From assembly GCA_035536395.1 (NCBI GenBank), contig DATLOE010000006.1, positions 6,899 to 70,898 of the forward strand: a DNA stretch of 64,000 bases. The letters are read 5' to 3'. Positions within the stretch are counted from its first letter, which is position 1, and the number at the start of each line of letters is the position of its first letter. Position numbers and translations under genes: made by a program. Positions 1 through 64,000 of the stretch are shown here, in pieces. The notes beneath the pieces were generated by a model that saw only the letters and a list, made by a program, of their open reading frames with translations, searched no databases and was not told where the DNA came from. Source of the DNA: Candidatus Dormiibacterota bacterium (GTDB lineage Bacteria; Patescibacteriota; Saccharimonadia; UBA4664; DATLOE01).

Positions 1-337
1 TTACCTGTGGGCGCACTACACTAGCTAGTTCAATCTTATCGCTGGTGAGCGCCTTAATATCTCGCTTAGCCAGATACTTTAAAAAGCTGCGCAAGGCAAT
101 TAAATGATAATTTTGGGTGCTTTTACTGATAGGCTGGCCCCGATCGTCCTCCAGGCGGTTAAGCCACAGGCGCCACTTACGTACGGTTTCGGCTGAGAGC
201 TTGGCTATGCTGCAGTCACCTGTAAACTCTACCAGGCGCATCAGGTAGTGGTGGTAGTTGGCTACCGTTTTCTGGGAGCGGTTTTGTTCTATCTCTAAAT
301 GCTCTAAGAAATCAGTTATTAGCTCACTAAGCTTCAT
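1..337 (-). CDS. Tyrosine recombinase, XerC/XerD-like. Only the N-terminal core-binding domain is present; the 3' end is truncated by the window edge.
   Basis: Reverse strand from the ATG at 337 translates to MKLSELITDFLEHLEIEQNRSQKTVANYHHYLMRLVEFTGD...KWRLWLNRLEDDRGQ..NYHLIALRSFLKYLAKRDI. This is a typical integrase SAM-like N-terminal domain. The ORF has no stop before position 1. Confidence 0.6.
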   Translation of the reverse strand, partial: MKLSELITDFLEHLEIEQNRSQKTVANYHHYLMRLVEFTGDCSIAKLSAETVRKWRLWLNRLEDDRGQPISKSTQNYHLIALRSFLKYLAKRDIKALTSDKIELASVVRPQV

Positions 338-400
338 ACTGCTTATGGTACACCGGAAGTGCAGTGTCGCACAACGTACGCGTGGTGTACACTTTAGCCT

Positions 401-2236
401 ATGATACGCCGTTATCTGCCGGTTTTGGCTTTGCTTGCACCCATTATCCCTTGGGGGAGCGGGGGTAGAGAGGGATGGGCGGTTGTGGTTAGTGTGTTCG
501 CTATGCTGCTCGGGGCCTTTTTTATCCTCCAGCGCCATTACTTCCGCCCGGCCGGTAAATACTTACTTGCGGCCACAGCCGGTTTAACGGCTTGGGCGGC
601 TGCCTCGTACTTCTGGTCGGTTAATAATTATCAGACTGGCTTGTGGGTTATGTACCTACTTATGGCTATTATTGGCTTTAGCCTGGCCAGGCAGCTGACT
701 GACTGGGAAGCACGCAAATGGATACTGGGCTATTTGGCTACCTCAACAGCCTTTAGCCTATACGGAATTTATCTATACTTAGCCGAAGGGTACGAGCGCT
801 TTACCTCGCTATTTTATTGGGCCAATCCAGCCGCGACCTTTTTAATACCGGCTTTTTTAATAGCTTTTTGGTACTTTCTAGGTTCGCACAAATTGCGATA
901 TGGGGCTTTGAGCACCATATTTTTGACTTCATTACTGCTCACATATTCGCGCGGCGGGTTAGCTGTTTTGGCTCTATTAAGCCTAATTGCCTTAACGTTT
1001 AGCCGGACTGTACGGAAGGGTTGGGTAAAAATCGTGTTCGTTTTAGGAATTTCAATATTGCTGAGTACGGGAGCCACCTATATTAGGCAGCAGATCGGTG
1101 TGCAGCATGTTGATGCCGGCAGCCGGTTTGCAGAAACCGTCAAAGGCGAATCTACCAGCCTCAGCGACAGGGCTAATTACCTAGCCAGCGCGGTTGCCAT
1201 TTGGTCTGATAATCCCTTTTTAGGTACAGGAGCGGGCACCTACGAAACCATCCACCCTCAGTATCAAAAAAGAGTTATTAGCGCTTCAAGCCACGCGCAT
1301 AATGCATATCTGCAAACCCTGGCAGAGTTAGGTATCCTCGGGTTTTTACTGCTACTAGCAGTAAAAGTGGCCTTAATTCTCGGGGTACTTAAGACAGTGT
1401 GGCTGAAGCCAGAGCTAAGAATAGTAGCCCTATCTCTAGTTGGCCTGCTGATTCATTTCGGTTTAGATACAGGTTCTCGGTACCCGGCGCTTATCCTACT
1501 CTTAGCCATTTTGGCGGGCCTTACGTATGCTTCGCCCCGGCCGGTGCGCAAAAACAGCCGTATTTTGCCGATTTCTTTAATTCTAGCGTTAGTTTTGGCT
1601 GTTAGTTTTCAGCAGAGCCAAACCTGGGCCATAAAAGCTGAAACGGCGGCAGAAGAGCGTGATTATATCCGTACCGCGGAACTATACCGCCAGGCACATA
1701 CTGGCCTATTATACGACCCTGACTACTGGACGCAGGAGGGGATATACTACTACACGCTAGCTTCATTTACAGGTAAATCGAAGACCTTTACAACTCTAGC
1801 GCGCGACCGCGCCGAGCAGGCTGTGCGCCTTGATCCAAAGGATGCCCAGCATTATTTTTTGCTGGCCCGTACCGAGAAGCTGGCAGGTAGTATAGAGAAA
1901 GCCGAGAGCCTCTACCGCAAAACTTTAGAGCTTGATCCGTACAATCACCCTCAGTATTACTTTGATCTAGCTAAACTGCAGGCCGCCCGCGGTAAAATAC
2001 CAGAAGCAATCCAAACTGCCGATACGGTTTTACGCTTGTATGACGAGGCGGTCTTGGCTAACCGAGTGCATGATAAAGAGGTACCCCGGACTATTTCGGG
2101 AGTAATGGTGTTTAAGGCCGATCATCTGGCCCGCGCCGGCCACATAAAAGAGGCCCGCTCTCTGGCCGAGAAGGCAATTAAGGTTTATCCGGCCAACGCA
2201 GCAGCAGGGCAGTTAATAAAAGCCTTGCCCGAGTGA
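401..2236 (+). CDS. O-antigen ligase-like (Wzy_C) polytopic membrane protein with a C-terminal TPR region
   Basis: 611 aa ORF with more than 10 predicted TM helices. It contains the motif YSRGGLAVLALLSLIAL typical of O-antigen ligase/Wzy_C. The C-terminal ~200 aa are TPR-like. Confidence 0.6.
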   Translation: MIRRYLPVLALLAPIIPWGSGGREGWAVVVSVFAMLLGAFFILQRHYFRPAGKYLLAATAGLTAWAAASYFWSVNNYQTGLWVMYLLMAIIGFSLARQLTDWEARKWILGYLATSTAFSLYGIYLYLAEGYERFTSLFYWANPAATFLIPAFLIAFWYFLGSHKLRYGALSTIFLTSLLLTYSRGGLAVLALLSLIALTFSRTVRKGWVKIVFVLGISILLSTGATYIRQQIGVQHVDAGSRFAETVKGESTSLSDRANYLASAVAIWSDNPFLGTGAGTYETIHPQYQKRVISASSHAHNAYLQTLAELGILGFLLLLAVKVALILGVLKTVWLKPELRIVALSLVGLLIHFGLDTGSRYPALILLLAILAGLTYASPRPVRKNSRILPISLILALVLAVSFQQSQTWAIKAETAAEERDYIRTAELYRQAHTGLLYDPDYWTQEGIYYYTLASFTGKSKTFTTLARDRAEQAVRLDPKDAQHYFLLARTEKLAGSIEKAESLYRKTLELDPYNHPQYYFDLAKLQAARGKIPEAIQTADTVLRLYDEAVLANRVHDKEVPRTISGVMVFKADHLARAGHIKEARSLAEKAIKVYPANAAAGQLIKALPE

Positions 2237-2274
2237 TTCTAGCGGCATAAGCACTTAATGCGTATAATGATTTC

Positions 2275-3066
2275 ATGCAAATTCTAGAAGCGCTCTTACT
2301 TGGCATCATCCAGGGATTCACAGAATTCATACCGGTATCCAGCTCCGCACACTTACTGATTTTCGGCAAATGGTTAAACTTCGAAGCCAGCACACTGTCT
2401 TTCGACCTTGCCCTGCATATCGGCACACTAGTAGCGCTTTTCTTGTTTTTCCGCGGTGATCTGTACGATCTTGGCATAGGGCTAGTTAAGAAAACCGAGC
2501 ACAGCCGTATGAGCTGGATGATTGTACTTGCCACCATACCGGCAGTAATTGGCGGGGTGCTTTTGCAGTCATATGCCCAGGGCCTATTTAGGTCAGATGC
2601 CTTTACAGTGGTTGTGGCCACTAATTTAATTACTGTAGCTGTAATTATGCTGGCGGCCGAGCGTTTGGGCGCAAAGAAGTATGAGCTAAAAGACACCACC
2701 ATTCCTAAAATCTTAGCGGTTGGTCTGGCGCAAGTACTGGCATTGGTACCGGGGGTGTCGCGCTCGGGCATTACCATAAGCGCGGGGCTGCTAGCCGGCT
2801 TTAACCACGTGGCGGCTACTAGACTGTCTTTCTTGCTTTCGTTTCCGGTTATTTTAGGGGCAGTACTCAAGGTGGTGTTTGAACCAAGCGGACTTACTGA
2901 TATGGCAGCTGCACCTGCGCTGTACATAGCCGGAGCCGTAGGCGCCGCCGTGAGCGGTTACGCGGCTATTAAATTTATGCTAAAGTACCTTGCCACACGT
3001 GGGCTGGGCCTCTTCGCGTATTATCGGATAGCACTTGGAATAATAATTTTACTGGTTGGAGTGTAA
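2275..3066 (+). CDS. uppP: Undecaprenyl-diphosphatase
   Basis: 263 aa. N-terminal ...GFTEFIPVSSSAHL... and the VSRSGITISAGL motif are diagnostic of UppP/BacA. Confidence 0.85.
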   Translation: MQILEALLLGIIQGFTEFIPVSSSAHLLIFGKWLNFEASTLSFDLALHIGTLVALFLFFRGDLYDLGIGLVKKTEHSRMSWMIVLATIPAVIGGVLLQSYAQGLFRSDAFTVVVATNLITVAVIMLAAERLGAKKYELKDTTIPKILAVGLAQVLALVPGVSRSGITISAGLLAGFNHVAATRLSFLLSFPVILGAVLKVVFEPSGLTDMAAAPALYIAGAVGAAVSGYAAIKFMLKYLATRGLGLFAYYRIALGIIILLVGV

Positions 3067-3684
3067 GTGGGAATTACGGAATCTTTAGCGTCTTACGCAA
3101 TAAACTTAATTAACGATCTCGGTTACGGAGGCCTGGCCTTCGGCCTTATTATCGATTCAGCCGGTGTGCCTATTCCTTCCGAGGTATTAATACCGGCAGC
3201 AGCAATTCTAGCTAAAGAGGGCCGGTTTGATGTAGTGGTGATGATGGCTGTGGCGACTCTTGCCCAAACACTGGGCGCAGTGATTGCATACCATATAGGC
3301 CTGCGGCGGGGACTGCCATTTATACGCAAGTATGGCAAATACGTTTTAATTTCTAACAGGGAGCTCAACTTAACCCACCGCTGGTTTGAGCGCTATGGCG
3401 AAGGCTTAACCTTTGTTGGCCGCTGTATGCCGATTATCCGCGGCTACATCGGCTTCGTAGGGGGGATTGCCGAAATGCCGTTTAAGCGCTTTTTGGCGGC
3501 TTCTTTTATAGGATCACTAACCTGGACTATCATTCTGACGGTGTTGGGCTACATGGTAGCCGATAATATGCACCGGATAGAGGAGATAATGCGGCCGTTT
3601 TCGATTGTGATTGCACTCGGCTTGGCTTTTGGCATGGTATATTTCATAATTCATAGAATTCGCAGTAATAAGGAAAAAGCGTGA
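3067..3684 (+). CDS. DedA/SNARE-associated family membrane protein
   Basis: 205 aa. Contains the GRCMPIIRGYIGFVGG motif characteristic of the DedA family. Its start abuts the uppP stop. Confidence 0.7.
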   Translation: MGITESLASYAINLINDLGYGGLAFGLIIDSAGVPIPSEVLIPAAAILAKEGRFDVVVMMAVATLAQTLGAVIAYHIGLRRGLPFIRKYGKYVLISNRELNLTHRWFERYGEGLTFVGRCMPIIRGYIGFVGGIAEMPFKRFLAASFIGSLTWTIILTVLGYMVADNMHRIEEIMRPFSIVIALGLAFGMVYFIIHRIRSNKEKA

Positions 3685-4964
3685 AACAGCGTATTACCAC
3701 CCTCCCTAACGGACTTAGAATTGTCACCTCCCATATGGCCGACGCCCAAAGCGTAACGGTCTCTATTATTGCTGGTGTCGGCAGTCGGTATGAGGACTAT
3801 GAAGTAAATGGCGGTGTATCGCATTTTCTGGAGCACCTACTTTTTAAAGGCACCAAGAAATGGCCGGGAGCTAAGATAATCTCGGAAAAAATCGATGCCG
3901 TTGGCGGCTACAATAACGCCTACACTTCTAACGACATGACTAATTACTTTGTGAAAGTTCCGCACCAGCATGCACCACTGGCCATGGATATTCTAGCCGA
4001 CATGATCAGAAACCCCTTGCTTGATCCAGTTGAGACAGATAGAGAGCGTAACGTTATTTTGGAAGAAATGAATGTATACCGAGATGACCCCAGCCGGTAC
4101 GTCGGCTCCTTGCTGCCGCCGTTGCTGTGGCCAAACCAGCCGCTTGGCCAAGATGTAATCGGCAGCGAAAAGGTGATCCGGGAAATTCCCCACGCGCGCA
4201 TAGTCGGGTACCACAAGCTTCACTACCGTCCTGATAATTTAGTAGTGGCAGCTGCCGGCAAGGTCGATCATGATGCGATAGTGACTCAGGCTAAACAGCT
4301 GCTGGGCGGTCTAAAAAAGTCGACCTTGGCAAAAGCTGCTAGAGCTAAGGACACCCCAGCCGCGGATAAGGTGGGAATTCTAGCTAAAGATACTGCCCAG
4401 ACTCATTTAATAATCGGCACTTACGGCTACAAGTTCTTAGACAGGGATAATCCGGCGGCTCAAATAGTAACGGCTATCCTTGGCCGGGGGATGAGCTCGC
4501 GCCTATTTATTAATGTGCGTGAGCGTAAAGGGCTGGCTTACAGTGTGAATGCCTCGATTCACAGCTTTGCCGACACCGGTGTGTTCGATGTTTATGCCGG
4601 CGTAAATCTAGACAAAACTACATTGGCTATTGAAGCCATAATGAAAGAACTAGAGCTGATTTGCTCCAAGAAGGTTGCGGCAAGGGAGCTTAATAAGGCT
4701 AAAAACCAGCTCAAGGGCGGGCTGCAAATGTCGCTAGAGAGCAATTTTTCCGTGGCCGACCGCCTGGCTACTCAGCTGATTTTGGTTAATAAGATTAAAA
4801 GCGTAGAAAAGATTTTGCAGGAAATAGATGCCGTAACACCAGAAGATGTGCTGCGGGTAGCTCGGAAAATGCTAGATCCCCAGAAGCTGCGCATGGCTAT
4901 TATTACCCCCAACCCTGAGCCGGCCGCTAAAACATTTCGTAAACTAACAGGAGAGCTATCATAA
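3681..4964 (+). CDS. M16 family zinc peptidase (PqqL/insulinase-like)
   Basis: 427 aa. HFLEHLLFKGT is the inverted zinc-binding motif HxxEH of M16 peptidases. The start overlaps the dedA stop. Confidence 0.8.
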   Translation: MKQRITTLPNGLRIVTSHMADAQSVTVSIIAGVGSRYEDYEVNGGVSHFLEHLLFKGTKKWPGAKIISEKIDAVGGYNNAYTSNDMTNYFVKVPHQHAPLAMDILADMIRNPLLDPVETDRERNVILEEMNVYRDDPSRYVGSLLPPLLWPNQPLGQDVIGSEKVIREIPHARIVGYHKLHYRPDNLVVAAAGKVDHDAIVTQAKQLLGGLKKSTLAKAARAKDTPAADKVGILAKDTAQTHLIIGTYGYKFLDRDNPAAQIVTAILGRGMSSRLFINVRERKGLAYSVNASIHSFADTGVFDVYAGVNLDKTTLAIEAIMKELELICSKKVAARELNKAKNQLKGGLQMSLESNFSVADRLATQLILVNKIKSVEKILQEIDAVTPEDVLRVARKMLDPQKLRMAIITPNPEPAAKTFRKLTGELS

Positions 4965-5473
4965 TGGAACGTACTTTAATTGTCTTTAAACCCGATGCCG
5001 TGCAGAGGGGAATTGTAGGGGAGGTACTTTCGCGTTTCGAGAAGGTGGGGCTGAAGATCGCTGGCCTTAAAATGCTCTCGCCCGACCGCGATTACTACTA
5101 CCATCACTACGAAGACATTGGCAAGCTAATCAGTCGCCGGGGCAAGGATACATTTGAAATCACACTGGATATGATGATGGAGGGGCCAGTGGTTGCGGCG
5201 GTACTTGAAGGTATCGAAGCTGTTTCGCTGGTGCGTAAAATGGTCGGACCGACCGAGCCGAAAGACGCCCCGCCCGGGACCATTCGCGGCGATTACGCTC
5301 ATATGAGTTATAAGCACGGGGATGCGGAGCAGATTGGAATCCCTAATATTCTGCATGCTTCGGGAGACGAGAAAGAAGCAGAGGCTGAGATTGCCCATTG
5401 GTTTAGCCAGTCAGAACTGTACGATTACGAGAGCGTGCATCAGAAATTCACTCAGGCTAAAAAGAAGAAGTAG
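4964..5473 (+). CDS. ndk: Nucleoside diphosphate kinase
   Basis: MERTLIVFKPDAVQRGIVGEVLSRFEKVGLKIAGLKM is a typical NDK N-terminus. The C-terminal region is longer than usual. The start overlaps the upstream stop as ATAATG. Confidence 0.8.
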   Translation: MERTLIVFKPDAVQRGIVGEVLSRFEKVGLKIAGLKMLSPDRDYYYHHYEDIGKLISRRGKDTFEITLDMMMEGPVVAAVLEGIEAVSLVRKMVGPTEPKDAPPGTIRGDYAHMSYKHGDAEQIGIPNILHASGDEKEAEAEIAHWFSQSELYDYESVHQKFTQAKKKK

Positions 5474-5503
5474 CTCCTTCTCTGATATAATTTGTTACGT
5501 CCT

Positions 5504-5579
5504 GCCCTCGTAGCTCAGTGGATAGAGCGCCTCCGTCCTAAGGAGGGCGTCGGGAGTTCGAATCTCTCCGAGGGCGCCA
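5504..5579 (+). tRNA. tRNA-Arg (anticodon CCT)
   Basis: A cloverleaf can be drawn. Acceptor GCCCTCG/CGAGGGC, anticodon stem CCTCC/GGAGG with loop containing CCT, T-loop TTCGAAT, and a 3' CCA. Confidence 0.8.
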
Positions 5580-5599
5580 TGAGCTGTCGCTTGAGCTTT
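5562..5599 (+). repeat. Direct repeat copy 1, covering the 3' end of tRNA-Arg plus ~20 nt of downstream flank. Its partner is at 5726-5762.
   Basis: atctctccgagggcgcca + tgagctgtcgcttgagcttt reappears at 5726 with 18/18 identity followed by 16/19 identity. Confidence 0.8.
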
Positions 5600-5725
5600 T
5601 TCGAGCTATAGCTCATGGTTCGGAGAGTGAGAACTCCCGCTGAGTTCGGTGGACGAGGAGCGCAGGAAATAATGAGCTGGCTCAAATTATTTCCGAGCAC
5701 CGCAGGGAGAAGGCTGCAGGCCGCT

Positions 5726-5762
5726 ATCTCTCCGAGGGCGCCATAAGCTATCGCTTGGCTTT
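5726..5762 (+). repeat. Direct repeat copy 2, a partial duplicate of the tRNA-Arg 3' end. It forms an attR-like scar 163 bp downstream of the gene.
   Basis: atctctccgagggcgccataagctatcgcttggcttt. It contains the tRNA T-arm 3' half, acceptor 3' half, discriminator and CCA. Confidence 0.8.
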
Positions 5763-5847
5763 TCCTGTATGACAAATCTTTGCAAACAACACTTCTTATG
5801 CCAGAATGGGTATGTCTGATCTTTGAATTTACAAAGGAGTTGTTGTG

Positions 5848-6147
5848 ATGCTCCGCACGGTAGAACAAGAACAATCACCGACAACCTGTAGCCACGGAAT
5901 TTTGATACGCGGCTCGGGTATGAAGCTGGGCATTTCTAGCATTAACCTGCCCGAAAGAAGGATTTGCGTCTCCTGCGGAAAGACCGAAACGGCCGATGAG
6001 GACGGATTTTTCAAAAACCTGACGGTCGAGCCCGTACGTACGGTCTCGCTGCAAGAACTCACTCACTATCAAGGCGACCATCCAAATGCCGTGCGGCTGC
6101 GAGAAGAAGTGGCAGATGAGGGGCACATAATAAGGGGCGCGGAGTAA
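5848..6147 (+). CDS. Hypothetical small protein with putative zinc-binding residues (C14/H16 ... CxxC)
   Basis: AAGGAG RBS 8 nt upstream of the ATG at 5848 (the ORF track starts at GTG 5845). 99 aa. Followed by an intrinsic terminator. Confidence 0.5.
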   Translation: MLRTVEQEQSPTTCSHGILIRGSGMKLGISSINLPERRICVSCGKTETADEDGFFKNLTVEPVRTVSLQELTHYQGDHPNAVRLREEVADEGHIIRGAE

Positions 6148-6157
6148 TAAGATCGGC

Positions 6158-6190
6158 AAGGCGGGCTATAATAGGCCCGCCTTTTTCATT
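6158..6190 (+). terminator. Rho-independent terminator
   Basis: aaggcgggctataataggcccgcctttttcatt. A GC stem of 8-9 bp is followed by a T-run. Confidence 0.7.
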
Positions 6191-6225
6191 GGCGAAAATC
6201 CTTACGCCTGCATTACAATATAGAT

Positions 6226-6753
6226 ATGGAAAAAAAGTTTGAACCGGAATTTCCCGGCCAACATCAAGATGAAAAGATAGAACTGGTATTTCGTCAGCAC
6301 CCCATTGTACTCAGAAAAGAGCTGATAATAGGGCTGCTTATTATACTAGCCGGTACCGGCCCGCTGTTGCTTTTTCCGCTGTCGGATCTGGCCATGAAGA
6401 TCTTAATAGCCAGCCCCATAATCACCTTGGCCTACTGGTTCTACCATTGGATCGGCTGGCACTATAGTATTAATATTCTCACCGATAGCCGGCTAATATC
6501 CATTAAGCAAAGAGGCTTCTTTAATCGTAAAGTAAGTGAGGTGGGGCTAGATAGGGTGCAATCGATTAATTACCATATTAAAGGCCTGCAGGCAGCTCTG
6601 TTTAAGTTCGGCGATATTACCGTGCAGACTTTTAGTGGGGAGTGGCTAATGAAATCTATTAGCCATCCGGTAGAAACACATACCAAAATGATAGAAGTAG
6701 CCAGAAAAGTCTCCAAGGAGTTTGTACCTACCTCGACAGTGCCCGATAAATAA
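6226..6753 (+). CDS. Membrane protein with bacterial PH (bPH_2/YdbT-like) domain
   Basis: 175 aa. Two N-terminal TM helices are followed by a region resembling bPH_2 domains. Confidence 0.4.
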   Translation: MEKKFEPEFPGQHQDEKIELVFRQHPIVLRKELIIGLLIILAGTGPLLLFPLSDLAMKILIASPIITLAYWFYHWIGWHYSINILTDSRLISIKQRGFFNRKVSEVGLDRVQSINYHIKGLQAALFKFGDITVQTFSGEWLMKSISHPVETHTKMIEVARKVSKEFVPTSTVPDK

Positions 6754-6809
6754 GGTAGATTAAATATTAACGTAACCGCAAACAGCGGCTAATTAAATGG
6801 AGTGGTATA

Positions 6810-7847
6810 TTGAGCGAAGACAGCAAGCGTAAAACCGGCCGGAAATCACCAGCAAAGAAAACATCAGCCAAAAAAACTTCGGCGGTAGCTAGCGCCACGG
6901 TAATGCCTTCGGGTACAGGTCAGAGGCGCCTGACTGACGATAATCGCAGAGCGCTTTTGATTGCAGCTGCTATTATTTCAGCCCTGCTAGCCATATTCTT
7001 AATCGTTTTTGGTGTACTGATTTACAAATATAAGAGTGATAGCCGAGCAGTTCAGCTGGCGGCAGCCATTGTGCCTTACCCGGCCGAAAAGGTGAATGGT
7101 AGTTTTATAACTTATAGTGATTACCTATTTGAAGTTAATTCGATTAAGCACTACTACTTAAGCCAAACCACCCCCGACAATAAGCCAGCTATAGATTTTA
7201 ATACCCCCGAAGGCAAGACACGACTCAAGGAGCTGCAAAAACAGGTACTAGAGCAGCTCAAGAGTGATGCTGTCGTGAGGCAGCTGGCTAATAAGAATAA
7301 GATATCTGTATCTGACAAAGAGGTAAAAGAACAAGTAGACCAAATTACTAAATCTGCCGGCGGGGAAGCTAAGGTAAAAGAAGTGCTGAAGAAATTCTAT
7401 GGTTGGGATACTGGCGACCTGAAGAAAAAGATTCACTTCCAGCTGCTTAAGCAAAAGCTGGCTACAAAGATTAGCAGTGATGAGACTTCTAACGCCCAAG
7501 CCAAGGCCAAGGCTGAAGATGTCTTGAAGCAGGTTAAGGCCGGCACCGACTTTGCCGAGCTGGCTAAGAAACATTCTCAAGATTCAACTGCCGCAAATGG
7601 CGGAGACCTGGGGCTGTTTGGCAAAGGGCAGATGGTGCCTGAATTCGAAAACGCCGCCTTTGCGCTGCAGCCAGGGCAGACCTCTGAGATAGTTAAGACC
7701 AAATTCGGTTATCACATCATTAAGGTGACTGAAAAGAAAGATGACCAAGTGAAGGCCTCTCACATCTTAATTAAAGCCATCGATTTCGATCAGTACCTAA
7801 AGGATGAACTGGCTAAGGCCAAAGTTACCCAATACATCAAAATTTAG
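6810..7847 (+). CDS. Membrane-anchored parvulin-type peptidyl-prolyl isomerase (PrsA/SurA-like)
   Basis: TTG start with a GGAGTGG RBS. Basic N-terminus plus one TM. The C-terminal PpiC domain [21 protein letters not shown]...GYHIIKV is typical of parvulins. Confidence 0.75.
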
Positions 7848-7859
7848 GTAGGGTTTAAT

Positions 7860-9047
7860 ATGTGGCACCTGCCTTCACAGAGTTTTCATCTTTTTAAACT
7901 GACCGACCTACGCGAAATGTACGCGGCGGAAATGATCAAATTCCTCTCGCTAGGCTTGGTCGGTATATTCATTCCTATATACCTCTACACTAAAGGCGTA
8001 CCGCTGACTCTAATTATTGCTTTTTTGCTGTGGTCGACTATTTTACAGATTGGAGCGGCCTGGCTAGGGGGTAGCCTCATACCCAAGTATGGGGTTAAGC
8101 ATCTTTTGGGTGCCTCCTTTATTCTGGCTTTTGCTTATTTACTGGCCCTGGCGGCCTTTAATCAGGTATGGGTATTGTTTGCGGTTATTGCTCCGCTGTA
8201 CGCGGTAGCAGAGAGCTTCCATTCTGTCGCGTATCACTATGAATTCTCTAAGGTTAAAGATGCGGACCATAGCGGCCAGCAGTTGAGTAATGTAACAATC
8301 ATGGTTCATCTAGCCGCGGCCATCGGGCCGTTTTTAGGAGGCGTGATTGGTGCCATTTACGGTTTACAAATGACTCTTTTCGTTTGCCTCGGGCTTATGG
8401 TGCTAGGTATCGGCCCGTTATTTGCCACACGAGATATCAAACCCAGACACAAGCTTGATATGAGTAAAATCAGCTTAATGAAAATAAAGAATGATTTAAT
8501 TAGTTATAGCGGACGAGGCTTGGAGTATGTAGTTACGCTGCTAGTGTGGCCGCTATTTATGTTCCTATTCCTCGGCAGTCTGGTGGAGGTTGGAGCCGTG
8601 ACCACAGTAGCTCTAATGCTCACACTTTTTGCCAGCTACTTTATCGGGCGGCTGACCGATCGGGGCTATAGGGCGCGGCTGATAAGAATCGGCAGCATTA
8701 GTAATGCGATGGCTAATGTAGCCAGGATGCTAGTAACCGGACTAGGCTCAATACTTGCGGTTAATATCTTTAGCGATATCACTCGCGCCATAGTGCGCAT
8801 TGCCTGGGGGGCGCAGTATTATAGCAATGCCGACCGCCACAGTCGTCTGGAATACATCGTGGCGATGGAGCTGGCTGCTTACTCAGGAAGGGTACTGCTG
8901 TTTGCGGCTATGTTGGCTGCTAGCATAGTGGCTTCTGCCAAGGCAATATTCATAGCTGCCTTTGCCGTTACCGCCCTGGGCATGCTTTTGGTAATGAAAA
9001 TTGATCAGAAGGCCAAGCGCACTAAAATCTACGTCGGGCATTATTAA
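7860..9047 (+). CDS. Polytopic membrane transporter (MFS-like)
   Basis: 395 aa with about 12 predicted TM helices. No recognisable catalytic motif. Confidence 0.45.
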   Translation: MWHLPSQSFHLFKLTDLREMYAAEMIKFLSLGLVGIFIPIYLYTKGVPLTLIIAFLLWSTILQIGAAWLGGSLIPKYGVKHLLGASFILAFAYLLALAAFNQVWVLFAVIAPLYAVAESFHSVAYHYEFSKVKDADHSGQQLSNVTIMVHLAAAIGPFLGGVIGAIYGLQMTLFVCLGLMVLGIGPLFATRDIKPRHKLDMSKISLMKIKNDLISYSGRGLEYVVTLLVWPLFMFLFLGSLVEVGAVTTVALMLTLFASYFIGRLTDRGYRARLIRIGSISNAMANVARMLVTGLGSILAVNIFSDITRAIVRIAWGAQYYSNADRHSRLEYIVAMELAAYSGRVLLFAAMLAASIVASAKAIFIAAFAVTALGMLLVMKIDQKAKRTKIYVGHY

Positions 9048-9216
9048 AGGAAAACCCCCGAGTGTCCATACTCAGGGGTTATTGGAGGATACCGTTGGTT
9101 ATTAAGCAATTCTTCGGGTCTTTGATGCCGTGCGCGATTAAAAGCGTAAAAGCATGGCCTAGAGCCTTTTCAAAGGGCATCAGGTATAGCTCCACAGTCT
9201 TCTAAGGGTAAAATTA

Positions 9217-9621
9217 CTAGCTTCTGCCAGTAGTAGGCTTGTCATTATTCAGGTCCGAAGCCAATAACTTGACCAAGCCTTCATCCAGGCAACTCCGTGT
9301 AGCCTCCGCCAGTTCTTCGATAAATTCCTGATTCAGGCGGTAGAAATGCTTTAATGCTCCCCTCCGCGGCTCGATTCTGGTCATCTTGATTAGACCGTTG
9401 TCCGCCAGCCACCGGAAGTGATAACTGATACTGCCTAGCCGCCCCCGCCCCGTAATAGTTGCTGCCACCTCTACCGGGCTCATCTCAGTTAACTTGGTCG
9501 CTTTCATGATCTCTATACGCAGGGGATGCGAAAGGGCTGCTCCCAATAAAACTATCTTTGCTATATCGTCCTCGGAAGTATTAGTCCCGATCTTTGCTAG
9601 CTGTGCGGGGGTCATTTCCAC
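9217..9621 (-). CDS. Winged-helix transcriptional regulator (ArsR/MarR-like)
   Basis: 134 aa. HTH-like region LTEMSPVEVAATITGRGRLGSISYHFRWLADNGLI. Confidence 0.5.
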   Translation of the reverse strand: MEMTPAQLAKIGTNTSEDDIAKIVLLGAALSHPLRIEIMKATKLTEMSPVEVAATITGRGRLGSISYHFRWLADNGLIKMTRIEPRRGALKHFYRLNQEFIEELAEATRSCLDEGLVKLLASDLNNDKPTTGRS

Positions 9622-9758
9622 CCTTCTATATCAGAATTTTCAAGGTAAAGGGTCATTTAAGCTATAAATCAGCTTTTTTGCAAGCATAAGAAAAACCCAG
9701 CATAGCATTATTGTCAGGTAGGTGGCTTTTTGGTAGTATTAATCAGTTAATTTGACGC

Positions 9759-9835
9759 GGGCTCGTGGTGTAGAGGCCTAACACGCCTCCCTGTCACGGA
9801 GGAGATCGCCGGTTCGAATCCGGTCGGGCCCGCCA
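9759..9835 (+). tRNA. tRNA-Asp (anticodon GTC)
   Basis: Acceptor GGGCTCG/CGGGCCC, anticodon loop CTGTCAC, T-loop TTCGAAT, 3' CCA. Followed by the hairpin gaaaagcg...cgcttttc and a T-run. Confidence 0.8.
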
Positions 9836-9927
9836 AGAAAAGCGTATGACTTTGTGTCGTGCGCTTTTCTTGTGTGCCAACACTATTCGGACTGGTGAAG
9901 CCGGGGCGTAAAATAAGCGGAGTGTAA

Positions 9928-9950
9928 TTTCTCGAATCCGGTCGGACCCC
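9928..9950 (+). repeat. Partial duplicate of the tRNA-Asp 3' end, from T-loop to acceptor, about 95 bp downstream of the gene
   Basis: ttctcgaatccggtcggacccc versus the tRNA sequence ttcgaatccggtcgggcccgcca, with a 14-nt identical core. Confidence 0.65.
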
Positions 9951-9968
9951 TTATGTTATATTTGTGGC

Positions 9969-10385
9969 GTGGTTAAGAAATCTCTAAATCGAAGAAGTTG
10001 GCTCTTTCTGCCGGCACTGGTTGCGTTATGGCTGGGGGCCTTTTGGCTAGTCAACCGCGTGCCCTCATCCGGTTGTGCCGCCGGAACCGTCAGCGCTCAT
10101 AATAAGGAGCACCGCATAGTCTTTCAATCCGGCAAGGTTGCGCCATCATGCACCCGTCTTACGGCAGGAGAGAGCGTTACTTGGGTCAATCAGACCAACA
10201 AAGAAGTGGAGATTGGTGCCGACCCTCACCCAGTCCATACCGGCAATCACGAGGTGTCCTCCGGCGAGTTTGTTCTCAGAATATTGCCTGGCCAAAGCGC
10301 AAAGGTTATTATAAAAAAGAAGGGGAGTTTTGGCTTTCACGATCATGCTAACCCGTCAGCGCATGGAACCATCATTGTCAAATGA
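9969..10385 (+). CDS. Secreted small protein, possibly a cupredoxin-like beta-sandwich; His-rich
   Basis: Signal peptide or TM at the N-terminus. His-rich motifs PHPVHTGNHEV and FHDHANPSAHG. Fold assignment is tentative. Confidence 0.35.
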   Translation: MVKKSLNRRSWLFLPALVALWLGAFWLVNRVPSSGCAAGTVSAHNKEHRIVFQSGKVAPSCTRLTAGESVTWVNQTNKEVEIGADPHPVHTGNHEVSSGEFVLRILPGQSAKVIIKKKGSFGFHDHANPSAHGTIIVK

Positions 10386-11131
10386 AACGTATAGATATTA
10401 AATCTGACATCAACCTAGATTACGCCACAGAGATGAACTATCCTTGGGCCGATAAACTTATTGTTAAGATTCACTGGTGGAGCTTTGGCGGCTTGGCCTT
10501 ATTTGCCTTCCTAGCCGCGGTGGTCAAGATTGCCAACTACTATCCATCGCCGCTATCTTGGCGGGTAATGAGCCCGGCCGAGGCCTTAGGTGCCTTGGTG
10601 CTTGGGTTATTAAGTTCCGCCTTGGTCACACTGGCGCACGGGAAGATCAATAACCACTATTATTGGCGCTTGCTGGTCACCTCCACGCTGACCATCTACG
10701 CCTACCTGATGGTTTTCATTGCCGGTGGGGCTATAGAAATGCACTTTATCTTTTTTGCCATGATCACCTTGGTGCTGATTTACTCTGACTGGCGGCTAGG
10801 CTGGTTGATGTTGGTGCTGGTGGCCCTCCACCACGGCATCCTTAACTACATTGCACCGTTCTGGGTTTACCAGTATGGCCGTAACGACCTGGCGCTCTTT
10901 GCGCATTCCTGGCCGGTACTGATAGCAGTAATCTTTACCACCATTCTGGCCAATAATAACCGTCGATCAGTTCGACAGCTCAAGGACGCTCGTAGTAGCT
11001 TGGAGAAGAAGGTTCAGGCCAGAACGGCCGAACTGCGCAAGTCCAACCAGCGGATAACCAACATTCTGCAAGGCATTCTTGATGAAGGTCCGACCCGGCG
11101 TAGCAGGAAAACTGAAAAAGAAACCTTCTAG
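10382..11131 (+). CDS. Membrane protein resembling the sensor/transmembrane portion of a histidine kinase, ending after a signalling helix with no kinase domain
   Basis: 5-6 TM helices followed by KKVQARTAELRKSNQRI. The ERTAEL-like S-helix is typical immediately before a DHp domain, but the ORF stops at 249 aa. Start overlaps the upstream stop as ATGA. Confidence 0.4.
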   Translation: MKRIDIKSDINLDYATEMNYPWADKLIVKIHWWSFGGLALFAFLAAVVKIANYYPSPLSWRVMSPAEALGALVLGLLSSALVTLAHGKINNHYYWRLLVTSTLTIYAYLMVFIAGGAIEMHFIFFAMITLVLIYSDWRLGWLMLVLVALHHGILNYIAPFWVYQYGRNDLALFAHSWPVLIAVIFTTILANNNRRSVRQLKDARSSLEKKVQARTAELRKSNQRITNILQGILDEGPTRRSRKTEKETF

Positions 11132-11216
11132 CAGTTTTAGTGTGTGAGCTCCACACGATTAGGACAGCATGAGCACATTGAATGCTTTTTCAGGGTGCGC
11201 TATAATGCACTATAAT

Positions 11217-11516
11217 ATGGCATCGGAGTTTCCAAGATTAAATGACATACTGCCCAATAGTGATAAGGGTAAAAAGTCTAAGCGCACGAAAAAGGCGGTG
11301 AGCCCTGAGCCTGTTGACCTGAGCTATTACGATACCCGCCAGCAGGATGCAGGTGAACCGGTGACACAGGCCAAGTTAAAATCTAAGCCGAAGAAGCCAA
11401 AAAAGAAGGGCCGTATAAAGAAACTCTTATGGCGACTATTCTTGACGCTTCTAGTCCTTGGCCTTACAGCAGGCATAGGTGGTTTCATTTACTTCTATTA
11501 CTACTACCCGGTTTAA
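11217..11516 (+). CDS. Hypothetical Lys-rich protein with a C-terminal TM anchor
   Basis: Tandem TATAAT boxes at 11201-11216 immediately upstream of the ATG at 11217, giving a leaderless configuration. The track ORF begins earlier at 11169. Confidence 0.4.
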   Translation: MASEFPRLNDILPNSDKGKKSKRTKKAVSPEPVDLSYYDTRQQDAGEPVTQAKLKSKPKKPKKKGRIKKLLWRLFLTLLVLGLTAGIGGFIYFYYYYPV

Positions 11517-11517
11517 A

Positions 11518-11910
11518 ATGACTGTGCGGCACAGGCTAATAAACTACTTTGCGGTACTAGTTGTTATCGGTACGATCAGCTTTATTGTGACCTACATTCA
11601 AGTAGTTAAACCACCCTTGGGATTGCTTATAAAACCATTCATTCAGCCGGTCAGCTTACCGCAGATTACTAATAGTCCCGCCAAAACCGCTGGCGACCAG
11701 TCTAAAAACACTCAGTTGCCCAAGCTAGGCAAGGCCACGACTACACAGTATGTAAATGTTCGGTCTGGCAAGAGTGCAAATACCGATTTGGTTATGAATT
11801 TGGATCCGGGCACGGAGGTGGAATTGGCAGAAGATAGCGATCGCACCTGGCAGCAGGTCAGCCATAATGGTAAGAAGGGGTATATATATAAAGCCTATCT
11901 CCAGTACTAG
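11518..11910 (+). CDS. Membrane-anchored SH3b-domain protein
   Basis: N-terminal TM. The C-terminal YVNVRSGKSANTDLVMNLDPGTEVEL...GKKGYIYKAYL matches bacterial SH3 (SH3_3). Confidence 0.55.
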   Translation: MTVRHRLINYFAVLVVIGTISFIVTYIQVVKPPLGLLIKPFIQPVSLPQITNSPAKTAGDQSKNTQLPKLGKATTTQYVNVRSGKSANTDLVMNLDPGTEVELAEDSDRTWQQVSHNGKKGYIYKAYLQY

Positions 11911-12055
11911 CCCAGCTCTTAATTCTTGCGTTTAGGTAACATTAGCGGAATCATACAAAAGTAACATAACTAACACGATGTAGTTTGTGATAAACGCTAA
12001 TGTATCAGTTTATGAATCTTGGGATACTTACCCTACCATATAAGAGGGGAAAGAA

Positions 12056-12235
12056 ATGAGTAACTCAAGAGGGCGTAAATTAAGGTCGATTTCCGGGAAC
12101 AATTATGAAGATCAGCAAGTCTTCTACATGAGCCTGGAGGAAGCCAAGGACTTTTTGGCCGACAAGTACGAATACTTAGCCGAGCGCTATGAGCGGCGCT
12201 ACCCTAATAAAAAGACCAAGCTTTCACAGGGATAA
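12056..12235 (+). CDS. Small hypothetical protein, 59 aa. It is absent from the ORF track because it is under 60 aa.
   Basis: RBS GAGGGGAAAG precedes the ATG at 12056. MSNSRGRKLRSISGNNYEDQQVFYMSLEEAKDFLADKYEYLAERYERRYPNKKTKLSQG. A strong terminator follows at 12259-12288. Confidence 0.4.
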   Translation: MSNSRGRKLRSISGNNYEDQQVFYMSLEEAKDFLADKYEYLAERYERRYPNKKTKLSQG

Positions 12236-12258
12236 TATCAGTAGCAGGCAGACATAAT

Positions 12259-12288
12259 TAAGGCACCTTGTTGGGTGCCTTTTGGTTT
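12259..12288 (+). terminator. Rho-independent terminator
   Basis: aaggcaccttgttgggtgccttttggtttg. Confidence 0.7.
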
Positions 12289-12407
12289 GAGTTTTCTGAC
12301 TCTGAACCGGGATTCCAAACCAAGCGGAGCTGTTTGGGAGCCCGAAAGTGAGGCTTTGTGGCGCAAGCTGGAATAAGCCTGATTATGAAAGCTGAAGCCC
12401 AAAATAA

Positions 12408-12427
12408 CTGGAGCGGGTAGCGGGAAT
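12408..12427 (-). repeat. 20-nt duplicate of the tRNA-Gly 3' end, covering T-stem, acceptor, CCA and one further nucleotide. It lies 157 bp downstream of the gene.
   Basis: ctggagcgggtagcgggaat is identical to 12565-12584. The intervening segment has a terminator hairpin and a T-arm-like hairpin gcgggaagcgaacccgc. Confidence 0.75.
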
Positions 12428-12565
12428 GTGGCTGCACCACCTCCGCAAAGTGCTCGCCAAATTCCTGCAAGCAGTATTTGTCTGCGCGCTTTGCTGCACC
12501 GAACCCTGCGGGTTCGCTTCCCGCTTACCTCAACAAAAACGGCCACGCATGGTGACCGTCTTTGC

Positions 12566-12639
12566 TGGAGCGGGTAGCGGGAATCGAACCCGCCTCTCGA
12601 CCTTGGGAAGGTCGCATTCTACCGATGAACTATACCCGC
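12566..12639 (-). tRNA. tRNA-Gly (anticodon CCC)
   Basis: The reverse complement reads gcgggtatagttcatcggtagaatgcgaccttcccaaggtcgagaggcgggttcgattcccgctacccgctcca. Confidence 0.8.
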
Positions 12640-12640
12640 A

Positions 12641-12716
12641 TGGAGCCGATGAGCGGGATCGAACCGCTGACCTATGCTTTACGAAAGCATTGCTCTGCCA
12701 GCTGAGCTACATCGGC
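12641..12716 (-). tRNA. tRNA-Thr (anticodon CGT)
   Basis: The reverse complement reads gccgatgtagctcagctggcagagcaatgctttcgtaaagcataggtcagcggttcgatcccgctcatcggctcca. It is in tandem with tRNA-Gly. Confidence 0.8.
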
Positions 12717-12800
12717 AAATAATATATCTACCCCCACAGGGTACTGAATTTTTCCCTAAGACACCAGTAAACTGCCTATCTAAATGATATAATGCCAGGT

Positions 12801-13196
12801 ATGAATGACCAAAAGCGTATTGGCTGGCGGGGCTTAGGCAACATAGCGGAGCTGAAAGAGCATCCTCTCTTCAGAGACCGCATATCTCAGATTGCCATAG
12901 GGTTGGCTATTGTTTTTAGTATAGCTACGGTACTGGCGGCTATCACGCAAATTAAGCAGACCGACTACCCAGTGCCGGTTCATTATTCTAGCCTGGTTGG
13001 CTTTGATAAAGTCGGCAAATGGTATGAGAATTACCAAATAGTATTTTTCTCTTTAGTAGCGACTTTCGTAAATACCTTGCTAGCTGCTAAGAGTTTCAGG
13101 CGCAATCGCGTGGCAAGCTTCTTTCTGCTTTCCGGTAGTGTGGTGGTTTCATTATTTTGTTTAATAATTAGTGTTGCTTTCGCGTCAATAACCTAG
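12801..13196 (+). CDS. Small polytopic membrane protein
   Basis: A TATAAT box at 12786-12791 places a leaderless start at ATG 12801 (the track ORF starts at 12792). 3-4 TM helices. Confidence 0.4.
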   Translation: MNDQKRIGWRGLGNIAELKEHPLFRDRISQIAIGLAIVFSIATVLAAITQIKQTDYPVPVHYSSLVGFDKVGKWYENYQIVFFSLVATFVNTLLAAKSFRRNRVASFFLLSGSVVVSLFCLIISVAFASIT

Positions 13197-13199
13197 CCT

Positions 13200-14906
13200 A
13201 TGAAAAAAGTTACCCAAAATCTGCGCCCCTCGCTAGTCTACCTTACTGACAAGAGGTGGTTTATTAGAGCCTTAGAAATATTTCCAGGATTAATCACCTG
13301 GACATTTTTACTCACACCGATAGTTTTAAGTTTGATCCACCCTCTTTTTGTGGCCTACTTTATTATTGCCTTCGATCTTTTTTGGCTGATTAAATCATTA
13401 CGGCTCAGCGGTTACCTGGTGAGGGGATACAGGAAACTACATCGGGCCGAAAAGGTTAATTGGTCCGATCAGCTAAGGCGACTTAGAACCCCCGATAAAT
13501 ACCTAGTGGAGGCCGAGGCTAATCTGTCTGCCCACCTGCACAAATTCCCACGATCCAGGAGTATCCTGCACTTCACTTTGGCCGGGCGGCGCCAGCGCCA
13601 AACATACTTAGAGCTGGCGGCCGAAGTTAAGCGCATGCGGGGTATTACCGAGCGTCAGTCGGTTATTTTAGATCCGAAATCGCTGTATCACGCGGTGATA
13701 CTAGCTACCTACAATGAATCAATCGATATCGTAGAGCCATCGGTGCAGGCGCTGCTAGATGCCGACTATCCGGCGGCCCAGATAATGCTCGTAATTGCCT
13801 ATGAGGAACGAGGAGGAAAAGAGACTGAAAAGAACGCAAAGCAACTAATAGAAAAATATGGCAATCAGTTCGCGTATGCCGCGGCCATCAAACACCCCGA
13901 CGGAATTAAAGGTGAGGTAATAGGCAAAGGGGGCAACATAACTTATGCCGGGCGTAAGCTGACCGAATATATCACAGAGCAGAATATCGACCCTGAGCAT
14001 GTCATTGTGACTACGCTCGATGCCGACCATCGTCCGAGTAAACAATATTTTGCCTATCTAAGCTACGAGTATGCTATTAATCCCAACCGTGTGCGCAAGT
14101 CTTACCAGCCGGTTCCGATGTTTCACAATAATATTTGGGATGCACCGGCGCCGATGCGTGTGATAGCTACCAGCAACTCGTTCTGGCTGATTATTGAGAC
14201 GATGCGGCCGCACAGACTGCGCAACTTTGCGGCCCATGCCCAAAGCCTAAGGGCTTTAATCGACACAGATTACTGGAGCGTAACTACAATTGTGGAAGAC
14301 GGGCATCAGTATTGGCGCAGCTACTTTACCTTCGATGGCGATCACCAGGTGGTGCCGCTATTCGTACCGATTTACCAAGACGCTGTACTAGCCGATACCT
14401 ATATGCAGACCTTTAAGGTCCAGTTCAGGCAGCTACGGCGGTGGGCCTGGGGAGTTTCAGATTTCAGCTATGTGGTTTGCAACGCTATTCGCAATAAAAA
14501 TATCAAATTGCTCGATAAGTTGATTCAAATAGGGCGTTTGCTCGAAGGTCACTTTAGCTGGGCAACGGCCGCGCTTTTAATTAGCTTTGTGGCCTGGCTG
14601 CCGCTAGTTTTAAACTACGAATTCTCACAGACTGTACTGGCGCACCAGCTACCGATTATTGCCAGCCGGATTCAAAATGTTGCCATGGTCGGTCTGATAA
14701 TCACCGTGGCTATTAGCATGATTTCCTTGCCTCCTCGCCCCGCCCGCTATGGGAAAAGGCGCAGCTTAGCGATGATATTGCAGTGGAGCCTGTTACCTAT
14801 TACCAGTGTGGTATTCGGCTCGTTCGCTGCCATTAATTCCCAAACCCGTTTAATGTTCGGGCGCTATCTCGACTTCCAGGTAACCGAGAAGAGCAGGCGC
14901 AAATGA
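13200..14906 (+). CDS. Membrane-embedded family-2 glycosyltransferase (processive synthase-like)
   Basis: N- and C-terminal TM helices flank a GT-A domain (ILATYNESIDIVEPSV...DADH...). The architecture resembles synthase-type GT2 enzymes. Confidence 0.55.
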   Translation: MKKVTQNLRPSLVYLTDKRWFIRALEIFPGLITWTFLLTPIVLSLIHPLFVAYFIIAFDLFWLIKSLRLSGYLVRGYRKLHRAEKVNWSDQLRRLRTPDKYLVEAEANLSAHLHKFPRSRSILHFTLAGRRQRQTYLELAAEVKRMRGITERQSVILDPKSLYHAVILATYNESIDIVEPSVQALLDADYPAAQIMLVIAYEERGGKETEKNAKQLIEKYGNQFAYAAAIKHPDGIKGEVIGKGGNITYAGRKLTEYITEQNIDPEHVIVTTLDADHRPSKQYFAYLSYEYAINPNRVRKSYQPVPMFHNNIWDAPAPMRVIATSNSFWLIIETMRPHRLRNFAAHAQSLRALIDTDYWSVTTIVEDGHQYWRSYFTFDGDHQVVPLFVPIYQDAVLADTYMQTFKVQFRQLRRWAWGVSDFSYVVCNAIRNKNIKLLDKLIQIGRLLEGHFSWATAALLISFVAWLPLVLNYEFSQTVLAHQLPIIASRIQNVAMVGLIITVAISMISLPPRPARYGKRRSLAMILQWSLLPITSVVFGSFAAINSQTRLMFGRYLDFQVTEKSRRK

Positions 14907-15943
14907 GCTTTGGGGTAGCATTTGTAACCTCTTTTTTGCTGGCTCTGGCTGCCACCCCTTTGGTGCGACGGTTTGCAATTGCAATTGGGGCCATGGATCA
15001 TCCGAACAGCCGCAAGGTCCACCTAAAACCGGTGGCGCGTCTAGGGGGGCTAGCGATCTTTTTCGCTTTCGTTTTGGTGGTGCTTGCTATGCTGCCTGTT
15101 GGCCGCCAATTAGGAGCTCTTCTGGGCGGAGTATTCGTCTTAGTAGTTTTGGGGGCGGTAGATGACATTCGCGGCCTAAAACCCCTAACCAAGCTGCTGT
15201 GGCAGATTGTTGCAGCTTGTGTGGTACTAGCCGGCGGAATCGGCATTACTACTATCACCAATCCCTTTGGTGGGATTATTGATCTAAGCTGGGGCCGTTT
15301 TGCCGTCGACCTGCTTGGGTTCGACTTCCACATTACCCCCATTGCCAATCTGCTGAGTGTTATCTGGATGGTTGGGTTGGTGAATGCTATCAATTTTCTA
15401 GATGGTTTAGACGGCTTGGCTTGTGGCGTATCAGGCATAGCGGCGCTAGTTATGTTTGCGCTGGCGATTCAAGTTGGCCAGCCAGTGGTAGCCTTACTTG
15501 CTATCATATTGGCCGGCTCGGCGCTTGGCTTTCTGCCCTATAATTTCTTCCCGGCCCGAATATTCATGGGGGATAGCGGTGCCTACTTCTTGGGTCTTAC
15601 ACTAGCCTTACTCGCCATTTACTCGGGCGGTAAGTTAGCTACGGCTGCGCTGGTGCTGGGGTTTGTGATTGTCGACGCTCTATGGGCGGCTGTCAGGAGA
15701 ATCAGGCGTGGTACGCACCCCTTTAAGGCCGACAGGGAACACCTTCACCACCTAATGTTGGCAGCTGGCCTTTCACAGCGCACCGCCGTACTACTGCTTT
15801 ACTCACTGGCGATCTTTTTCGGCATAATCGCCTTGGCTTCAACTAGCTTCTCGAAGTTTCTGGCCTTGGTAGCCCTCTTTTGCTTCATGGTAGTACTCCT
15901 GACCGCTCTCGTTAAAATAAATGCTCGCCGCGGCGAGGGCTAA
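14903..15943 (+). CDS. Polyprenyl-phosphate N-acetylhexosamine-1-phosphate transferase (WecA/MraY/TagO family)
   Basis: Motifs VLGAVDDIRGLKP, NAINFLDGLDGLA and FMGDSGAYFLG are typical of this family. Coupled by ATGA to the upstream GT2. Confidence 0.8.
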   Translation: MSFGVAFVTSFLLALAATPLVRRFAIAIGAMDHPNSRKVHLKPVARLGGLAIFFAFVLVVLAMLPVGRQLGALLGGVFVLVVLGAVDDIRGLKPLTKLLWQIVAACVVLAGGIGITTITNPFGGIIDLSWGRFAVDLLGFDFHITPIANLLSVIWMVGLVNAINFLDGLDGLACGVSGIAALVMFALAIQVGQPVVALLAIILAGSALGFLPYNFFPARIFMGDSGAYFLGLTLALLAIYSGGKLATAALVLGFVIVDALWAAVRRIRRGTHPFKADREHLHHLMLAAGLSQRTAVLLLYSLAIFFGIIALASTSFSKFLALVALFCFMVVLLTALVKINARRGEG

Positions 15944-16011
15944 AAGTACAAATATCCACTGTTTATGGACGGATTTTTGATATAATTTAGTCATAAGGAA
16001 GGGGCGCACAT

Positions 16012-16341
16012 ATGAGCAGGAAGAATCTACAAGAGCTGATTAAAAGCTTGCAGGAATTTTACAAGTGCCCTTCGTGTGATACCAACTATTACCTTGAGGA
16101 TATAAAGTTTCTGGGCGAGCTGAACCAGTACTGTTTTGTGCAGCTCAGTTGCCATGAATGCTCCTTGCCGGTACTGGCTACGGTCGCAACCAGCGGCAAG
16201 ACCACCAACCGCAGTAAAACCGACTTAACAGCTTCAGAGGAAGCCAAGTTTGCCGCTATGGGTGTCATTACCGCCGATGAGATTGCAGATTTTCATCGCT
16301 ATATCACCGCTCACCGCGGCGGATTCTCCAGAAGCAAATAG
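16012..16341 (+). CDS. Hypothetical zinc-ribbon protein (CxxC ... CxxC)
   Basis: The TGATATAAT promoter and AAGGAAGGGG RBS lie upstream. CPSCD...CHEC. Confidence 0.45.
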   Translation: MSRKNLQELIKSLQEFYKCPSCDTNYYLEDIKFLGELNQYCFVQLSCHECSLPVLATVATSGKTTNRSKTDLTASEEAKFAAMGVITADEIADFHRYITAHRGGFSRSK

Positions 16342-16431
16342 CTTATTTTGGTGCTCCTGAAGTCTATCTAAGTCATTTACAAATGAGCAATTTTTGGTGT
16401 ACTATACCTCAGTTACGTGAGTAGGAAGAGA

Positions 16432-17166
16432 ATGGATAAAATAGTACTTCCAGTTAAATCTAGGAAGAAAGATGGAAAACAAGCAAGTAAACTGCGGGCA
16501 AATGGCCTTGTACCGGCTGTCGTCTATGGTCATGGGCTTACAACCCTGCCAATTAGCGTAGATTCCAGAGAACTAGAGAAAGCATATGGGGATGCCGGCG
16601 GAAATAAGATTATCGGTCTTAAGATTGATGAGGCAGGGCTAAAGAACGTATTAATTCACGACTTGCAGCAAGATGTCCGCACTGGGCAGATTATCCATGC
16701 CGATTTTTATGCTGTTCGCATGGATGAGAAGATTAAGGCTGAAATACCGGTACACCTAGTTGGTGAATCAACTGCCGTCTACCAGCAAGAGGGTACTTTA
16801 ATCAAAAACCTTGAGGCGATTGAAATTGAAGCTTTGCCGACCAACCTGCCCGAAGGGTTTGAAGTAGACATTGCCGTACTCGATGATTTCGATAAAACGA
16901 TTACCGTTGGCGACTTAAAAATCCCCGAGGGCGTCACCATCCTGACTCCGCTAGAAGAGCTGATTGTGAAAGTCGATCCACCTAGAAGCGAGGAGGAGCT
17001 GGCTGAGCTAGAGGAGCCTATTGAGGATGCATTGCCGCCTGAAGAGGGCGAAGAGGCCGCTGAAGGGGCCGAGGAAGCCGAGGGTAAGCAGTCTGAGCAA
17101 GGTGAAGGTGGTAAACCCGAAGACAAGAAGCCCGATGCTAGTGGTGAGGGCGAGAAGAAGGGGTAA
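16432..17166 (+). CDS. rplY: 50S ribosomal protein L25/general stress protein Ctc, with an acidic C-terminal tail
   Basis: AGGAAGAGA RBS, then MDKIVLPVKSRKKDGKQASKLRANGLVPAVVYGHG, which is typical of L25/Ctc. The track ORF starts at GTG 16417. Confidence 0.8.
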   Translation: MDKIVLPVKSRKKDGKQASKLRANGLVPAVVYGHGLTTLPISVDSRELEKAYGDAGGNKIIGLKIDEAGLKNVLIHDLQQDVRTGQIIHADFYAVRMDEKIKAEIPVHLVGESTAVYQQEGTLIKNLEAIEIEALPTNLPEGFEVDIAVLDDFDKTITVGDLKIPEGVTILTPLEELIVKVDPPRSEEELAELEEPIEDALPPEEGEEAAEGAEEAEGKQSEQGEGGKPEDKKPDASGEGEKKG

Positions 17167-17207
17167 AACCTTCCTAATACACAATAAGCGGCCTTTCGGG
17201 CCGCTTA

Positions 17208-17651
17208 TTAGTATTTCTTCAGTTCGGCTTTCAGCTGGGCGTCAGATTCTAAATCGGCTTGGTAGGATAAGTATCGTAAGAAAGCAGCCGTATTGAAGTG
17301 TTTCAGGGTTGAAAGTACGATCTCTGCTATCTGTTGGGAAGTTATCTCCTGCAGCCTAGTATCTAATATTTTGGATTCTACCGTATCTGTTACTGAGTCC
17401 ACCGTAGTTTCCTTGGCAGGAATGCTCAAAAATGCACCATAAATACCTGAATAGAGTTTTGCCCGAGAGTAGCGCTGCTTCTTGCCGGGCTTTTTGATTA
17501 CCTTTAAAAACCCCAGATCAATCGCTTCATAGGTAGTGAATGACTCCTTACACTCGAGGCAGCGCCGTCTGCGCCAGATTTGGGTGCCGAATCTGGTGGG
17601 GCGGGAGTTAAAAACGTCGGTAGTCTCGGCCCGACAGAAAGGGCACTTCAT
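17208..17651 (-). CDS. nrdR: Transcriptional repressor NrdR
   Basis: MKCPFCRAETTDVFNSRPTRFGTQIWRRRRCLECKESFTTYE is a zinc ribbon followed by an ATP-cone. Confidence 0.85.
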   Translation of the reverse strand: MKCPFCRAETTDVFNSRPTRFGTQIWRRRRCLECKESFTTYEAIDLGFLKVIKKPGKKQRYSRAKLYSGIYGAFLSIPAKETTVDSVTDTVESKILDTRLQEITSQQIAEIVLSTLKHFNTAAFLRYLSYQADLESDAQLKAELKKY

Positions 17652-17940
17652 GAGCTAACCGGGGGATTAATAATAAAAAGCCCCGCTTTGGCCGAAAAAA
17701 ACAAATAAAAAGACGGCATAATCACGAAGGCTTTCCTTACCACTTCAAAATAGTAGGCTATTTGGAAATAAAATGCAAATTGTATGACAACATGTTGATA
17801 GGTAACTATTAAATTTTAAGGTGGAAAACTAATGCCAAAAGTGGATAACAGGTCTCTGGTATGCCCACATATGCCGCTATCATTGGTTTTTAAGCTTAAG
17901 TAGTATGATTATGTCCTGCTAGCTTACACCGGGAGGTATT

Positions 17941-18711
17941 TTGAAAGCCTATGTCGCAAAACCATACATTGGAATTACTGGCGTGACAGACAGGCATCAG
18001 GTTGAGGTACTGCTTAAATCAGCTGAGGAATTAGGTTGGCCAGACAGTCATCAGCTTATGATCGGCGCCCTGGTTAGCTATAAGGGCCTGACCTTGGGCG
18101 CGGCAAGCAATATTAACCGCTATATTTCTCCTGATAGCCTTGATCGGGTCTTTGTCGGCAGTAAGATGGCTCTAAATCTGGCGCATTACAACAGCCGGGC
18201 AGCTGGGCTCTGCGCTCAGTTGGAAACCATACTAAAACCCTGCAAATATGCCGATGGAGTGCAGTTGAATGTGGATTGGCCGCGTCCTGATCAACTGGAG
18301 CGCCTAAGGGAGAGGATGTTTACGAGGGTCGTTCTGCAGGTTAGCCGTCGGGCTTACGCCTCAGTGGGACAATCACCGGCTGCTTTGGGCCGCAAGCTGC
18401 AAGATTACTGTGGAGTTGTCGACAGTGTGCTGTTTGACCCAAGCGGCGGACAGGGGGTGGAGCTGGATGTCGACCGCTCGAAGGAGATTCTTGAAGCTCT
18501 GACAGACTCCGGGCTGCCGATGAGCTGGGGGCTGGCCGGAGGGTTATCTGCTGATAATATTGCCATACTAGGCCCCTTACTCGAGATTTATCCGGAATTA
18601 AGCTGGGATGCGGAATCCGCCTTGCGCGATGAGCATGACCAACTGGATTTAAAAAAATGCCTCGGGTTCCTAACGGCCAGCGCGGCACTGTTACGGCAAA
18701 CAAAAGGCTGA
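17941..18711 (+). CDS. TIM-barrel protein resembling phosphoribosylanthranilate isomerase (TrpF-like), orphan
   Basis: TTG start with a GGGAGG RBS. The N-terminal KPYIGITGV and C-terminal LAGGLSADNI...WDAESAL resemble TrpF signatures. No other trp genes are nearby. Confidence 0.35.
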   Translation: MKAYVAKPYIGITGVTDRHQVEVLLKSAEELGWPDSHQLMIGALVSYKGLTLGAASNINRYISPDSLDRVFVGSKMALNLAHYNSRAAGLCAQLETILKPCKYADGVQLNVDWPRPDQLERLRERMFTRVVLQVSRRAYASVGQSPAALGRKLQDYCGVVDSVLFDPSGGQGVELDVDRSKEILEALTDSGLPMSWGLAGGLSADNIAILGPLLEIYPELSWDAESALRDEHDQLDLKKCLGFLTASAALLRQTKG

Positions 18712-18845
18712 GCCTTCGAGCTCAGCCTTAATTATTATGCTGGCTGTTAACCCTATTAAAAATAACTCTTGCGCTTATAGACTGTAGGTCTATACTAGGC
18801 GGTAAGCTTGGAGTAGTCCAAAGGTTCTTTGAAGGGGAGGTGTTT

Positions 18846-19187
18846 ATGTTTGATCCTAACACCCAGCGGGCAAAGCGGCAGTTGCATATTTGTCCTGAAT
18901 GCCAAAAGGATTTGGTGTATCCCGAAGAATGGCAGGAAATCGGGAGCCAGGAGTGGCAGGTAATTTTACGCTGCCCCAACTGTGAACTGTGGCGTACTCT
19001 GCTATGCCATCAGGATGAGCTCGATGCATTTGATATATGGCTTGATGATGCGACCGAAGCCGTCCACCGTGACCTTAAGCGCCTAGCTTACTCCAATATG
19101 GAGTCGGAAATCGAGCGGTTTGTAAGAGCACTGCAAAGCGATGCCATTTTACCCGAGGACTTTCGCCCTTTATCGGGCAGGGGGTAG
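18846..19187 (+). CDS. Hypothetical zinc-ribbon protein
   Basis: GGGGAGG RBS. CPECQ...CPNCE. Confidence 0.45.
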   Translation: MFDPNTQRAKRQLHICPECQKDLVYPEEWQEIGSQEWQVILRCPNCELWRTLLCHQDELDAFDIWLDDATEAVHRDLKRLAYSNMESEIERFVRALQSDAILPEDFRPLSGRG

Positions 19188-19189
19188 TC

Positions 19190-19226
19190 CTTCTAGGGGC
19201 CGAACGAGTAGTTTGGCCCCTTAACT
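19190..19226. terminator. Bidirectional terminator between convergent genes
   Basis: ggggccgaacgagtagtttggcccc followed by a T-run. Confidence 0.6.
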
Positions 19227-20465
19227 TTTTAAGGCCAGCGCGGTATCAGGGGCATTGCCAAAGCCAACTTGATCTATAATCTTTCCGCCTAGCAACTGCC
19301 TAGCCGGTTTAATAGTATTACGACCGAAGCGCAGATCTATTTCGTCTAGTGCCTCACTTAACTTTTCGGCTTTATCTGTTGGATCAAATAACCTTAGGGT
19401 AGTGGCCTGGATAGGAATTAGGTCGGTAGCCGTAACCGAAACCAGCCTGACCGGGCGGGGAGGGGACCAGCCCGCCAGTATTTTTTGGACATGCGCAAAA
19501 AAGGTGCTGGAATCAAAGAAGGGAGATCTGGTCTTTAAAGTTTTGCCCCAATAGGATCTATCCGCAAACCGCACATATACCGTTACAGATTGTGCGGCCA
19601 GCCCGGAGGCTCTCAGTCGTACAGCGGCTTTGTAGGTTAGCCGGCTGGCCACGCTTAAAACCTCTCCCGTGGTACTGGCCGGCCGGGGAATAATGGTGTT
19701 CTGGTGGCCAATCATTCTTCGCTTAGTTACGGCTAAATCGACCTCATAGCCCCGTAGGCGCAGATACCAGCGCTCACCATTAACACCCAGTCGGCTTTTC
19801 AGCAGAGAGTAAGGTGCTTGATAGAAATCGAGCGGTGTCTGAATACCCATAGAGCCTAGGCGCCTGGCCATCCGCCAGCTGATACCATGCAGATCAGTTA
19901 GTTTTAAAATAGAGTAAAAACCCTCAAGATCTTCTAGCTTAATCTCAATTAAACCATTGGGTTTATATATATTGGTAGCCATTTTGGCTAAGAAGCGATT
20001 ACTGGCAATCCCGACCGAGCATTGCAGATGGCTGCCTATGGTTCGAATAATATTCTTTACTTCTTCTGCCAGCTTTAAGCCTTCGCCCAGCAGGTCTCTG
20101 GGTACTAGCAAGAGGGCTTCATCTATACTTTGTACTCTAACCTGGCACCGGGTCTGCTCTAAAGCCGACATAATACGGCGGTGGTAATCCCGGTAGAGCC
20201 TGGCATTATTCTCTACTAGCTGAATATGCGGGCAAAGGCGCCTGGCCTTGGCTATATTAGTACCCGTCTTAACTCCGTACCGCTTAGCTTCGTAAGAGGC
20301 AGCAATGACACAGGTGGCATCACCGACAAAAGGACAAACTCCTACCGGCTTACCGCGCAGTTGAGGGTTTTCTTGCTGTTCGACCGAGGCAAAGAATGAG
20401 TTCATGTCTATAAATAGAGCTCGACCTTGCCTCGGCTGCTGTTTTAGTAAACCCTCTATATCCAC
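19221..20465 (-). CDS. dinB: Y-family DNA polymerase (DinB/Pol IV-like)
   Basis: ALFIDMNSFFASVEQQENPQLRGKPVGVC...IAASYEAKRYGVKTG is the canonical Y-family N-terminus. Confidence 0.8.
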   Translation of the reverse strand: MDIEGLLKQQPRQGRALFIDMNSFFASVEQQENPQLRGKPVGVCPFVGDATCVIAASYEAKRYGVKTGTNIAKARRLCPHIQLVENNARLYRDYHRRIMSALEQTRCQVRVQSIDEALLLVPRDLLGEGLKLAEEVKNIIRTIGSHLQCSVGIASNRFLAKMATNIYKPNGLIEIKLEDLEGFYSILKLTDLHGISWRMARRLGSMGIQTPLDFYQAPYSLLKSRLGVNGERWYLRLRGYEVDLAVTKRRMIGHQNTIIPRPASTTGEVLSVASRLTYKAAVRLRASGLAAQSVTVYVRFADRSYWGKTLKTRSPFFDSSTFFAHVQKILAGWSPPRPVRLVSVTATDLIPIQATTLRLFDPTDKAEKLSEALDEIDLRFGRNTIKPARQLLGGKIIDQVGFGNAPDTALALKS

Positions 20466-20553
20466 ACAGCCTCCCTAGAAGCATCCCCTTGCTCTGAAGT
20501 ATACCGAACAAATACCGAACTGTCAATCTAAAAAAAGAGCTTCTCTTGAAAGC

Positions 20554-20748
20554 TCATGATTCTCTATATAAACTTTGGCTCTGTTGCTCCAGATCTTCCC
20601 GGAGCTGATTCACTTGCGCTTCGCTGAGACTGGGGGTGTTTTCGTAGCCGTTTTCTTGGTGCTCTGCTTGGACACCGCCGGTGGCTGTCTGCCCGCTGAT
20701 TTCTTCATAAAAAAGCTGAAAATCTTCTAGCTTGTAATTTGGCTCCAT
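20554..20748 (-). CDS. Small acidic hypothetical protein
   Basis: AGGGAGA RBS. 64 aa, rich in Glu and Gln. Confidence 0.4.
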   Translation of the reverse strand: MEPNYKLEDFQLFYEEISGQTATGGVQAEHQENGYENTPSLSEAQVNQLREDLEQQSQSLYRES

Positions 20749-20865
20749 GTATTCTCCCTTATCTGCCTAAGTAGCCTCAATAAACATTAAGGTTACTACT
20801 TTGGAGGTGGAAGTCAAACATAAGAGCCTCCAAAAAACTCGCCTTAACCTATGATATTTTTGTCA

Positions 20866-22074
20866 TTATGCCTTATGAAGTACAGGTGATTCCGGCTCAG
20901 TGTCTTGGTAAAACATCAGCCCTAGCTTTATCTGCAATGCATCATCAAATACACGGGGATCGAGGCCTATAACCTTCTTAGTTTTATCAAGCCGGTATAT
21001 TAATGTATTGCGGTGGACATGCAGAAGCCCGGCAGCTTCGGTTAGGTTCAGCCCCGAGGTCAGGAAGGTTCTAACGGTTTTATAGAGCTGCTCATCTTTT
21101 AAGAGGGGGTATAAAATCTGGTGCGCTAACTCGGCCTTGCGCTCCTGGGTTACATTAGCCAGGGTAACGAACATCCCTACGCTCTTAATATGGTAAACCG
21201 TATCATTACCCCAAACCTTAGTGCCGACGTGAAGAGAGAGCTTGGCCTCTTGGTAGCTCTTACGTAAGCCCCCCAGATCGGGGTAGTACTGTCCCACTCC
21301 TAGCGATACGGTTTTGTCAGGATACTGTTTTTTCAGAATCCCATATACATACTCAGCCTTTTCGATTAAGAAACGCATAGTATTGCGAATGGTTAATCCT
21401 TCCCCTCCAATACCCTTTGAGAGCACAAAGGTATCACCACCCAAGTAGCAGCAGATATTTCCGGGATGGTTATTGAATGCTCCTAAAACAGTTTGGGTGA
21501 TATCATCGGCAGCCTGGGCGATTTTAAGCTCCTGTTCATCTGCCGAAATGCTTCCAAGCTGGCTGCGAATACCCTCCTGAAAGCCGTTAATTTCAATCAA
21601 AATAATGGCTTGCGGCATACGCAGGTTAAGCTGTAAAACGTCAGCTTGGCGGTAGGTTTCTGTATGACTGCCGCGTGCTGTGGTTAGTACTTGCTTAAAG
21701 AATTTGGCCCGCACGGTGGCCGATGGCTGGATATGCCTCATAAGGAAGTATTGGTGAGTAATGACTTCGGCCAGCCCCTGCAGCAGACTGATAGCTTCGG
21801 GCGTAATCGGCCCTTCATTTCCTTCTATAATTCCAAAAGCACCGACTGTCTGCCCATCATACACAAAAGGACACCAGGCAATTTGGCTTTCACCTAAAAA
21901 GGAGCGGACGATCTTGCCTTCCTGGCATGACCTAAGCGCGTCAACCATAATCTGGCCGGTGTAATCTTGGCTGGCCTGTACCAAGCCTTGAGCATCGGCT
22001 ACCAGTACCGTTCGATCCAAGATGCCTTTGGCTCTTTCTAATATCTGATCTGCTAGAGGTTGCCCGATTCTCAT
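20866..22074 (-). CDS. CdaR/PucR-family transcriptional regulator
   Basis: C-terminal HVHRNTLIYRLDKTKKVIGLDPRVFDDALQIKLGL is a PucR-type HTH. The middle region is a GGDEF-like domain as in CdaR. Confidence 0.7.
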   Translation of the reverse strand: MRIGQPLADQILERAKGILDRTVLVADAQGLVQASQDYTGQIMVDALRSCQEGKIVRSFLGESQIAWCPFVYDGQTVGAFGIIEGNEGPITPEAISLLQGLAEVITHQYFLMRHIQPSATVRAKFFKQVLTTARGSHTETYRQADVLQLNLRMPQAIILIEINGFQEGIRSQLGSISADEQELKIAQAADDITQTVLGAFNNHPGNICCYLGGDTFVLSKGIGGEGLTIRNTMRFLIEKAEYVYGILKKQYPDKTVSLGVGQYYPDLGGLRKSYQEAKLSLHVGTKVWGNDTVYHIKSVGMFVTLANVTQERKAELAHQILYPLLKDEQLYKTVRTFLTSGLNLTEAAGLLHVHRNTLIYRLDKTKKVIGLDPRVFDDALQIKLGLMFYQDTEPESPVLHKA

Positions 22075-23207
22075 TTCTGGCCTACGAATTTATTAAACAG
22101 AATCGCTAGCTTAATTTGTACAGCGTCCTCAAAGCTGCGAGGATCCAGGCCAAGCGTTTCAGCAATGCGATCTAGCCGGTACACCAAAGTGTTGCGGTGA
22201 ATGTTTAGCTCGCCAGCGGTCTGGGTGAGACCCATATTGTTTTTAAAGAAAGTCTCAAGTGTTTCTATTACACCGCCGTTCTGGCCTAATTTTTCTAGCA
22301 GTTCACGGCTGAAGTAAATATTACTTTCGTCTATACCTGACAGCAGAGGGGCGACTACCCCAAAGTCGTCAATGTGGTAAACCCGATCTTTATCCCAATT
22401 CTGCGCCCCTAGCTCAATGGCTGAGACTGCTTCCTGGTAGCTGGTGCGTAGGCCGGAAACGCCTGGGTGATAATTGCCAACCCCGACAGTAGCTGTGACT
22501 TTGAGCTCCGATTTCAGAATGCCATAGATGGTATTAATCGATTTTTTAAACTTCTCTAGGTTTTCGCCCAGATCACTATCAGTGCTGTCTATATCTTTTA
22601 AAATACAGAATACATTCTGCCCCAAGTAGGCAATGACATTCCTTCGAGTAGAAGTATAGTAGGAGTTTAGGGCTCGGTTGATGTTGAATTTATAACGCGA
22701 AATTCTTAGCTCACGGTCACCTTCGTCCCTGGTCTCGCCGGTTAGTATGGGGTCGTCTATATAAATGGTAATGGCAATCCGCGGGCCGGTAAGCTCTATG
22801 TCGAATAGCCTAGCTTCGGCTATTAGCATACGGTCGCCATCGCTTTCGGAATTGAGTAAGTCGTATACGAATTTATCGAGCCGTTCTTCTTGCTGGGGGA
22901 GCTGCTCAATTAAGGCTGATTGGTGCACTATCAGTTCAGCGATCGAGCGAATGAGAGGGGCGATTTCTTCTTGGTTAGGCATCTGAGAGGCTAGTACTAC
23001 GTAGCCAGCTACATCACTGTTGTAGAGAATGTCGATTGCATGAGGGTGCTTTTCTACTTCTACGCTTTCCTCTACCAGGGGATCATTACTAGCCAGCACA
23101 GCACCCTCTGGGCTTACAACCGATATCGGCTGGTTGACTAAGCCCGCAACCTTGCCCTGAATCTTTTCTGCTATATGGTGATTAAGCACCATTGGCGTTC
23201 CCCTCAT
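22071..23207 (-). CDS. CdaR/PucR-family transcriptional regulator, a paralog of the downstream gene
   Basis: C-terminal NIHRNTLVYRLDRIAETLGLDPRSFEDAVQIKLAILF. Same architecture as the neighbour. Start and stop overlap as ATGA. Confidence 0.7.
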   Translation of the reverse strand: MRGTPMVLNHHIAEKIQGKVAGLVNQPISVVSPEGAVLASNDPLVEESVEVEKHPHAIDILYNSDVAGYVVLASQMPNQEEIAPLIRSIAELIVHQSALIEQLPQQEERLDKFVYDLLNSESDGDRMLIAEARLFDIELTGPRIAITIYIDDPILTGETRDEGDRELRISRYKFNINRALNSYYTSTRRNVIAYLGQNVFCILKDIDSTDSDLGENLEKFKKSINTIYGILKSELKVTATVGVGNYHPGVSGLRTSYQEAVSAIELGAQNWDKDRVYHIDDFGVVAPLLSGIDESNIYFSRELLEKLGQNGGVIETLETFFKNNMGLTQTAGELNIHRNTLVYRLDRIAETLGLDPRSFEDAVQIKLAILFNKFVGQK

Positions 23208-23289
23208 TTTTTAGAAGACTGTACAAATAGATTACTTTGGCGCGGGGCAGAGAGGCAAGCGTAAGGGGATTGGTTTTTGGAGGATTGAA

Positions 23290-23332
23290 TAAAAATTAAA
23301 AGCCGGGCGTCCGTTAAGACACCCGGCTATTG
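23290..23332 (-). terminator. Rho-independent terminator for the gam-like gene
   Basis: The reverse complement gccgggtgtcttaacggacgcccggc is followed by a T-run. Confidence 0.55.
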
Positions 23333-23866
23333 CTAACCGCTTTTACCGGTGGCTGGAGTGTCGGCCTTGACCTCCACTGGATCTATATAAAAGCGTTCCT
23401 TGGGCGGGTTAAACACCACGCCATCGACTTTCTTGGCAAAGTCAGGCTCTTTAAGGAGTTCCGCTTTTTTAAGGCTGAAACTGGTCTTAATGAAGTCCTT
23501 AGCTCTTTTGAGCTTGCGGATGCTGGCTATGGCTTTTTTATCATCAGTGCCTTCCAGGCTGGCCTTACCATGCTTCCAACTCAGTTTACCCGTTGGCAGG
23601 CTGATGGTTTTACCTTCTGCTAGCATCGATCGGTTGGCTACCGCGAATGTTTCCAGGCTGGCCTCTAACTGCTCACGCTCTTCTTGCAAAGCGCTGATCT
23701 GGCTCAATGCCTTGAACTGCAGCGTCTCAATTTCATCATTCAGCTTAATTCCGATCGATGAAATTTCCCGGCTGACTTCACCGTAGCGGGCGAGTTCTTC
23801 GCAAGCCTTGTCTATCTGCTCCTTGCTGGCTGTTTTACTTTCAATACCCTTGGTTGCCCTGGGCAT
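23333..23866 (-). CDS. gam: Mu Gam-like host-nuclease inhibitor, a Ku-like DNA-end-binding protein
   Basis: The ~175-aa coiled-coil protein aligns with phage Mu Gam. Ours FAVANRSMLAEGKTISLPTGKLSWKHGKASL matches Mu WCEANRDELTNGGKVKTANLVTGDVSWRVRPPSV. Ours RKLKRAKDFIKTSFSLKKAELLKEP matches Mu LERLGLQRFIRTKQEINKEAILLEP. Confidence 0.7.
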   Translation of the reverse strand: MPRATKGIESKTASKEQIDKACEELARYGEVSREISSIGIKLNDEIETLQFKALSQISALQEEREQLEASLETFAVANRSMLAEGKTISLPTGKLSWKHGKASLEGTDDKKAIASIRKLKRAKDFIKTSFSLKKAELLKEPDFAKKVDGVVFNPPKERFYIDPVEVKADTPATGKSG

Positions 23867-23932
23867 CGCTCTCCAATCTGTCGATGTACAAGTATCCTAA
23901 TATCCTGCAATTAATATGTGCAATTGGCAAGC

Positions 23933-24382
23933 TTAAGTCTCTAGAGTGTCGATATCACCCAAAAAGTTAAGATAGGTTTTAAGCTGGGAGTGAAGCGGTG
24001 AGGGCGGGTCTTTTGGGCTAAACCAACCGATCTCATCCATTTTATGTGGTTCACCGATCTTAACTTCTGCTGGATCGACTTGAGCGCTGAACACGACAGC
24101 GACCCAGTGGGTTAGGCCTTCTTCCTCATTGCGAATAACATTGTGAACGCCTAACTGCCGAATGTTTTCGGCCTGGCATCCATATTCCTCTAATATCTCT
24201 CTCTCAACTGCCAGTTCAAAATCCTCACCGTACTCTAGTTCGCCGGCACCGCTATCCCAGCGCCCACGCTCATCACGGCAGTTCTGGCTGCGTTTGTGCA
24301 GCAGTATCTTACCCTTGCCGTCATGACAGATAAACACGCAGGTGACGCCGATATACTCGATGCCTGACCTAGGATTACTCAT
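23933..24382 (-). CDS. NUDIX hydrolase
   Basis: Nudix box GAGELEYGEDFELAVEREILEEYG. Confidence 0.8.
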   Translation of the reverse strand: MSNPRSGIEYIGVTCVFICHDGKGKILLHKRSQNCRDERGRWDSGAGELEYGEDFELAVEREILEEYGCQAENIRQLGVHNVIRNEEEGLTHWVAVVFSAQVDPAEVKIGEPHKMDEIGWFSPKDPPSPLHSQLKTYLNFLGDIDTLET

Positions 24383-24454
24383 AGCACAAGCATACCAGAT
24401 TCGTTGATTTTCAGGTGTATTTCGGCTATATTTCTTAGGTTGATTGACCCACTA

Positions 24455-24531
24455 GGGTCCTTAGCTCAGCTGGCTAGAGCGCTTCCTTGACGTGGAAGAG
24501 GTCACAGGTTCGAGTCCTGTAGGACCCACCA
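24455..24531 (+). tRNA. tRNA-Val (anticodon GAC)
   Basis: gggtccttagctcagctggctagagcgcttccttgacgtggaagaggtcacaggttcgagtcctgtaggacccacca. Confidence 0.8.
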
Positions 24532-25366
24532 TTTTTATAAATTCCCAAAACCTTGGCCAGCTTTTAGTTATAGCTTTCGGGTGCTTGAACTTAACATTGC
24601 TACCTTTAATGACTGCTCTTATTGCCACCGCCTGCACCACGCGGTGGTCTTTTGATGTAACGACCCTTCCGCTATCGGCTTGGCTGGTTGCAGTCTCCAT
24701 TTCATGCAGCCGGTTGGTTTCATGGCCGGCCAGGCTAGGCCATCTCTTACTGCCTTCGCCTGCCGAAATCATATTAAGTGCCCGCGCCAAGCAGTAATCT
24801 TCTGAGTGCCCCGGCCGAAAGCCGGCCGGCTGGCCTTTTACTTGCCTTATAAATGCCTCGGCCTGACGTTCTATCGTTTCATCCCATCTCGGCTCCCACT
24901 CCTGACGTGGCGACCATTCATAAGCTGCTTCATATGTTAAGCCCAGCTTAAGTGGGGGACCGGGTAGCCTCTTCTCGTCACCTAAAAGTACTGCAGCGCT
25001 AGCCCACTGTGAGGTGCCATTATCTAGCCCCAGCAGCTCCCTTTGGCTAAGCGTAATAATGCCAGGGTCGTTTGTAATACTGCGATGCCTAAGGGTACCG
25101 CGGCGAACGAAGGTCTTACCTAGCCCCATCTTCCACGAGGCAAAATGCAGAAAGCGGTATAGGGTGCCTGATTCACCAACACCAATAGATTGCTTAACCG
25201 GCCAGTCTTTGGCTGCCTGCAATAGTGCCTGAAGATCATCGCTCAATCCTGTTTGGCCGCTCAAAAATTCAACAATCTGCGGCTTACCATTAATAATATC
25301 CAGTAGGCCCATGCGAATAATCCACGATTTATCTAAGGGGATGTACTGCCGAAGCGCCTCATTCAT
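24461..25366 (-). CDS. Hypothetical protein, possibly EPT/RtcA-like fold. Its 3' end has no stop until it has read antisense through tRNA-Val.
   Basis: 301-aa ORF. GVGESGTLYRFLHF weakly resembles the RtcA/EPT motif. The last ~23 codons (...PTGLEPVTSS...) are antisense tRNA, so the true C-terminus is unclear. Confidence 0.35.
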   Translation of the reverse strand: MNEALRQYIPLDKSWIIRMGLLDIINGKPQIVEFLSGQTGLSDDLQALLQAAKDWPVKQSIGVGESGTLYRFLHFASWKMGLGKTFVRRGTLRHRSITNDPGIITLSQRELLGLDNGTSQWASAAVLLGDEKRLPGPPLKLGLTYEAAYEWSPRQEWEPRWDETIERQAEAFIRQVKGQPAGFRPGHSEDYCLARALNMISAGEGSKRWPSLAGHETNRLHEMETATSQADSGRVVTSKDHRVVQAVAIRAVIKGSNVKFKHPKAITKSWPRFWEFIKMVGPTGLEPVTSSTSRKRSSQLS

Positions 25367-25384
25367 TATTTGATGATATAATTA

Positions 25385-25560
25385 TTAGGCTAGAGAGGTA
25401 AATAGAGCGAAGCGGGAGTTAACCGCCCCGTAGCTCCGTTCATCGGTCGCGTCAGACTGATAAAGAGTGTCCGGCAGCTGCCGGGAAGTTTGGTGGAACC
25501 GTCCGATTACATCGGGCCCAAACGCGCAAAAGTTTGCGTGTTTTTGTTATTTTTAAGGAG
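25385..25560 (+). promoter_or_regulatory. Probable T-box riboswitch leader of thrS
   Basis: AGAGAGG and a specifier-like GTTAACCG (Thr codon ACC) lie near the 5' end. The T-box-like sequence tttGGTGGaACCGtc at ~25487-25501 matches GGGUGGNACCGCG. A downstream hairpin and T-run precede the AAGGAGAGAG RBS. Confidence 0.5.
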
Positions 25561-25564
25561 AGAG

Positions 25565-27406
25565 ATGAGCAAAAAAGCCGAAAAAATCGATTTGCACCCC
25601 ATGCGCCACTCGCTGGCCCATATCATGGCTGCGGCCGTGCGGCGCCTCTACCCTAAGGCCAAATTTGGCATCGGCCCGGTGATAGAAAACGGCTTTTATT
25701 ACGATATTGATTTGCCTGACGCATTGAACCCGGAAGATCTGCCGAAAATAGAAAAGGCGATGCACGAGATTATTGCCGAAGATCAGAAGTTTGAGCGTAG
25801 TGTGATAAAGATAGATGAAGCAATCAAACTGTTTAAGCAGAAACACCAGCCATATAAGGTCGAGCTGATGAATGACCTGAAGAAGTATGGCACCACCAAG
25901 GCAAAGGACCTAGATAGAGAACAGCTCGGTGTAAAAAATGTGGAAAAAGTTACAACAGTAAGTCTGTATTCGAACGGTGATTTTGAGGATTTGTGCACCG
26001 GCCCGCACTTAAAAAGTACAGGCCAGGCCGGTAGCTTTAAGCTCACTAAGGTTTCGGGTGCTTATTGGCGTGGTGATGAGAAAAACCCTCAGTTGCAGCG
26101 TATTTATGGGGTGGCTTTTGCCGGTAAAGAGGAGCTTGCGGCGCACCTTCATCAGTTGGAGGAGGCCGAGCGTCGTGATCACCGCAAGCTTGGTGCCCAG
26201 CTAGACATTTTCTTACAGAATGAAATGGTTGGCGCTGGCTTACCGCTGTTTACCCCTAAAGGCACGGCGATGATTAACGCTATGATGCAACAGGTACGAG
26301 AGCTAAATGGGCCGGATGGTTACGAAGAGGTCCGCACCGGTCACATGACAAGAACCGGCTTGTATGCCAAATCCGGCCACCTGGATAAATTCGCGGGTAG
26401 TTTGTTTGTAATAGATGCCGAGGACGATAAACTGGCACTTAAGCCGATGAACTGCCCCCACCATGCCCAGCTTTATGCTGCTAAATTGCGCAGCTACCGC
26501 GACTTGCCTGTAAAATACGCGGAGTTTTCGACCCTGCACCGGAATGAAGTTAAGGGTGCCTTGGGTGGCTTAACTAGGGTGAGGGCACTGACCCAAGACG
26601 ATGCCCATGCCTTTGTACGCCCCGATCAGGTAGAAGCAGAAATAGGCAAAATCGTAAGAGAAATCGATTCATTAATGTCGGTTTACGGCCTAACTTACCG
26701 AGTAAGACTATCTTTGCGCGATCCAGGTAGGATGAAGGAGTATTTGGGCGATAAAGCTGTTTGGGATAAAGCTGAGCAGCAGCTTACGGTCTTGGCTAAG
26801 AAGTTTAAGATGGATTACGAGGCGGTTGAGGGGGAGGCAGCTTTTTACGGGCCGAAGATGGACTTTCTGGCCACTGACGCGATTGGCCGGGAGCACCAGC
26901 TTTCAACAATTCAGCTCGATTTTAACCAGCCCGAGAGGTTCGACCTTAGCTATGTGGCCGAAGACGGCTCCAGGCAGCGGCCGGTCTTAATCCACCGTGC
27001 CCTGAACGGCACCTTTGAGCGAATGCTGGGAATTCTTATAGAACATTACGCCGGTAATTTCCCGGTGTGGCTGGCGCCAGAGCAGGTTAGGATAATGACT
27101 GTAAATGAAACAAAAAAGATCTCGGCTGCTGCAGAGAAAATGCAGAGTGAATTAAAAGCCGCCGGTATTCGTACAGAGCTAGATGTCTCGAACGAATCTG
27201 TGAGTAAAAAGATTCGCGGCGCGTCACTCGCCAAGGTGCCTTATACGATTGTTGTGGGGGATAAAGAGGTAGCAAGTGGTAAGGTAGCACCCCGTGTGCG
27301 AGCCGATTTGCTGCGGAAGCAGGAGCCGGCACCATTACCGTTTGGCGGTTTTGTAAGCAGGGTAATCAGTGAGGTTGCAGAACGGGCCGCAAAAAGTAGC
27401 TTTTAA
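25565..27406 (+). CDS. thrS: Threonyl-tRNA synthetase
   Basis: Class II motifs, HRDHRKLG, and tRNA_SAD and anticodon-binding regions are present. The ATG at 25565 follows an RBS; the track ORF starts upstream at 25490. Confidence 0.85.
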   Translation: MSKKAEKIDLHPMRHSLAHIMAAAVRRLYPKAKFGIGPVIENGFYYDIDLPDALNPEDLPKIEKAMHEIIAEDQKFERSVIKIDEAIKLFKQKHQPYKVELMNDLKKYGTTKAKDLDREQLGVKNVEKVTTVSLYSNGDFEDLCTGPHLKSTGQAGSFKLTKVSGAYWRGDEKNPQLQRIYGVAFAGKEELAAHLHQLEEAERRDHRKLGAQLDIFLQNEMVGAGLPLFTPKGTAMINAMMQQVRELNGPDGYEEVRTGHMTRTGLYAKSGHLDKFAGSLFVIDAEDDKLALKPMNCPHHAQLYAAKLRSYRDLPVKYAEFSTLHRNEVKGALGGLTRVRALTQDDAHAFVRPDQVEAEIGKIVREIDSLMSVYGLTYRVRLSLRDPGRMKEYLGDKAVWDKAEQQLTVLAKKFKMDYEAVEGEAAFYGPKMDFLATDAIGREHQLSTIQLDFNQPERFDLSYVAEDGSRQRPVLIHRALNGTFERMLGILIEHYAGNFPVWLAPEQVRIMTVNETKKISAAAEKMQSELKAAGIRTELDVSNESVSKKIRGASLAKVPYTIVVGDKEVASGKVAPRVRADLLRKQEPAPLPFGGFVSRVISEVAERAAKSSF

Positions 27407-27418
27407 AGGACCCTATAT

Positions 27419-28225
27419 ATGAACATGCGTAAATTTATTGATGAATATGAGCTGAAGGTGGATGGGGTTAGCTTCTGGACACCCTATTATATGGCGCCTG
27501 TGCATACTAAAGAGAATCCAAACCCCAAGCCGGGTCCACTGAAAGGCAAGGGTTCGCCGGCCGAAATTACACAAGTCCTACTAGAAGAACTAGCCGACAA
27601 GCGCCTGAAAGACGGTGAGGAGTATCGCAAGTTTATGCACGGAATCGGTTTAGGTGTAGAATGCTCAGGCTTTATGTATTTTGTGCTCGACCAAGCTTTA
27701 AAAAGCCGTGGCATTCGGTTGGCAGACTGCCTGTATAAATCACGGGAGCAGATGCTTGAGATATATGACAATCCGGTATTGACTCCCCCGGCTGGTTTGA
27801 ACAGGGGGGCAGTAGAGGCTTATCCGGATGCTGTGCCCCTGAGCCAAATTCAAAAAGACTGGGGCAACCAGCCGCGCAACATTGCCGATATGGCTACTAT
27901 TGCCAGTCCTCTGGCTAATGATTGCTTTGATGACGTATCAGGTATAAAACCGGGGGACATGATTTATATGACCGGGCACGACGGAATACCCCATGCTGTA
28001 CTAGTGGTAAAGGTAAAAAAAGATGTAATCGAGTTTGTGCATTCGGGGGGTCCGCATGGAAAGAAAGATTATTATGGCGGTGTGGAGTATGGCAGTATTG
28101 ATATTACCGACCCAGCCCAGCCGATCGAAAAGCAGGAGTGGCATAGCCGGTTCGATTTTGTACAAACTACGCACTACTTTGAGCCAAAGGCACTACGCAG
28201 ACTAAAGGTGCTGGCTGGTGGCTGA
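27419..28225 (+). CDS. Hypothetical protein, possibly a Cys/His hydrolase (papain-like/NlpC-like fold)
   Basis: Conserved-looking C (VECSGFMYFVL) and H (GHDGIPHAVLVV) spaced as in permuted papain-fold enzymes. The assignment is weak. Confidence 0.3.
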   Translation: MNMRKFIDEYELKVDGVSFWTPYYMAPVHTKENPNPKPGPLKGKGSPAEITQVLLEELADKRLKDGEEYRKFMHGIGLGVECSGFMYFVLDQALKSRGIRLADCLYKSREQMLEIYDNPVLTPPAGLNRGAVEAYPDAVPLSQIQKDWGNQPRNIADMATIASPLANDCFDDVSGIKPGDMIYMTGHDGIPHAVLVVKVKKDVIEFVHSGGPHGKKDYYGGVEYGSIDITDPAQPIEKQEWHSRFDFVQTTHYFEPKALRRLKVLAGG

Positions 28226-28550
28226 GCGCAAGGTCAGTCAGTTTACCAAGGATGTTTATGATTTAGTTGCCAGAATACCGAAAGGCCGGCTAATGACTTA
28301 TGGCCAAGTGGCGGCTCTGTGCGGTCACCCCAGGGCCGCTATTATCGTGGGGCAGGTGGCGCATTGGGGGCCGCTTGAGCTGCCGTGGCAGAGGGTGGTG
28401 AACCGTTATGGCGGTTTGGCTTCGGGCTACACTACAGGGGGCCGTGAGGCTCACAAGCGTGATCTGGAAGCAGAAGGGGTGAAGATAAGTGAAGAGTATA
28501 GGGTGATAAAGTTTGAAGATCTGATTTGGTGGCCCGATGAGCAAAACTGA
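28218..28550 (+). CDS. Alkyltransferase-like protein (ATL), an MGMT-fold DNA-binding protein lacking the catalytic cysteine
   Basis: 110 aa. YGQVAALCGHPRAAIIVGQVAHWGP...LPWQRVVN. The MGMT active-site PCHRV is replaced by PWQRV, as in ATL proteins such as Atl1/YbaZ (PWHRV). GTG start overlaps the upstream gene. Confidence 0.7.
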   Translation: MAERKVSQFTKDVYDLVARIPKGRLMTYGQVAALCGHPRAAIIVGQVAHWGPLELPWQRVVNRYGGLASGYTTGGREAHKRDLEAEGVKISEEYRVIKFEDLIWWPDEQN

Positions 28551-29427
28551 ACGAGATGCCAGGCTGATAGCGGTTGTTGGCCCCACAGCTAGTGGAAAAA
28601 CAGACTTAGCGTTGCAGATTGCACAACGATATAGGGGCGAAATTATAGCTGCCGACTCTCGTACGATATATAAAGGTATGGATATCGGTACGGCTAAGCC
28701 TACTGCCGCTCAGCAGGCCCGTATTAAGCACCATTGCCTGGATTTAATTACACCCGATCGTAACTTCAGCGCGGCGGAGTTCAAGGCTCACGCGCTGGAT
28801 GCCATTTGCGACATTCGCGCACGAGGCAAGTTGCCGATTTTGGTGGGAGGTACCGGATTGTACACCTATGCTGTTCTATATGACTACCAGTTTCCGGCCG
28901 GGGCTAGTAACGAGCTTAGAATGCAGCTAGAAAAAATGCCGATTACTGAGCTAGTTGCTCAAATAAAACAACTAGACCCGGAGCGGGCGGCCGAAATCGA
29001 CCTTAATAATCCGCGCCGGGTCATTAGGGCTATCGAAACAGCGGGTAAGCCGCGAACCAGTCGCCCGAAGCTGCCGCCGAACTGGCTACTGGTTGGCCTG
29101 AACCCCGGCCAGCAAGCTATTGAGAGCAATATCATCAGACGTACCAGCGCCATGTTTAAGGCCGGTTTGACGGATGAAGTTAAAGCCTTGGTATCTCATT
29201 ACGGCCCTGACTGCGAACCTCTAAATACTGTGGGCTACAGAGAGATAATCGATAACCTTACGGGTAAAACCACGCTTGCCGAGGCTGAGGAACTGATTAT
29301 GGTTCATACCCGCCAGTTGATGAAGAGGCAGATGACTTGGTTCAAGCGCAGTCCAGACATTATGTGGGCGCAATCGGCCGAAGAGGCCCTAAGAGTCGCG
29401 CAGAAGTTTATGACTAAAGCGGTATAA
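28537..29427 (+). CDS. miaA: tRNA dimethylallyltransferase
   Basis: VVGPTASGKTDLALQIAQRYRGEIIAADSRTIYKGMDIGTAKPT. Confidence 0.85.
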   Translation: MSKTERDARLIAVVGPTASGKTDLALQIAQRYRGEIIAADSRTIYKGMDIGTAKPTAAQQARIKHHCLDLITPDRNFSAAEFKAHALDAICDIRARGKLPILVGGTGLYTYAVLYDYQFPAGASNELRMQLEKMPITELVAQIKQLDPERAAEIDLNNPRRVIRAIETAGKPRTSRPKLPPNWLLVGLNPGQQAIESNIIRRTSAMFKAGLTDEVKALVSHYGPDCEPLNTVGYREIIDNLTGKTTLAEAEELIMVHTRQLMKRQMTWFKRSPDIMWAQSAEEALRVAQKFMTKAV

Positions 29428-29434
29428 TGTATCT

Positions 29435-30805
29435 ATGCCTGTGTATATAACGATACTGATTACCAAAACCATCTTGCGCCTAAGTCGTGCGCTAGGCCGA
29501 GGTGGCGGTTCGGCTCTGCCGGGACTGGTGGCGCTTAAATTAAACCCGAATATAGGCGCCAAAATAGCCGCTACCATAAAGAGCGGTAGCGTGATTATAA
29601 CCGGTACGAACGGTAAGACCACTACTAGTAAAATGCTGGTAACCGCTATCCAAAAGGAAGGCTACACAATCGTTGCTAACCGTGCCGGTTCAAACCTGGC
29701 CAGGGGTATAGTTTCGACTCTAATCGAACACTGCGACATGAATGGGCGGATCAGCGAAGACGTCGGTGTGTTCGAGGTCGATGAAGCGGCTATGCCCGAG
29801 GTCTGCAGGATGCTCCAACCGAAATTAATTACGGTTTTGAATCTCTTTCGTGATCAGCTCGATAGATACGGTGAGCTGGATTCTACCGCCACGCTTATCG
29901 GGCAGGCTATAGCCGCTACCGATGCCGCCGTGCTTCTGAATGCCGACGACCCTTTGGTTTCCGGTCTAAAGAAAATGCTTAAATCGCAGCCGGTTTACTA
30001 CTTTGGTCTCAGCGGCGTTCCTGTAAAAAAGATGGCTCACGATGTAACGGCTGATTCTATTAACTGCCCACTTTGCGGGAGGGCTCTGAAGTTCAGCCGA
30101 ATATTCTTTGGCCACATCGGCCATTACGCTTGCAGCCGGGGGCACTTTAACCGTCCCAAGCCGGAGTTTGTGGTAAGTGCCATTAAACTAGCCGGCAGCC
30201 ACTCTAAATTCAAAATGTCACTAGCCGGTGACTGGGGGGGTGATGCGTCTCTTAACCTGCCGGGCGTTTACAATATATATAATGCTGCTGCTGTGTTTGG
30301 CCTAGGGTATATTTTAGGTTTGGAGCCCCCTAATATGGTTCATGCTCTAAAAGGGGTTAGTGCGGCTTTCGGCCGAGTGGAATCTCTGGTAGTTGATGGT
30401 AAAAAGATTTATCTGCTTTTAATTAAGAACCCAACCGGGTTCAATCAAATCATCCAAACCTTCTTACTAGGGAAAAAGAGTCAGCCGCTTTTAATTGCGG
30501 TCAATGACAAGTTTGCCGATGGGCGGGACGTTTCCTGGCTGTGGGATGTAGCTTTTGAGGAGTTTAAACCGTTGAATCACTCAATTACCGCCTCAGGCAT
30601 AAGGGCGAGCGATCTAGCTCTGAGACTTAAATACGCCGGTATCGGTTTGCAGAGCACAGAGCCGAATCTAAAGAAGGCTTTAAATAATTTCATAGGTAGC
30701 CTGAAACCGGGCCAGGCTGGCTACATAGTTCCAACTTATACGGCAATGCTTGAGCTAAGGAAGATATTAGGCAAGAAAACCGACATTAAGGGGATATGGG
30801 AATGA
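29435..30805 (+). CDS. murT: Lipid II isoglutaminyl synthase, Mur-ligase-like subunit
   Basis: Mur ligase central domain TGTNGKTTT plus the zinc ribbon CPLCGRALKF...HYACSRGH (DUF1727), typical of MurT. TATAAT lies 7 nt upstream of the ATG, so the transcript is leaderless. Confidence 0.8.
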   Translation: MPVYITILITKTILRLSRALGRGGGSALPGLVALKLNPNIGAKIAATIKSGSVIITGTNGKTTTSKMLVTAIQKEGYTIVANRAGSNLARGIVSTLIEHCDMNGRISEDVGVFEVDEAAMPEVCRMLQPKLITVLNLFRDQLDRYGELDSTATLIGQAIAATDAAVLLNADDPLVSGLKKMLKSQPVYYFGLSGVPVKKMAHDVTADSINCPLCGRALKFSRIFFGHIGHYACSRGHFNRPKPEFVVSAIKLAGSHSKFKMSLAGDWGGDASLNLPGVYNIYNAAAVFGLGYILGLEPPNMVHALKGVSAAFGRVESLVVDGKKIYLLLIKNPTGFNQIIQTFLLGKKSQPLLIAVNDKFADGRDVSWLWDVAFEEFKPLNHSITASGIRASDLALRLKYAGIGLQSTEPNLKKALNNFIGSLKPGQAGYIVPTYTAMLELRKILGKKTDIKGIWE

Positions 30806-31521
30806 ATAAAACTGTTACCATTCTGCACCTTTACCCCGATGAGATGAATATTTACGGTGATAGAGGTAATGTACTAACCTTGGTGCGAAGGCTCGAGTGG
30901 AGGGGGTTTAAGCCGGTTGTTCTTGGGAGGGGTATCGGTGAAACCAAGGGGATCGATCAGGCCGACATCATCTTCGCCGGCGGCGGCCAGGACAAAGGCC
31001 AAATCGCAGTCGGCCAGGATCTGCTACGCTCCGCCGGAAGACTGCATCGGGCTGCCGAAAAGGGTATACCCATGCTCACTGTCTGCGGCACTTATCAGCT
31101 ATTTGGCAAAGGCTTTAAGACAGCTGAGGGAGAGGAGATCCCCGGCATTGAGATCTTTGGAGCTACGACAACCGGCTCTAGCCATCGGATGATCGGTAAT
31201 ATTGTGATTCAAACTGAGTGGGGTCAACTGGTCGGGTTCGAAAACCATAGCGGCAAGACTGTACTAGAGGCGCACCAGTCGCCGCTCGGCAAGATTATTA
31301 AGGGTTATGGCAATGATGGCCGCAGCGGCTATGAGGGGGCGAGATTTAATAATGTACTGGGGACTTATCTGCATGGTCCGATTTTACCTAAAAACCCCGT
31401 ACTGGCAGACTTCCTAATTAAGACGGCTCTTACAAATAGGTATGGAGTTAGTGAGCTTGCGCCATTAGATGATGCGGCTGAACTCCAAGCTGCTATGACC
31501 GCCGCCAAGCGGCCCAAGTAG
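30802..31521 (+). CDS. gatD: Lipid II isoglutaminyl synthase, glutaminase subunit GatD (CobQ-type GATase)
   Basis: MLTVCGTYQLFGKGF and HGP motifs. ATGA overlap with the murT stop; the track ORF starts 6 nt earlier. Confidence 0.8.
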   Translation: MNKTVTILHLYPDEMNIYGDRGNVLTLVRRLEWRGFKPVVLGRGIGETKGIDQADIIFAGGGQDKGQIAVGQDLLRSAGRLHRAAEKGIPMLTVCGTYQLFGKGFKTAEGEEIPGIEIFGATTTGSSHRMIGNIVIQTEWGQLVGFENHSGKTVLEAHQSPLGKIIKGYGNDGRSGYEGARFNNVLGTYLHGPILPKNPVLADFLIKTALTNRYGVSELAPLDDAAELQAAMTAAKRPK

Positions 31522-31559
31522 TTGCCAAATAAGCATAAGCCGTATATGCTAGCCGTAAT

Positions 31560-32900
31560 ATGGCTGCTGAGGGAAAATCTCGTTTTACGCGCAAAGGGCT
31601 CGTACTGCAGGTAAAGCAGTCGCGCTTTGGGCGGTTCTGGAGAATCTTAGGCCCTGGTCTAATCACAGGAGCAGCCGACGATGATCCTTCCGGTATAGCC
31701 ACCTATTCGCAGGCAGGCGCCCAGTTCGGCTATACTACCGCCTGGCTGATGCCGCTAACCCTGCCATTGATGACGGCTGTACAGGAGGCCTGTGCTCGTA
31801 TCGGTGCTGTCACAGGCAAAGGCTTAGCTGCAGTTATTAGGCTGCATTATGGCCGCAAGGTTCTTTATCCTGTTGTGCTACTAGTGGTAGTGGCTAATAC
31901 CATTAATATCGGAGCGAATATCGGTGCCATGGCAGCCGCTACAAGGCTAATAGTCCCAACTGTTTCGTTTACCGCGCTGGCTTTGCTATTCGCATTGGTT
32001 GTCATATTTTTCGAGTTGTTTGTATCTTATAGAACCCTAGCTAAATCACTCAAATGGTTGGCAATAACTCTTCTTGCATACCCATTAACAGCATTTATAG
32101 TGCAAATACCCTGGGATGATGTAATAAAAGCAACATTAATTCCCCGCATTGAATTCAGTATAGATTATTTATTCATTTTTGTAGCGGTGCTGGGTACAAC
32201 CATATCTCCTTATTTGTTTTTTTGGCAGACCTCGGAGGTGGTAGAAGAAGAAATCGCTAGCCACCGGCTTGCCCAGAAGGGTGGAGTTCCTAGGCTAAGC
32301 GCTAAATTTCTCAGAAACCTCAAAACCGATAATGTAATCGGGATGGTTTTCTCTAATGTGACAGCCTTTTTTATCATTTTGACAGGAGCTGCCGTATTGC
32401 ATGCCAATGGCATCACTCAAATAAACAGTGCGGCCGATGCGGCTCGTGCACTGGAGCCTTTAGTGCAGGGCTTCCCTAACGCCGGCTTGATCTCCAAGGG
32501 TATATTCGCTGTCGGCATCATCGGCTTGGGCTTGCTTGCTGTGCCCGTTCTGGCAGGCTCATCATCCTACGCCTTAAGCGAAGCTTTGGGCTGGCAAGAG
32601 GGCTTGTTTAGAAAGCTCAGGCAAGCGAAGGGATTTTACACTATCATTGCCCTAGGCACCCTACTTGGTTTGACGATGAATTTAATCGGAATCGACCCTA
32701 TTAAAGCGTTGGTGTTTACAGCCGTCTTTAATGGCCTAGCGGCGGTCCCCTTGGTGTTCTTAATTGCTAGGCTTAGCCAATCATCAGATGTTGTCGGAGT
32801 ATACACCGGGGGCCTTCTCTCTAGGATTGTACTAGCAATAACTTTCATTATTATGTCGCTGGCTGCCTCCGCCTTATTGGTGTCATTTGTATTGAGCTAA
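31560..32900 (+). CDS. mntH: NRAMP-family divalent metal transporter (MntH-like)
   Basis: GPGLITGAADDDPSGIATYSQAGAQFGY is the NRAMP signature. Confidence 0.8.
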   Translation: MAAEGKSRFTRKGLVLQVKQSRFGRFWRILGPGLITGAADDDPSGIATYSQAGAQFGYTTAWLMPLTLPLMTAVQEACARIGAVTGKGLAAVIRLHYGRKVLYPVVLLVVVANTINIGANIGAMAAATRLIVPTVSFTALALLFALVVIFFELFVSYRTLAKSLKWLAITLLAYPLTAFIVQIPWDDVIKATLIPRIEFSIDYLFIFVAVLGTTISPYLFFWQTSEVVEEEIASHRLAQKGGVPRLSAKFLRNLKTDNVIGMVFSNVTAFFIILTGAAVLHANGITQINSAADAARALEPLVQGFPNAGLISKGIFAVGIIGLGLLAVPVLAGSSSYALSEALGWQEGLFRKLRQAKGFYTIIALGTLLGLTMNLIGIDPIKALVFTAVFNGLAAVPLVFLIARLSQSSDVVGVYTGGLLSRIVLAITFIIMSLAASALLVSFVLS

Positions 32901-33002
32901 CTTTGAGTTCTTATTCTCGGCCGTCCGAACTTTGAACACAAAAGGTGTTGCGGTATAAATCCTTCTGCTATAATTAAGTGCGATTTCATATTTTAATTTT
33001 TA

Positions 33003-33698
33003 GTGAGGCAGGAGAAATATTTGTTCGATCAACTATTTGGTTCAAAAACCCGAGTAAAATTATTAAGCTTATTTCTTAATAACCCAGACCGTCCTTACTA
33101 CGTACGGGAGATTACCCGTAAAGTAGATGAGCAGATTAATTCGGTCAGGCGTGAGCTTTCCAACCTGCTGGCAATCGGCATCGTGCGTTCTGACAGCACT
33201 AATAATCGGCTTTACTACGAAGTTAATAAGAAGTATCAGTTTTACGCGCCGCTTAGAGCCATATTCACTAATATTTCACTTGATGAACCGCAGCTAAAAG
33301 AGACGAGGGAAGATGACGAGCTGGCTAAAAAGCTGCGCTCGAGCGGTAATGTGGAATTGGCCTTCTTAACTGGCACTTTTGTACGAGACCACAAGGCCAG
33401 TACCGATATATTTATTATGGGTGATGTAAACCGCAGCCGAGTGAATAAGGTAGTGCAGGAGGTAGAGAAAGAATTGAATAAAGAAATCAATTTCACCATC
33501 ATGACTCCGGAAGATTTTGAGTACCGTCTGAGCTTAAATGATAGGTTTTTAACCGGAATCCTAGAGTCAAAGAAAATCATATTGGTTGACGAGACTAAGG
33601 CCGACATCAGGCCGGTTGCTGCCAGGCTTAAGGAAGATCCAGTAGATATTCCAGTGGCTGAGGATACAGGTTCGCAAAAAGAAGAAAGTAAGGAGTAG
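33003..33698 (+). CDS. Hypothetical protein with an N-terminal winged-helix-like domain
   Basis: 231 aa. The precise start is unclear, as GTG 33003 and TTG 33021 are both possible. Confidence 0.35.
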   Translation: MRQEKYLFDQLFGSKTRVKLLSLFLNNPDRPYYVREITRKVDEQINSVRRELSNLLAIGIVRSDSTNNRLYYEVNKKYQFYAPLRAIFTNISLDEPQLKETREDDELAKKLRSSGNVELAFLTGTFVRDHKASTDIFIMGDVNRSRVNKVVQEVEKELNKEINFTIMTPEDFEYRLSLNDRFLTGILESKKIILVDETKADIRPVAARLKEDPVDIPVAEDTGSQKEESKE

Positions 33699-33702
33699 GG
33701 CA

Positions 33703-34317
33703 GTGGAGGTAACCTATTTTGGCATGAACTGCGTACGGCTGACAGGCAAGGGTGTCAGTATTATTTGTGACCCTTATGCTGATTTGTCTGCCGCTAAGGG
33801 ATCGTTCGATGTGATTTTGCTTTCTCAGGACGAAGGAGTGACTGCTCCCCCTGGCCCGGGAATGATCATTGACGGGCCTGGTGAATATGAGGTTAAGAAC
33901 TGCCTAATTACTGGTGTGCCGGCTACCTTACATACTGAAGAAGAGGGGAATAATTCGACCATTTATTCTATTTTGATTGACGGCGTAAGGGTTCTGCATC
34001 TTGGCAATATCTCCCCTAAGCTGGCCGACAGCCAGATTGAAGCCATTGGCGAAGTAGATGTTTTGACTATACCGGTAGGAGGTCACGGCTTAACCCTGGA
34101 TGCCACCGCAGCCGCAGAGATTATAAGCCAGCTGGAGCCAAAGTATATTATTCCCACTCACTATGATGATGGTAAAACCAAGTATTCCGTAGCCCAGGAT
34201 AAGCTAGAGGTTTTCTTAAAGGAAATTGGAGCCCACCCTGAGCCAGTCGGCAAGTTAAAAGTAGTTGCCAAGGACCTGCCACTGGAAACCACCACTATAA
34301 TTCTAGAAAAGGCATAA
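33703..34317 (+). CDS. MBL-fold metallo-hydrolase
   Basis: 204 aa. MEVTYFGMNCVRL...DPY...HxD-like motifs resemble UlaG/MBL-fold proteins. Confidence 0.5.
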   Translation: MEVTYFGMNCVRLTGKGVSIICDPYADLSAAKGSFDVILLSQDEGVTAPPGPGMIIDGPGEYEVKNCLITGVPATLHTEEEGNNSTIYSILIDGVRVLHLGNISPKLADSQIEAIGEVDVLTIPVGGHGLTLDATAAAEIISQLEPKYIIPTHYDDGKTKYSVAQDKLEVFLKEIGAHPEPVGKLKVVAKDLPLETTTIILEKA

Positions 34318-34321
34318 TCAA

Positions 34322-34352
34322 CCTGAATTAAAAAACCGCCCCTTTGGGCGGG
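34322..34352. terminator. Bidirectional rho-independent terminator between the MBL gene and rpmB
   Basis: aaaaaccgcccctttgggcgggtttaggtttt. Confidence 0.75.
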
Positions 34353-34353
34353 T

Positions 34354-34587
34354 TTAGGTTTTGGCTGGCGATTTAGCAGCCTCAGTCTTGGTGGCTTCCT
34401 TGCGCTTGTATTTTTCAAGCGTGCGCATACACTGGGTACACATTTTAACCCTGACGCGGTTTTCGCCGAGGGTAATGTACTTACGCTGTAAGTTTGGCTT
34501 CCAGACTTTGTTGGTCTTTTTTAGGGAAAAGGGAACATTATGACCGAACTGTTTGCCTTTGCCGCAGATTTCACAACTATATGCCAT
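34354..34587 (-). CDS. rpmB: 50S ribosomal protein L28
   Basis: MAYSCEICGKGKQFGHNVPFSLKKTNKVWKPNLQ. Confidence 0.85.
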   Translation of the reverse strand: MAYSCEICGKGKQFGHNVPFSLKKTNKVWKPNLQRKYITLGENRVRVKMCTQCMRTLEKYKRKEATKTEAAKSPAKT

Positions 34588-34666
34588 TTGACTCTTATAT
34601 TAGAACCACACAATCATACCCAATACACATTGCTAAGTCAAACCTTATTAATGATACAATCGTGTT

Positions 34667-35308
34667 ATGTTTCCAGACCCAATATCACTTATATATATCA
34701 TTCTCGCCTTAATATTGGCTTTAACCCTGCATGAGTTCGCCCACGCCTGGACGAGTGATTACCTTGGAGATTCAACCGCCCGCTCTCAGGGCAGACTGAC
34801 ATTAAACCCAAAGGCACATATTGATCCGTTTATGACACTGCTCCTACCTCTCGCTTTGATTATTGCCGGCTCCCCGGTAATATTCGGGGCAGCTAAGCCT
34901 GTACCGTTTAACCCCTGGGCAGTCAGGTACGGCAAGTGGGGGGCGGCGCTGGTGGCTTTTGCCGGACCATTAACCAACCTGCTACTAGCCATATTTTTTG
35001 CGGCTTGGCTGGCATTTGTACCAATCGTCCAAGAACTCATACCCTTATTTATTATGATGATTTCAGTGAATGTCGCTTTCTTTGTGTTTAATATGATACC
35101 CATCCCGCCTCTAGACGGCTCTAGGATCCTATATGCGGTTGCACCCAGCGGGCTCAGAAGGGTAATGGATAGCCTGGAGCAGAGCGGGCTCATTATTATA
35201 TTCTTACTACTGCTAGTGGCCAGCCCGGTTATTATGCCCTTAATTAGCGGCGTGGTAGGAGCGATTATGCAGATTTTAGTACCTGGCTTGACTGGTTTAA
35301 CAGGTTAA
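34667..35308 (+). CDS. Site-2 protease family (M50) membrane metalloprotease
   Basis: HExxH (LHEFAHAW) in the first TM helix, with 4+ TM helices. TGATACAAT -10 lies 8 nt upstream of the ATG. Confidence 0.7.
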   Translation: MFPDPISLIYIILALILALTLHEFAHAWTSDYLGDSTARSQGRLTLNPKAHIDPFMTLLLPLALIIAGSPVIFGAAKPVPFNPWAVRYGKWGAALVAFAGPLTNLLLAIFFAAWLAFVPIVQELIPLFIMMISVNVAFFVFNMIPIPPLDGSRILYAVAPSGLRRVMDSLEQSGLIIIFLLLLVASPVIMPLISGVVGAIMQILVPGLTGLTG

Positions 35309-35525
35309 ACTGGGCTACAATAAATACAGCTTGTGCATCCTTGGCGGCGCTAAGTATTTTTTCTCAAGCTTTTTGAATGGGAGCTCAAGATTGTCTGACG
35401 GTGCGCCGTTATGACTGAGGGCACCCACCTGCGATATTGCGGGAAAAAGGCAAAGCGCTGCCATGATGCATGGGTTTAAGAGCAGCTTTGATCTCGACAC
35501 GTATAAGTGAAACCAGTTTGGAGAA

Positions 35526-35601
35526 CGGGGTGTGGCGCAGTTGGCAGCGCGTACGGCTGGGGGCCGTGAGGTCGCAGGTTCAAGTCCTGTCACCCCGACC
35601 A
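35526..35601 (+). tRNA. tRNA-Pro (anticodon GGG)
   Basis: cggggtgtggcgcagttggcagcgcgtacggctgggggccgtgaggtcgcaggttcaagtcctgtcaccccgacca. Confidence 0.75.
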
Positions 35602-35661
35602 ATTCGAAAGTCACACTTTGTTAGTTTACAATCTAGTATTAAATTAAAGTATAATATCCAT

Positions 35662-36093
35662 ATGCCCGCATTAATAAATTCGGTTGGTCCTCAGCCTGAA
35701 CTAATTATTCATACAGACGGTGGCTCCAGGGGCAACCCAGGCCCATCAGCTATAGGTGTAGTGATTTTTACACCAGATAAAGAGCACCTCGAGTCATTTG
35801 GGGAGTACATTGGGACAACCACTAACAATCAGGCAGAATATAAGGCGGTAATTGCCGGCTTAAAGGCCGCGAACAAATATAATGCTCAAAAGATCACTTT
35901 TAATATTGACAGTGAGCTAGTGGTAAGGCAATTAAATGGCCGTTACAGGGTCAAGAATCCTGAGCTAAAGCCGTTATTTGAGCAAGTGCATAGTCTAATT
36001 AAGGGTGTGGATGTCTCATTCCACCATGTGACAAGAGAAAATAACCAGTTAGCTGACATTGAGGTTAATAAAGCGCTGGATCAAGCTAGATAG
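35662..36093 (+). CDS. rnhA: Ribonuclease HI
   Basis: MPALINSVGPQPELIIHTDGGSRGNPGPSAIGVVIF...EYKAVIAGL...VSFHHVTRENNQLAD. TATAAT lies 6 nt upstream, so the transcript is leaderless. The track ORF extends upstream over tRNA-Pro and is an artifact. Confidence 0.85.
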   Translation: MPALINSVGPQPELIIHTDGGSRGNPGPSAIGVVIFTPDKEHLESFGEYIGTTTNNQAEYKAVIAGLKAANKYNAQKITFNIDSELVVRQLNGRYRVKNPELKPLFEQVHSLIKGVDVSFHHVTRENNQLADIEVNKALDQAR

Positions 36094-36128
36094 CTTGAAA
36101 AAACAGCTTTTTTCAGGTATATTTGTTT

Positions 36129-36533
36129 GGCTAGATTGCCAGATGGCCGCCCGTAAATTACGGGAGGAAAGTCCGGACAGCATAGAGCAATGACGGTTGC
36201 TAACGGCAACCGGGAGTAAGTTCGAGCATTATTTCTCTCGAGAAAATGATACTTGAGCCAAGCCTAGGGAAAGTGCCACAGAAACGATACCGCCCAGCTT
36301 GCTGGGTAAGGGTGAAAAGAGTGGGGCAAGAGCCCACAACTTCGGTTGGTGACAACCGAAGGAGGTAAACCCCGTCTGCTGCAAGGCTGCCAGCCATACG
36401 CGATTGCTCGTCGCGGCTGGCGTGAGTGCCGCTTGAGCCGATCAGCAATGCTCGGCCCAGATAGATGGTCATCCAACCCGGTCCGCCAGTTGGTGGAGCG
36501 GGGGACAGAATCCGGCTTATAAGCAATCTAGCC
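36129..36533 (+). ncRNA. rnpB: RNase P RNA (bacterial type A)
   Basis: The P1 helix ggctagattgc pairs with gcaatctagcc. Conserved GGGAGGAAAGTCCGGAC, AAGGGTGAAAAGAGTGGGGCAAGAGCCCAC and ACAGAATCCGGCTTATAAG elements are present. Confidence 0.85.
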
Positions 36534-36563
36534 AGAAAGCCTCTAGGGGCTTTCTGTTTTTTG
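36534..36563 (+). terminator. Rho-independent terminator after rnpB
   Basis: agaaagcctctaggggctttctgtttttt. Confidence 0.7.
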
Positions 36564-36591
36564 AATAGTTAAGCTAAAATAAACCATACCT

Positions 36592-38049
36592 ATGCGTAAA
36601 CGCAGTGAGCTATTTTTTAATCTCTTTCTTTTGCCCATCGACTTTGCTGCGATGCTGGCAGCCTTTGTCGTAGCCTATGCCATACGCGTAAAGATCGATG
36701 CCAGGCCTGTAGCTTACCCCCTGGGAATTGAATTCTTTCTGCAGATTTTTCTGCTGATAATACCAGTTATTATCCTCATATTCGCTCTAACCGGTCTTTA
36801 CAACCTATCTAGTATTAGAGGCCGCTTGCAGGAAGCCGGTAAGATATTCGTAGCCGTTTCAGGGGGTCTGATGTTCATGATAATGGTGGATTTCTTTAGT
36901 ATCTCGCCAATATTCCCCTCCAAGTCTATTCCGTTCTATGCTTATGGCATAAGTCTGGTTACAGTAACACTGGGCCGTCAAATTGTAAGGAGCCTGCAAC
37001 GAGCGCTGTTCCGCCGCGGAATTGGTACTTACCGGGTAGTGGTTGTAGGCAGCGGCCCGATTGCTGCAAATGTAGTGAACGGGCTTAAAGACACCAGGAC
37101 CTCCGGCTACCAAATAGTCGGAGCGATTGATAGCGCAAAAGGCTCCCAGAAGCGTATGGGCAAGATAAGAGTCGACCGTAATCTAACTAATCTTGTTAAC
37201 CGCCTGGGTGGTGTGGAATTTGATGAAATAATTCAGGCTGACTCTTCTCTGGCCCAAGAAGAAATACTCGAGCTCGTAACATTTGCTAGCAATCACCACC
37301 TGACTTATAGGTTCGTCCCAAACCAGCTGGGGATTTATGCTACCCACTCGACTATCAGCACAATGGCTGGGATGCCAATGGTGGAAATCAAGCGTACTCC
37401 GCTCGATGGCTGGGGAAGGATTGTAAAAAGAGCTTTTGATTTAACTGCTTCAGGACTGGCTTTAATAATTTTGACCCCTCTTTTTACTGTAATTGGCCTT
37501 ATTATTAAGCTAATTGATCCCGGGCCGGTGTTTTATAAGCACAAACGTCTGAGTCGGGAAGGCAAGTATATAAATGTATATAAATTCAGAACAATGAAAG
37601 CCAAATACTGCACAGGGCCTGGCTTTACCGGCAAGTCTGATGCCGAGGTTTTTGCTGATTTAGGTAAACCAGAGCTGACCCAGGAATTCGATAAACAGCA
37701 GAAGCTGAAAGATGATCCTCGTGTTAGCCCAGTTGGTAGATTCTTACGCCGAACCAGTTTGGATGAACTTGCACAGCTATTCAACGTTGTAAAAGGCGAT
37801 TTAAGTTTGGTTGGCCCCCGCCCTATAGTTCAGGCCGAATTAGATAGATATGGCACGCAGCAGTCCAAGCTGCTGTCCCTGCGCCCTGGTGTTACCGGTT
37901 GGTGGCAGATCTCTGGACGAAGCGACATAGATTACGATGAACGGGTTAAGCTGGATATGTATTATGTCGAGAACTGGAGCTTCTGGCTGGATATAAAGAT
38001 CATTTTAAGAACAGTTGTGGTCCTAATAGCAGGCCGAGGAGCTTATTGA
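36592..38049 (+). CDS. Polyprenyl glycosylphosphotransferase (bacterial sugar transferase, WbaP/CpsE family)
   Basis: Five N-terminal TM helices and a C-terminal PRPIVQAELDRY...PGVTGWWQISGRS...YVENWSFWLDIKI. Confidence 0.8.
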   Translation: MRKRSELFFNLFLLPIDFAAMLAAFVVAYAIRVKIDARPVAYPLGIEFFLQIFLLIIPVIILIFALTGLYNLSSIRGRLQEAGKIFVAVSGGLMFMIMVDFFSISPIFPSKSIPFYAYGISLVTVTLGRQIVRSLQRALFRRGIGTYRVVVVGSGPIAANVVNGLKDTRTSGYQIVGAIDSAKGSQKRMGKIRVDRNLTNLVNRLGGVEFDEIIQADSSLAQEEILELVTFASNHHLTYRFVPNQLGIYATHSTISTMAGMPMVEIKRTPLDGWGRIVKRAFDLTASGLALIILTPLFTVIGLIIKLIDPGPVFYKHKRLSREGKYINVYKFRTMKAKYCTGPGFTGKSDAEVFADLGKPELTQEFDKQQKLKDDPRVSPVGRFLRRTSLDELAQLFNVVKGDLSLVGPRPIVQAELDRYGTQQSKLLSLRPGVTGWWQISGRSDIDYDERVKLDMYYVENWSFWLDIKIILRTVVVLIAGRGAY

Positions 38050-39158
38050 TGAGGCAGCTCAAAGTTGCGATAGTTCATGACTGGATGGTTTCGCCAGGAG
38101 GCGCCGAGAAGGTTGTGCTGGAGCTTCACAAAATATGGCCCAAGGCACCGATATATACTGCTGCTTATGAGCCGAGCAAGTTTCCCGAATTTGCGGATGC
38201 GGATGTGCGACCTACTTGGCTAAACCGCATAAAACTAGCAAAAACTAAACATCAACTATTCACAATCCCCAGAGCATGGGCTTTTAAAACACTTAATTTG
38301 TCGGATTATGATTTGGTAATCTCCTCGTCCAGTGCGGAATCTAAATATGTTAAAACTGGTCCCAGCACAGCCCATATTTGCTACTGCCATACGCCCGTAC
38401 GCTACTATTGGAGCGATTACGACTGGTATCGCAAGCATCCGCCTTTCGGCAAGCTCAACCCTCTTGCTGGGCTGGTACTCCCGTTTCTAATTGGCACTTT
38501 GCGCAGAATGGACTACAAAGCGGCCCAAAAGGTCGATTATTATCTAGCAAATTCAGCAAATGTGCAGGCGCGTATTAAGCGCTACTATGGCCGCGACTCT
38601 GAGGTTGTATACCCCCCCATTGAAACTGGCAGTTTTACAAAACCACGCACCCCAAAGGACTACTACTTAATAGTGGGGCGGCAAGTGGCTTATAAGCGTC
38701 TGGATCTGGCCGTGGATGCCTTTAATAAACTGGGGTTGAAGCTGAAAGTTGCAGGATCGGGTGAGGAAATAAACCGGCAGAAAGCCCGATCCAAGCCCAA
38801 TATTGAGTATCTCGGTTTTGTTAGCGGAGATGAACTGGCCGATCTTTACGCCGGGGCTAAGGGTTTTATTTTCCCGCCCGAAGAAGACTTTGGTATAGCA
38901 CCGGTTGAGGCAATGTCGGCCGGCTGCCCCGTAATTGCCTATGCTAAGGGCGGTGCACTGGAGTATGTTATTGAAGGGGAGACAGGGGTTTTATTTAAAA
39001 AACAGACCCCGCAGGACCTGATTGATGCAGTTAAGCGCTTGCAAGGCATTAAGTTTGACGAGAAGAAGATCAGGCGTCATGCCAAACAGTTCGATAGAAA
39101 AGTATTTATAAAAAAAATAAGAGACTTTGTTTCTAAAGTCTCAGTTTCTGTTAGCTAA
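38046..39158 (+). CDS. GT4-family glycosyltransferase
   Basis: The GT-B C-terminal motif EDFGIAPVEAMSAGCPVIA (E-x7-E). ATGA coupling to the upstream gene. Confidence 0.75.
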   Translation: MMRQLKVAIVHDWMVSPGGAEKVVLELHKIWPKAPIYTAAYEPSKFPEFADADVRPTWLNRIKLAKTKHQLFTIPRAWAFKTLNLSDYDLVISSSSAESKYVKTGPSTAHICYCHTPVRYYWSDYDWYRKHPPFGKLNPLAGLVLPFLIGTLRRMDYKAAQKVDYYLANSANVQARIKRYYGRDSEVVYPPIETGSFTKPRTPKDYYLIVGRQVAYKRLDLAVDAFNKLGLKLKVAGSGEEINRQKARSKPNIEYLGFVSGDELADLYAGAKGFIFPPEEDFGIAPVEAMSAGCPVIAYAKGGALEYVIEGETGVLFKKQTPQDLIDAVKRLQGIKFDEKKIRRHAKQFDRKVFIKKIRDFVSKVSVSVS

Positions 39159-39515
39159 CTATTTAGCTTGGTGCTTAGTAACGTGTTCCACAACAGCCTT
39201 AAAAGCGGCTGGCTGGCTAACAGCTAGTTCGCTTAGGATTTTACGGTCCAGTGTTACACCGGATTTCTTCATTAGACCCATGAACTTGCTATAAGTTATT
39301 CCTGTTTCACGTAGCCCGGCATTGATACGCACAATCCAGAGTGAGCGGAAGTCGCGTTTTTTAGTCCGTCGGTCGCGGTAGGCGTAAGAAAGCGCCTTCA
39401 GCACTGCCTCACGGGCTTTTTTAATACTGGCACGCCGCATATGGCTCATACCTTTGGTTTGAGCCCGCAGTTTCTTATGTTTTTTGTGGGAGGCTACGCC
39501 CCGTTTAACTCTCAT
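39159..39515 (-). CDS. rplT: 50S ribosomal protein L20
   Basis: MRVKRGVASHKKHKKLRAQTKG... Confidence 0.85.
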   Translation of the reverse strand: MRVKRGVASHKKHKKLRAQTKGMSHMRRASIKKAREAVLKALSYAYRDRRTKKRDFRSLWIVRINAGLRETGITYSKFMGLMKKSGVTLDRKILSELAVSQPAAFKAVVEHVTKHQAK

Positions 39516-39518
39516 AAA

Positions 39519-39719
39519 TTACTTATACTTTCCTAGCATCTTTTTAATATTGGCAGCATCGCCCTGAGAAACTTCGAACTCTTTAACGTATGTACGCTTA
39601 GTCTTGGTTTGCTTATGACCAAGGAGGTGACTACGATATGCCTTCCGGCGCAGCATCTTGCCGCCAGCCGAAAGTTTAATCCGCTTAGCCATTCCTTTAT
39701 GAGTTTTGAGTTTTGGCAT
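39519..39719 (-). CDS. rpmI: 50S ribosomal protein L35
   Basis: MPKLKTHKGMAKRIKLSAGGKMLRRKAYRSH. The track ORF is 5 codons longer. Confidence 0.85.
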   Translation of the reverse strand: MPKLKTHKGMAKRIKLSAGGKMLRRKAYRSHLLGHKQTKTKRTYVKEFEVSQGDAANIKKMLGKYK

Positions 39720-40227
39720 CTTTCTTACTTCCAATTACTGTGCTTATTTCCCGGCCCGATAGGGGGTTGGTCTGTTCGACCTCAGCTATATCGGATAGAG
39801 CTTCAATGACCCGGCTGATAATAGCCAGGCCGAGGTCAGGATGGGTAATTTCCCGTCCGCGGAATAATACGCTAATTTTAACTTTATGACCAGACTCTAA
39901 AAATTTACGGGCTCGGTCAAGCTTAACATTAAAGTCATGATCACCGATTTTTAATCCAAACCGCACCTGTTTAATCTCTACCTGTTTTTGATTCTTACGG
40001 CTTTTTTGGATCTGCTTAGTCTGTTCATAGCGGTATTTGCCCCAATCCAGAATTTTAACCACTGGGGGTTTGGCATTGGGTGCGATTTCAACTAGGTCAT
40101 ACCCAGCTGCTTCCGCGCGCTCCAGGGCTTCTTGCAAACTGACAACACCAGCCTGATTACCTTCGAGATCGACTAATCTGACCTCAGGGGCAGTGATCTC
40201 TCGGTTGAGGCGGGTTTTGTGAGCTAT
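39697..40227 (-). CDS. infC: Translation initiation factor IF-3, with probable non-canonical (ATA) initiation
   Basis: The reading frame continues upstream of the track's TTG with IAHKTRLNREITAPEVRLVDLEGNQAGVVSLQEALE, a typical IF3 N-domain. An AAGGAGA RBS lies 7 nt before the ATA codon at 40227. Confidence 0.7.
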   Translation of the reverse strand: MAHKTRLNREITAPEVRLVDLEGNQAGVVSLQEALERAEAAGYDLVEIAPNAKPPVVKILDWGKYRYEQTKQIQKSRKNQKQVEIKQVRFGLKIGDHDFNVKLDRARKFLESGHKVKISVLFRGREITHPDLGLAIISRVIEALSDIAEVEQTNPLSGREISTVIGSKKDAKTQNS

Positions 40228-40296
40228 TACAGGTCTCCTTAAGCTAACCCGAGTCTAACAGATGAGCCTCTTCTGGTCAATAAGTTACAAAAAGGC

Positions 40297-41172
40297 TTAA
40301 TTTTTGAAGTTTCCGGACTGTTTTTCGGTAATAAACCGTATGCGTCTGTCGGTCAGGCGAATTACAATCGGAGTTTTACCGGCCAGATTGCCGTCTATCA
40401 TTACTTGTGTTTCGGGGTTAATTTCGATGACAGCCCGATCGGCTTTGACTCTGGTGCTAATATTCTCCAATCTACCAGGAGTTTTCTTCAGCAGCTGCCA
40501 GGCATAATTTGTGAGATCCCAGCGCGAAGGTTTTTCGGTTAGGCTAATGATTAGTTTATTGTCGGCCAGAGGGTTGTCGAACTTTTGATTGGCAACGGTC
40601 AGGCTGAAGAGGGGGGATGTAAGTTCATATTTACTATCAACCGTAATCTTGCACTTTAGTGGCTTAAAATTTTTGGCTTGGTCGAAACTGGTCTTAAACT
40701 GTTTAATCTTGTCTTTCAAACCTTCCTTGGAGCCATTTTCCGCCCGATCTTCCAGCTGGGTTTCAAAGCCCAGCACCAAGGTCGATAAAAAGAATTTTTG
40801 TCCGGCGGCAATTAGTCCGTAGCTTGTAATTCGGCGGGCGGCCAGCACCTCACAGGCCTGTTGCCAATCATGGATACCCAAATGACCCGCCAGCAGGTTA
40901 GAACTACCGGTTGGAATAATGCCTATGGCAGTATTATTCTCTCGGCTTATACCATTAATAACTTCATTCACCGTATCATCTCCGCCGACAGCCACAATGG
41001 TATTCATTCCCTTTTTTACAGCCAGCTCCGCTATTTTGGCGGCATCGCCAGGGCCGGTAGTCTTAGCAAACTCTCCACTAATACCCAGCTCTGTTAGCCT
41101 GCTTCTTAGCTTGTCCTGAATGTTATTAATCGCCCCTTTACCAGCGGCTGGATTGATGATGTAGTAGTACAT
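40297..41172 (-). CDS. Diacylglycerol kinase catalytic-domain lipid kinase (YegS/DagK family)
   Basis: MYYYIINPAAGKG...IVAVGGDDTVNEV. Confidence 0.75.
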   Translation of the reverse strand: MYYYIINPAAGKGAINNIQDKLRSRLTELGISGEFAKTTGPGDAAKIAELAVKKGMNTIVAVGGDDTVNEVINGISRENNTAIGIIPTGSSNLLAGHLGIHDWQQACEVLAARRITSYGLIAAGQKFFLSTLVLGFETQLEDRAENGSKEGLKDKIKQFKTSFDQAKNFKPLKCKITVDSKYELTSPLFSLTVANQKFDNPLADNKLIISLTEKPSRWDLTNYAWQLLKKTPGRLENISTRVKADRAVIEINPETQVMIDGNLAGKTPIVIRLTDRRIRFITEKQSGNFKN

Positions 41173-41564
41173 TAGTCTTCAGCAGGCTCTTTGTTTGTGG
41201 CTTCTGTCTGTGTTTGAGCTGGCTTCATTTTGCTATTACCGATAAATATACCACCGCGCTCTATGCTTAAGAGAGAGGCGGTAATGTCACCGGCTACTTG
41301 CCCAGTGGCTGTAATAGTAGCTCCTTCGGTAGCCTGAATGTCTCCCTTTTGCTGCCCGGCTATTGTGATGTTTTGCCCAGCAACATCACCTGCTATTTGA
41401 GCATTGACTCCAATTGTCACATCGCGGGCCGATTTTACATTGCCTTCCAGGTGGCCGTCTATTAAAATATCACCCTCACTGGCTAAATTACCTTTGAGCC
41501 GAACATTAGCGCCGATAATAGTATCTGTTTCGGTAACTCCTAATAAATCATGTTTTTTTGGCAT
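41172..41564 (-). CDS. Bactofilin
   Basis: Repetitive beta-helical segments such as GDILIDGHLEGNVKSARDVTIGVNAQIAGDV are typical of CcmA/bactofilin. Confidence 0.7.
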   Translation of the reverse strand: MPKKHDLLGVTETDTIIGANVRLKGNLASEGDILIDGHLEGNVKSARDVTIGVNAQIAGDVAGQNITIAGQQKGDIQATEGATITATGQVAGDITASLLSIERGGIFIGNSKMKPAQTQTEATNKEPAED

Positions 41565-42045
41565 CTGATTTCTCCTTACTGTGCGGCTTTCTTTTTGAGG
41601 CCTGTTTAAGTGCTTTTAATTCTTCCTCGGCGAGGGCATGCTTACTTTTACCGTAATCAATTGGTTTTACATATACCCGTGTACCGGTTCGGCTGTGGAT
41701 GCTAGTTATGACATAGCCGGAATCATGTGCATCCAGGACCGCCAGCACAAAGCTTTGATCCCCACCGGTATCACCAAATGGATTGAACCTCACAATCGAA
41801 ATTTTTTGCGATGACAGGCTTTGGGATTCGGCTAATTGGCGGTAGAGAGTGTCGAGTTTTTTCAGGTGGGATTCGGTTGAATTAACCGATTGAAAATATT
41901 TGGCCAATGTCTTTTCCAGCTCACCGCCCTCGGTTGTAAATGCAGCATTAAATCGCTGGCGCAGCCTGATAGTTTGCCATACCGCGAAGGCTGCTGTAGC
42001 AATACTTGCACCGCTGATTAGCCAAATTGTATTAACGTTCTCCAC
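41548..42045 (-). CDS. Hypothetical membrane-anchored protein
   Basis: 165 aa with an N-terminal TM helix. Apparently in an operon with bactofilin, with overlapping ends. Confidence 0.4.
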   Translation of the reverse strand: MENVNTIWLISGASIATAAFAVWQTIRLRQRFNAAFTTEGGELEKTLAKYFQSVNSTESHLKKLDTLYRQLAESQSLSSQKISIVRFNPFGDTGGDQSFVLAVLDAHDSGYVITSIHSRTGTRVYVKPIDYGKSKHALAEEELKALKQASKRKPHSKEKSDAKKT

Positions 42046-42119
42046 GCCAAACAGTATAGTGTGTGGGGCAAACTCTCTGCAACTGCAGCCAGCCCCAGTT
42101 GTGTTAAAATTAGTCTATT

Positions 42120-42356
42120 ATGGCTAGAAAAACCAAGCGCAAAAAAAGTAAAAAACAGAAGCGCCAGGAACTTAGTACAGTTGTACCGCCGGCTATGCCA
42201 GCCGTGCAAGCCAGCGAGGAGCCGCCGCAATCGCTTGAACTTCCCACAGACCACAAGCTAAGTTATGTGAAGACCGACATTAAAAGGATAGTGTGGTTAC
42301 TGGCCACCGCTATCATTCTGCAAATAACTATTTGGTACGCCTTTCAACTACAGTAG
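42120..42356 (+). CDS. Small basic hypothetical protein with a C-terminal TM helix
   Basis: 78 aa. The Lys/Arg-rich N-terminus suggests nucleic-acid or ribosome association. Support is weak. Confidence 0.3.
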   Translation: MARKTKRKKSKKQKRQELSTVVPPAMPAVQASEEPPQSLELPTDHKLSYVKTDIKRIVWLLATAIILQITIWYAFQLQ

Positions 42357-43853
42357 TCAGAGTTTTGGCCGATACTGCAAAGCTTCAGCCAGGTGGCAGG
42401 TTTGTATATTCTGGCTTCCTGACAGATCGGCTATGGTTCGGGCTACCCTTAAAACTCTCATATACGACCTAGCTGATAAATTCAGACTGGAGAGCGCTTG
42501 GCGTTCCAGGCGGCGGCCTTCTTCATCCAGTTGGCAGTGGGTCTTAATTTGAGCATTATCCATACCTGCGTTGATGTTGGCAGATTTTAGGCGCTTGGCT
42601 TGAATGAGCCTGGCAGTATGTACTCGTTCGGCTACAGACTTGCTTGGTTCGGCGGTTGCTTTAGCAATCATACTTTCTTGTTCGACCGGCGCCACATCTA
42701 CGAATAGATCGACCCTGTCTAGTAGCGGGCCGGAGACCTTCTTGCTGTATCGTGCTACTTGTGCCGGGCTACAGACACATTCCCGCTTAGCATCGCCAGC
42801 ATAGCCGCAGGGGCAGGGGTTCTGGGTGGCTACCAACATAAATCGGGCCGGATAGGTGATAGAACCAGAAGCTCTAGCAATACTTACCACACCGTCTTCT
42901 AAGGGCTGGCGCAGCACCTCCAGTACATGGCGGGGGAATTCCGGCAGCTCGTCGAGGAAGAGTACTCCCCGGTGGCTCAGACTGATCTCGCCTGGCTTAG
43001 GCCAAGTGCCGCCGCCAATCAGAGCTACATCGCTGGCCGTGTGGTGAGGGTTTCGGAAAGGCCTTTGATAGCCCGCCTCAGCCGACAGACCGGCTAGGCT
43101 ATATAACTCAGCGATTTCGATTGTTTCTTCTAAGCTTGGTGCAGGTAGGAGCCCGGCCAAGGCTCTGGCTAGCAAGGTCTTGCCGGTGCCGGGAGGGCCG
43201 GAGAGCAGAATATTATGGCCGCCCGCCGCCGCTACTTCAATAGCTCGCTTGGCTTGGTTCTGGCCGTAAATATCTTGCATATCGACAGCCGGTTTAGCCT
43301 GAGCTTTAACCTTCCTAGCAGAGCCGGAATAGGGCTTTACTGCCTCTTCTTTCGCCAAGTGCCGGTACAGCTGCCGCAAGGACTTAAGGGGGTAGAGGGT
43401 TAACCCTTCCACTAAAGAAGCCTCCTGAATGTTAGCTTCGGGTACGAATATCTCAGATATACCGCTGATTTTGGCTAGCCGTACTGCCGAGAGTACGCCC
43501 TTGGTGGAGCGCACCGAACCATCCAGTGCCAGCTCTCCTGTAAAGAGATAATCGTTTGGGTCTATACTGAGCTGTTCGCTGGCTGTGAGTATAGCAACAG
43601 CAATACTCAGGTCATAAGCCGTGCCGTCTTTAGGCAGGTCGGCCGGAGCAAGATTAAGGGTAATGCGCTTGGGGGGCAGAAATAGGCCACTGTTCTTAAT
43701 AGCGCTGCGTACGCGATCTTTGGCTTCGGCTACGGCTTTATCTCCTAGACCTACTACCGTAAAGGAGGGGAGGCCGCTGGCCAGATCGCACTCCACATCG
43801 ATGAGTTGTCCTTTTACACCTATACAGGTTGGGGCGAGCACTTTAGCTGGCAT
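42357..43853 (-). CDS. YifB/ComM-family Mg-chelatase-like AAA+ ATPase
   Basis: Lon-like N-domain, Walker A GPPGTGKT, and a C-terminal Mg_chelatase_C region. A GGAGA RBS precedes the MPAKVLAP start. Confidence 0.8.
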   Translation of the reverse strand: MPAKVLAPTCIGVKGQLIDVECDLASGLPSFTVVGLGDKAVAEAKDRVRSAIKNSGLFLPPKRITLNLAPADLPKDGTAYDLSIAVAILTASEQLSIDPNDYLFTGELALDGSVRSTKGVLSAVRLAKISGISEIFVPEANIQEASLVEGLTLYPLKSLRQLYRHLAKEEAVKPYSGSARKVKAQAKPAVDMQDIYGQNQAKRAIEVAAAGGHNILLSGPPGTGKTLLARALAGLLPAPSLEETIEIAELYSLAGLSAEAGYQRPFRNPHHTASDVALIGGGTWPKPGEISLSHRGVLFLDELPEFPRHVLEVLRQPLEDGVVSIARASGSITYPARFMLVATQNPCPCGYAGDAKRECVCSPAQVARYSKKVSGPLLDRVDLFVDVAPVEQESMIAKATAEPSKSVAERVHTARLIQAKRLKSANINAGMDNAQIKTHCQLDEEGRRLERQALSSLNLSARSYMRVLRVARTIADLSGSQNIQTCHLAEALQYRPKL

Positions 43854-43980
43854 TTTATTTCTCCGCCGCCCGTTAATTAGTAATAAAACGATGTTAGCGA
43901 ACAAAAAGCGAACTGTCAAATGTCTTATGTTGTCAATGCTTATTTACAAATGCTACAAATCAGCGTACAATCTATAAGCT

Positions 43981-44781
43981 ATGAATGAAGAACTGGTAAA
44001 ACAAGTAGAAGATCTCGGCCTGAGCAACAAGGAAGCCCGGGTTTATCTAGCCAACCTAATGCTTGGCCCTTCTGGCGTGCAGCAGATAGCAGAAGCCGCA
44101 GGTATAAAGCGGGTTACTACCTACGTTATACTCGAATCTTTAGTCGGCCTGGGGCTGGTCAGCCAGACTACCCATGCCAAAAAAACTTTATTTAATGCGG
44201 AAGACCCTCAACATCTCAGCCGTCTACTGGAGAAGAGGGAGGAAGCGCTTAAGGAGCAGAAGCAGAACCTTAGCGAATTGCTGCCAGATATAAAGAAGCT
44301 TAAATCGCTTTCTAAAGATGTTCCAGCAGTAAAATTTTATGAAGGTGCAGAGAGTATGATGACTATTTATAAGTCTTTGCCTCTCGTTTTTAAAAAATAC
44401 AATGTTAAGGAAAGTTTCGGTATCAGCAATTTGGATCAACTATATGCTTCCTTTCCTGAGATAAAAGATGCCCAGGCTAACCCCTCTCGTGTTGATGCCA
44501 AAGTAAAGAGCAGATTTATTTACACCACTAAAGAAGGACCAATTATTAAAGAATCAGATTCGGTCGCAATACGCGAATCAAGGTTTGTGCCTTTAGATAA
44601 ATTCCCCTTCAATTGTGACATTGGTATAGTGGGGGATTTTATCTCGGTCATGTCACTTGAAACACCACGGCCAATGGGAATTACTATTGAAAGCGCAGCT
44701 CTGGCTAAGGGGTTCAAGGCTGTGTTTGAGCTGGCCTGGGAAGGCGCTGAAAAGTATGATAAAGAAAATAAGAGTAAGTAA
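43981..44781 (+). CDS. TrmB-family transcriptional regulator
   Basis: The N-terminal wHTH LGLSNKEARVYLANLMLGPSGVQQIAEAAGIKRVTTY is typical of TrmB. TACAAT lies 9 nt upstream of the ATG. Confidence 0.6.
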   Translation: MNEELVKQVEDLGLSNKEARVYLANLMLGPSGVQQIAEAAGIKRVTTYVILESLVGLGLVSQTTHAKKTLFNAEDPQHLSRLLEKREEALKEQKQNLSELLPDIKKLKSLSKDVPAVKFYEGAESMMTIYKSLPLVFKKYNVKESFGISNLDQLYASFPEIKDAQANPSRVDAKVKSRFIYTTKEGPIIKESDSVAIRESRFVPLDKFPFNCDIGIVGDFISVMSLETPRPMGITIESAALAKGFKAVFELAWEGAEKYDKENKSK

Positions 44782-44795
44782 GTTAAAACTTGTAG

Positions 44796-44824
44796 TTGAC
44801 TTTAAGCCGTAATAGGAGTACAAT
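44796..44824 (+). promoter_or_regulatory. Consensus sigma70 promoter (-35 TTGACT, 17-nt spacer, -10 TACAAT) driving a non-coding transcript
   Basis: ttgactttaagccgtaataggagtacaat. Confidence 0.6.
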
Positions 44825-44829
44825 CGGTT

Positions 44830-45277
44830 TTGTCTCTTTGGCATCGGCCTATGGTTTATGCCAAAAGAAGTGCAGTACAAAAAGCTTCTTCGCCCCGTCG
44901 AAGAAGCCGACCAGGCAAGGAGAGTGGGATGCCATGTTCGGTCTGTAGATCGACACGCACATGGCGCCCCCGCTGAAAGCGGTTTCTTCACGGCTACCTA
45001 GCTGTAGTTCCGCTTCGGCGGGGCGTCAAAGACTTCTTCTGCCTATGCTGTCGCTTAGGAGTGACGCCCCGCGCGTCAGCTAAGGGAAGAAGACAGGGAA
45101 TCCTGAGCATGGACTGCCGGGCCAAGGATTGGCTCGAGAGTCACCTCAGGAACCCATTGCACCGAGCGGCGCCGGGGATCGGTCCCAAGGACTTTGTCCA
45201 AAAGACCGTCCCCGGCCACGCTTCTCAACTTTGAGCTTTTAGCTCTCAGTAACCTCCAGTTCTGCTGGAGGTTTTTC
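44830..45277 (+). ncRNA. Candidate structured ncRNA of unknown family, about 450 nt
   Basis: A promoter lies upstream, and the intrinsic terminator cctccagttctgctggaggttttt lies at 45253-45276. It contains GC-rich hairpins with GAAA and UUCG tetraloops (cccgctgaaagcgg, ccgcttcggcgg) but no credible ORF. Confidence 0.45.
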
Positions 45278-45331
45278 AATATAAGCTCCTTGGACCGGTT
45301 TAGTCTATCGGCTCTGGATATATCAGGGTTT

Positions 45332-46639
45332 TTACTTTTTAGGCAGGCGCGCAGGTAGTCTAAACCGTCTTTTAGGCGGTTTTTTAGCGTTAATATGGCC
45401 CTTTAGTACCGTTTCATACAGTCTGGCCAGTTGCTTGGCTTGGCGCTCGGCAGAGTACTTAGCCGCAAGCTTAATGCTGGCTTCACCCATATCCTGGCGC
45501 AGCCGATCGTTCGTCAGCACCTGGCTGAGTCTTCGGGCAAAGCTGCGCGCGTTATTACGGGAGAATAGACCATTAACCTTATCTATAACTACATTAGTGA
45601 TGTCGTGATCGATCATAACAATCGGCAATCCGGCCCAAGCCGCTTCCTGGATAACCAGGCCTTGGGTGTCGGTGGTGGAAGGGAAGGCAAAGACGGTGGC
45701 TACCTTATAGGCTGCCCCCAGCCGACTTCTTTCTATTCGGCCGGTAAATACGACGCGATCGGCTACACCCAGGTTCTTAGCCTGCCTCACCAGCTTGTCC
45801 TGCTTCTCGTGGCGGCCGATTAATACCAGCTTAGCCTTAGGGTGGCTGGGCGCAATTATAGCAAAGGCGGTAATTAACAGATCCACGCTTTTTTCATCTC
45901 CCAGCCGGCCGACGAAGAGGATTACCTGATCGCTCTCTTTTAACCCATATCTCTCACGGAACAGCTTAGCAGCCCTAGTGGTCGTAGTAATTTTGTCAAC
46001 ACCTGTCGGTAAAACCCTGATTAAAGACTTGGTTTTCCACGATCGCAGCTGCTGCTCGATTTTGATAGAGGGTACAATAACCCGATCACAATAGTTATGC
46101 AGCATAGTAATGCCTTTAACGATTATTTTCTGATTCCAGGCATCCACATTACGTTCCGGCTTTATGCTGCTTAGAGCAAATCGTAGGTCGTCCATTTTGC
46201 CCCCGGTAATTAAAGGGGAAAGCATAGAAAGGGCAATCGCGCCAGGCAAGACCTGGGGGTAGTAAGTAACGTACTCATATAAGTCTGAGTGATAGGTGGT
46301 AACAAGGGGTTTGCGGTTGTGTATGGCGTAGTAGGCTCCTAGTAGGCCGATTTGGCCAGGGGTATGGTAATGCACGATGTCAGGGTTTATCTTTTTTATC
46401 TTCAGCAGAGCCTGCGGGGGGAAGAATATACTAGTCAGATAGTCATCGAATACCAGGCCCTTGACTGCCGGAAACCTAAGGATGTTAGGGGATTTCTCCT
46501 TATAACGAAGCCCAGGAGCCGGGGCGATCACGTGAACCTCGTGGCCCAGCTTTTCCAGCTCAACCCGAAAAGTCTCTATGGAGTAAGCTACTCCATCAGC
46601 TCTGGGCAGGTATGAATCTGTGAAAAAAGCTATTTTCAT
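45332..46639 (-). CDS. GT4-family glycosyltransferase
   Basis: MKIAFFTDSYLPRADGVAYSIETF... The GT-B fold has the C-terminal E-x7-E region. Confidence 0.75.
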   Translation of the reverse strand: MKIAFFTDSYLPRADGVAYSIETFRVELEKLGHEVHVIAPAPGLRYKEKSPNILRFPAVKGLVFDDYLTSIFFPPQALLKIKKINPDIVHYHTPGQIGLLGAYYAIHNRKPLVTTYHSDLYEYVTYYPQVLPGAIALSMLSPLITGGKMDDLRFALSSIKPERNVDAWNQKIIVKGITMLHNYCDRVIVPSIKIEQQLRSWKTKSLIRVLPTGVDKITTTTRAAKLFRERYGLKESDQVILFVGRLGDEKSVDLLITAFAIIAPSHPKAKLVLIGRHEKQDKLVRQAKNLGVADRVVFTGRIERSRLGAAYKVATVFAFPSTTDTQGLVIQEAAWAGLPIVMIDHDITNVVIDKVNGLFSRNNARSFARRLSQVLTNDRLRQDMGEASIKLAAKYSAERQAKQLARLYETVLKGHINAKKPPKRRFRLPARLPKK

Positions 46640-47652
46640 TTACTAGCTATTAGTTGTCGGTATAGTCTGCATAGTTGCTTGGCTCCGCTGGCATTATCGA
46701 ACTTGGTGGCAATTGCGCGTGATAACTCAACTGCCTCCCTATAGTATACCTGGTTGTCGTGAAGGCGTTGCACTATATGCGCAAAGGTCTTGTCTGTGCC
46801 GCGAAGAATATCTTGGCCAAAGTTAGAATCGTAAGAGGGGATATCTCTAACGACAATAGGCAGGCCGGCGGCGGCGGCTTCTAGTACAGCTAATGGGTGT
46901 CCTTCCCGATTGGAGGGCATAATAAACACATCGGCAGCCCAGTAGTACTGCTTGACCTCGCTATGCTCAAGGGGGCCAATAGTACTCATATTTGCTGGCT
47001 GCTTGTGCGTAAGCTCTAGCATATCCTTATAACTGGCACTTAGGTGTTTGAACGGCGTACCGCCAATCCAAATGAATCTGAAGCCCGGAAACTGCTTTGC
47101 AAGACTCAAAAAGCTCTCATACCGCTTGGTGGGGTTAATCTGCCCGACAGACAGTACGATGAAGTCAGTGGATCCAAGCCCCAGCTTTTGCCGGGCCAGC
47201 CGCTTACCATCTTTCGCCGGTTTATATTGGGCTGTATCGACCGTATTGGGTATTACGGTAATCTTATCTGACTTTATTCCAAGCTTTCTAATCAAGCTTT
47301 GCTCTACTTCTTCCGATATCGCTATGATTTTGTCTGCGCGGTTGTAGAAAAATTTTAGGTACCAAGCCGCCAGACGATACCAGTACTTAGCTCCGGCTAC
47401 CGTTCCCACGAAAGCGTCTGGCACAACGTGGGCCGTTACGACCTTTTTGTTGCCACCCAACACGAGCGCCACTAGGCCGTACGGGCCAGTAGTGTGCACG
47501 TGCGTAATGTCAGCGGATCCCAGTTGGTTAACTCTAACCAGGACATCATTACGCTCACCCAGGGCCAGTACATGCTCTCTAAAGGCTGTATCGACCCCAT
47601 GCCCACCAATAGAAAAGGCCGATTCAGAAATAATATTTACTTTCAGTTTCAT
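46636..47652 (-). CDS. GT4-family glycosyltransferase
   Basis: 338 aa GT-B. NREGHPLAVLEAAAAGLPIV. Confidence 0.7.
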   Translation of the reverse strand: MKLKVNIISESAFSIGGHGVDTAFREHVLALGERNDVLVRVNQLGSADITHVHTTGPYGLVALVLGGNKKVVTAHVVPDAFVGTVAGAKYWYRLAAWYLKFFYNRADKIIAISEEVEQSLIRKLGIKSDKITVIPNTVDTAQYKPAKDGKRLARQKLGLGSTDFIVLSVGQINPTKRYESFLSLAKQFPGFRFIWIGGTPFKHLSASYKDMLELTHKQPANMSTIGPLEHSEVKQYYWAADVFIMPSNREGHPLAVLEAAAAGLPIVVRDIPSYDSNFGQDILRGTDKTFAHIVQRLHDNQVYYREAVELSRAIATKFDNASGAKQLCRLYRQLIASK

Positions 47653-47725
47653 ATAATAATCGCGGTTTTATAACAAGAAATTAGGCACTGGGCTATATTG
47701 TACTAAAAATTATAGTAATAAAACA

Positions 47726-47760
47726 AAAACCGGAGGCTAGCTGCCTCCGGTTGCAGTAGA
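47726..47760. terminator. Rho-independent terminator, usable in both directions
   Basis: aaaaaccggaggctagctgcctccggtt. Confidence 0.65.
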
Positions 47761-47770
47761 ACCGCACTAA

Positions 47771-47989
47771 CTACATGCGGTCTTCTTGGCCAGGTTCGGT
47801 TTCCTCTCCCTCAGTACCAGAGTGATCTAATTGCTCCCCAAAAGTTGGGTGGTTTTTTGTTTCTTCTCCAGAAAACTCTTCTTGAAGAGCGTCATTTAGC
47901 TCCGGATCCGCGTTTTGCTGGGCATCTCTTTTAATTTGTTCGCCAAACTCCATTCCCTCTGCGTCTTCACATTTCTGGTCTTGTGCCAT
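47771..47989 (-). CDS. Small highly acidic, probably disordered protein
   Basis: Perfect AAGGAGA RBS. 72 aa with about 35% Asp/Glu. Confidence 0.45.
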   Translation of the reverse strand: MAQDQKCEDAEGMEFGEQIKRDAQQNADPELNDALQEEFSGEETKNHPTFGEQLDHSGTEGEETEPGQEDRM

Positions 47990-48105
47990 ACTGTCTCCTT
48001 TTAATTACTTGGGTATTATTTTAACGGTATTACAGATAAGGGAGGTAGTTGCAGGCTCACAAAATAGCTCGCTCTCACAAGCGGATTTTTGGCAAAACTG
48101 GCACA

Positions 48106-48146
48106 AAAACACACCAGTTTGAACTGATGCGTTTTTGGTGGAGCTG
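48106..48146 (-). repeat. Distal copy of the tmRNA 3'-end direct repeat (att-like)
   Basis: aaaaacacaccagtttgaactgatgcgtttttggtggagctg versus 48594-48634. A 25-nt perfect core aactgatgcgtttttggtggagctg is shared. Confidence 0.8.
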
Positions 48147-48247
48147 AGTTAACCCGGCCTGAGATATCATAACTATTACGCCCCGCCGGTTATCCGACGA
48201 GGCGTTTGCTGGTTTGTCATATATGAGGGTCCTAGCACATCTTCACT

Positions 48248-48499
48248 TCATTTGTTCAGCAGCCATATGCCTATTCCAGCTGGCACTAAAGCAGCCGCCC
48301 ATTGGCCCATGACAACCAAAGCAACTGCTATGGCGAGGTTGCCAAGTACAATAACTCCGAAGAAGGCAACTAGTAAAAATTCAAGAGGGCCAAGCCCGGA
48401 GCCTGGTGTCGCCCGTGGGCCTTCCTGGGTGGAAAAATATGATCCATCTCCTCTTGAGGAGTCACAACCACAACTCGATTCGCAGCCATAACCATGCAT
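48248..48499 (-). CDS. Small Cys-rich membrane protein (two predicted TM helices), the only gene inside the repeat-bounded insert at tmRNA
   Basis: AGGAGTGG RBS precedes the ATG at 48499. MHGYGCESSCGCDSSRGDGSYFSTQEGPRATPGSGLGPLEFLLVAFFGVIVLGNLAIAVALVVMGQWAAALVPAGIGIWLLNK. Confidence 0.5.
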   Translation of the reverse strand: MHGYGCESSCGCDSSRGDGSYFSTQEGPRATPGSGLGPLEFLLVAFFGVIVLGNLAIAVALVVMGQWAAALVPAGIGIWLLNK

Positions 48500-48623
48500 T
48501 TCCACTCCTAATGCTCTGTTGTTAAGGTGGCAAGATGTTACCACCAACCTGATAATTGGTCAACATTCATACACTGGGGGTATTAGTGGCAACAAAAAAG
48601 CACCAGATAAACTGATGCGTTTT

Positions 48624-49011
48624 TGGTGGAGCTGCGGGGAATTGCACCCCGGTCCGAAAGCTAACAAAATGTTCTTCTACAGGCTTAGACCGCTTAGCTG
48701 GGGTAAGCCCCGCTTAGGTAACGATCTGTAAGCGGACCAAATAACCGTTACTGCAGCCTAATGTCTTAAAAGCAGCCGTTAGGCGCCAGCTGCTTAGCAG
48801 CCAGAAAATATAACACCGGCGAGCCCCCATCTGGCGTCAGGTGCCGATGGCTTACGGGTTTAAGCGTAAGCTGGTGCGAGCTGAAGACCGCTAAAAGCAG
48901 TCTTAACCCGCGAAACAATCGAGTTGACGGTTGTTTATGGGTGGATTTAACGCATTCCTGCGGCCTGCAAAACAAATTGAAAATGTACTTTCGTCGAAGC
49001 TTATCAGCCCC
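48624..49011 (-). ncRNA. ssrA: tmRNA (SsrA)
   Basis: The 5' end GGGGCTGATAAGCTTCGACG and the 3' end GGACCGGGGTGCAATTCCCCGCAGCTCCACCA closely match the E. coli tmRNA ends (GGGGCUGAUUCUGGAUUCGACGG ... GGGUUCAACUCCCGCCAGCUCCACCA). The tag reading frame was not confidently resolved. Confidence 0.8.
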
Positions 49012-49079
49012 ATAGCGAACTATATTAACAGGTTTGGGCGGTAATTTCAAGGAGTGGGGGTGCAGTATGGCTCTTATGT

Positions 49080-50018
49080 TTGCAAGGTGCTATATTAAAG
49101 CAAATGAGGAAGAACATAACCGCCAGACGGGTTGTAATAACTTCTTTTCTAGTCGATCTGAGCGACGTAATCTTAAATGTGACAGCGGCTATCTTATCCG
49201 GCAGTGTGGTGGTACTAACCGAGGCCATGCAGGGCGCTGCGGATTTGCTGACGGCTGGCCTTTTGTGGATGGGGGTCAGTCGCTCAAAGAGGCGGGCAGA
49301 TAGGAGGCATCGCTTCGGCTATGGCAAAGAATTATTCTTCTGGATACTTATGGCCGGTATTTCGATGTTTTTCTTAACTGCCGGGGTCTCTTTTTACCTG
49401 GGCCTGCAGCGCTTTTTGCACCCGCGGCCGATTCATAACCTGGAGTTTGCGTACTTAGTACTGGCAATCGGGGTGGTGACTAATGCTTATGCCCTACGCC
49501 TCAGCTTGCATCGCCTGCATATTAATCGCCATACCCGAGTGGAGGATTTATGGAGCAGGGTTGGCGGCTCCAGCTTTGTAGAGACAAAAGCTACCACCAT
49601 TCTGGATCTAATGGGCACCACAGCTGCTGCTCTAGGCCTAGTAGCATTGGTGGTATACGGCGTCACCGGCGATCTAAGGTTTGATGGTATCGGCGCCATG
49701 GTAGTCGGATTGGTATCTGGTATATTCGCGATTCTTCTAATACTTGAGGTTAAGGAATTCATTATCGGTCGCAGCGCTCCTCAAGAGCTAGAAGAACGCA
49801 TCCGTAAGGTAGCCGAATCGGTAGAGGGTATAAAGAAGGTTCTAGACCTTAGAACCATGCAAATGGGCTCAGACAGGGTGCTGGTGAATATGGAGGTACA
49901 TATAAACAGAAACCTAAATGCCAAACAAATTGAGAAGCTAATGGATGATCTCAAGAAAAGGGTTAAAACCAGTGTGCCAGAAGTACAGCATATTCAAGTA
50001 GAGATAGAAACGCCTTAA
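49080..50018 (+). CDS. Cation diffusion facilitator (CDF) family transporter
   Basis: Six TM helices plus a C-terminal cytoplasmic domain. The TM2/TM5 motifs are typical of CDF. Confidence 0.7.
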   Translation: MQGAILKQMRKNITARRVVITSFLVDLSDVILNVTAAILSGSVVVLTEAMQGAADLLTAGLLWMGVSRSKRRADRRHRFGYGKELFFWILMAGISMFFLTAGVSFYLGLQRFLHPRPIHNLEFAYLVLAIGVVTNAYALRLSLHRLHINRHTRVEDLWSRVGGSSFVETKATTILDLMGTTAAALGLVALVVYGVTGDLRFDGIGAMVVGLVSGIFAILLILEVKEFIIGRSAPQELEERIRKVAESVEGIKKVLDLRTMQMGSDRVLVNMEVHINRNLNAKQIEKLMDDLKKRVKTSVPEVQHIQVEIETP

Positions 50019-50048
50019 TACATGTGCTTTTGGTACAATACTTAAGCT

Positions 50049-51353
50049 ATGTATGACGAACTAGAGATTTATTCGGACGAAATAACCCCCAAGCCAAGGA
50101 GGAGCCAGCGGTTGAAGAAATTCTTAATCGGTTTTGTGGCCCTGGCTTTGGTTGGTGCGGCAGTCTTTGTGCTACTGAACTTATTTAAGACATCTGTTAA
50201 CCCTTTTAGTTTCGGTTTACTACGAGGCGAGCTAGATGGCCGGGTAAATATAATGCTACTGGGGGTGGGTGACCCGGGCCACGCTGGTGAAACCCTGACT
50301 GACACCAATATACTCATGAGCGTTAACACCAGGACCAAGCAGGTTTCTACCGTCAGCATACCTCGTGATCTGAGAGTGGCCTTGCCAAAGGGTGGCTATG
50401 GCAAGATTAACCAAGCGCATTCCAAGGGGGGTATACCAGGCGCCGAGGAGGTATTTGAGGAAACATTGGGCGTACCAGTTCACTATTACGTCAGGGCCAA
50501 CTTTACGGGGCTCAGGCAGGCAGTTGATGCGGTGGGAGGCATTGATATTGAGGTTAAGGAGTCCCTATACGACCCGGAATATCCCTGTGATAAAAATCAG
50601 TATCGCAGCTGTGGCTTCAGGCTGGCAAAGGGCCAGCAGCATATGAATGGCACGACGGCGCTTAAGTATGTCCGTTGCCGTAAGGGCAATTGTGGCGATG
50701 ACTTTGGTAGGGCACAACGCCAGCAGGAGGTGATGCAGGCTATTCGCGCGAAGGCGACCGGGCTGGATACCATTACTAACCCTTACCGGCTGGGCAAGCT
50801 GATTGCGGCTACAGGTAGTAATATCAAAACCAACTTAAGTGTAAACAACATCCTGCGCCTAAATGACCTAACCAAAGATACGGCGCAAGATCAAATGATA
50901 GGTGTGGTGCTTAGCCTGCAGCCAGACGGGTTCTTGGTGTCTTCAAAGACGAGCAGCGATCTGGTGCCCAGGGGTAATGATTTCGATGACATCCATTCCT
51001 TTGTGCAGAAGATTTTTAGCCTCGGCCCCGTCTGGACAGAGCATCCCACTCTTCAAATCGAAAACGGTACTACTACCATGGGAACTGCCGGGCAGGTTAA
51101 ATCTAAGATCGAGCGGGATGGCTACACCATTAATGTCACCGGTCTCGCCAATGCTTTAAAGCGTGATTATACCGCCACCCAGATTATCGATTACACTGGT
51201 GGCAAGAAGAAGCATACGATTGCTTACCTGGAAAAGCTGCTGGGGGTTAAGGCGGTGCCTCCGCCCACACCAGTTAAGGTGCCCCTGGCCGACTTTCGAG
51301 TGATCGTGGGAACTGATTTTGTACAAGCTAACACCAAGCCCTCCGCGCAGTAA
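50049..51353 (+). CDS. LCP (LytR-CpsA-Psr) family cell-wall glycopolymer transferase
   Basis: N-terminal TM, then NIMLLGVGDPGHAGETLTDTNILMSVN...SIPRDL...GYGKINQAHSKGG, the LCP core. Confidence 0.8.
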   Translation: MYDELEIYSDEITPKPRRSQRLKKFLIGFVALALVGAAVFVLLNLFKTSVNPFSFGLLRGELDGRVNIMLLGVGDPGHAGETLTDTNILMSVNTRTKQVSTVSIPRDLRVALPKGGYGKINQAHSKGGIPGAEEVFEETLGVPVHYYVRANFTGLRQAVDAVGGIDIEVKESLYDPEYPCDKNQYRSCGFRLAKGQQHMNGTTALKYVRCRKGNCGDDFGRAQRQQEVMQAIRAKATGLDTITNPYRLGKLIAATGSNIKTNLSVNNILRLNDLTKDTAQDQMIGVVLSLQPDGFLVSSKTSSDLVPRGNDFDDIHSFVQKIFSLGPVWTEHPTLQIENGTTTMGTAGQVKSKIERDGYTINVTGLANALKRDYTATQIIDYTGGKKKHTIAYLEKLLGVKAVPPPTPVKVPLADFRVIVGTDFVQANTKPSAQ

Positions 51354-51387
51354 TGGCAATTCTTATCTGACCTGCTAAAATAGCGGT

Positions 51388-51753
51388 ATGTTAGCATTAG
51401 CATTTTTAGAGTGGTGGTATGGCCGTGGCTGGAAGCTTTTTGCAGGTAAACAGCTAGGCAGTATTAAGCATCTTATGTTGGCTTTCTCCGTGCCGTTACT
51501 AGCTAGGACTCTGTTTGCACCTTGGAAGCAGATTATTTCTTACAGCGACGACTCACTGGCAATGAATATGAGGGTACTTTTAGATAACACGGTTTCGCGG
51601 GTGGTTGGCTTCGGTGTGCGAATAATTGTTTTGTTCGCAGCCTTTTTACTGTCTGCAATTTGGCTTGCAGTTAGCTTGGCTGGTTTAATTCTGTGGCCAT
51701 TATTACCAATAGCATCAATAGTGCTAATAATAGGGGGCTTAGTATGGATGTAA
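51388..51753 (+). CDS. Small membrane protein
   Basis: 121 aa with 3 TM helices. It overlaps the start of the following Clp-like gene. Confidence 0.4.
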   Translation: MLALAFLEWWYGRGWKLFAGKQLGSIKHLMLAFSVPLLARTLFAPWKQIISYSDDSLAMNMRVLLDNTVSRVVGFGVRIIVLFAAFLLSAIWLAVSLAGLILWPLLPIASIVLIIGGLVWM

Positions 51754-54146
51754 CCCGGGTAAAAATCACAACACCCCGTTTAAAGAAGGCTAAATTGGCC
51801 GAATATTTTAGCCGAAGGGTGTTGCTTGCGGCTAAAATCATTACTTTAGTTTTGGCGGTAGGCGCACTTTATCTTCTAGCAAGCGGATCTGGATTTGGCT
51901 GGACACTCATGGGCTTAGCTCTAGCTGGGTTGATATTGCAAGCTTGGGCGAATTGGGACCTTTCCAATCTGCCGCCATCCAAACCGCTAAGCGAGGCCAG
52001 TAAGCTAGATGACGTATTGACCGCACCTTTGCTGGCCCATTATCCCAGCATCAGCAAGACAGCCGAACTCTGGGCGGTGATTAAAAAACAGCCCGAAGCC
52101 GTGTTTTTAATGAACCGCCTAACGATGCATCCGGAAGAAGTAGAGCAGATTATTCAATCTAGCCCAGTTGGCATTACCCAGGTTTGGGAGGCTGCAAAGG
52201 GGCTGGCGCTGCACGAAGGCAGTCGGGTAATTGACGCAGCCCATGTATTTGCAGCCCTGCTTGCAGTAAGTCCTGGCTCAAAACTCTACTTTGATCAAAT
52301 CAAGCTAGATATTGATGACCTTGAAGCCGGCCTCAACTGGCTTCGTCAGATAAAAACTATGTCCGATGAAGCCAAAAAGAAGGGATACTTTGGTGGAATT
52401 GGCAGAGATTGGTCGGCCGGATACACTCCCGTGCTCAAGCGGTTTGGTGTGAATATCAGTCGCAGTATAGAAGCCGGTGCTAGCTACAGAGTGACGAGTA
52501 GCCGGCAGGAAACAATTGATAGGATGCTAACATATCTGCAAAGCTCTTCTCGGTCCAGCGTGGCTTTGATCGGTCCCCCTGGTTCTGGTAAAACCACATT
52601 AGTTTACGGTTTTGCAGAGAGAATCCTTAAAGGCCGTCAGGTTGGCAACCTGGCATACTACCAGGTGGTGGTGCTCAACCCCTCACTTATTATCTCAAGC
52701 CAAACTTCAATTGAAGAGACGGTTTTAACCTTGCTAGGAGAAGCGGGCCACGCCAAAAACATAATTCTTTTCCTAGATGATGCTCAACTGTTTCTTAACC
52801 AAGGGGTGGGGTCGGTTGATCTCTCGCAAGTTTTGCTGCCTATTTTACAACAGAGCAATATTAAGCTGGTTATGGCGCTGACAGACACGGACTGGCAGAA
52901 GCTAAAGGCGGCTAAACCGGCCCTGGCTACCATTCTTAACCATGTGGCGGTTCCCAATATGAGCGAGCCGGATGTGGTTGATACCCTGCAGGAGTCGGCT
53001 GTTTATATTGAGCATAAAAGCCGGGCTTTAATTACTATGCAGGCTATTAAAGAAGCTCTACGTTTGTCCGATCGATACCTGCAAGAGGAGGCCTTCCCAG
53101 GCAAAGCCGTACGCTTACTGAGCGACGCTTCTAATTATCCTGACGGCAGTTTAATCACCGCCAAATCTGTTCAGAGCGCTATTGAATCGATGACTGGCGT
53201 AAAGGCCGTATCGGCGGATGAGACCGAGAAGAAAGAACTGGTAAACCTAGAAGAGCGGATACATAAACAAATGGTCAATCAATCACGGGCGGTAAGTGTG
53301 GTGGCTAATGCCCTCCGACGGGTGCGATCTGGGGTTGGTAACCCAAAGCGCCCTTCGGGTAGCTTTTTATTCCTCGGGCCTACAGGAGTGGGTAAGACCG
53401 AGCTTGCCAAGGCTCTCGCCAATGTTTACTTCGGCGGCGCCGAAAAAATGATACGAGTCGATATGAGTGAATACCAGCAGCCAAGCGATGCCACTAGGCT
53501 GCTGGCGGCCTCTCCAGACAAATCAAGCGGTTCAACTCTAATTAGTAGTGTTCGATCCCAGCCTTTTAGTGTGGTGCTGTTAGATGAGGTAGAGAAGGCT
53601 CACCCAGATATTCTTAATCTTCTTTTACAGCTACTCGATGAAGGCCACTTAACAGATTCAGATGGTCGCAAAGTTTCTTTCAAGGAATGTATTATAATCG
53701 CTACCTCTAACGCCTCGGCCGATGAAATAAGGAGGCGAGTAGAAGCCGGCGAAGACCTGGCAGACTTCGAAAAGACGATTATTAGCCAGCTGACCAGTAG
53801 TCATCAGTTTCGCCAAGAGCTTCTGAATCGCTTTGACGAGATCGTCTTATTCCGGCCACTTTCAAAAAATGAGCTAGCTCAGGTAGTAGAGCTTATGTTA
53901 GCTGAGGTAAACAACAATCTTAAACCACAGAAACTATCTGTTGAGCTTACTCCGGGTGCCATCCAATGGATGATTGAGGCCGGGTACGACCCCAGGCTGG
54001 GAGCCCGTCCAATGAGGAGGGTAGTGCAAAAAGCAGTAGAGAACGTGGTGGCTAAGAAGATCCTAGAGAATAAGATAACTTCAGGTGAAACCGTTCGGCT
54101 AGATGTATCTGATATCCGGGAAACAGATAATACTACTTCTCAATAA
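51744..54146 (+). CDS. Two-domain AAA+ Clp/Hsp100-family ATPase (ClpC/ClpB-like) with an N-terminal double-TM anchor
   Basis: AGGGGG RBS with the ATG at 51744. Two TM helices in the first ~90 aa. Clp_N-like repeat, Walker A ALIGPPGSGKTT (D1) and FLFLGPTGVGKTELAKALA (D2). Confidence 0.7.
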   Translation: MDVTRVKITTPRLKKAKLAEYFSRRVLLAAKIITLVLAVGALYLLASGSGFGWTLMGLALAGLILQAWANWDLSNLPPSKPLSEASKLDDVLTAPLLAHYPSISKTAELWAVIKKQPEAVFLMNRLTMHPEEVEQIIQSSPVGITQVWEAAKGLALHEGSRVIDAAHVFAALLAVSPGSKLYFDQIKLDIDDLEAGLNWLRQIKTMSDEAKKKGYFGGIGRDWSAGYTPVLKRFGVNISRSIEAGASYRVTSSRQETIDRMLTYLQSSSRSSVALIGPPGSGKTTLVYGFAERILKGRQVGNLAYYQVVVLNPSLIISSQTSIEETVLTLLGEAGHAKNIILFLDDAQLFLNQGVGSVDLSQVLLPILQQSNIKLVMALTDTDWQKLKAAKPALATILNHVAVPNMSEPDVVDTLQESAVYIEHKSRALITMQAIKEALRLSDRYLQEEAFPGKAVRLLSDASNYPDGSLITAKSVQSAIESMTGVKAVSADETEKKELVNLEERIHKQMVNQSRAVSVVANALRRVRSGVGNPKRPSGSFLFLGPTGVGKTELAKALANVYFGGAEKMIRVDMSEYQQPSDATRLLAASPDKSSGSTLISSVRSQPFSVVLLDEVEKAHPDILNLLLQLLDEGHLTDSDGRKVSFKECIIIATSNASADEIRRRVEAGEDLADFEKTIISQLTSSHQFRQELLNRFDEIVLFRPLSKNELAQVVELMLAEVNNNLKPQKLSVELTPGAIQWMIEAGYDPRLGARPMRRVVQKAVENVVAKKILENKITSGETVRLDVSDIRETDNTTSQ

Positions 54147-54676
54147 CAGAAAAAGTATTGTGCGACATAAAGCCCTTATGCTTACAAAGGCAGAACGGTA
54201 TGCTGTCTAGCGCTTAAATCGTCTGAGTAGCACCGACTGTACGTTATAGGAGGATGTTTGGCTTGTGGTTAAGGCCCAATTATTGGCTGCGTATTGCGTA
54301 AGTAGCCAGCCGCGCATAATAAACAGTTTTTTGCGGCCTGTAATGTAGTTCGGAACGCGCAAAAAAGTAAAAAAATAATGCCTCAAAATTAATAAAACTT
54401 CAAAAATAATTTTTATTTTTAAACTTAGTGCAAAAAGATGGGTGATGGGCTAATGCTTAATCTAGCTTTTAAGCAATAGATGCTAATACCAAAATAACGG
54501 CTTTGCTAAGCCGTTATTTTGGTGGTGTTGGTTTTGTTTTTGTTTTGAGTACTTAATTTGTTCAAGTACCTATTTCAAGATTACTCACTAAAAAAAAGCC
54601 TGTCAATACATTTTTTTGAGTTTTTATAAAAAACTTTTTAAGAAAATTAAAAAAAGACTAAAAAATTAAATACTAA
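54147..54676. other. 530-bp AT-rich non-coding island between convergent genes
   Basis: Long A/T runs and low complexity. Hairpins aacggctttgctaagccgtt (+T-run) and gtacttaatttgttcaagtac. No ORF longer than about 15 codons. Confidence 0.6.
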
Positions 54677-55117
54677 TTAGCGCGGCAGTTCTTTGGCCGT
54701 GTCGCGAATTTGATCGCGTTTTTTTATTAGCTGCCGTTTGTCATATTTTTTACGCCCGCGGCCAATTCCGATTTCTAATTTAATTAAGTTACGATCCTCA
54801 GCCAGCGAAAGGGGGACAATAGCGGCTCCAGCTTGCTTGTAGCCTGTCAGCTGTTCCAGCTCTCTCTTGTGCAATAGCAGCTTACGCGGCCGGTCAGGGT
54901 CTAGCCTGGAGCTATTCCCGGCCCGGTTATAGGGAGTAAAATGGGCGTTTGATAGATAAGCCTCTCCATCTTTCAGGGATACAAAGCTGCCCTTTAAGCT
55001 GACCTGTCCAAGTTTGCCGCTCTTTACCTCGGCCCCAGATAGCACAAGCCCCGCGGTCATCTTATGTTCGATCGCATAGTCGTAGCCGGCCCGCCTGTTT
55101 TTAGCCAGAATTTTCAT
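54677..55117 (-). CDS. smpB: SsrA-binding protein SmpB
   Basis: MKILAKNRRAGYDYAIEHKMTAGLVLSGAEVKS... Confidence 0.85.
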   Translation of the reverse strand: MKILAKNRRAGYDYAIEHKMTAGLVLSGAEVKSGKLGQVSLKGSFVSLKDGEAYLSNAHFTPYNRAGNSSRLDPDRPRKLLLHKRELEQLTGYKQAGAAIVPLSLAEDRNLIKLEIGIGRGRKKYDKRQLIKKRDQIRDTAKELPR

Positions 55118-55163
55118 AGGGCTATTATAGCTTTATAACGCCAGATTGTAACCTGATGATATA

Positions 55164-56762
55164 ATGAACTTTGTTATGGTCTTAAGGGAAATTTCAGAAA
55201 TTGTTGCTAAGGCGGTTTGGACGGAGTTTAAGGTTAAAACCGCCCCCCAAATCAGCTATGCCGAGCCAAAGTTCGGTGATTTTGCTACTAATATCAGCTT
55301 TGAGCTTGCAAAAACATTGAAACAGAACCCGAAGCAAATTGCAGAGGGTATTGCGAGCAATATCAAACATCCTCAGATAGAGAAGGCTTCTAGTGTGGGC
55401 GGATTCGTGAATATCGTAGTGGCAGAGAGCTACTGGGTAGATTGCTTGAAGAAGATCAAACCTGGCTATGGACAAAGCAAGCCTCGAAAAGGTCAGAAAG
55501 TTCAGGTGGAATTCATATCAGCCAACCCCACAGGGCCGCTGACGCTGGGTAATGCCCGGGGTGGATATCTAGGGGATGTGTTATCTCGGGTGCTCGATCA
55601 TGCTGGCTACAAAACTACCAGTGAATATTACTTTAATGATGCTGGCACTCAGATCAGTAAGCTGGTCGAGTCGGTGAAGCACCAAGCCGGTATCATTAAA
55701 GCCAGTCAGGTTGAATACCAGGGTAAGTATATCGAGGAGCTGGCCAGCGATCTGAAAAATGAATTAAAAAGCCGATCCGACGAAGATTTAGCCGGAATAT
55801 TAACCAAAGAGGTCTCCAGGCGCTATATCAAAGAAGCTATTACCAGGATGGGTATTGAATTTGATGAGTGGTTTAATGAAAAGTCGCTGATTTCTAGCGG
55901 AGAACTCGAAAAAGCGCTTGAGTTGCTGCGCAAAAAAGGCCTGACATACGAGAAAGATGGGGCTTTGTGGCTGAAATCAACTGATTATGGAGATGAACGT
56001 GATCGTGTGCTACAGAAAAGCAACGGAGATGTTACGTATTTAGGTACCGATATTGCCTACCACCTTAATATCTTCGAGCATCGCAGATTCGATCGCGCAA
56101 TTAAAATCTGGGGGGCCGATCACGCCGGACAGGTTCCCTCCTTAAATCTGACCATGAAGCGCTTGATCCCAGATTGCCGCCTCGATTTTGTGATAGTTCA
56201 ATGGGTGCGTCTAGTCCAAGGGGGTAAAGAGGTAAAAATGAGCAAGCGAGCTGGCAGCTTCGTTACGGTGGATGAACTTATAGATGAAATTGGCTCCGAT
56301 GTAGCCAGATTTTTCTTTCTGATGCGCTCAGCTACCAGCCATATGGATTTCGATCTTAGCTTAGCCAAGGAGCAATCCCAGAAAAACCCCTTATTTTATG
56401 TGATGTACTCTTACGTGCGAGCCCACTCCATATTAGCTCAAGCTGCCTCTAAGCAGTTGAAGCCTTCTAATTCCCTTGAGAGGCTTAACACCACGGAATC
56501 AGAATTGGTTAAGTATATGACTCGGCTGCCTGATTTAATTTCAGAGATAGCAGAGAGTTATGAGGTACATCATTTGAGTTTCTTCGCCACCCAGCTTGCC
56601 AAGAAGTTTCATGATTTATATGAATCAGAGAGAATTATTGACCTAAATCAAGAAACAGCAGAATGCAAGTTGTATTTAATACAACAATACATTACATTTA
56701 TGGAAATATTATTTAATATAATTGGTGTAACACCAATCAAGAAGATGGAGCCTAAAGTTTAG
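55164..56762 (+). CDS. argS: Arginyl-tRNA synthetase
   Basis: Class I HIGH-like FISANPTGPLTLGNARGG. KMSK-like MSKRAGSFV. DALR anticodon-binding C-terminus. Confidence 0.85.
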   Translation: MNFVMVLREISEIVAKAVWTEFKVKTAPQISYAEPKFGDFATNISFELAKTLKQNPKQIAEGIASNIKHPQIEKASSVGGFVNIVVAESYWVDCLKKIKPGYGQSKPRKGQKVQVEFISANPTGPLTLGNARGGYLGDVLSRVLDHAGYKTTSEYYFNDAGTQISKLVESVKHQAGIIKASQVEYQGKYIEELASDLKNELKSRSDEDLAGILTKEVSRRYIKEAITRMGIEFDEWFNEKSLISSGELEKALELLRKKGLTYEKDGALWLKSTDYGDERDRVLQKSNGDVTYLGTDIAYHLNIFEHRRFDRAIKIWGADHAGQVPSLNLTMKRLIPDCRLDFVIVQWVRLVQGGKEVKMSKRAGSFVTVDELIDEIGSDVARFFFLMRSATSHMDFDLSLAKEQSQKNPLFYVMYSYVRAHSILAQAASKQLKPSNSLERLNTTESELVKYMTRLPDLISEIAESYEVHHLSFFATQLAKKFHDLYESERIIDLNQETAECKLYLIQQYITFMEILFNIIGVTPIKKMEPKV

Positions 56763-58794
56763 CCTTGGCTTTAATCAGTTTATTATCTGCAACCGTGAAC
56801 CATTGCTGGGTTTTGGCTTCATAAACCGCGGTAACGGCCTTACCGTAGCCTTCAAAACTGTACTGTTTTTCGAATGAAAGCGATTTATCAGATAGGCGCA
56901 TTATGCCGATTTTGGCAGTCTGACGACTGAAGACAGCCACTGTGTCCAGATTAATAACTTTAATTTCAGATATTTCTGACAGACCCTGGGGTAAGCCCTG
57001 AGCTTCATGGGTTTTCTGTCCCACCAAAAAGCGTTCCACCTTTTTGCCGCCACCGCTTATATAAATACTGCCGTCTATGGCAATGCTTGTAGCACTCTTT
57101 ATGCTTGGAAAGTCTCTTGAGCTAATCGAAGTAGAAGGTGAGGAGAAGCCGGCCAAAGTAGGTATATGTTTGTGAACGCCGGCATCATCTAAAACGTACA
57201 GACTGTTATTATAGCTGGCTATCGATCGGCCTCTTGCCCACGAACCCTGGCTGAGCTCCTTGCGTTCAAAGCGGTTGTCTTTAATCTGGTAGACCCATAC
57301 AGCAGGCTCCTCAGTTAGGATGTATATTGTGCCTCCGTCATCGGATACGGCTGAGGCCGTGATTACCCCTAGTCCTTTTGGAAGTGGCGCAGAGGTTAAC
57401 ACTTGGCTTGTAGCCGCATTGTAGACCGTAACGGCTTCTTCCTGGCCTATGACAATCAGATTACCCTCCACTGACTCTAGGAAGACTGGCATACTGTTTT
57501 TGTACTGCTTGATTACTTGCGGCTGTAGCCTGATTAATCCTTGCAGCTTGTCTATTTTTACTGCTACTTCTTCTTTGAGTTTTGTGACGCTTGCCGGATC
57601 TTGTTCCTCATGGGGTAGGGATTGCAGCTTGGCTTCAACCTGCTTAAGGGCCGGGCTTTTTGAGATGCTATCTAGTATTTTGTACGCGCTCTGTAAGTCT
57701 TGTTCAGCTGCAGCTTTATCCCGCAGCCCGAGCTTTTGCTGCCCAGAAAGAGTGAGAGTGTAAGCTTGCTGGTAGCGTTTCTGCTGTTTGCTGATTTCAC
57801 TAGCCCGCACCCATTGGTAGGTCGCCAGTGAGGCCACTAGCAGAATGGCGGCAGCGGCCATGATGACTGGCTTACGACTCTGTTTGCCTCTTATGGCCTT
57901 GCCCGCATAGTTTTGACTGCGTGCGATCGCTTTCTTTGTCAGCGGCAAAATACTCTGCCGATAAGCCGTCTGGCTCCGGGTATGGCCGTTCTTCAATACC
58001 TGGGCGGTTTTTTTAATAAAAGGCTTTAGGTTGTGTTGGGCACTTACGGCAAAAGACTCTCTGTCTTCAATGTGTAGTTCGCTTGGCTCATTGGGCAGAA
58101 CTTGCATAGCCAGGAGTTCAGGGGTAGTAACCGATGCTATTAGCCCTGAAGTGCGATTTAGGTTTGGCTGGGTTTTTAATATTTCGCCAATACGGCTTAC
58201 GGCCGTTTGGGGAGTTGAGTTGCTGGCAATGCTTCTTAACTCGGTCTGAGGAACCTTATGCATGAGGCCGGGAGTTGCAAAGACCAGCTGATCGCCGGTT
58301 TGAATTGTACCGCTGGCAACACTTTCAAAGGGTTGGCTATTATCGTTTGTTAGGCCTTCTGTCAGATCTATAGCGTGCTGTCCTCGGTACAAGTAGGCTT
58401 GAGCATTACCCATGCTCGATATTATCAGGCTGTCTTCATAGGCGACGGCGATGACAGCGTGGATCTTATCTGCCCATTCTGCCGATTGGCCGTATACTTT
58501 GGTGATGATTTCATTAAGTGCCTGTATGGTTGATTCGAAATTCGAAGTCCTATCAGGTTCACCTTCTTCGGTGGGTGGCGTGTAATAGGTTTCGCCAGCC
58601 GTTTGAATTAGAGTGTCAATTATCTCCTCCGCTTTCTTGGTGGGCCCCAGTACTTCAATTACCACGATTAGAGACCCAAGAGATTCAAGATTTTTAGGGG
58701 GCTCATAGCAGTAAGACAAGGCTGAACCGGCTGTAGGGTGCAGTCTTTTGCTTCGGGGAATGATTTTGGCAGTCTGGAGAATCAGCTTGGACAT
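56752..58794 (-). CDS. Membrane protein with a cytoplasmic PP2C-like phosphatase domain, one TM, a coiled coil and an extracellular beta-propeller-like repeat region
   Basis: The N-terminal region has PPM-like blocks (GSLIVVIEVLG; AVIAVAYEDSLIISSMGNAQAYLYRG). TM at ~aa 310-330. The C-terminus has repeated hydrophobic-G-D/N blade-like segments. Confidence 0.45.
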   Translation of the reverse strand: MSKLILQTAKIIPRSKRLHPTAGSALSYCYEPPKNLESLGSLIVVIEVLGPTKKAEEIIDTLIQTAGETYYTPPTEEGEPDRTSNFESTIQALNEIITKVYGQSAEWADKIHAVIAVAYEDSLIISSMGNAQAYLYRGQHAIDLTEGLTNDNSQPFESVASGTIQTGDQLVFATPGLMHKVPQTELRSIASNSTPQTAVSRIGEILKTQPNLNRTSGLIASVTTPELLAMQVLPNEPSELHIEDRESFAVSAQHNLKPFIKKTAQVLKNGHTRSQTAYRQSILPLTKKAIARSQNYAGKAIRGKQSRKPVIMAAAAILLVASLATYQWVRASEISKQQKRYQQAYTLTLSGQQKLGLRDKAAAEQDLQSAYKILDSISKSPALKQVEAKLQSLPHEEQDPASVTKLKEEVAVKIDKLQGLIRLQPQVIKQYKNSMPVFLESVEGNLIVIGQEEAVTVYNAATSQVLTSAPLPKGLGVITASAVSDDGGTIYILTEEPAVWVYQIKDNRFERKELSQGSWARGRSIASYNNSLYVLDDAGVHKHIPTLAGFSSPSTSISSRDFPSIKSATSIAIDGSIYISGGGKKVERFLVGQKTHEAQGLPQGLSEISEIKVINLDTVAVFSRQTAKIGIMRLSDKSLSFEKQYSFEGYGKAVTAVYEAKTQQWFTVADNKLIKAKAKL

Positions 58795-58883
58795 GTATGG
58801 CCCACTTTTGGCCTATGCTAGCATTATTTTACTCCCTAAACAATCCTTATGCTTATCTGTTAATCCTGCTATACTTAACTAAT

Positions 58884-61757
58884 ATGGAGTCGACTTTGCG
58901 AAGCTTGAACCCCGAACAGCGCCGGGCCGTAGAACATCTAGACGGCCCCCTTCTGGTTATCGCTGGGGCCGGAACAGGTAAGACGGAGGTAATCACTAGC
59001 CGGATTGCTTACCTAATTAATCACCACCACATTCCAGCTAGCCAGATTATAGCACTGACGTTTACAGATAAGGCAGCCCGAGAGATGGAGGAGAGGGTAG
59101 ATACACTGCTACCCTTGGGGTTAAATTTGCCTCAGGTACAAACATTCAATTCCTTCGGTGATCAGCTGCTTAGGGAGTACGCACTCGATATGGGCCTACC
59201 AATCAGTGCCAAGCTGATGTCTAAAACACAACAATTATTGCTTTTAATAGAGCATTTTGACGATTTAGAACTAGAATATTTTGCTCCTCGTGGGAATCCC
59301 TCTGATTTGTTTATTAACCTACTCGGCTACTTTTCTACCCTTCGTAATGAGCTGATACAACCAGAAGATTACGGTAAGTACGCCGCAAAGTCTGCAGAGT
59401 CTGCCGCAGGGGAAGAGGAAAAGCTCGAAGCCGACAAACACTTGGAATTATCAAACCTGTATAAAAAATATACCCAGATCAAAAAGAAGAAGGGCTTAAT
59501 GGACTATGACGACCAGATTAACCTGGTGATTGAGCTTATGGACAAGAGGCCAAACATATCAAAAGAGATCAGGGAGCGGTATCGCTATATATTAGTAGAC
59601 GAGTTTCAGGATACTAACTACGCCCAGAATTATCTGCTTGAACTTGTAGCAGGCAAGAAAGGTAACTTAATGGTGGTTGGAGATGACGACCAAAGTATCT
59701 ATAAGTTTAGAGGCGCGGCCGTTTCAAATATCCTCAGGTTCAGCGAAACATTTCAAGATGTAGAGCGTATCGTGCTTACCCGTAACTATCGTTCAACCCA
59801 AAAAATTCTAGATGCGTCCTACCGATTGATTCAGCACAATAATCCTGATCGTCTGGAGTTTAAATATCAGATTAATAAAGTTCTAGCAGCATCTGAGACT
59901 GGAACAGAGCCCACCCTTCTGCCCCAGCCCGATTATCATGCCGAGACAGAGGCAGTAGCAGCGCTGTTGGCCAAAAGAATAGCCTCAGGCACCAAGCCGG
60001 CCGACATAGCGGTTCTGGCACGCAAGCATAAGCAGCTAGAAGCACTTGTGCCGTCTTTGCAGCGGCATAAGGTGCCATTTAGCCTGCTCGGGCCTCAGAA
60101 GCTTTACAAGCAGCCTGAGGTGGAGCTAGTGGTGCATGCTCTAAGGTATTTGTCCGATCCTCATAATTCTGAGGCTTTGTACCATCTGCTGGCCAGAGAG
60201 CCATTTAAACTCGACATCCATCAGCTCGCGGCAGCGGCAGGTGGGGCAAAGCGAATGAATATGCCGCTGCGGCAGTACCTCCAGGAGCATCACACGGGGA
60301 GTAAAGATTTCAATGCCTCGCTTACAAAGTTCTTAGCATTCTTTGATGCGTTAAGAGATTCTGCTGCCAACCGCAGCGTACTCGAGGTGGCCTATAGCTT
60401 TTTAACTGAATCTGGGTATATCAGACAGCTTGAGACCAGGGCAGACCAGGACCCCACTATACCAGCCAGGTTTAAGAATTTGGAACGCTTTCTGCAGCTA
60501 CTAACCGATTTTTCTAGTATTGCTCATGACGCCAGTTTGCAGGCGTTTGCCAGTCAGTTTGACCACTTCCGTGATTTTACTAGCGAAGAGGCTTTTCAGG
60601 AGGCCGATTATGCTTTAGACGAAGTCAGGCTACTTACGATCCACCAGTCCAAGGGCTTGGAGTTTGAGACGGTCGTACTGTTTGATTTTAACCAAACCGA
60701 CTTTCCGGGCAGCTCAAGAACAGAAAGCCTCAAGATACCAGATACCTTACTGGCAGGCGAAGTACTACCTGCGGGCAACTGGCATTTGCAGGAGGAGAGG
60801 CGCCTCGCGTATGTGGCAATGACGAGGGCCAAAAAGGAACTAGTTATGACATTTTCACCTAACCATGGCTCAAAGCGCCTTCGCCGCCCGTCTATTTTTC
60901 TTCAGGAAGCGCTAGGGGATAAAGTTGAAATACCGGAAGCCGAAACAGCCACCTTCACCCTCGATCGCTTTGCTTCTGTGGCCGATAATAAAAAACTTGT
61001 TCAAAGCCGGCTTTATGATAATAAGGGCCGCTTAAGACTGACGCCGTACCAGATAGATGATTACCTAACCTGTCCCTATAACTTTCGCTATCGGGTATTG
61101 CTGCAAGTACCACAAGGGCCGAATCCGGTTCTGATGTATGGCAATATCATCCATCAGGCTATAAACCAGTATTACGTAATGAAGCGACAAGGCAAGATAG
61201 ACGAAGCAGTGCTTTTAAAAATGATTGAAGATTTATGGGTAAGCCAGGGATTCACCACCAAACAACAGGAGGATAAGATGATCAAACAGGCTCAATCTAC
61301 TGTTAAAAAGTTCATCGTCCAGGGGAGTAAGAGCGATTTAATGCCTGTTCACAGTGAGCATCCCTTTCAGTTTGAGCTGCCGAGCCACAAACTGGTGGTA
61401 AGCGGCCGGTTCGACGCGGTGTTTCAGTACCCAGATGGGCAGGTTGAGATCCGTGATTATAAAACCGGGCAGACTGATGACGAGGCGAAGGCCGAGGACA
61501 GGGCTAAAAAAAGTATTCAGCTTGGTATATACGCTCTAGCCTGGGAGAAGATAACAGGCAAGGCACCTGATATAGTTGCCCTGGAGTTCGTCGACACTGG
61601 CACTAGAGGCACCACGCATAAGACAGCCAAGCAGTTAATGGCTATAGAAGAGAAAATTATTGCGGTATCAGAAGGAATTAGAGCTGGACGGTTCGAGCCA
61701 AAGGGCGATCATCGCTATTGCGAGCATGGGCCGGTTCAGACTGGAATGCTGCTATGA
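58884..61757 (+). CDS. UvrD/PcrA-family helicase fused to a C-terminal PD-(D/E)XK (RecB/AddA-like) nuclease domain
   Basis: Helicase motifs GAGTGKT, DEFQDT, a VGDDDQSIY-like block and TIHQSKGLEF. C-terminal RecB-like motifs ...GRFDAV...EIRDYKTGQ... and terminal Cys residues. Confidence 0.75.
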   Translation: MESTLRSLNPEQRRAVEHLDGPLLVIAGAGTGKTEVITSRIAYLINHHHIPASQIIALTFTDKAAREMEERVDTLLPLGLNLPQVQTFNSFGDQLLREYALDMGLPISAKLMSKTQQLLLLIEHFDDLELEYFAPRGNPSDLFINLLGYFSTLRNELIQPEDYGKYAAKSAESAAGEEEKLEADKHLELSNLYKKYTQIKKKKGLMDYDDQINLVIELMDKRPNISKEIRERYRYILVDEFQDTNYAQNYLLELVAGKKGNLMVVGDDDQSIYKFRGAAVSNILRFSETFQDVERIVLTRNYRSTQKILDASYRLIQHNNPDRLEFKYQINKVLAASETGTEPTLLPQPDYHAETEAVAALLAKRIASGTKPADIAVLARKHKQLEALVPSLQRHKVPFSLLGPQKLYKQPEVELVVHALRYLSDPHNSEALYHLLAREPFKLDIHQLAAAAGGAKRMNMPLRQYLQEHHTGSKDFNASLTKFLAFFDALRDSAANRSVLEVAYSFLTESGYIRQLETRADQDPTIPARFKNLERFLQLLTDFSSIAHDASLQAFASQFDHFRDFTSEEAFQEADYALDEVRLLTIHQSKGLEFETVVLFDFNQTDFPGSSRTESLKIPDTLLAGEVLPAGNWHLQEERRLAYVAMTRAKKELVMTFSPNHGSKRLRRPSIFLQEALGDKVEIPEAETATFTLDRFASVADNKKLVQSRLYDNKGRLRLTPYQIDDYLTCPYNFRYRVLLQVPQGPNPVLMYGNIIHQAINQYYVMKRQGKIDEAVLLKMIEDLWVSQGFTTKQQEDKMIKQAQSTVKKFIVQGSKSDLMPVHSEHPFQFELPSHKLVVSGRFDAVFQYPDGQVEIRDYKTGQTDDEAKAEDRAKKSIQLGIYALAWEKITGKAPDIVALEFVDTGTRGTTHKTAKQLMAIEEKIIAVSEGIRAGRFEPKGDHRYCEHGPVQTGMLL

Positions 61758-62215
61758 GAGATGAATTATGGCTGCAGCAGCTTCTGGATGAAACCTGGGA
61801 TAAGTACTTTGCGGATGTCCCGCAAGATAATATTGTGCGGATAAAATTTGGCCGCCGGGCTCGTACTCGGCTGGGTTCAATCAGGATTCACCCCGACCAC
61901 CCGGATACTACCGAAATCACCCTTAACGGGCTGTTCAGGGATCCGGCGGTGCCCGAGTTTGTAGTACTTGCAACTCTGGTGCATGAAATGATTCATTACG
62001 CGCATGGCTTTAATTCTCCCCTGGAACAGAAGCACAGGCATCCGCACGCCGGCGGTGTGGTAAGAGCCGAGTATCGGGAGAGGGGGCTGGAGGAGCTCTA
62101 CTTAAGGCAAAAAAAATGGCTGAAAGCTAACTGGCCAGACATATTAAGAGCCAACTTCCAACCTGTAAAGCGAAGAATTGTAAAAAGAACAATACCCAAG
62201 CCGTTCTGGTTTTAA
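61754..62215 (+). CDS. SprT-like zinc metalloprotease domain protein
   Basis: HExxH in LVHEMIHYAHG, about 150 aa. The ATG at 61754 overlaps the helicase TGA (ATGA), indicating translational coupling. Confidence 0.55.
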   Translation: MRDELWLQQLLDETWDKYFADVPQDNIVRIKFGRRARTRLGSIRIHPDHPDTTEITLNGLFRDPAVPEFVVLATLVHEMIHYAHGFNSPLEQKHRHPHAGGVVRAEYRERGLEELYLRQKKWLKANWPDILRANFQPVKRRIVKRTIPKPFWF

Positions 62216-62216
62216 C

Positions 62217-62293
62217 TGGTCGGGGTGACAGGACTTGAACCTGCGACCTCAGCGTCCCGAACGCTGCGCGCTAGCCAACTGCGCCACACCCCG
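62217..62293 (-). tRNA. tRNA-Pro (anticodon CGG)
   Basis: The reverse complement reads cggggtgtggcgcagttggctagcgcgcagcgttcgggacgctgaggtcgcaggttcaagtcctgtcaccccgacca. It is identical to tRNA-Pro(GGG) outside the anticodon arm. Confidence 0.75.
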
Positions 62294-62354
62294 GTGTTGA
62301 GATTATATCAGGCGGCATGTTTAAGCCCCGGCTGCTCTTACGAGCTTCCGGGGC

Positions 62355-62627
62355 TTAATCGTCCTTGTACACATGTGCCTTACTGGATTCTCCTGGATTT
62401 TTCGTCCAGTAGATATTGCCGTCTGCCAGCTTAAGCATCCACCAATCTACCTCAACCTTGGTACCTCTTGGGGTCTTTGTAATACCCAGAGAGAGCGATT
62501 CGATATTTCGGTAGACGGTTTTTGCCTGGCTGCGGCTGGCGGCTTCACACCAGCGGCTTTTTTTCTCAGAATCACCGCTGACCAGCCAGTAGGCAGTAAC
62601 GCCTGGGTTGTAGCTTCGAACAGCCAT
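62355..62627 (-). CDS. Hypothetical small protein (90 aa), translationally coupled to the upstream zinc-ribbon gene
   Basis: TGATG stop/start overlap at 62625-62629. No recognisable motif. Confidence 0.4.
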   Translation of the reverse strand: MAVRSYNPGVTAYWLVSGDSEKKSRWCEAASRSQAKTVYRNIESLSLGITKTPRGTKVEVDWWMLKLADGNIYWTKNPGESSKAHVYKDD

Positions 62628-62884
62628 CAGATGAGCGGACCCATTGGATCGTACTCATCAGACTTCATGTTGTCTGCTCGATCGCTACCTCGCTTTCCGC
62701 TTGGGAGTTTGCGGCGCGAGCCATCCTTAACCCAACCACGCCCAGGATGGCGCTTCTTTGGGTTCATGCGATAAAGCTTGAGTTTGGTTGGCTCATCGCA
62801 GTTGGGGCAGTGGTCTGCTCCATTGAACTGCAAAGCTGATGTGCCGCAATTGGCGCATCCAGCATATGTTTCTGGGTTGGCCAT
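62627..62884 (-). CDS. Hypothetical small zinc-ribbon protein (CxxC-x12-CxxC) with a basic C-terminal tail
   Basis: MANPETYAGCANCGTSALQFNGADHCPNCDEP... Confidence 0.4.
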   Translation of the reverse strand: MANPETYAGCANCGTSALQFNGADHCPNCDEPTKLKLYRMNPKKRHPGRGWVKDGSRRKLPSGKRGSDRADNMKSDEYDPMGPLI

Positions 62885-63012
62885 TGCGGCTCCTTTTCAG
62901 CAGGTTGGTGTTCAAGGTACGATTAACATATATATTATAACCATAAAAGCTATAAATGTCAATGTCTGTAGCTGTGAAACAGATAAGAAATTTGGTCTGC
63001 TATGATGTTTTT

Positions 63013-63435
63013 ATGTCTGATACGCCAATAAAAGCCGTGGTTTTTGATCTATTAGGGGTGCTCATCACCAGCCAGCATCCCATGGGCCAACCGCTATTAC
63101 TTGAGCTGGCTAGCAGCTTACGCAAAGCAGGTTATAAAATCGGGATTCTCTCTAATCTCCAGCCCAGCGATCAGCTTCAGAAAGACTGCGCCCAGCTATT
63201 TGAGCAGTTCAACGTAGTAATCTTTTCTGGTGAGACGGGCCTAGTTAAACCCGACCCAGAGAGCTATATTTCTGCCGCGGAACAGTTGGGCTGCAGGCCA
63301 GAAGAGGTTCTAATGATTGACGACGCAGCAGAAAACACCGAGGGGGCAAAGAGGGCGGGGTGCCAGGCTATCTTATATCGCACAGAATCCCAATTACGGA
63401 GCGACCTTAAGGCGTCTGGACTACCCCTCGGCTAG
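63013..63435 (+). CDS. HAD-superfamily hydrolase (short form)
   Basis: The DxD motif in VVFDLLGVL plus downstream S/T and D motifs. TATGAT lies 7 nt upstream of the ATG, so the transcript is leaderless. Confidence 0.55.
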   Translation: MSDTPIKAVVFDLLGVLITSQHPMGQPLLLELASSLRKAGYKIGILSNLQPSDQLQKDCAQLFEQFNVVIFSGETGLVKPDPESYISAAEQLGCRPEEVLMIDDAAENTEGAKRAGCQAILYRTESQLRSDLKASGLPLG

Positions 63436-63467
63436 CTTAATCAGGCAGTTTTTCGTACAATCTTCTT

Positions 63468-64000
63468 ATGGATACGACCTTAGTCCTCGTGATATTAATA
63501 GCCGTCATGGCAATCGGCTTTGCTGGCATAGCCCTGTTTGTTAACAGTAAGCTGGGCGGACTAAAGAACGACACAGCCCTGGGGCTGATAAAGCAAGATT
63601 TTCAGGGCATGCATGAGCGGTTAGATAAGGCCGCTACTGTTTTCGGCGGTTTACAGCAAGAGCTTGGGCGTATGCAGGAGCTGGGCCGCAGCATGCGCGA
63701 CATTCAGGATGCCCTGAAATCCCCCAAGCTAAGGGGTAATATTGGCGAGCAGATGATGGCAGAGATGCTGAGCCAGCAGATACCAAAGGGCAATTTTAAG
63801 CTGCAGCATGCTTTCCGCTCGGGAGAGAAAGTCGATGCTGTTATAAAAACCCGGAACGGCTTAATACCGATCGATTCTAAATTCCCAGCCGAGAACTTCC
63901 TTAAATACGTTCAGTCAAAGGATGAGGCAGAAAAGAAGCGCCTACATAAGGATTTCGTGGCAGATGTAAAAAAGCATATTCAGGCGATATCAACCAAGTA
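63468..64000 (+). CDS. rmuC: DNA recombination protein RmuC (N-terminal part; runs off the window)
   Basis: ATG at 63468, open to the window end. N-terminal TM, coiled coil, then DAVIKTRNGLIPIDSKFPAENF matching the RmuC core. It is absent from the ORF track because no stop codon lies within the window. Confidence 0.65.
   Translation, partial: MDTTLVLVILIAVMAIGFAGIALFVNSKLGGLKNDTALGLIKQDFQGMHERLDKAATVFGGLQQELGRMQELGRSMRDIQDALKSPKLRGNIGEQMMAEMLSQQIPKGNFKLQHAFRSGEKVDAVIKTRNGLIPIDSKFPAENFLKYVQSKDEAEKKRLHKDFVADVKKHIQAISTK

Follow-up and report, generated by a model that had tools for sequence, protein, structure and literature searches.

Genes for tmRNA (ssrA) are integration sites for the tyrosine integrases of phages and islands, for example CP4-57 in E. 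coli and VPI in Vibrio. The CPR bacteria (Patescibacteria) have tiny genomes in which few mobile elements are expected, and integrative elements are poorly documented in this group; we know of no conjugative elements described at their ssrA site. Here we ask how the 3' end of an ssrA gene came to be repeated 488 bp downstream of the intact gene, around a short insert with one small orphan ORF, in a 64-kb stretch of Saccharimonadia DNA (hereafter the window, meaning the whole stretch that was analysed). Our reading, held with moderate confidence, is that DNA integrated at the 3' end of ssrA in the Campbell manner and left the repeat as an att-type duplication; the unit would today be a remnant without an integrase, of the type known as CIME or microCIME.

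An intact tmRNA gene was identified at 48624-49011, minus strand, by ARAGORN and by the Rfam model RF00023 (positions 1-374, its full length, with 98.6 bits). Its acceptor stem is GGGGCTG/CAGCTCC, its 3' end reads CAGCTCCACCA and its terminus is CCACCA; a promoter-like site, TTGAAA-17-TAATAT with TG (49022-49050, minus strand), was located by a consensus scan that is not significant alone. The last 11 nt of the gene and its native trailer, an intrinsic terminator, make up repeat copy A (48587-48634, minus strand), which reads CAGCTCCACCA followed by AAAACGCATCAGTTTATCTGGTGCTTTTTTGTTGCCA (48634-48587) and recurs in direct orientation at 48146-48099. This recurrence, copy B (48099-48146, minus strand), joins an orphan ssrA 3' fragment, again CAGCTCCACCA, to a trailer-type terminator hairpin. 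The duplication is plain in its anatomy: without gaps the copies match over 48 nt at 77% identity with a spacing of 488 (direct-repeat search), and with gaps 43 of 49 columns match (z 18). They share a perfect core of 25 nt, CAGCTCCACCAAAAACGCATCAGTT, at 48610-48634 in copy A and 48122-48146 in copy B (both minus strand). The core sequence AACTGATGCGTTTTTGGTGGAGCTG occurs exactly twice in the 64-kb window, against 0.00 times expected in shuffles, and the 11-mer CAGCTCCACCA is confined within the window to the two copies.

The position of the core given in the initial annotation agrees with the repeat search and with the gene ends from ARAGORN and Rfam, and the 463 bp reported there is correct as the distance from core to core (48147-48609); the full 48-nt copies enclose 440 bp (48147-48586), which we call the insert. 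Of the 48 nt in each copy, 11 come from ssrA proper and 37 from the trailer with its terminator. The copies show no difference in 25 columns and then six in 24 (with two 1-nt gaps), and because all six differences sit distally (hypergeometric p ~0.01, our own arithmetic), the repeat has a mosaic make-up, one block being perfect and the other arm diverged. A Logan contig from an independent assembly (L012; SRR8544467) is 100% identical over 42871-48660, both copies included, so the two-copy arrangement is not the artefact of one assembler.

Most of what is repeated has the form of a terminator. Copy A folds into a hairpin with the stem GCATCAG/CTGGTGC and a T-run (-15.7 kcal/mol, z -4.3); copy B folds more stably (-20.6 kcal/mol), with the z of both at about -4.2, and its T-run is broken by a G. 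Each copy thus ends a transcription unit with a GC-containing hairpin and a T-run, as intrinsic terminators do, and the differences between them preserve or improve pairing (after the C-to-T change a G·U pair is still formed, and the T-to-G change closes a C×T mismatch). Copy B is directly followed by a second terminator-like hairpin (48067-48082, minus strand), and these two consecutive terminators would insulate the next gene, ORF72, from upstream transcription. Both copies resemble the rho-independent terminator of a stable-RNA gene in that the hairpin and T-run directly follow CCA, but such a terminator cannot account for the 11 duplicated nucleotides that are internal to the gene. The possibility, allowed for in the initial annotation, that the repeat is a conserved terminator element therefore applies to the 37 of 48 nt that are trailer and leaves unexplained a second copy that carries CAGCTCCACCA and stands away from any tmRNA.

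An exact search of JGI metagenomes with the 25-mer returned eight loci, each of them a tmRNA 3' end with the same hairpin and T-run in single copy; seven of the eight were confirmed as tmRNA by Rfam, and the remaining one (L016) is cut by a contig end. When aligned with the window (MAFFT), their tmRNA bodies are 44-47% identical, against 86-92% for the last 11 nt with the 40-nt trailer, a comparison that is biased because the loci were chosen by an exact 25-mer. The closest tmRNA bodies are those of three other loci, L021 (73%), L023 (68%) and L002 (59%), in which the 5' arms of the trailer hairpin vary and the 3' arm, (C)TGGTGCTTTTTTG, is the same. Because the trailer is conserved across loci, copy A is the native intrinsic terminator of Saccharimonadia ssrA, conserved throughout the class; this identity of the repeated unit is new here.

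The trailer hairpin and T-run (48587-48623 in the window, 2479-2520 in L002, and in L013-L023) are more strongly conserved than large parts of the tmRNA itself. Hardly any variation is seen in the 3' arm, CTGGTGCTTTTTTG, whose TGGTG could pair with the CACCA that ends the mature RNA; besides terminating transcription, the trailer may thus have a part in 3' processing. That elements had spread the trailer horizontally was considered when the trailer matched distant clades better than near ones; the idea was dropped, since the loci had been chosen by the 25-mer and the near relatives differ at few stem positions and conserve the 3' arm.

The insert holds, all on the minus strand, a promoter-like site 24 nt after copy A (TTGACC-17-TAACAT with TG upstream; 48535-48563), a Shine-Dalgarno (SD) motif AGGAG (48505-48509) 5 nt before an ATG, and the orphan ORF83 of 83 aa (48248-48499; ATG at 48499, stop at 48250-48248). 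Past the stop lies a 12-bp GC-rich hairpin without a T-run, ACGCCTCGTCGG ATAA CCGGCGGGGCGT (48178-48205; fold of 48092-48240). Just outside copy B follows ORF72 (47771-47989, minus strand), which encodes an acidic orphan protein of 72 aa and has an AGGAG SD motif of its own; it is possibly part of the same lineage-specific islet as the insert. The initial annotation had described the bracketed segment as a single gene without an integrase, and ORF83 is indeed its only ORF, with no recombinase beside it. The length of 83 aa, the ribosome-binding site, the N-terminal CxxxCxC (C6-x3-C10-x-C12) and the Gly/Ser-rich stretch that follows (a disordered Gly/Ser/Pro-rich region) also stand; for the hydrophobic C-terminal half, AlphaFold2 predicts one long helix at residues 38-82 (pLDDT 80-96) in place of two clearly distinct transmembrane helices.

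No homolog of ORF83 other than itself was found in 5.8 billion clusters (word-indexed search) or 1.84 billion representatives (full phmmer search), and so none in att-bounded islands, where the initial annotation had proposed to look for them. ORF83 has no family match in Pfam, PHROGs, NCBIfam or PADLOC and, in these four libraries, no homology to small membrane toxin or holin families, with which it shares only the predicted hydrophobic helix at 38-82. The search with ORF72 likewise returned ORF72 alone, and exact-protein look-ups for window proteins including ORF83 and ORF72 gave the same sequence only. ORF83 was recorded from Logan gene calls and is not among the NCBI proteins of the same contig, whose pipeline apparently did not call it; ORF72 is among them (VNA68_01560). 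Its per-codon log-likelihood is 0.00, against 0.24 ± 0.07 for in-frame host chunks, none of which scores lower, and its other frames score similarly to the reading frame. An AGGAG placed as in ORF83 is found at 1.9% of the ATGs in the window, and any SD-like motif at 6 of 35 confident host genes; the GC content of the insert is host-like and not anomalous. New here are the lack of homologs of both ORFs and a codon usage of ORF83 unlike that of host genes. With its atypical codon score and a strong SD motif where most host genes have none, ORF83 looks foreign. The AGGAG at its ideal spacing, the promoter-like site, the terminator and the confidently predicted helix speak for a gene, and the missing homologs and families, the codon score and the missing NCBI call speak against one; ORF83 is thus a foreign or young gene, or else no gene.

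The AGGAG sites of ORF83 and ORF72 stand out against host genes that mostly lack an SD motif. Many genes of the window have a TAnAAT-like box 5-9 nt before the ATG (starts at 2275, 6226, 29435, 34667, 43981, 50049 and, on the minus strand, 55117), and these boxes together with the scarcity of SD motifs suggest widespread leaderless transcripts.

From the repeat and the insert we infer an integration event, its direction and its age as follows. Incoming circular DNA would have carried its own Saccharimonadia ssrA 3' end and terminator, and would have recombined with the resident ssrA 3' end by a crossover inside the 25-nt identical block, through a site-specific recombinase or through RecA acting on short homology. 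The outcome would be an intact ssrA with one trailer (copy A), the other trailer and the last 11 nt of ssrA being displaced 488 bp downstream (copy B), and what is left between them would be a 440-bp integrase-less remnant with a promoter, an SD-led orphan ORF and a hairpin. The empty site in this model would read CCCCGCAGCTCCACCAAAAACGCATCAGTTCAAACTGGTGTGTTTTTGTGCCAG, with the distal arm of copy B directly after the ssrA body, and the circle junction would be GGCCGGGTTAACTCAGCTCCACCAAAAACGCATCAGTTTATCTGGTGCTTTTTTGTTGCCACTAATACC. An intact ssrA with a 3' fragment in the same orientation downstream is the classical topology of integration into tRNA and tmRNA genes. The mosaic repeat agrees with a crossover block lying between arms that differ in origin, and a stable hairpin with a T-run in both copies is expected if each was once a working ssrA terminator. 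Because the target is conserved across divergent Saccharimonadia, the ssrA end with its trailer is a plausible shared attB. The foreign look of ORF83, the position of the two orphan ORFs in a variable ssrA flank and a diverged duplication of the ssrA end in a second lineage, L027, also count in favour of integration.

Traces of a mobile element were searched for in the window and in several collections. No recombinase was found in the insert, the flanking genes or 10 further unassigned window ORFs tested, and hence neither the partner tyrosine integrase envisaged in the initial annotation nor the element-encoded tyrosine or serine recombinase of an ssrA island; no adjacent integrated element was seen beside the insert among the window ORFs, and no integrase downstream of ssrA in 10 related loci. 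IMG/VR contained no match to the 25-mer core and none to a gapped trailer pattern, and the eight JGI metagenome matches, all ordinary single-copy ssrA ends, included no attP-like or second-site copy of the core. The 551-bp region had no blastn match in phage and plasmid collections, the interior of the insert had none in the window or the related loci compared, and no homology to a parent ICE or IME (DNA, protein or att) was detected in IMG/VR, JGI, phages, plasmids or protein collections.

Three weak resemblances were discarded on the way. A tmRNA or tRNA relic inside the insert dissolved into terminator-like noise in the E-value mode of Rfam, the alignment of an ssrA 3' domain relic upstream of copy B was not significant, and a faint T-arm resemblance (GGCCGGG to GGACCGGGG) was rejected as unsupported.

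Several observations count against integration: there is no recombinase and no attP-like copy in the sets searched, the GC content is normal, and the interior of the insert has no matches. Only 11 nt of the gene are duplicated, most of the repeat being a terminator whose function could be the reason for its retention; ORF83 is missing from the NCBI annotation and may be no gene. The reading as an integration at ssrA, which the initial annotation had put forward, is therefore upheld in its topology and weakened by a repeat that is mostly terminator, by the missing recombinase and by the missing attP-like copy.

In classical integration into tmRNA genes the incoming element rebuilds the end of ssrA, and its far boundary can be told by a 3' fragment of the gene, as seen here; the integrase then normally lies beside ssrA and the elements measure at least several kb, whereas the insert has neither the one nor the other. 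Williams' 'sublocation' scheme is said to class the integration points in tRNA and tmRNA genes, and an identity block from the 3' acceptor strand would match its 3'-end sublocation.

The ssrA genomic islands of Dehalococcoides, in which 20-bp ssrA direct repeats bound the inserted DNA (McMurdie et al. 2011; PMC3146451), are similar in their intact, single-copy ssrA and in the direct repeats of its 3' end downstream around inserted DNA. For some of them, which have no integration module, either mobilization in cis or fixation was proposed (PMC3146451). These islands are kilobases long and many have a serine recombinase module (DsiB), whereas the insert here has 0.44 kb and no recombinase known; their insertion point is in the T-loop and their repeat inside the gene, whereas the repeat here comprises the acceptor 3' strand and 37 nt of terminator. 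Two marks of an ssrA island are present all the same, an intact ssrA at one boundary and a direct repeat of its 3' end (11 nt of gene and 37 nt of trailer). Streptococcal CIMEs of 1.2-13 kb carry cargo, and gene-less microCIMEs measure 130-220 bp (Lao et al. 2020; PMC7563491). They are decayed elements that have kept att-type repeat flanks and lost the genes for recombination and transfer, and the insert shares both traits, with repeat flanks of att type and none of these genes inside. In size the 440-bp, one-ORF insert falls between the two, and a duplicate with a spacer of ~100 bp in a related locus, L027, is of microCIME size. CIMEs are recognised because their att sites and remnants are homologous to known ICE/IME families, usually in tandem with one; here no parent element is known, the target is ssrA and the host is a CPR bacterium. 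The unit thus resembles an island or CIME topologically, and we do not class it as a confirmed one because the searches gave neither a recombinase nor homology to a parent element.

Integron-type structures were rejected. A gene cassette, whose ORF has no promoter and is paired with attC, does not agree with the promoter-like site that belongs to ORF83 or with a repeat that is the ssrA terminator, nor a cassette array with a repeat present in no more than two copies and with the absence of intI among the ORFs tested.

The neighbourhood of ssrA was compared in relatives. The neighbouring CDF transporter has its best matches in Saccharimonadia and Patescibacteria MAGs at 63-66% identity, without ssrA synteny (GTDB scan), and the non-self matches of the GT338 glycosyltransferase beside ORF72 are at most 50% identical. 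Public data thus contain no relative beyond 50-66% protein identity and none near enough to display an empty site, which is also new here. Four distant relatives (L002, L021, L023 and L027) keep the block GT338-GT435-TrmB-ComM-DUF4446-bactofilin-DAGK, and in all four ssrA is found no more than a few kb from GT338. What differs in each of them is how ssrA is oriented and which genes stand between it and GT338, the intervening genes being an MFS transporter, an epimerase, PIN and RHH genes, and an HTH/Gp49-like pair; in the window the interval has 970 bp and contains the two orphan ORFs, ORF83 and ORF72. Because orientation and intervening genes differ from relative to relative, variation in this otherwise syntenic region is concentrated at the ssrA flank, and because the orientation relative to the GT338 block differs in every one, the flank appears to be a hot spot of rearrangement and insertion. 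Toxin-antitoxin-like genes adjoin ssrA in relatives (PIN and RHH/HicB-like; HTH with a Gp49-like toxin; L021 21-2303, L002 2537-3757).

Such a variable flank is also compatible with a local, non-mobile origin, in which the surroundings of ssrA were rearranged in this lineage. The 48-nt ssrA end with its trailer would have been doubled at the terminator hairpin, by slippage or some other illegitimate event, and copy B retained because it now terminates a lineage-specific, possibly de novo, small gene or a promoter-driven transcript. The differing orientation and neighbours of ssrA in L002, L021, L023 and L027, the host-like GC content of the insert, the position of copy B as a good terminator right after ORF83, the lack of a recombinase among the ORFs tested and the lack of any element trace in IMG/VR all speak for this account. 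We nevertheless consider it rather unlikely. No known local mechanism gives a 48-nt duplication around 440 bp of unrelated DNA, the 11 ssrA nucleotides of copy B have no role in termination and yet are perfectly conserved, and the sharp mosaic of 25/25 followed by 18/24 suits recombination better than uniform decay. Had the unit arisen by tandem duplication, the insert should resemble the next 440 bp. A diverged tandem copy was sought and rejected: the comparison scored 18, against 19 ± 2 for shuffles, and since the insert is unlike the 440 bp after copy B, tandem duplication is ruled out.

An integration that left a decayed scar, the reading we prefer, is set against activity at the other extreme: the unit could be a minimal cassette of ~0.49 kb (att copy, promoter and ORF83) that an unlinked recombinase still excises and integrates in trans and that carries a toxin, an exclusion protein or a membrane peptide. 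Its 25-nt core is perfectly identical, suggesting a recent event or maintained sites, its predicted expression signals are complete (promoter-like site, AGGAG and terminator), and its target is conserved across the class. A spreading cassette should recur, however, and ORF83 has no homolog among 1.84 billion representatives and 5.8 billion clusters; nor did IMG/VR, the JGI metagenomes or the loci compared contain another copy of the insert or a free junction. With no recombinase identified and codon statistics that cannot tell the ORF83 frame from the other frames, we regard current activity as improbable. The previously undescribed minimal cargo unit that the initial annotation had offered as one reading is likewise without positive evidence, ORF83 having no homologs. 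A decayed scar, that is, a CIME-like remnant, is the economical reading of the insert, and the unit is most likely immobile now.

The wider proposal of a whole class of ~0.5-kb cassettes that target ssrA in Saccharimonadia is quite improbable. Such cassettes would be composed of the conserved ssrA end with its terminator (serving as both att and terminator), a promoter and one SD-led gene for a small membrane protein, and would owe their movement in trans either to a recombinase encoded elsewhere or to natural DNA uptake followed by Campbell integration through RecA. If the proposal were true, the conservation of the ssrA trailer throughout the class would partly reflect its shared use as a landing pad.

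It is scarcely credible that the arrangement is an assembly artefact, with strains collapsed or joined at the conserved ssrA end, even though the ssrA 3' end and trailer are common to co-occurring Saccharimonadia and the Logan contig ends inside ssrA at 48660, since two assemblies agree base for base over both copies, the flanks of copy B are unique sequence, and the path through the repeat is unambiguous because a 25-nt exact repeat is shorter than the Logan k-mer (k=31).

When each locus was scanned with its own ssrA end and trailer, one further duplication was found, in L027. A diverged direct copy of the ssrA end lies there at 2725-2777 (minus strand), 143-195 nt downstream of ssrA (z 11), and spans half of the T-loop, ATTCCCGC, the acceptor strand (GCATCTCCACTA) and the trailer hairpin; its stem has compensatory changes and folds with -21.6 kcal/mol (z -6.7). 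Because L027 has such a copy too, short-range duplication of the ssrA end has arisen more than once in the class. The same locus contains a tRNA-Glu(TTC)-like gene (2589-2664, minus strand), 256 nt downstream of ssrA and 60 nt past the duplicate. It shares with the tmRNA the acceptor stem, GGGGCTG/CAGCTCC (G3·U70), and the ACCA, and over its 3' 37 nt it matches the ssrA end at 78% identity.

If the att scar at ssrA in the window is confirmed, the universal landing pad in tmRNA genes is also used in Saccharimonadia, and the scar marks an entry point of lineage-specific orphan genes. The conserved ssrA trailer provides a ready-made probe for surveying such integration events, and the unit would rank as an unusually small carrier of cargo if it were mobile without a recombinase of its own. 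At present the locus is a tidy instance of a known scar phenomenon, plus an orphan gene.

Two observations concern the window as a whole. Proteins identical to P0002 and P0038 of the window (46636-47989) are found in NCBI on a 75.7-kb contig labelled 'Candidatus Dormibacteraeota bacterium'; the relatives in sequence and the tmRNA type are all of Saccharimonadia or Patescibacteria, against that label, and judging from these affinities the NCBI contig is probably a mis-binned or mislabelled MAG contig. At 20866-23866 (minus strand), two tandem PucR-type regulators (Diacid_rec, GGDEF_2, HTH_30) lie beside a Mu Gam-like protein.

Follow-up and report, generated by a model that had tools for sequence, protein, structure and literature searches.

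A conserved helicase-nuclease and SprT-like gene pair of Saccharimonadia as a candidate operon for processing protein-blocked DNA

Why would the gene for a DNA helicase-nuclease run directly into that for a small SprT-like metalloprotease? The question is raised by a locus on contig DATLOE010000006.1 of a Candidatus Dormiibacterota bacterium, of which a stretch of 64,000 nt (hereafter, the window, to which all positions refer) was analyzed (Table 1). The three open reading frames lie where an earlier note on this DNA had placed them, and at the junction (...gctgctATGAgagat...) the helicase TGA (61755-61757) and the SprT-like ATG (61754-61756) share 4 nt, as it had claimed. We set the helicase start at the second of two candidate positions, the ATG that yields the 957-aa version, because alignments of homologues begin at residue 1-8, and the family N-terminus (MRDE...) places the SprT-like start at its ATG rather than at the upstream TTG at 61718. 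The convergent tRNA gene marks the 3' end of the two-gene unit. Both promoters presumably lie in the divergent intergenic region, in which a consensus scan found no sigma-70-like site.

Table 1. Features of the locus, in window coordinates.
Feature	Position	Strand	Details
PP2C-like gene	56752-58794	-	ORF, 680 aa; divergent, upstream of helicase-nuclease
Divergent intergenic region, 89 bp	58795-58883	.	Between PP2C-like gene and likely helicase start
Helicase-nuclease gene	58884-61757	+	957 aa; longest ORF from 58797
SF1A (PcrA/UvrD/Rep-type) helicase core	58905-60857	+	Residues 8-658
RecB-family PD-(D/E)XK nuclease domain, AdnB-like	61035-61727	+	PDDEXK_1, residues 718-948
ATGA stop/start overlap, helicase-nuclease/SprT-like	61754-61757	+	Junction sequence
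Stand-alone SprT-like zincin, 153 aa	61754-62215	+	ORF, ATG 61754 to stop 62215
Predicted metal site of SprT-like protein	61982-62056	+	H77-E78-x-x-H81-Y-x-H84-G-F-x-S-P ... P97-H98-A-G-G
C-terminal basic tail of SprT-like protein, ending PKPFWF	62159-62212	+	Residues 136-153
tRNA-Pro(CGG)	62217-62293	-	Convergent; abuts SprT-like stop

By its sequence, the larger protein of the pair joins an SF1A helicase of the PcrA/UvrD type to a nuclease of the AdnB/RecB type, and its catalytic motifs are intact. Corroborating the fusion proposed earlier, Pfam returns UvrD-helicase (1.5e-74), UvrD_C (5e-46), and PDDEXK_1 (1e-26; 94.7 bits against a cut-off of 22). The core has both helicase domains and the conserved motifs I-VI of SF1A UvrD/PcrA/Rep enzymes, and Walker A AGAGTGKT, LVDExQDT, VGDDDQxIYxFRGA, NYRS, TxHxxKGLEF, and YVAxTRA are at least 90% conserved among 37 orthologues. 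Equally conserved in the 37 are the nuclease motifs GRxDA, ExRDxKT, and QLxxYA, whose integrity the earlier note had left to be checked; the domain joins the RecB-family profile to the catalytic pattern D...(D/E)xK...QxxxY, and D844, E855, D858, K860, Q878/879, and Y882/883 are conserved. The nearest solved structures to the motor are PcrA (1pjr, 9e-77), UvrD, and Rep, and the nuclease-domain profile is nearest to mycobacterial AdnB (7sjr_B/6ppu_B, 8e-15), then AdnA. The protein falls short of the NCBIfam equivalog cut-offs for PcrA (390 vs 911), Rep (344 vs 951), and UvrD (318 vs 1144), and scores far under those for AddA and RecB. Since only two Cys (C730, C946) are conserved in the 37 orthologues, the nuclease lacks a 4-Cys Fe-S cluster of the AddB/Cas4/Dna2 type. 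The 64-kb window holds no paralogue that could serve as a second helicase-nuclease-like subunit, and no conserved partner subunit was found beside the orthologues or their metagenomic relatives.

The nearest relative of the small protein is SprT, and modeling depicts it as a stand-alone zincin with an SprT/Spartan-like fold. It carries HExxH at residues 77-81 and, downstream, the third metal-ligand His expected of SprT-like proteins; this is H98, 17 residues past H81, which we liken to the third His in SPRTN. H77, E78, H81, H84, and H98 are invariant in a 28-sequence alignment and persist in distant members from CPR and DPANN, and HExxH...PHAGG is the predicted metal site. The earlier note had staked its case on an SprT-like profile match and on conserved pairing with the helicase, and neither failed outright. 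SprT-like (PF10263) is the only real Pfam match of the protein (it is hit at E<0.01 by 13 of the 28 aligned sequences), although the window protein, at 22.0 bits (E 1.5e-4), stays below the gathering score of 25.6 bits, as do all 28 aligned members, none of which outscores it; a distant two-domain member, P0150, passes the threshold at 26.1 bits. YgjP-like, a related Pfam family, weakly matches one member of the protease family. The structure model (pLDDT 87.5) has the fold of the SprT metalloprotease subdomain, with SPRTN as its top PDB match (6mdw/6mdx; prob 1.0, TMq 0.47, E about 2e-3), and its best viral matches are mostly named SprT. The similarity to SPRTN is modest (TM about 0.47), and weaker fold matches include IrrE (3dte) and IrrE-N-terminal-like viral proteins. 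The 153-aa translation contains no Cys, and neither a Cys-rich zinc-binding subdomain nor a zinc ribbon is present. By analogy with SPRTN, DNA-dependent crosslink proteolysis is a plausible, putative activity of this protein.

The C-terminal part of the model is a helix followed by the basic tail, which could bind DNA. Residues P150, F151, and W152 of the tail are invariant in the 28-sequence alignment, and the tail is modeled with low confidence. The variant PKPFW(F/L/M/I) occurs only in the helicase-linked clade, in most of its members (the exceptions among linked loci are five: L016, L021, L041, L042, and L056), and in other clades the protein finishes with a basic run and (K/R)WI; the variant is confounded with phylogeny.

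A survey of 69 species-level loci of the SprT-like gene places the helicase gene directly upstream in 44, all of them Saccharimonadia-type MAGs, so that the pairing anticipated by the earlier note did prove to be conserved. Overlapping genes are common here (12-15 of the 44 co-directional junctions in the window, about 30%), and a single ATGA overlap is unremarkable; its conservation, as an overlap of 4, 8, 11, or 14 nt in about 38 of 42 orthologous helicase/SprT-like junctions, exceeds this base rate. Adjacency together with overlap is kept in about 90% of linked loci across deep divergence. Because the gene downstream of the protease varies (the largest cluster accounts for 6 of 40) and the gene upstream of the helicase alternates between the PP2C-like gene and argS, the pair is the most stable adjacency, at the edge of a synteny block. 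A large Saccharimonadia clade retains the arrangement even as the flanking genes change. This conservation is weaker evidence than it first appears, since the whole smpB-argS-...-SprT block is syntenic throughout the clade, and the presence in it of the functionally unrelated smpB and argS indicates that synteny in compact genomes persists without shared function. The protease is the best-conserved gene of the block, at a median identity of 62% against the 34% of the helicase.

The pairing is also lineage-specific. The protease family comprises 544 proteins, every one annotated 'hypothetical', and forms only 197 clusters at 50% identity among 1.84 billion representatives; 2.9 million viral contigs contain none of its members. 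Without the helicase it occurs in other CPR bacteria, including Microgenomates, and in DPANN archaea, among heterogeneous and unrelated neighbors, which would make the helicase a clade-specific rather than an obligate partner. At the 25 of 69 loci that lack the helicase, neighbors include aminoacyl-tRNA synthetases, an MFS transporter, HIT, PCMT, and RNase P Rpr2. Seven Microgenomates/Daviesbacteria loci have the SprT-like gene immediately upstream of ComEA-ComEC, and further DNA-handling neighbors are RmuC (L051) and MBL-fold hydrolases. Four loci (L046, L052, L054, and L069) read smpB-argS-SprT-like, which is the window order without the two genes for the PP2C-like protein and the helicase. 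Among metagenomic relatives of the helicase-nuclease, 44 could be tested, and none has the protease close by. What the earlier note envisaged as a dedicated module is a conserved pair in Saccharimonadia-type MAGs, but not a generally dedicated one.

The divergent gene is an optional neighbor, not core to the pair: it is found at about 32 of the 44 linked loci and is absent from at least eight (L002, L003, L005, L006, L008, L009, L020, and L056). Its co-regulation with the pair, raised in the earlier note, is not supported. In a model of the 680-aa protein (pLDDT 75), a PP2C-like (PPM-fold) domain (~1-243) is followed by a disordered linker, a long, partly hydrophobic helix (~307-356), a coiled coil (~360-417), and a beta-propeller (~420-680). 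Foldseek matches it to the PP2C tPphA (2j86_B, E 1.5e-9, TMt 0.60) and to WD40 propellers (E about 1e-10). The architecture of PP2C, transmembrane segment, and propeller that had been proposed therefore holds at the level of fold, but not in sequence: the protein has no Pfam domain, Pfam PP2C matches none of 24 orthologues, NCBIfam Stp1 scores 18 bits (E 0.0014) against a cut-off of 230, and PDB profile matches, all PP2C, are weak (E about 0.02). Of the metal-binding Asp motifs of PP2C/PPM phosphatases, the GDSR type gives way to GSAE in the one alignment available, and the SDGL type seems to have lost its Asp (TPAL/TPGL). Judged from these residues, the protein is possibly a pseudo-phosphatase.

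How, then, might the two enzymes of the pair work together? Our preferred reading, held tentatively and drawn by analogy, is a conserved helicase-nuclease and SprT-like operon for processing protein-blocked DNA. The genes would be co-transcribed and translationally coupled, giving matched protein amounts. The helicase-nuclease would load on DNA ends or gaps, translocate, unwind, and resect until it met a covalently or very tightly bound protein, such as a topoisomerase or methyltransferase that had become trapped, or an aldehyde crosslink; the protease, whose basic tail would keep it on DNA and whose PKPFWF end might also dock it to the helicase, would trim the block so that unwinding, resection, or recombination could proceed. 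In other lineages the protease would act without the helicase. Eukaryotes may offer a parallel, in which FANCJ unfolds crosslinked proteins and SPRTN then cleaves them; helicase-assisted SPRTN action is described in PMC10175854, which cites Yaneva et al., 2023. The points counted for processing of protein-blocked DNA were the SprT-like identity (the sole real Pfam match, P0150 above threshold, SPRTN as top fold match, and SprT-named viral folds), the linkage, the conserved overlap, the stability of the pair among changing neighbors, the affinities of motor and nuclease, the eukaryotic precedent, and the strong constraint on the protease, as well as the DNA-handling neighbors at some helicase-less loci (ComEA-ComEC, RmuC, MBL-fold hydrolases). 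Those counted against it were the sub-threshold Pfam score, the modest fold match, the missing zinc subdomain, the separable partners, the smpB/argS synteny, and the confounding of the PKPFWF variant with phylogeny. A bolder version, which we consider unlikely, would have both proteins physically assembled into one complex, a dedicated crosslink-repair machine in which the helicase unfolds and the PKPFWF-tethered protease degrades, the zincin being a near-universal CPR/DPANN crosslink protease; if true, it would be a prokaryotic, operon-encoded counterpart to FANCJ-SPRTN.

The main rival, a serious one that we hold somewhat doubtful, is an operon without shared biochemistry. The protease would be a CPR/DPANN housekeeping zincin with its own substrate, not necessarily DNA-bound or even a protein, and the helicase-nuclease, with or without the PP2C-like gene, would be an insertion that separated argS from the protease gene, leaving the overlap as a persisting by-product of compaction. 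The four loci that read smpB-argS-SprT-like fit such a history, as do the far better conservation of the protease family, its reach into Microgenomates and DPANN archaea amid heterogeneous neighbors, the frequency of overlapping junctions in this genome, its absence near the helicase relatives elsewhere, and the weak YgjP-like match. It accounts less well for adjacency and overlap that are retained while the downstream neighbor turns over, for nearest folds that are DNA-associated SprT/SPRTN proteases, and for the several helicase-less contexts that are DNA-related (ComEA/ComEC, RmuC). Those contexts lead to a quite unlikely alternative, an accessory of DNA uptake and recombination, in which the helicase-nuclease would handle incoming or broken DNA for RecA-dependent recombination and the protease would clear proteins or mature components. 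AdnB, the nearest relative of the nuclease domain, is a double-strand-break end-resection enzyme, and Saccharibacteria are naturally transformable via ComEC (PMC10633639). However, neither the window nor the 44 linked loci have com genes close to the pair, the ComEA/ComEC adjacency is limited to one lineage, and growth does not require comEC (PMC10633639), whereas constraint on the protease is very strong.

More improbable still is a damage-sensing protease of the ImmA/IrrE type, activated by ssDNA made by the helicase-nuclease to cleave a repressor. It would explain the IrrE and IrrE-N-terminal-like fold matches, but IrrE matches poorly (TMq 0.32, rmsd 12), no HTH repressor gene adjoins the pair in the window or the surveyed loci, and Pfam Peptidase_M78 is not matched. 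Helicase-nuclease fusions occur in defense systems, and a defense-type nuclease module had been raised in the earlier note; an anti-phage or anti-plasmid module, with the helicase-nuclease as effector alongside the protease, is disfavored as very improbable. The helicase core does match the Gabija GajB and DRT helicase models of PADLOC, but these hits reflect a generic UvrD core, PADLOC matches neither the protease nor the PP2C-like protein, and no GajA-like partner is present, so that the specific partners and system-specific model matches of Gabija or other catalogued systems are lacking. Moreover, in 44 species the pair keeps one place next to smpB and argS rather than sitting in a variable island, the viral contigs contain no family members, and defense genes are not typically conserved in sequence as strongly as the protease is.

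Set beside known systems, each protein departs from its closest counterparts. The 680-aa protein resembles the bacterial PP2C/PPM phosphatases tPphA, PstP, and Stp1 in its N-terminal fold only, and unlike them is fused to a transmembrane helix, coiled coil, and propeller. The helicase-nuclease shares a UvrD-like SF1 motor and a C-terminal RecB-family nuclease with AdnAB, AddAB, and RecBCD; these are heteromeric, whereas it is one polypeptide with no second subunit gene nearby, has no Fe-S cluster, and has a motor nearer to PcrA/UvrD than to AdnB, AddA, or RecB. PcrA/UvrD/Rep give the best full-length motor match, with all SF1A motifs, but lack its additional 240-aa nuclease domain. The small protein shares with the SprT domain of SPRTN (PF10263) an HExxH zincin core, a further His ~15-17 residues downstream, and a basic region. 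It has neither the zinc-binding ssDNA subdomain of SPRTN nor the zinc ribbon of E. coli SprT; it also differs from SPRTN in lacking ubiquitin, PCNA, or p97 motifs, in its length of only 153 aa, and in its extra invariant H84 and PHAGG motif, and HMMER does not merge mainstream SprT proteins with its compact family (~200 clusters at 50% identity). FANCJ has no nuclease and is an Fe-S helicase of SF2 with 5'-3' polarity; in eukaryotes it is not encoded together with SPRTN, whereas the bacterial genes overlap. What the bacterial pair would have in common with FANCJ-SPRTN is the concept of a helicase acting with an SprT-type protease, as set out in PMC10175854. By this analogy, the pair in the ultrasmall Saccharimonadia is a plausible bacterial repair module for DNA-protein crosslinks.

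In the window, a helicase-nuclease gene and the gene of a small SprT-like protease overlap on the plus strand, and a PP2C-like gene lies divergently upstream. The junction between the pair reads gctgctATGAgag, so that the helicase TGA and the protease ATG have 4 nt in common, and the ATGA stop/start overlap claimed in the earlier note is indeed present. Promoter and terminator scans around the unit returned chance-level results that are uninformative for an operon. Beyond the protease gene, two small ORFs and tRNA-Pro(CGG) are preceded at short distance by a perfect 12/12 sigma-70 consensus (TTGACA-17-TATAAT). One ORF encodes an 85-aa protein with a weak double-zinc-ribbon match, the other a 90-aa protein with no match, and homologues of these proteins were found in none of the 70 genome loci analyzed here.

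Features of the window and the basis or context of each
Feature	Positions	Strand	Basis or context
RNase P RNA, class A	36131-36535	+	257 bits
tmRNA	48624-49011	-	99 bits
smpB	54677-55117		~5.7 kb from tmRNA
PP2C-like gene, 680 aa	56752-58794	-	ORF
Helicase-nuclease, long ORF	58797-61757	+	ORF
Helicase-nuclease, 957 aa, likely start ATG 58884	58884-61757	+	all homologues start aligning there
Protease gene, 153 aa, ATG 61754	61754-62215	+	family-conserved N-terminus MRDE...
tRNA-Pro(CGG)	62217-62293	-	abuts 3' end of protease gene
Two small ORFs	62627-62884 and 62355-62627	-	ORFs; sigma-70 consensus upstream
Sigma-70 consensus	62934-62962	-	12/12 match

The source contig derives from a MAG, and its proteins carry the NCBI label 'Candidatus Dormibacteraeota bacterium'. 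Because the close relatives of the window genes all reside in Saccharimonadia/Patescibacteria MAGs, a bacterium of the Saccharimonadia (CPR) is almost certainly the source; these homologues and the gene content make mis-binning or mislabelling of the contig likely.

The larger protein of the pair matches the Pfam families UvrD-helicase (1.5e-74), UvrD_C (5e-46) and, over residues 718-948, PDDEXK_1 (1e-26). Compared with solved structures, its motor is nearest to PcrA (1pjr, 9e-77), followed by UvrD and Rep, and a C-terminal-domain profile finds its closest counterpart in the AdnB nuclease domain of mycobacteria (8e-15), then in AdnA. All SF1A motifs, as well as the RecB-family nuclease motifs GRxDA, ExRDxKT and QLxxYA, are kept in at least 90% of the sequences in an alignment of 37 orthologues; together with the Pfam matches, these nuclease motifs bear out the earlier proposal of a UvrD-helicase/RecB-nuclease fusion, and the nuclease residues are intact. 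The same alignment holds only two conserved cysteines, and the protein therefore differs from AddB, Cas4 and Dna2 in lacking their four-cysteine Fe-S cluster. None of its scores comes near the NCBIfam equivalog cut-offs for PcrA, UvrD, Rep, AddA and RecB, and no second helicase-nuclease-like subunit is encoded within the 64-kb window or beside the relatives. The motor and nuclease matches and the lack of a second subunit make it a single-chain enzyme that joins a PcrA/UvrD-type motor to an AdnB-type nuclease.

SprT-like is the sole Pfam match of the 153-aa protein, at 22.0 bits against a curated threshold of 25.6. Among 28 aligned relatives, 13 match at E<0.01 and none outscores the window protein; P0150, a distant two-domain member of the family, attains 26.1 bits. 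NCBIfam and PADLOC searches with the small protein gave no match, PHROGs returned just two families of unknown function, and a scan of viral contigs found no member of the family. The family numbers 544 proteins in the 90%-identity collection, all annotated 'hypothetical', and only 197 clusters at 50% identity among 1.84 billion representatives, so HMMER keeps it separate from mainstream SprT proteins. Invariant in the 28-sequence alignment are H77-E78-x-x-H81-Y-x-H84-G-F-x-S-P, P97-H98-A-G-G, E106 and E109-R-G; a C-terminal P-F-W after a basic run is likewise invariant in the family alignment.

The confident AlphaFold2 model of the protease (pLDDT 87.5, pTM 0.80) has its best PDB fold match in the SprT domain of human SPRTN (6mdw/6mdx; probability 1.0, E ~2e-3, TMq 0.47, 21% identity); the minigluzincin selecase ranks next and IrrE, a poor match, after it. 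In a viral structure library the top matches are mostly proteins named SprT-like. The A1 profile produced no meaningful match when searched against PDB sequences, and the likeness to SPRTN is visible at the fold level only. Devoid of cysteine, the protein therefore has neither the zinc-binding ssDNA subdomain of SPRTN nor the zinc ribbon of E. coli SprT. We conclude that it is a stand-alone zincin with SprT-like proteases as its nearest known relatives. The SprT-like identity assigned earlier thus stands by fold and falls short by Pfam score: the protease represents a divergent, unannotated subfamily and is not a demonstrable Pfam member.

Some members of the family are longer, at 278-347 aa (P0150, P0154, P0169, P0175, P0181, P0190, P0193, P0199, P0204), apparently with an N-terminal active-type copy (HELAHYVHG...PH.GG) followed by a second copy with a degraded HExxH (e.g., CELAS); many longer members terminate in HPL(R). 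They appear to be tandem duplications of the protease domain. A helicase-protease fusion was rejected for these proteins, as the extra half has no Pfam match and reads as a second, degenerate protease copy. A PKPFWF tail is confined to the helicase-linked clade, yet five linked loci do not have it and other protease clades show a related basic (K/R)WI end; the relation of tail to helicase is thus confounded with phylogeny. The distribution of the protease is cross-domain among ultrasmall symbionts, CPR bacteria and DPANN archaea; the archaeal members lie in MAGs labelled Woesearchaeota, Nanoarchaeota and 'archaeon' (L064, L066, L068), at 38-42% identity.

With the protease alignment as query, a search of GTDB genomes, one per species, yielded 70 loci, 69 of them with a clear homologue. 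In 44 of these 69 (the linked loci, L001-L043 and L056), all in Saccharimonadia-type MAGs, the helicase-nuclease gene immediately precedes the protease gene on the same strand, and in about 38 of the 42 junctions where both genes are complete, the end of the helicase gene overlaps the beginning of the protease gene by 4, 8, 11 or 14 nt, which answers the earlier question of whether the pairing is conserved across genomes. ATGA and ATGCGTGA are typical forms of the overlap, often closely preceded by a GGAG-like stretch; as a base rate, about 30% of the co-directional junctions in the window overlap (12-15 of 44). The gene 3' of the protease differs greatly between loci, the most frequent family occupying 6 of 40 (neighbors include an EamA transporter, a PA14 protein, a kinase-like ATPase, a pentapeptide protein, an EEP nuclease and DUF763), and the gene upstream of the helicase alternates between PP2C-like and argS. 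Of the adjacencies at this synteny-block edge, that of the pair is therefore the most stable. Across linked loci, the protease has a median identity to the window of 62%, SmpB of 57%, ArgS of 48%, the helicase of 34% and the PP2C-like protein of 29%; no gene of the neighborhood is more constrained than that of the protease.

The ArgS proteins upstream of the pair in L001-L043 fall into two identity classes relative to the window ArgS, 47-59% and 21-26%, at one syntenic position, which suggests that some of the clade has had its argS replaced in place by the gene of a divergent or xenologous arginyl-tRNA synthetase. In the complete genome CP064960.1 (L040), a broken helicase ORF of 663 aa stops ~1 kb before an intact protease gene, and a truncated PP2C-like ORF extends for 381 aa; both ORFs may be pseudogenes or assembly frameshifts.

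Elsewhere the partners occur apart. L046, L052, L054 and L069 have the order smpB-argS-protease, which is the window order minus the PP2C-like and helicase genes, and Daviesbacteria/Microgenomates (L058-L063, L067) conserve the order LeuRS - SprT-like - ComEA - ComEC - ArgS, where ComEA comprises SLBB and HHH_3 and ComEC the Competence domain only (~340 aa). In another Saccharibacteria group the protease sits between an MFS transporter and an overlapping MBL-fold gene; in L044, L045, L050, L053, L055 and L041, its 3' end overlaps the start of a ~206-aa metallo-beta-lactamase-fold gene, and L041 combines this arrangement with that of the linked loci, having the helicase ~500 nt upstream and the MBL-fold gene overlapping downstream. 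RmuC follows the protease in L051, HIT or PCMT genes stand beside it at other loci, and in the DPANN archaea L066 and L068 a gene for the RNase P subunit Rpr2/Rpp21 converges on it. When metagenomes were scanned with the full-length helicase alignment, there were at least 600 pattern matches, of which the best 80, a sample and not a census, show 27-38% identity, the same range as the orthologues, and have heterogeneous neighbors; among these best 80, the nuclease domain is present in 53, and in 44 the sequence continues downstream for 450 nt or more. No protease-family member was found in the loci of these 44 helicase-nuclease relatives (0/44, even at E<=10), in a search that recovered 70 of 70 known loci as a control. 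The helicase-protease association is real and specific to one large Saccharimonadia clade, and each protein presumably functions without the other elsewhere.

The PP2C-TM-propeller architecture attributed earlier to the divergent gene holds at the fold level. Pfam domains were absent from the 680-aa protein and 23 orthologues, and its PP2C sequence signals are weak and consistent. The model (pLDDT 75) was built on a four-sequence alignment, because homologue searches gave at least three to four proteins among the matches listed. It opens with an N-terminal domain matching the PP2C phosphatase tPphA (2j86_B, E 1.5e-9, TMt 0.60). A disordered linker then leads to a long helix, which includes a hydrophobic stretch, and a coiled coil, and the C-terminal part is a beta-propeller matching WD40 propellers (E ~1e-10). 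The aligned counterpart of the PP2C GDSR motif is GSAE and, in our reading of the consensus, the SDGL-type aspartate seems replaced; the N-terminal domain may have a PPM fold that is not catalytic. At least eight loci that retain the pair do not have the gene, which is therefore not a core part.

Beyond the anatomy, intact catalytic motifs, conserved overlap and phyletic pattern observed here, we tentatively propose the processing of protein-blocked DNA as the most likely joint role. Through co-transcription and translational coupling, both proteins would be made together. The helicase-nuclease would unwind and degrade DNA, probably in end resection, judging by its AdnB-like nuclease, and the protease would clear covalently or tightly bound proteins that otherwise stall it. 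The basic tail of the protease is a plausible DNA-binding element, because SPRTN has a basic DNA-binding region, and the aromatic end could be a docking peptide.

There is a real possibility that the genes form an operon without shared biochemistry: the unrelated smpB and argS are kept in the same block, so long-lived synteny in such compact genomes needs no shared function, and were the helicase link merely syntenic, the finding would shrink to the annotation of two genes, both of known kinds. The ComEA/ComEC and RmuC contexts of the protease, and the natural competence of Saccharibacteria (PMC10633639), speak for an accessory role in DNA uptake or recombination, which we consider improbable. 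That the protease is an IrrE/ImmA-like regulatory protein is very doubtful. Least credible is a defense system, the earlier note's alternative of a defense-type nuclease module, as the PADLOC matches are to the generic UvrD core only, the genomic position is fixed, and the viral-contig scan revealed no viral copies of the protease family.

The superfamilies of both proteins are already known, and the helicase-nuclease architecture is widespread. What is new is a compact, unannotated, very strongly conserved SprT-like subfamily common to CPR bacteria and DPANN archaea, and the conserved operon of Saccharimonadia in which its gene overlaps that of a helicase-nuclease; our literature search found no description of either, and no paper tying SprT to Saccharibacteria/CPR or to UvrD-type helicase operons. 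The strong conservation of the protease in reduced genomes suggests an important function. The pair is a good candidate for a clade-restricted bacterial crosslink-repair module, and the tightly coupled operon is a concrete, testable one in organisms with minimal repair repertoires; genetic manipulation of Saccharibacteria is now possible (PMC10633639). By analogy, a eukaryotic precedent for such a helicase and SprT-type protease is found in FANCJ and SPRTN, the former unfolding crosslinked proteins ahead of the latter, according to a passage in PMC10175854 that cites Yaneva et al. 2023.
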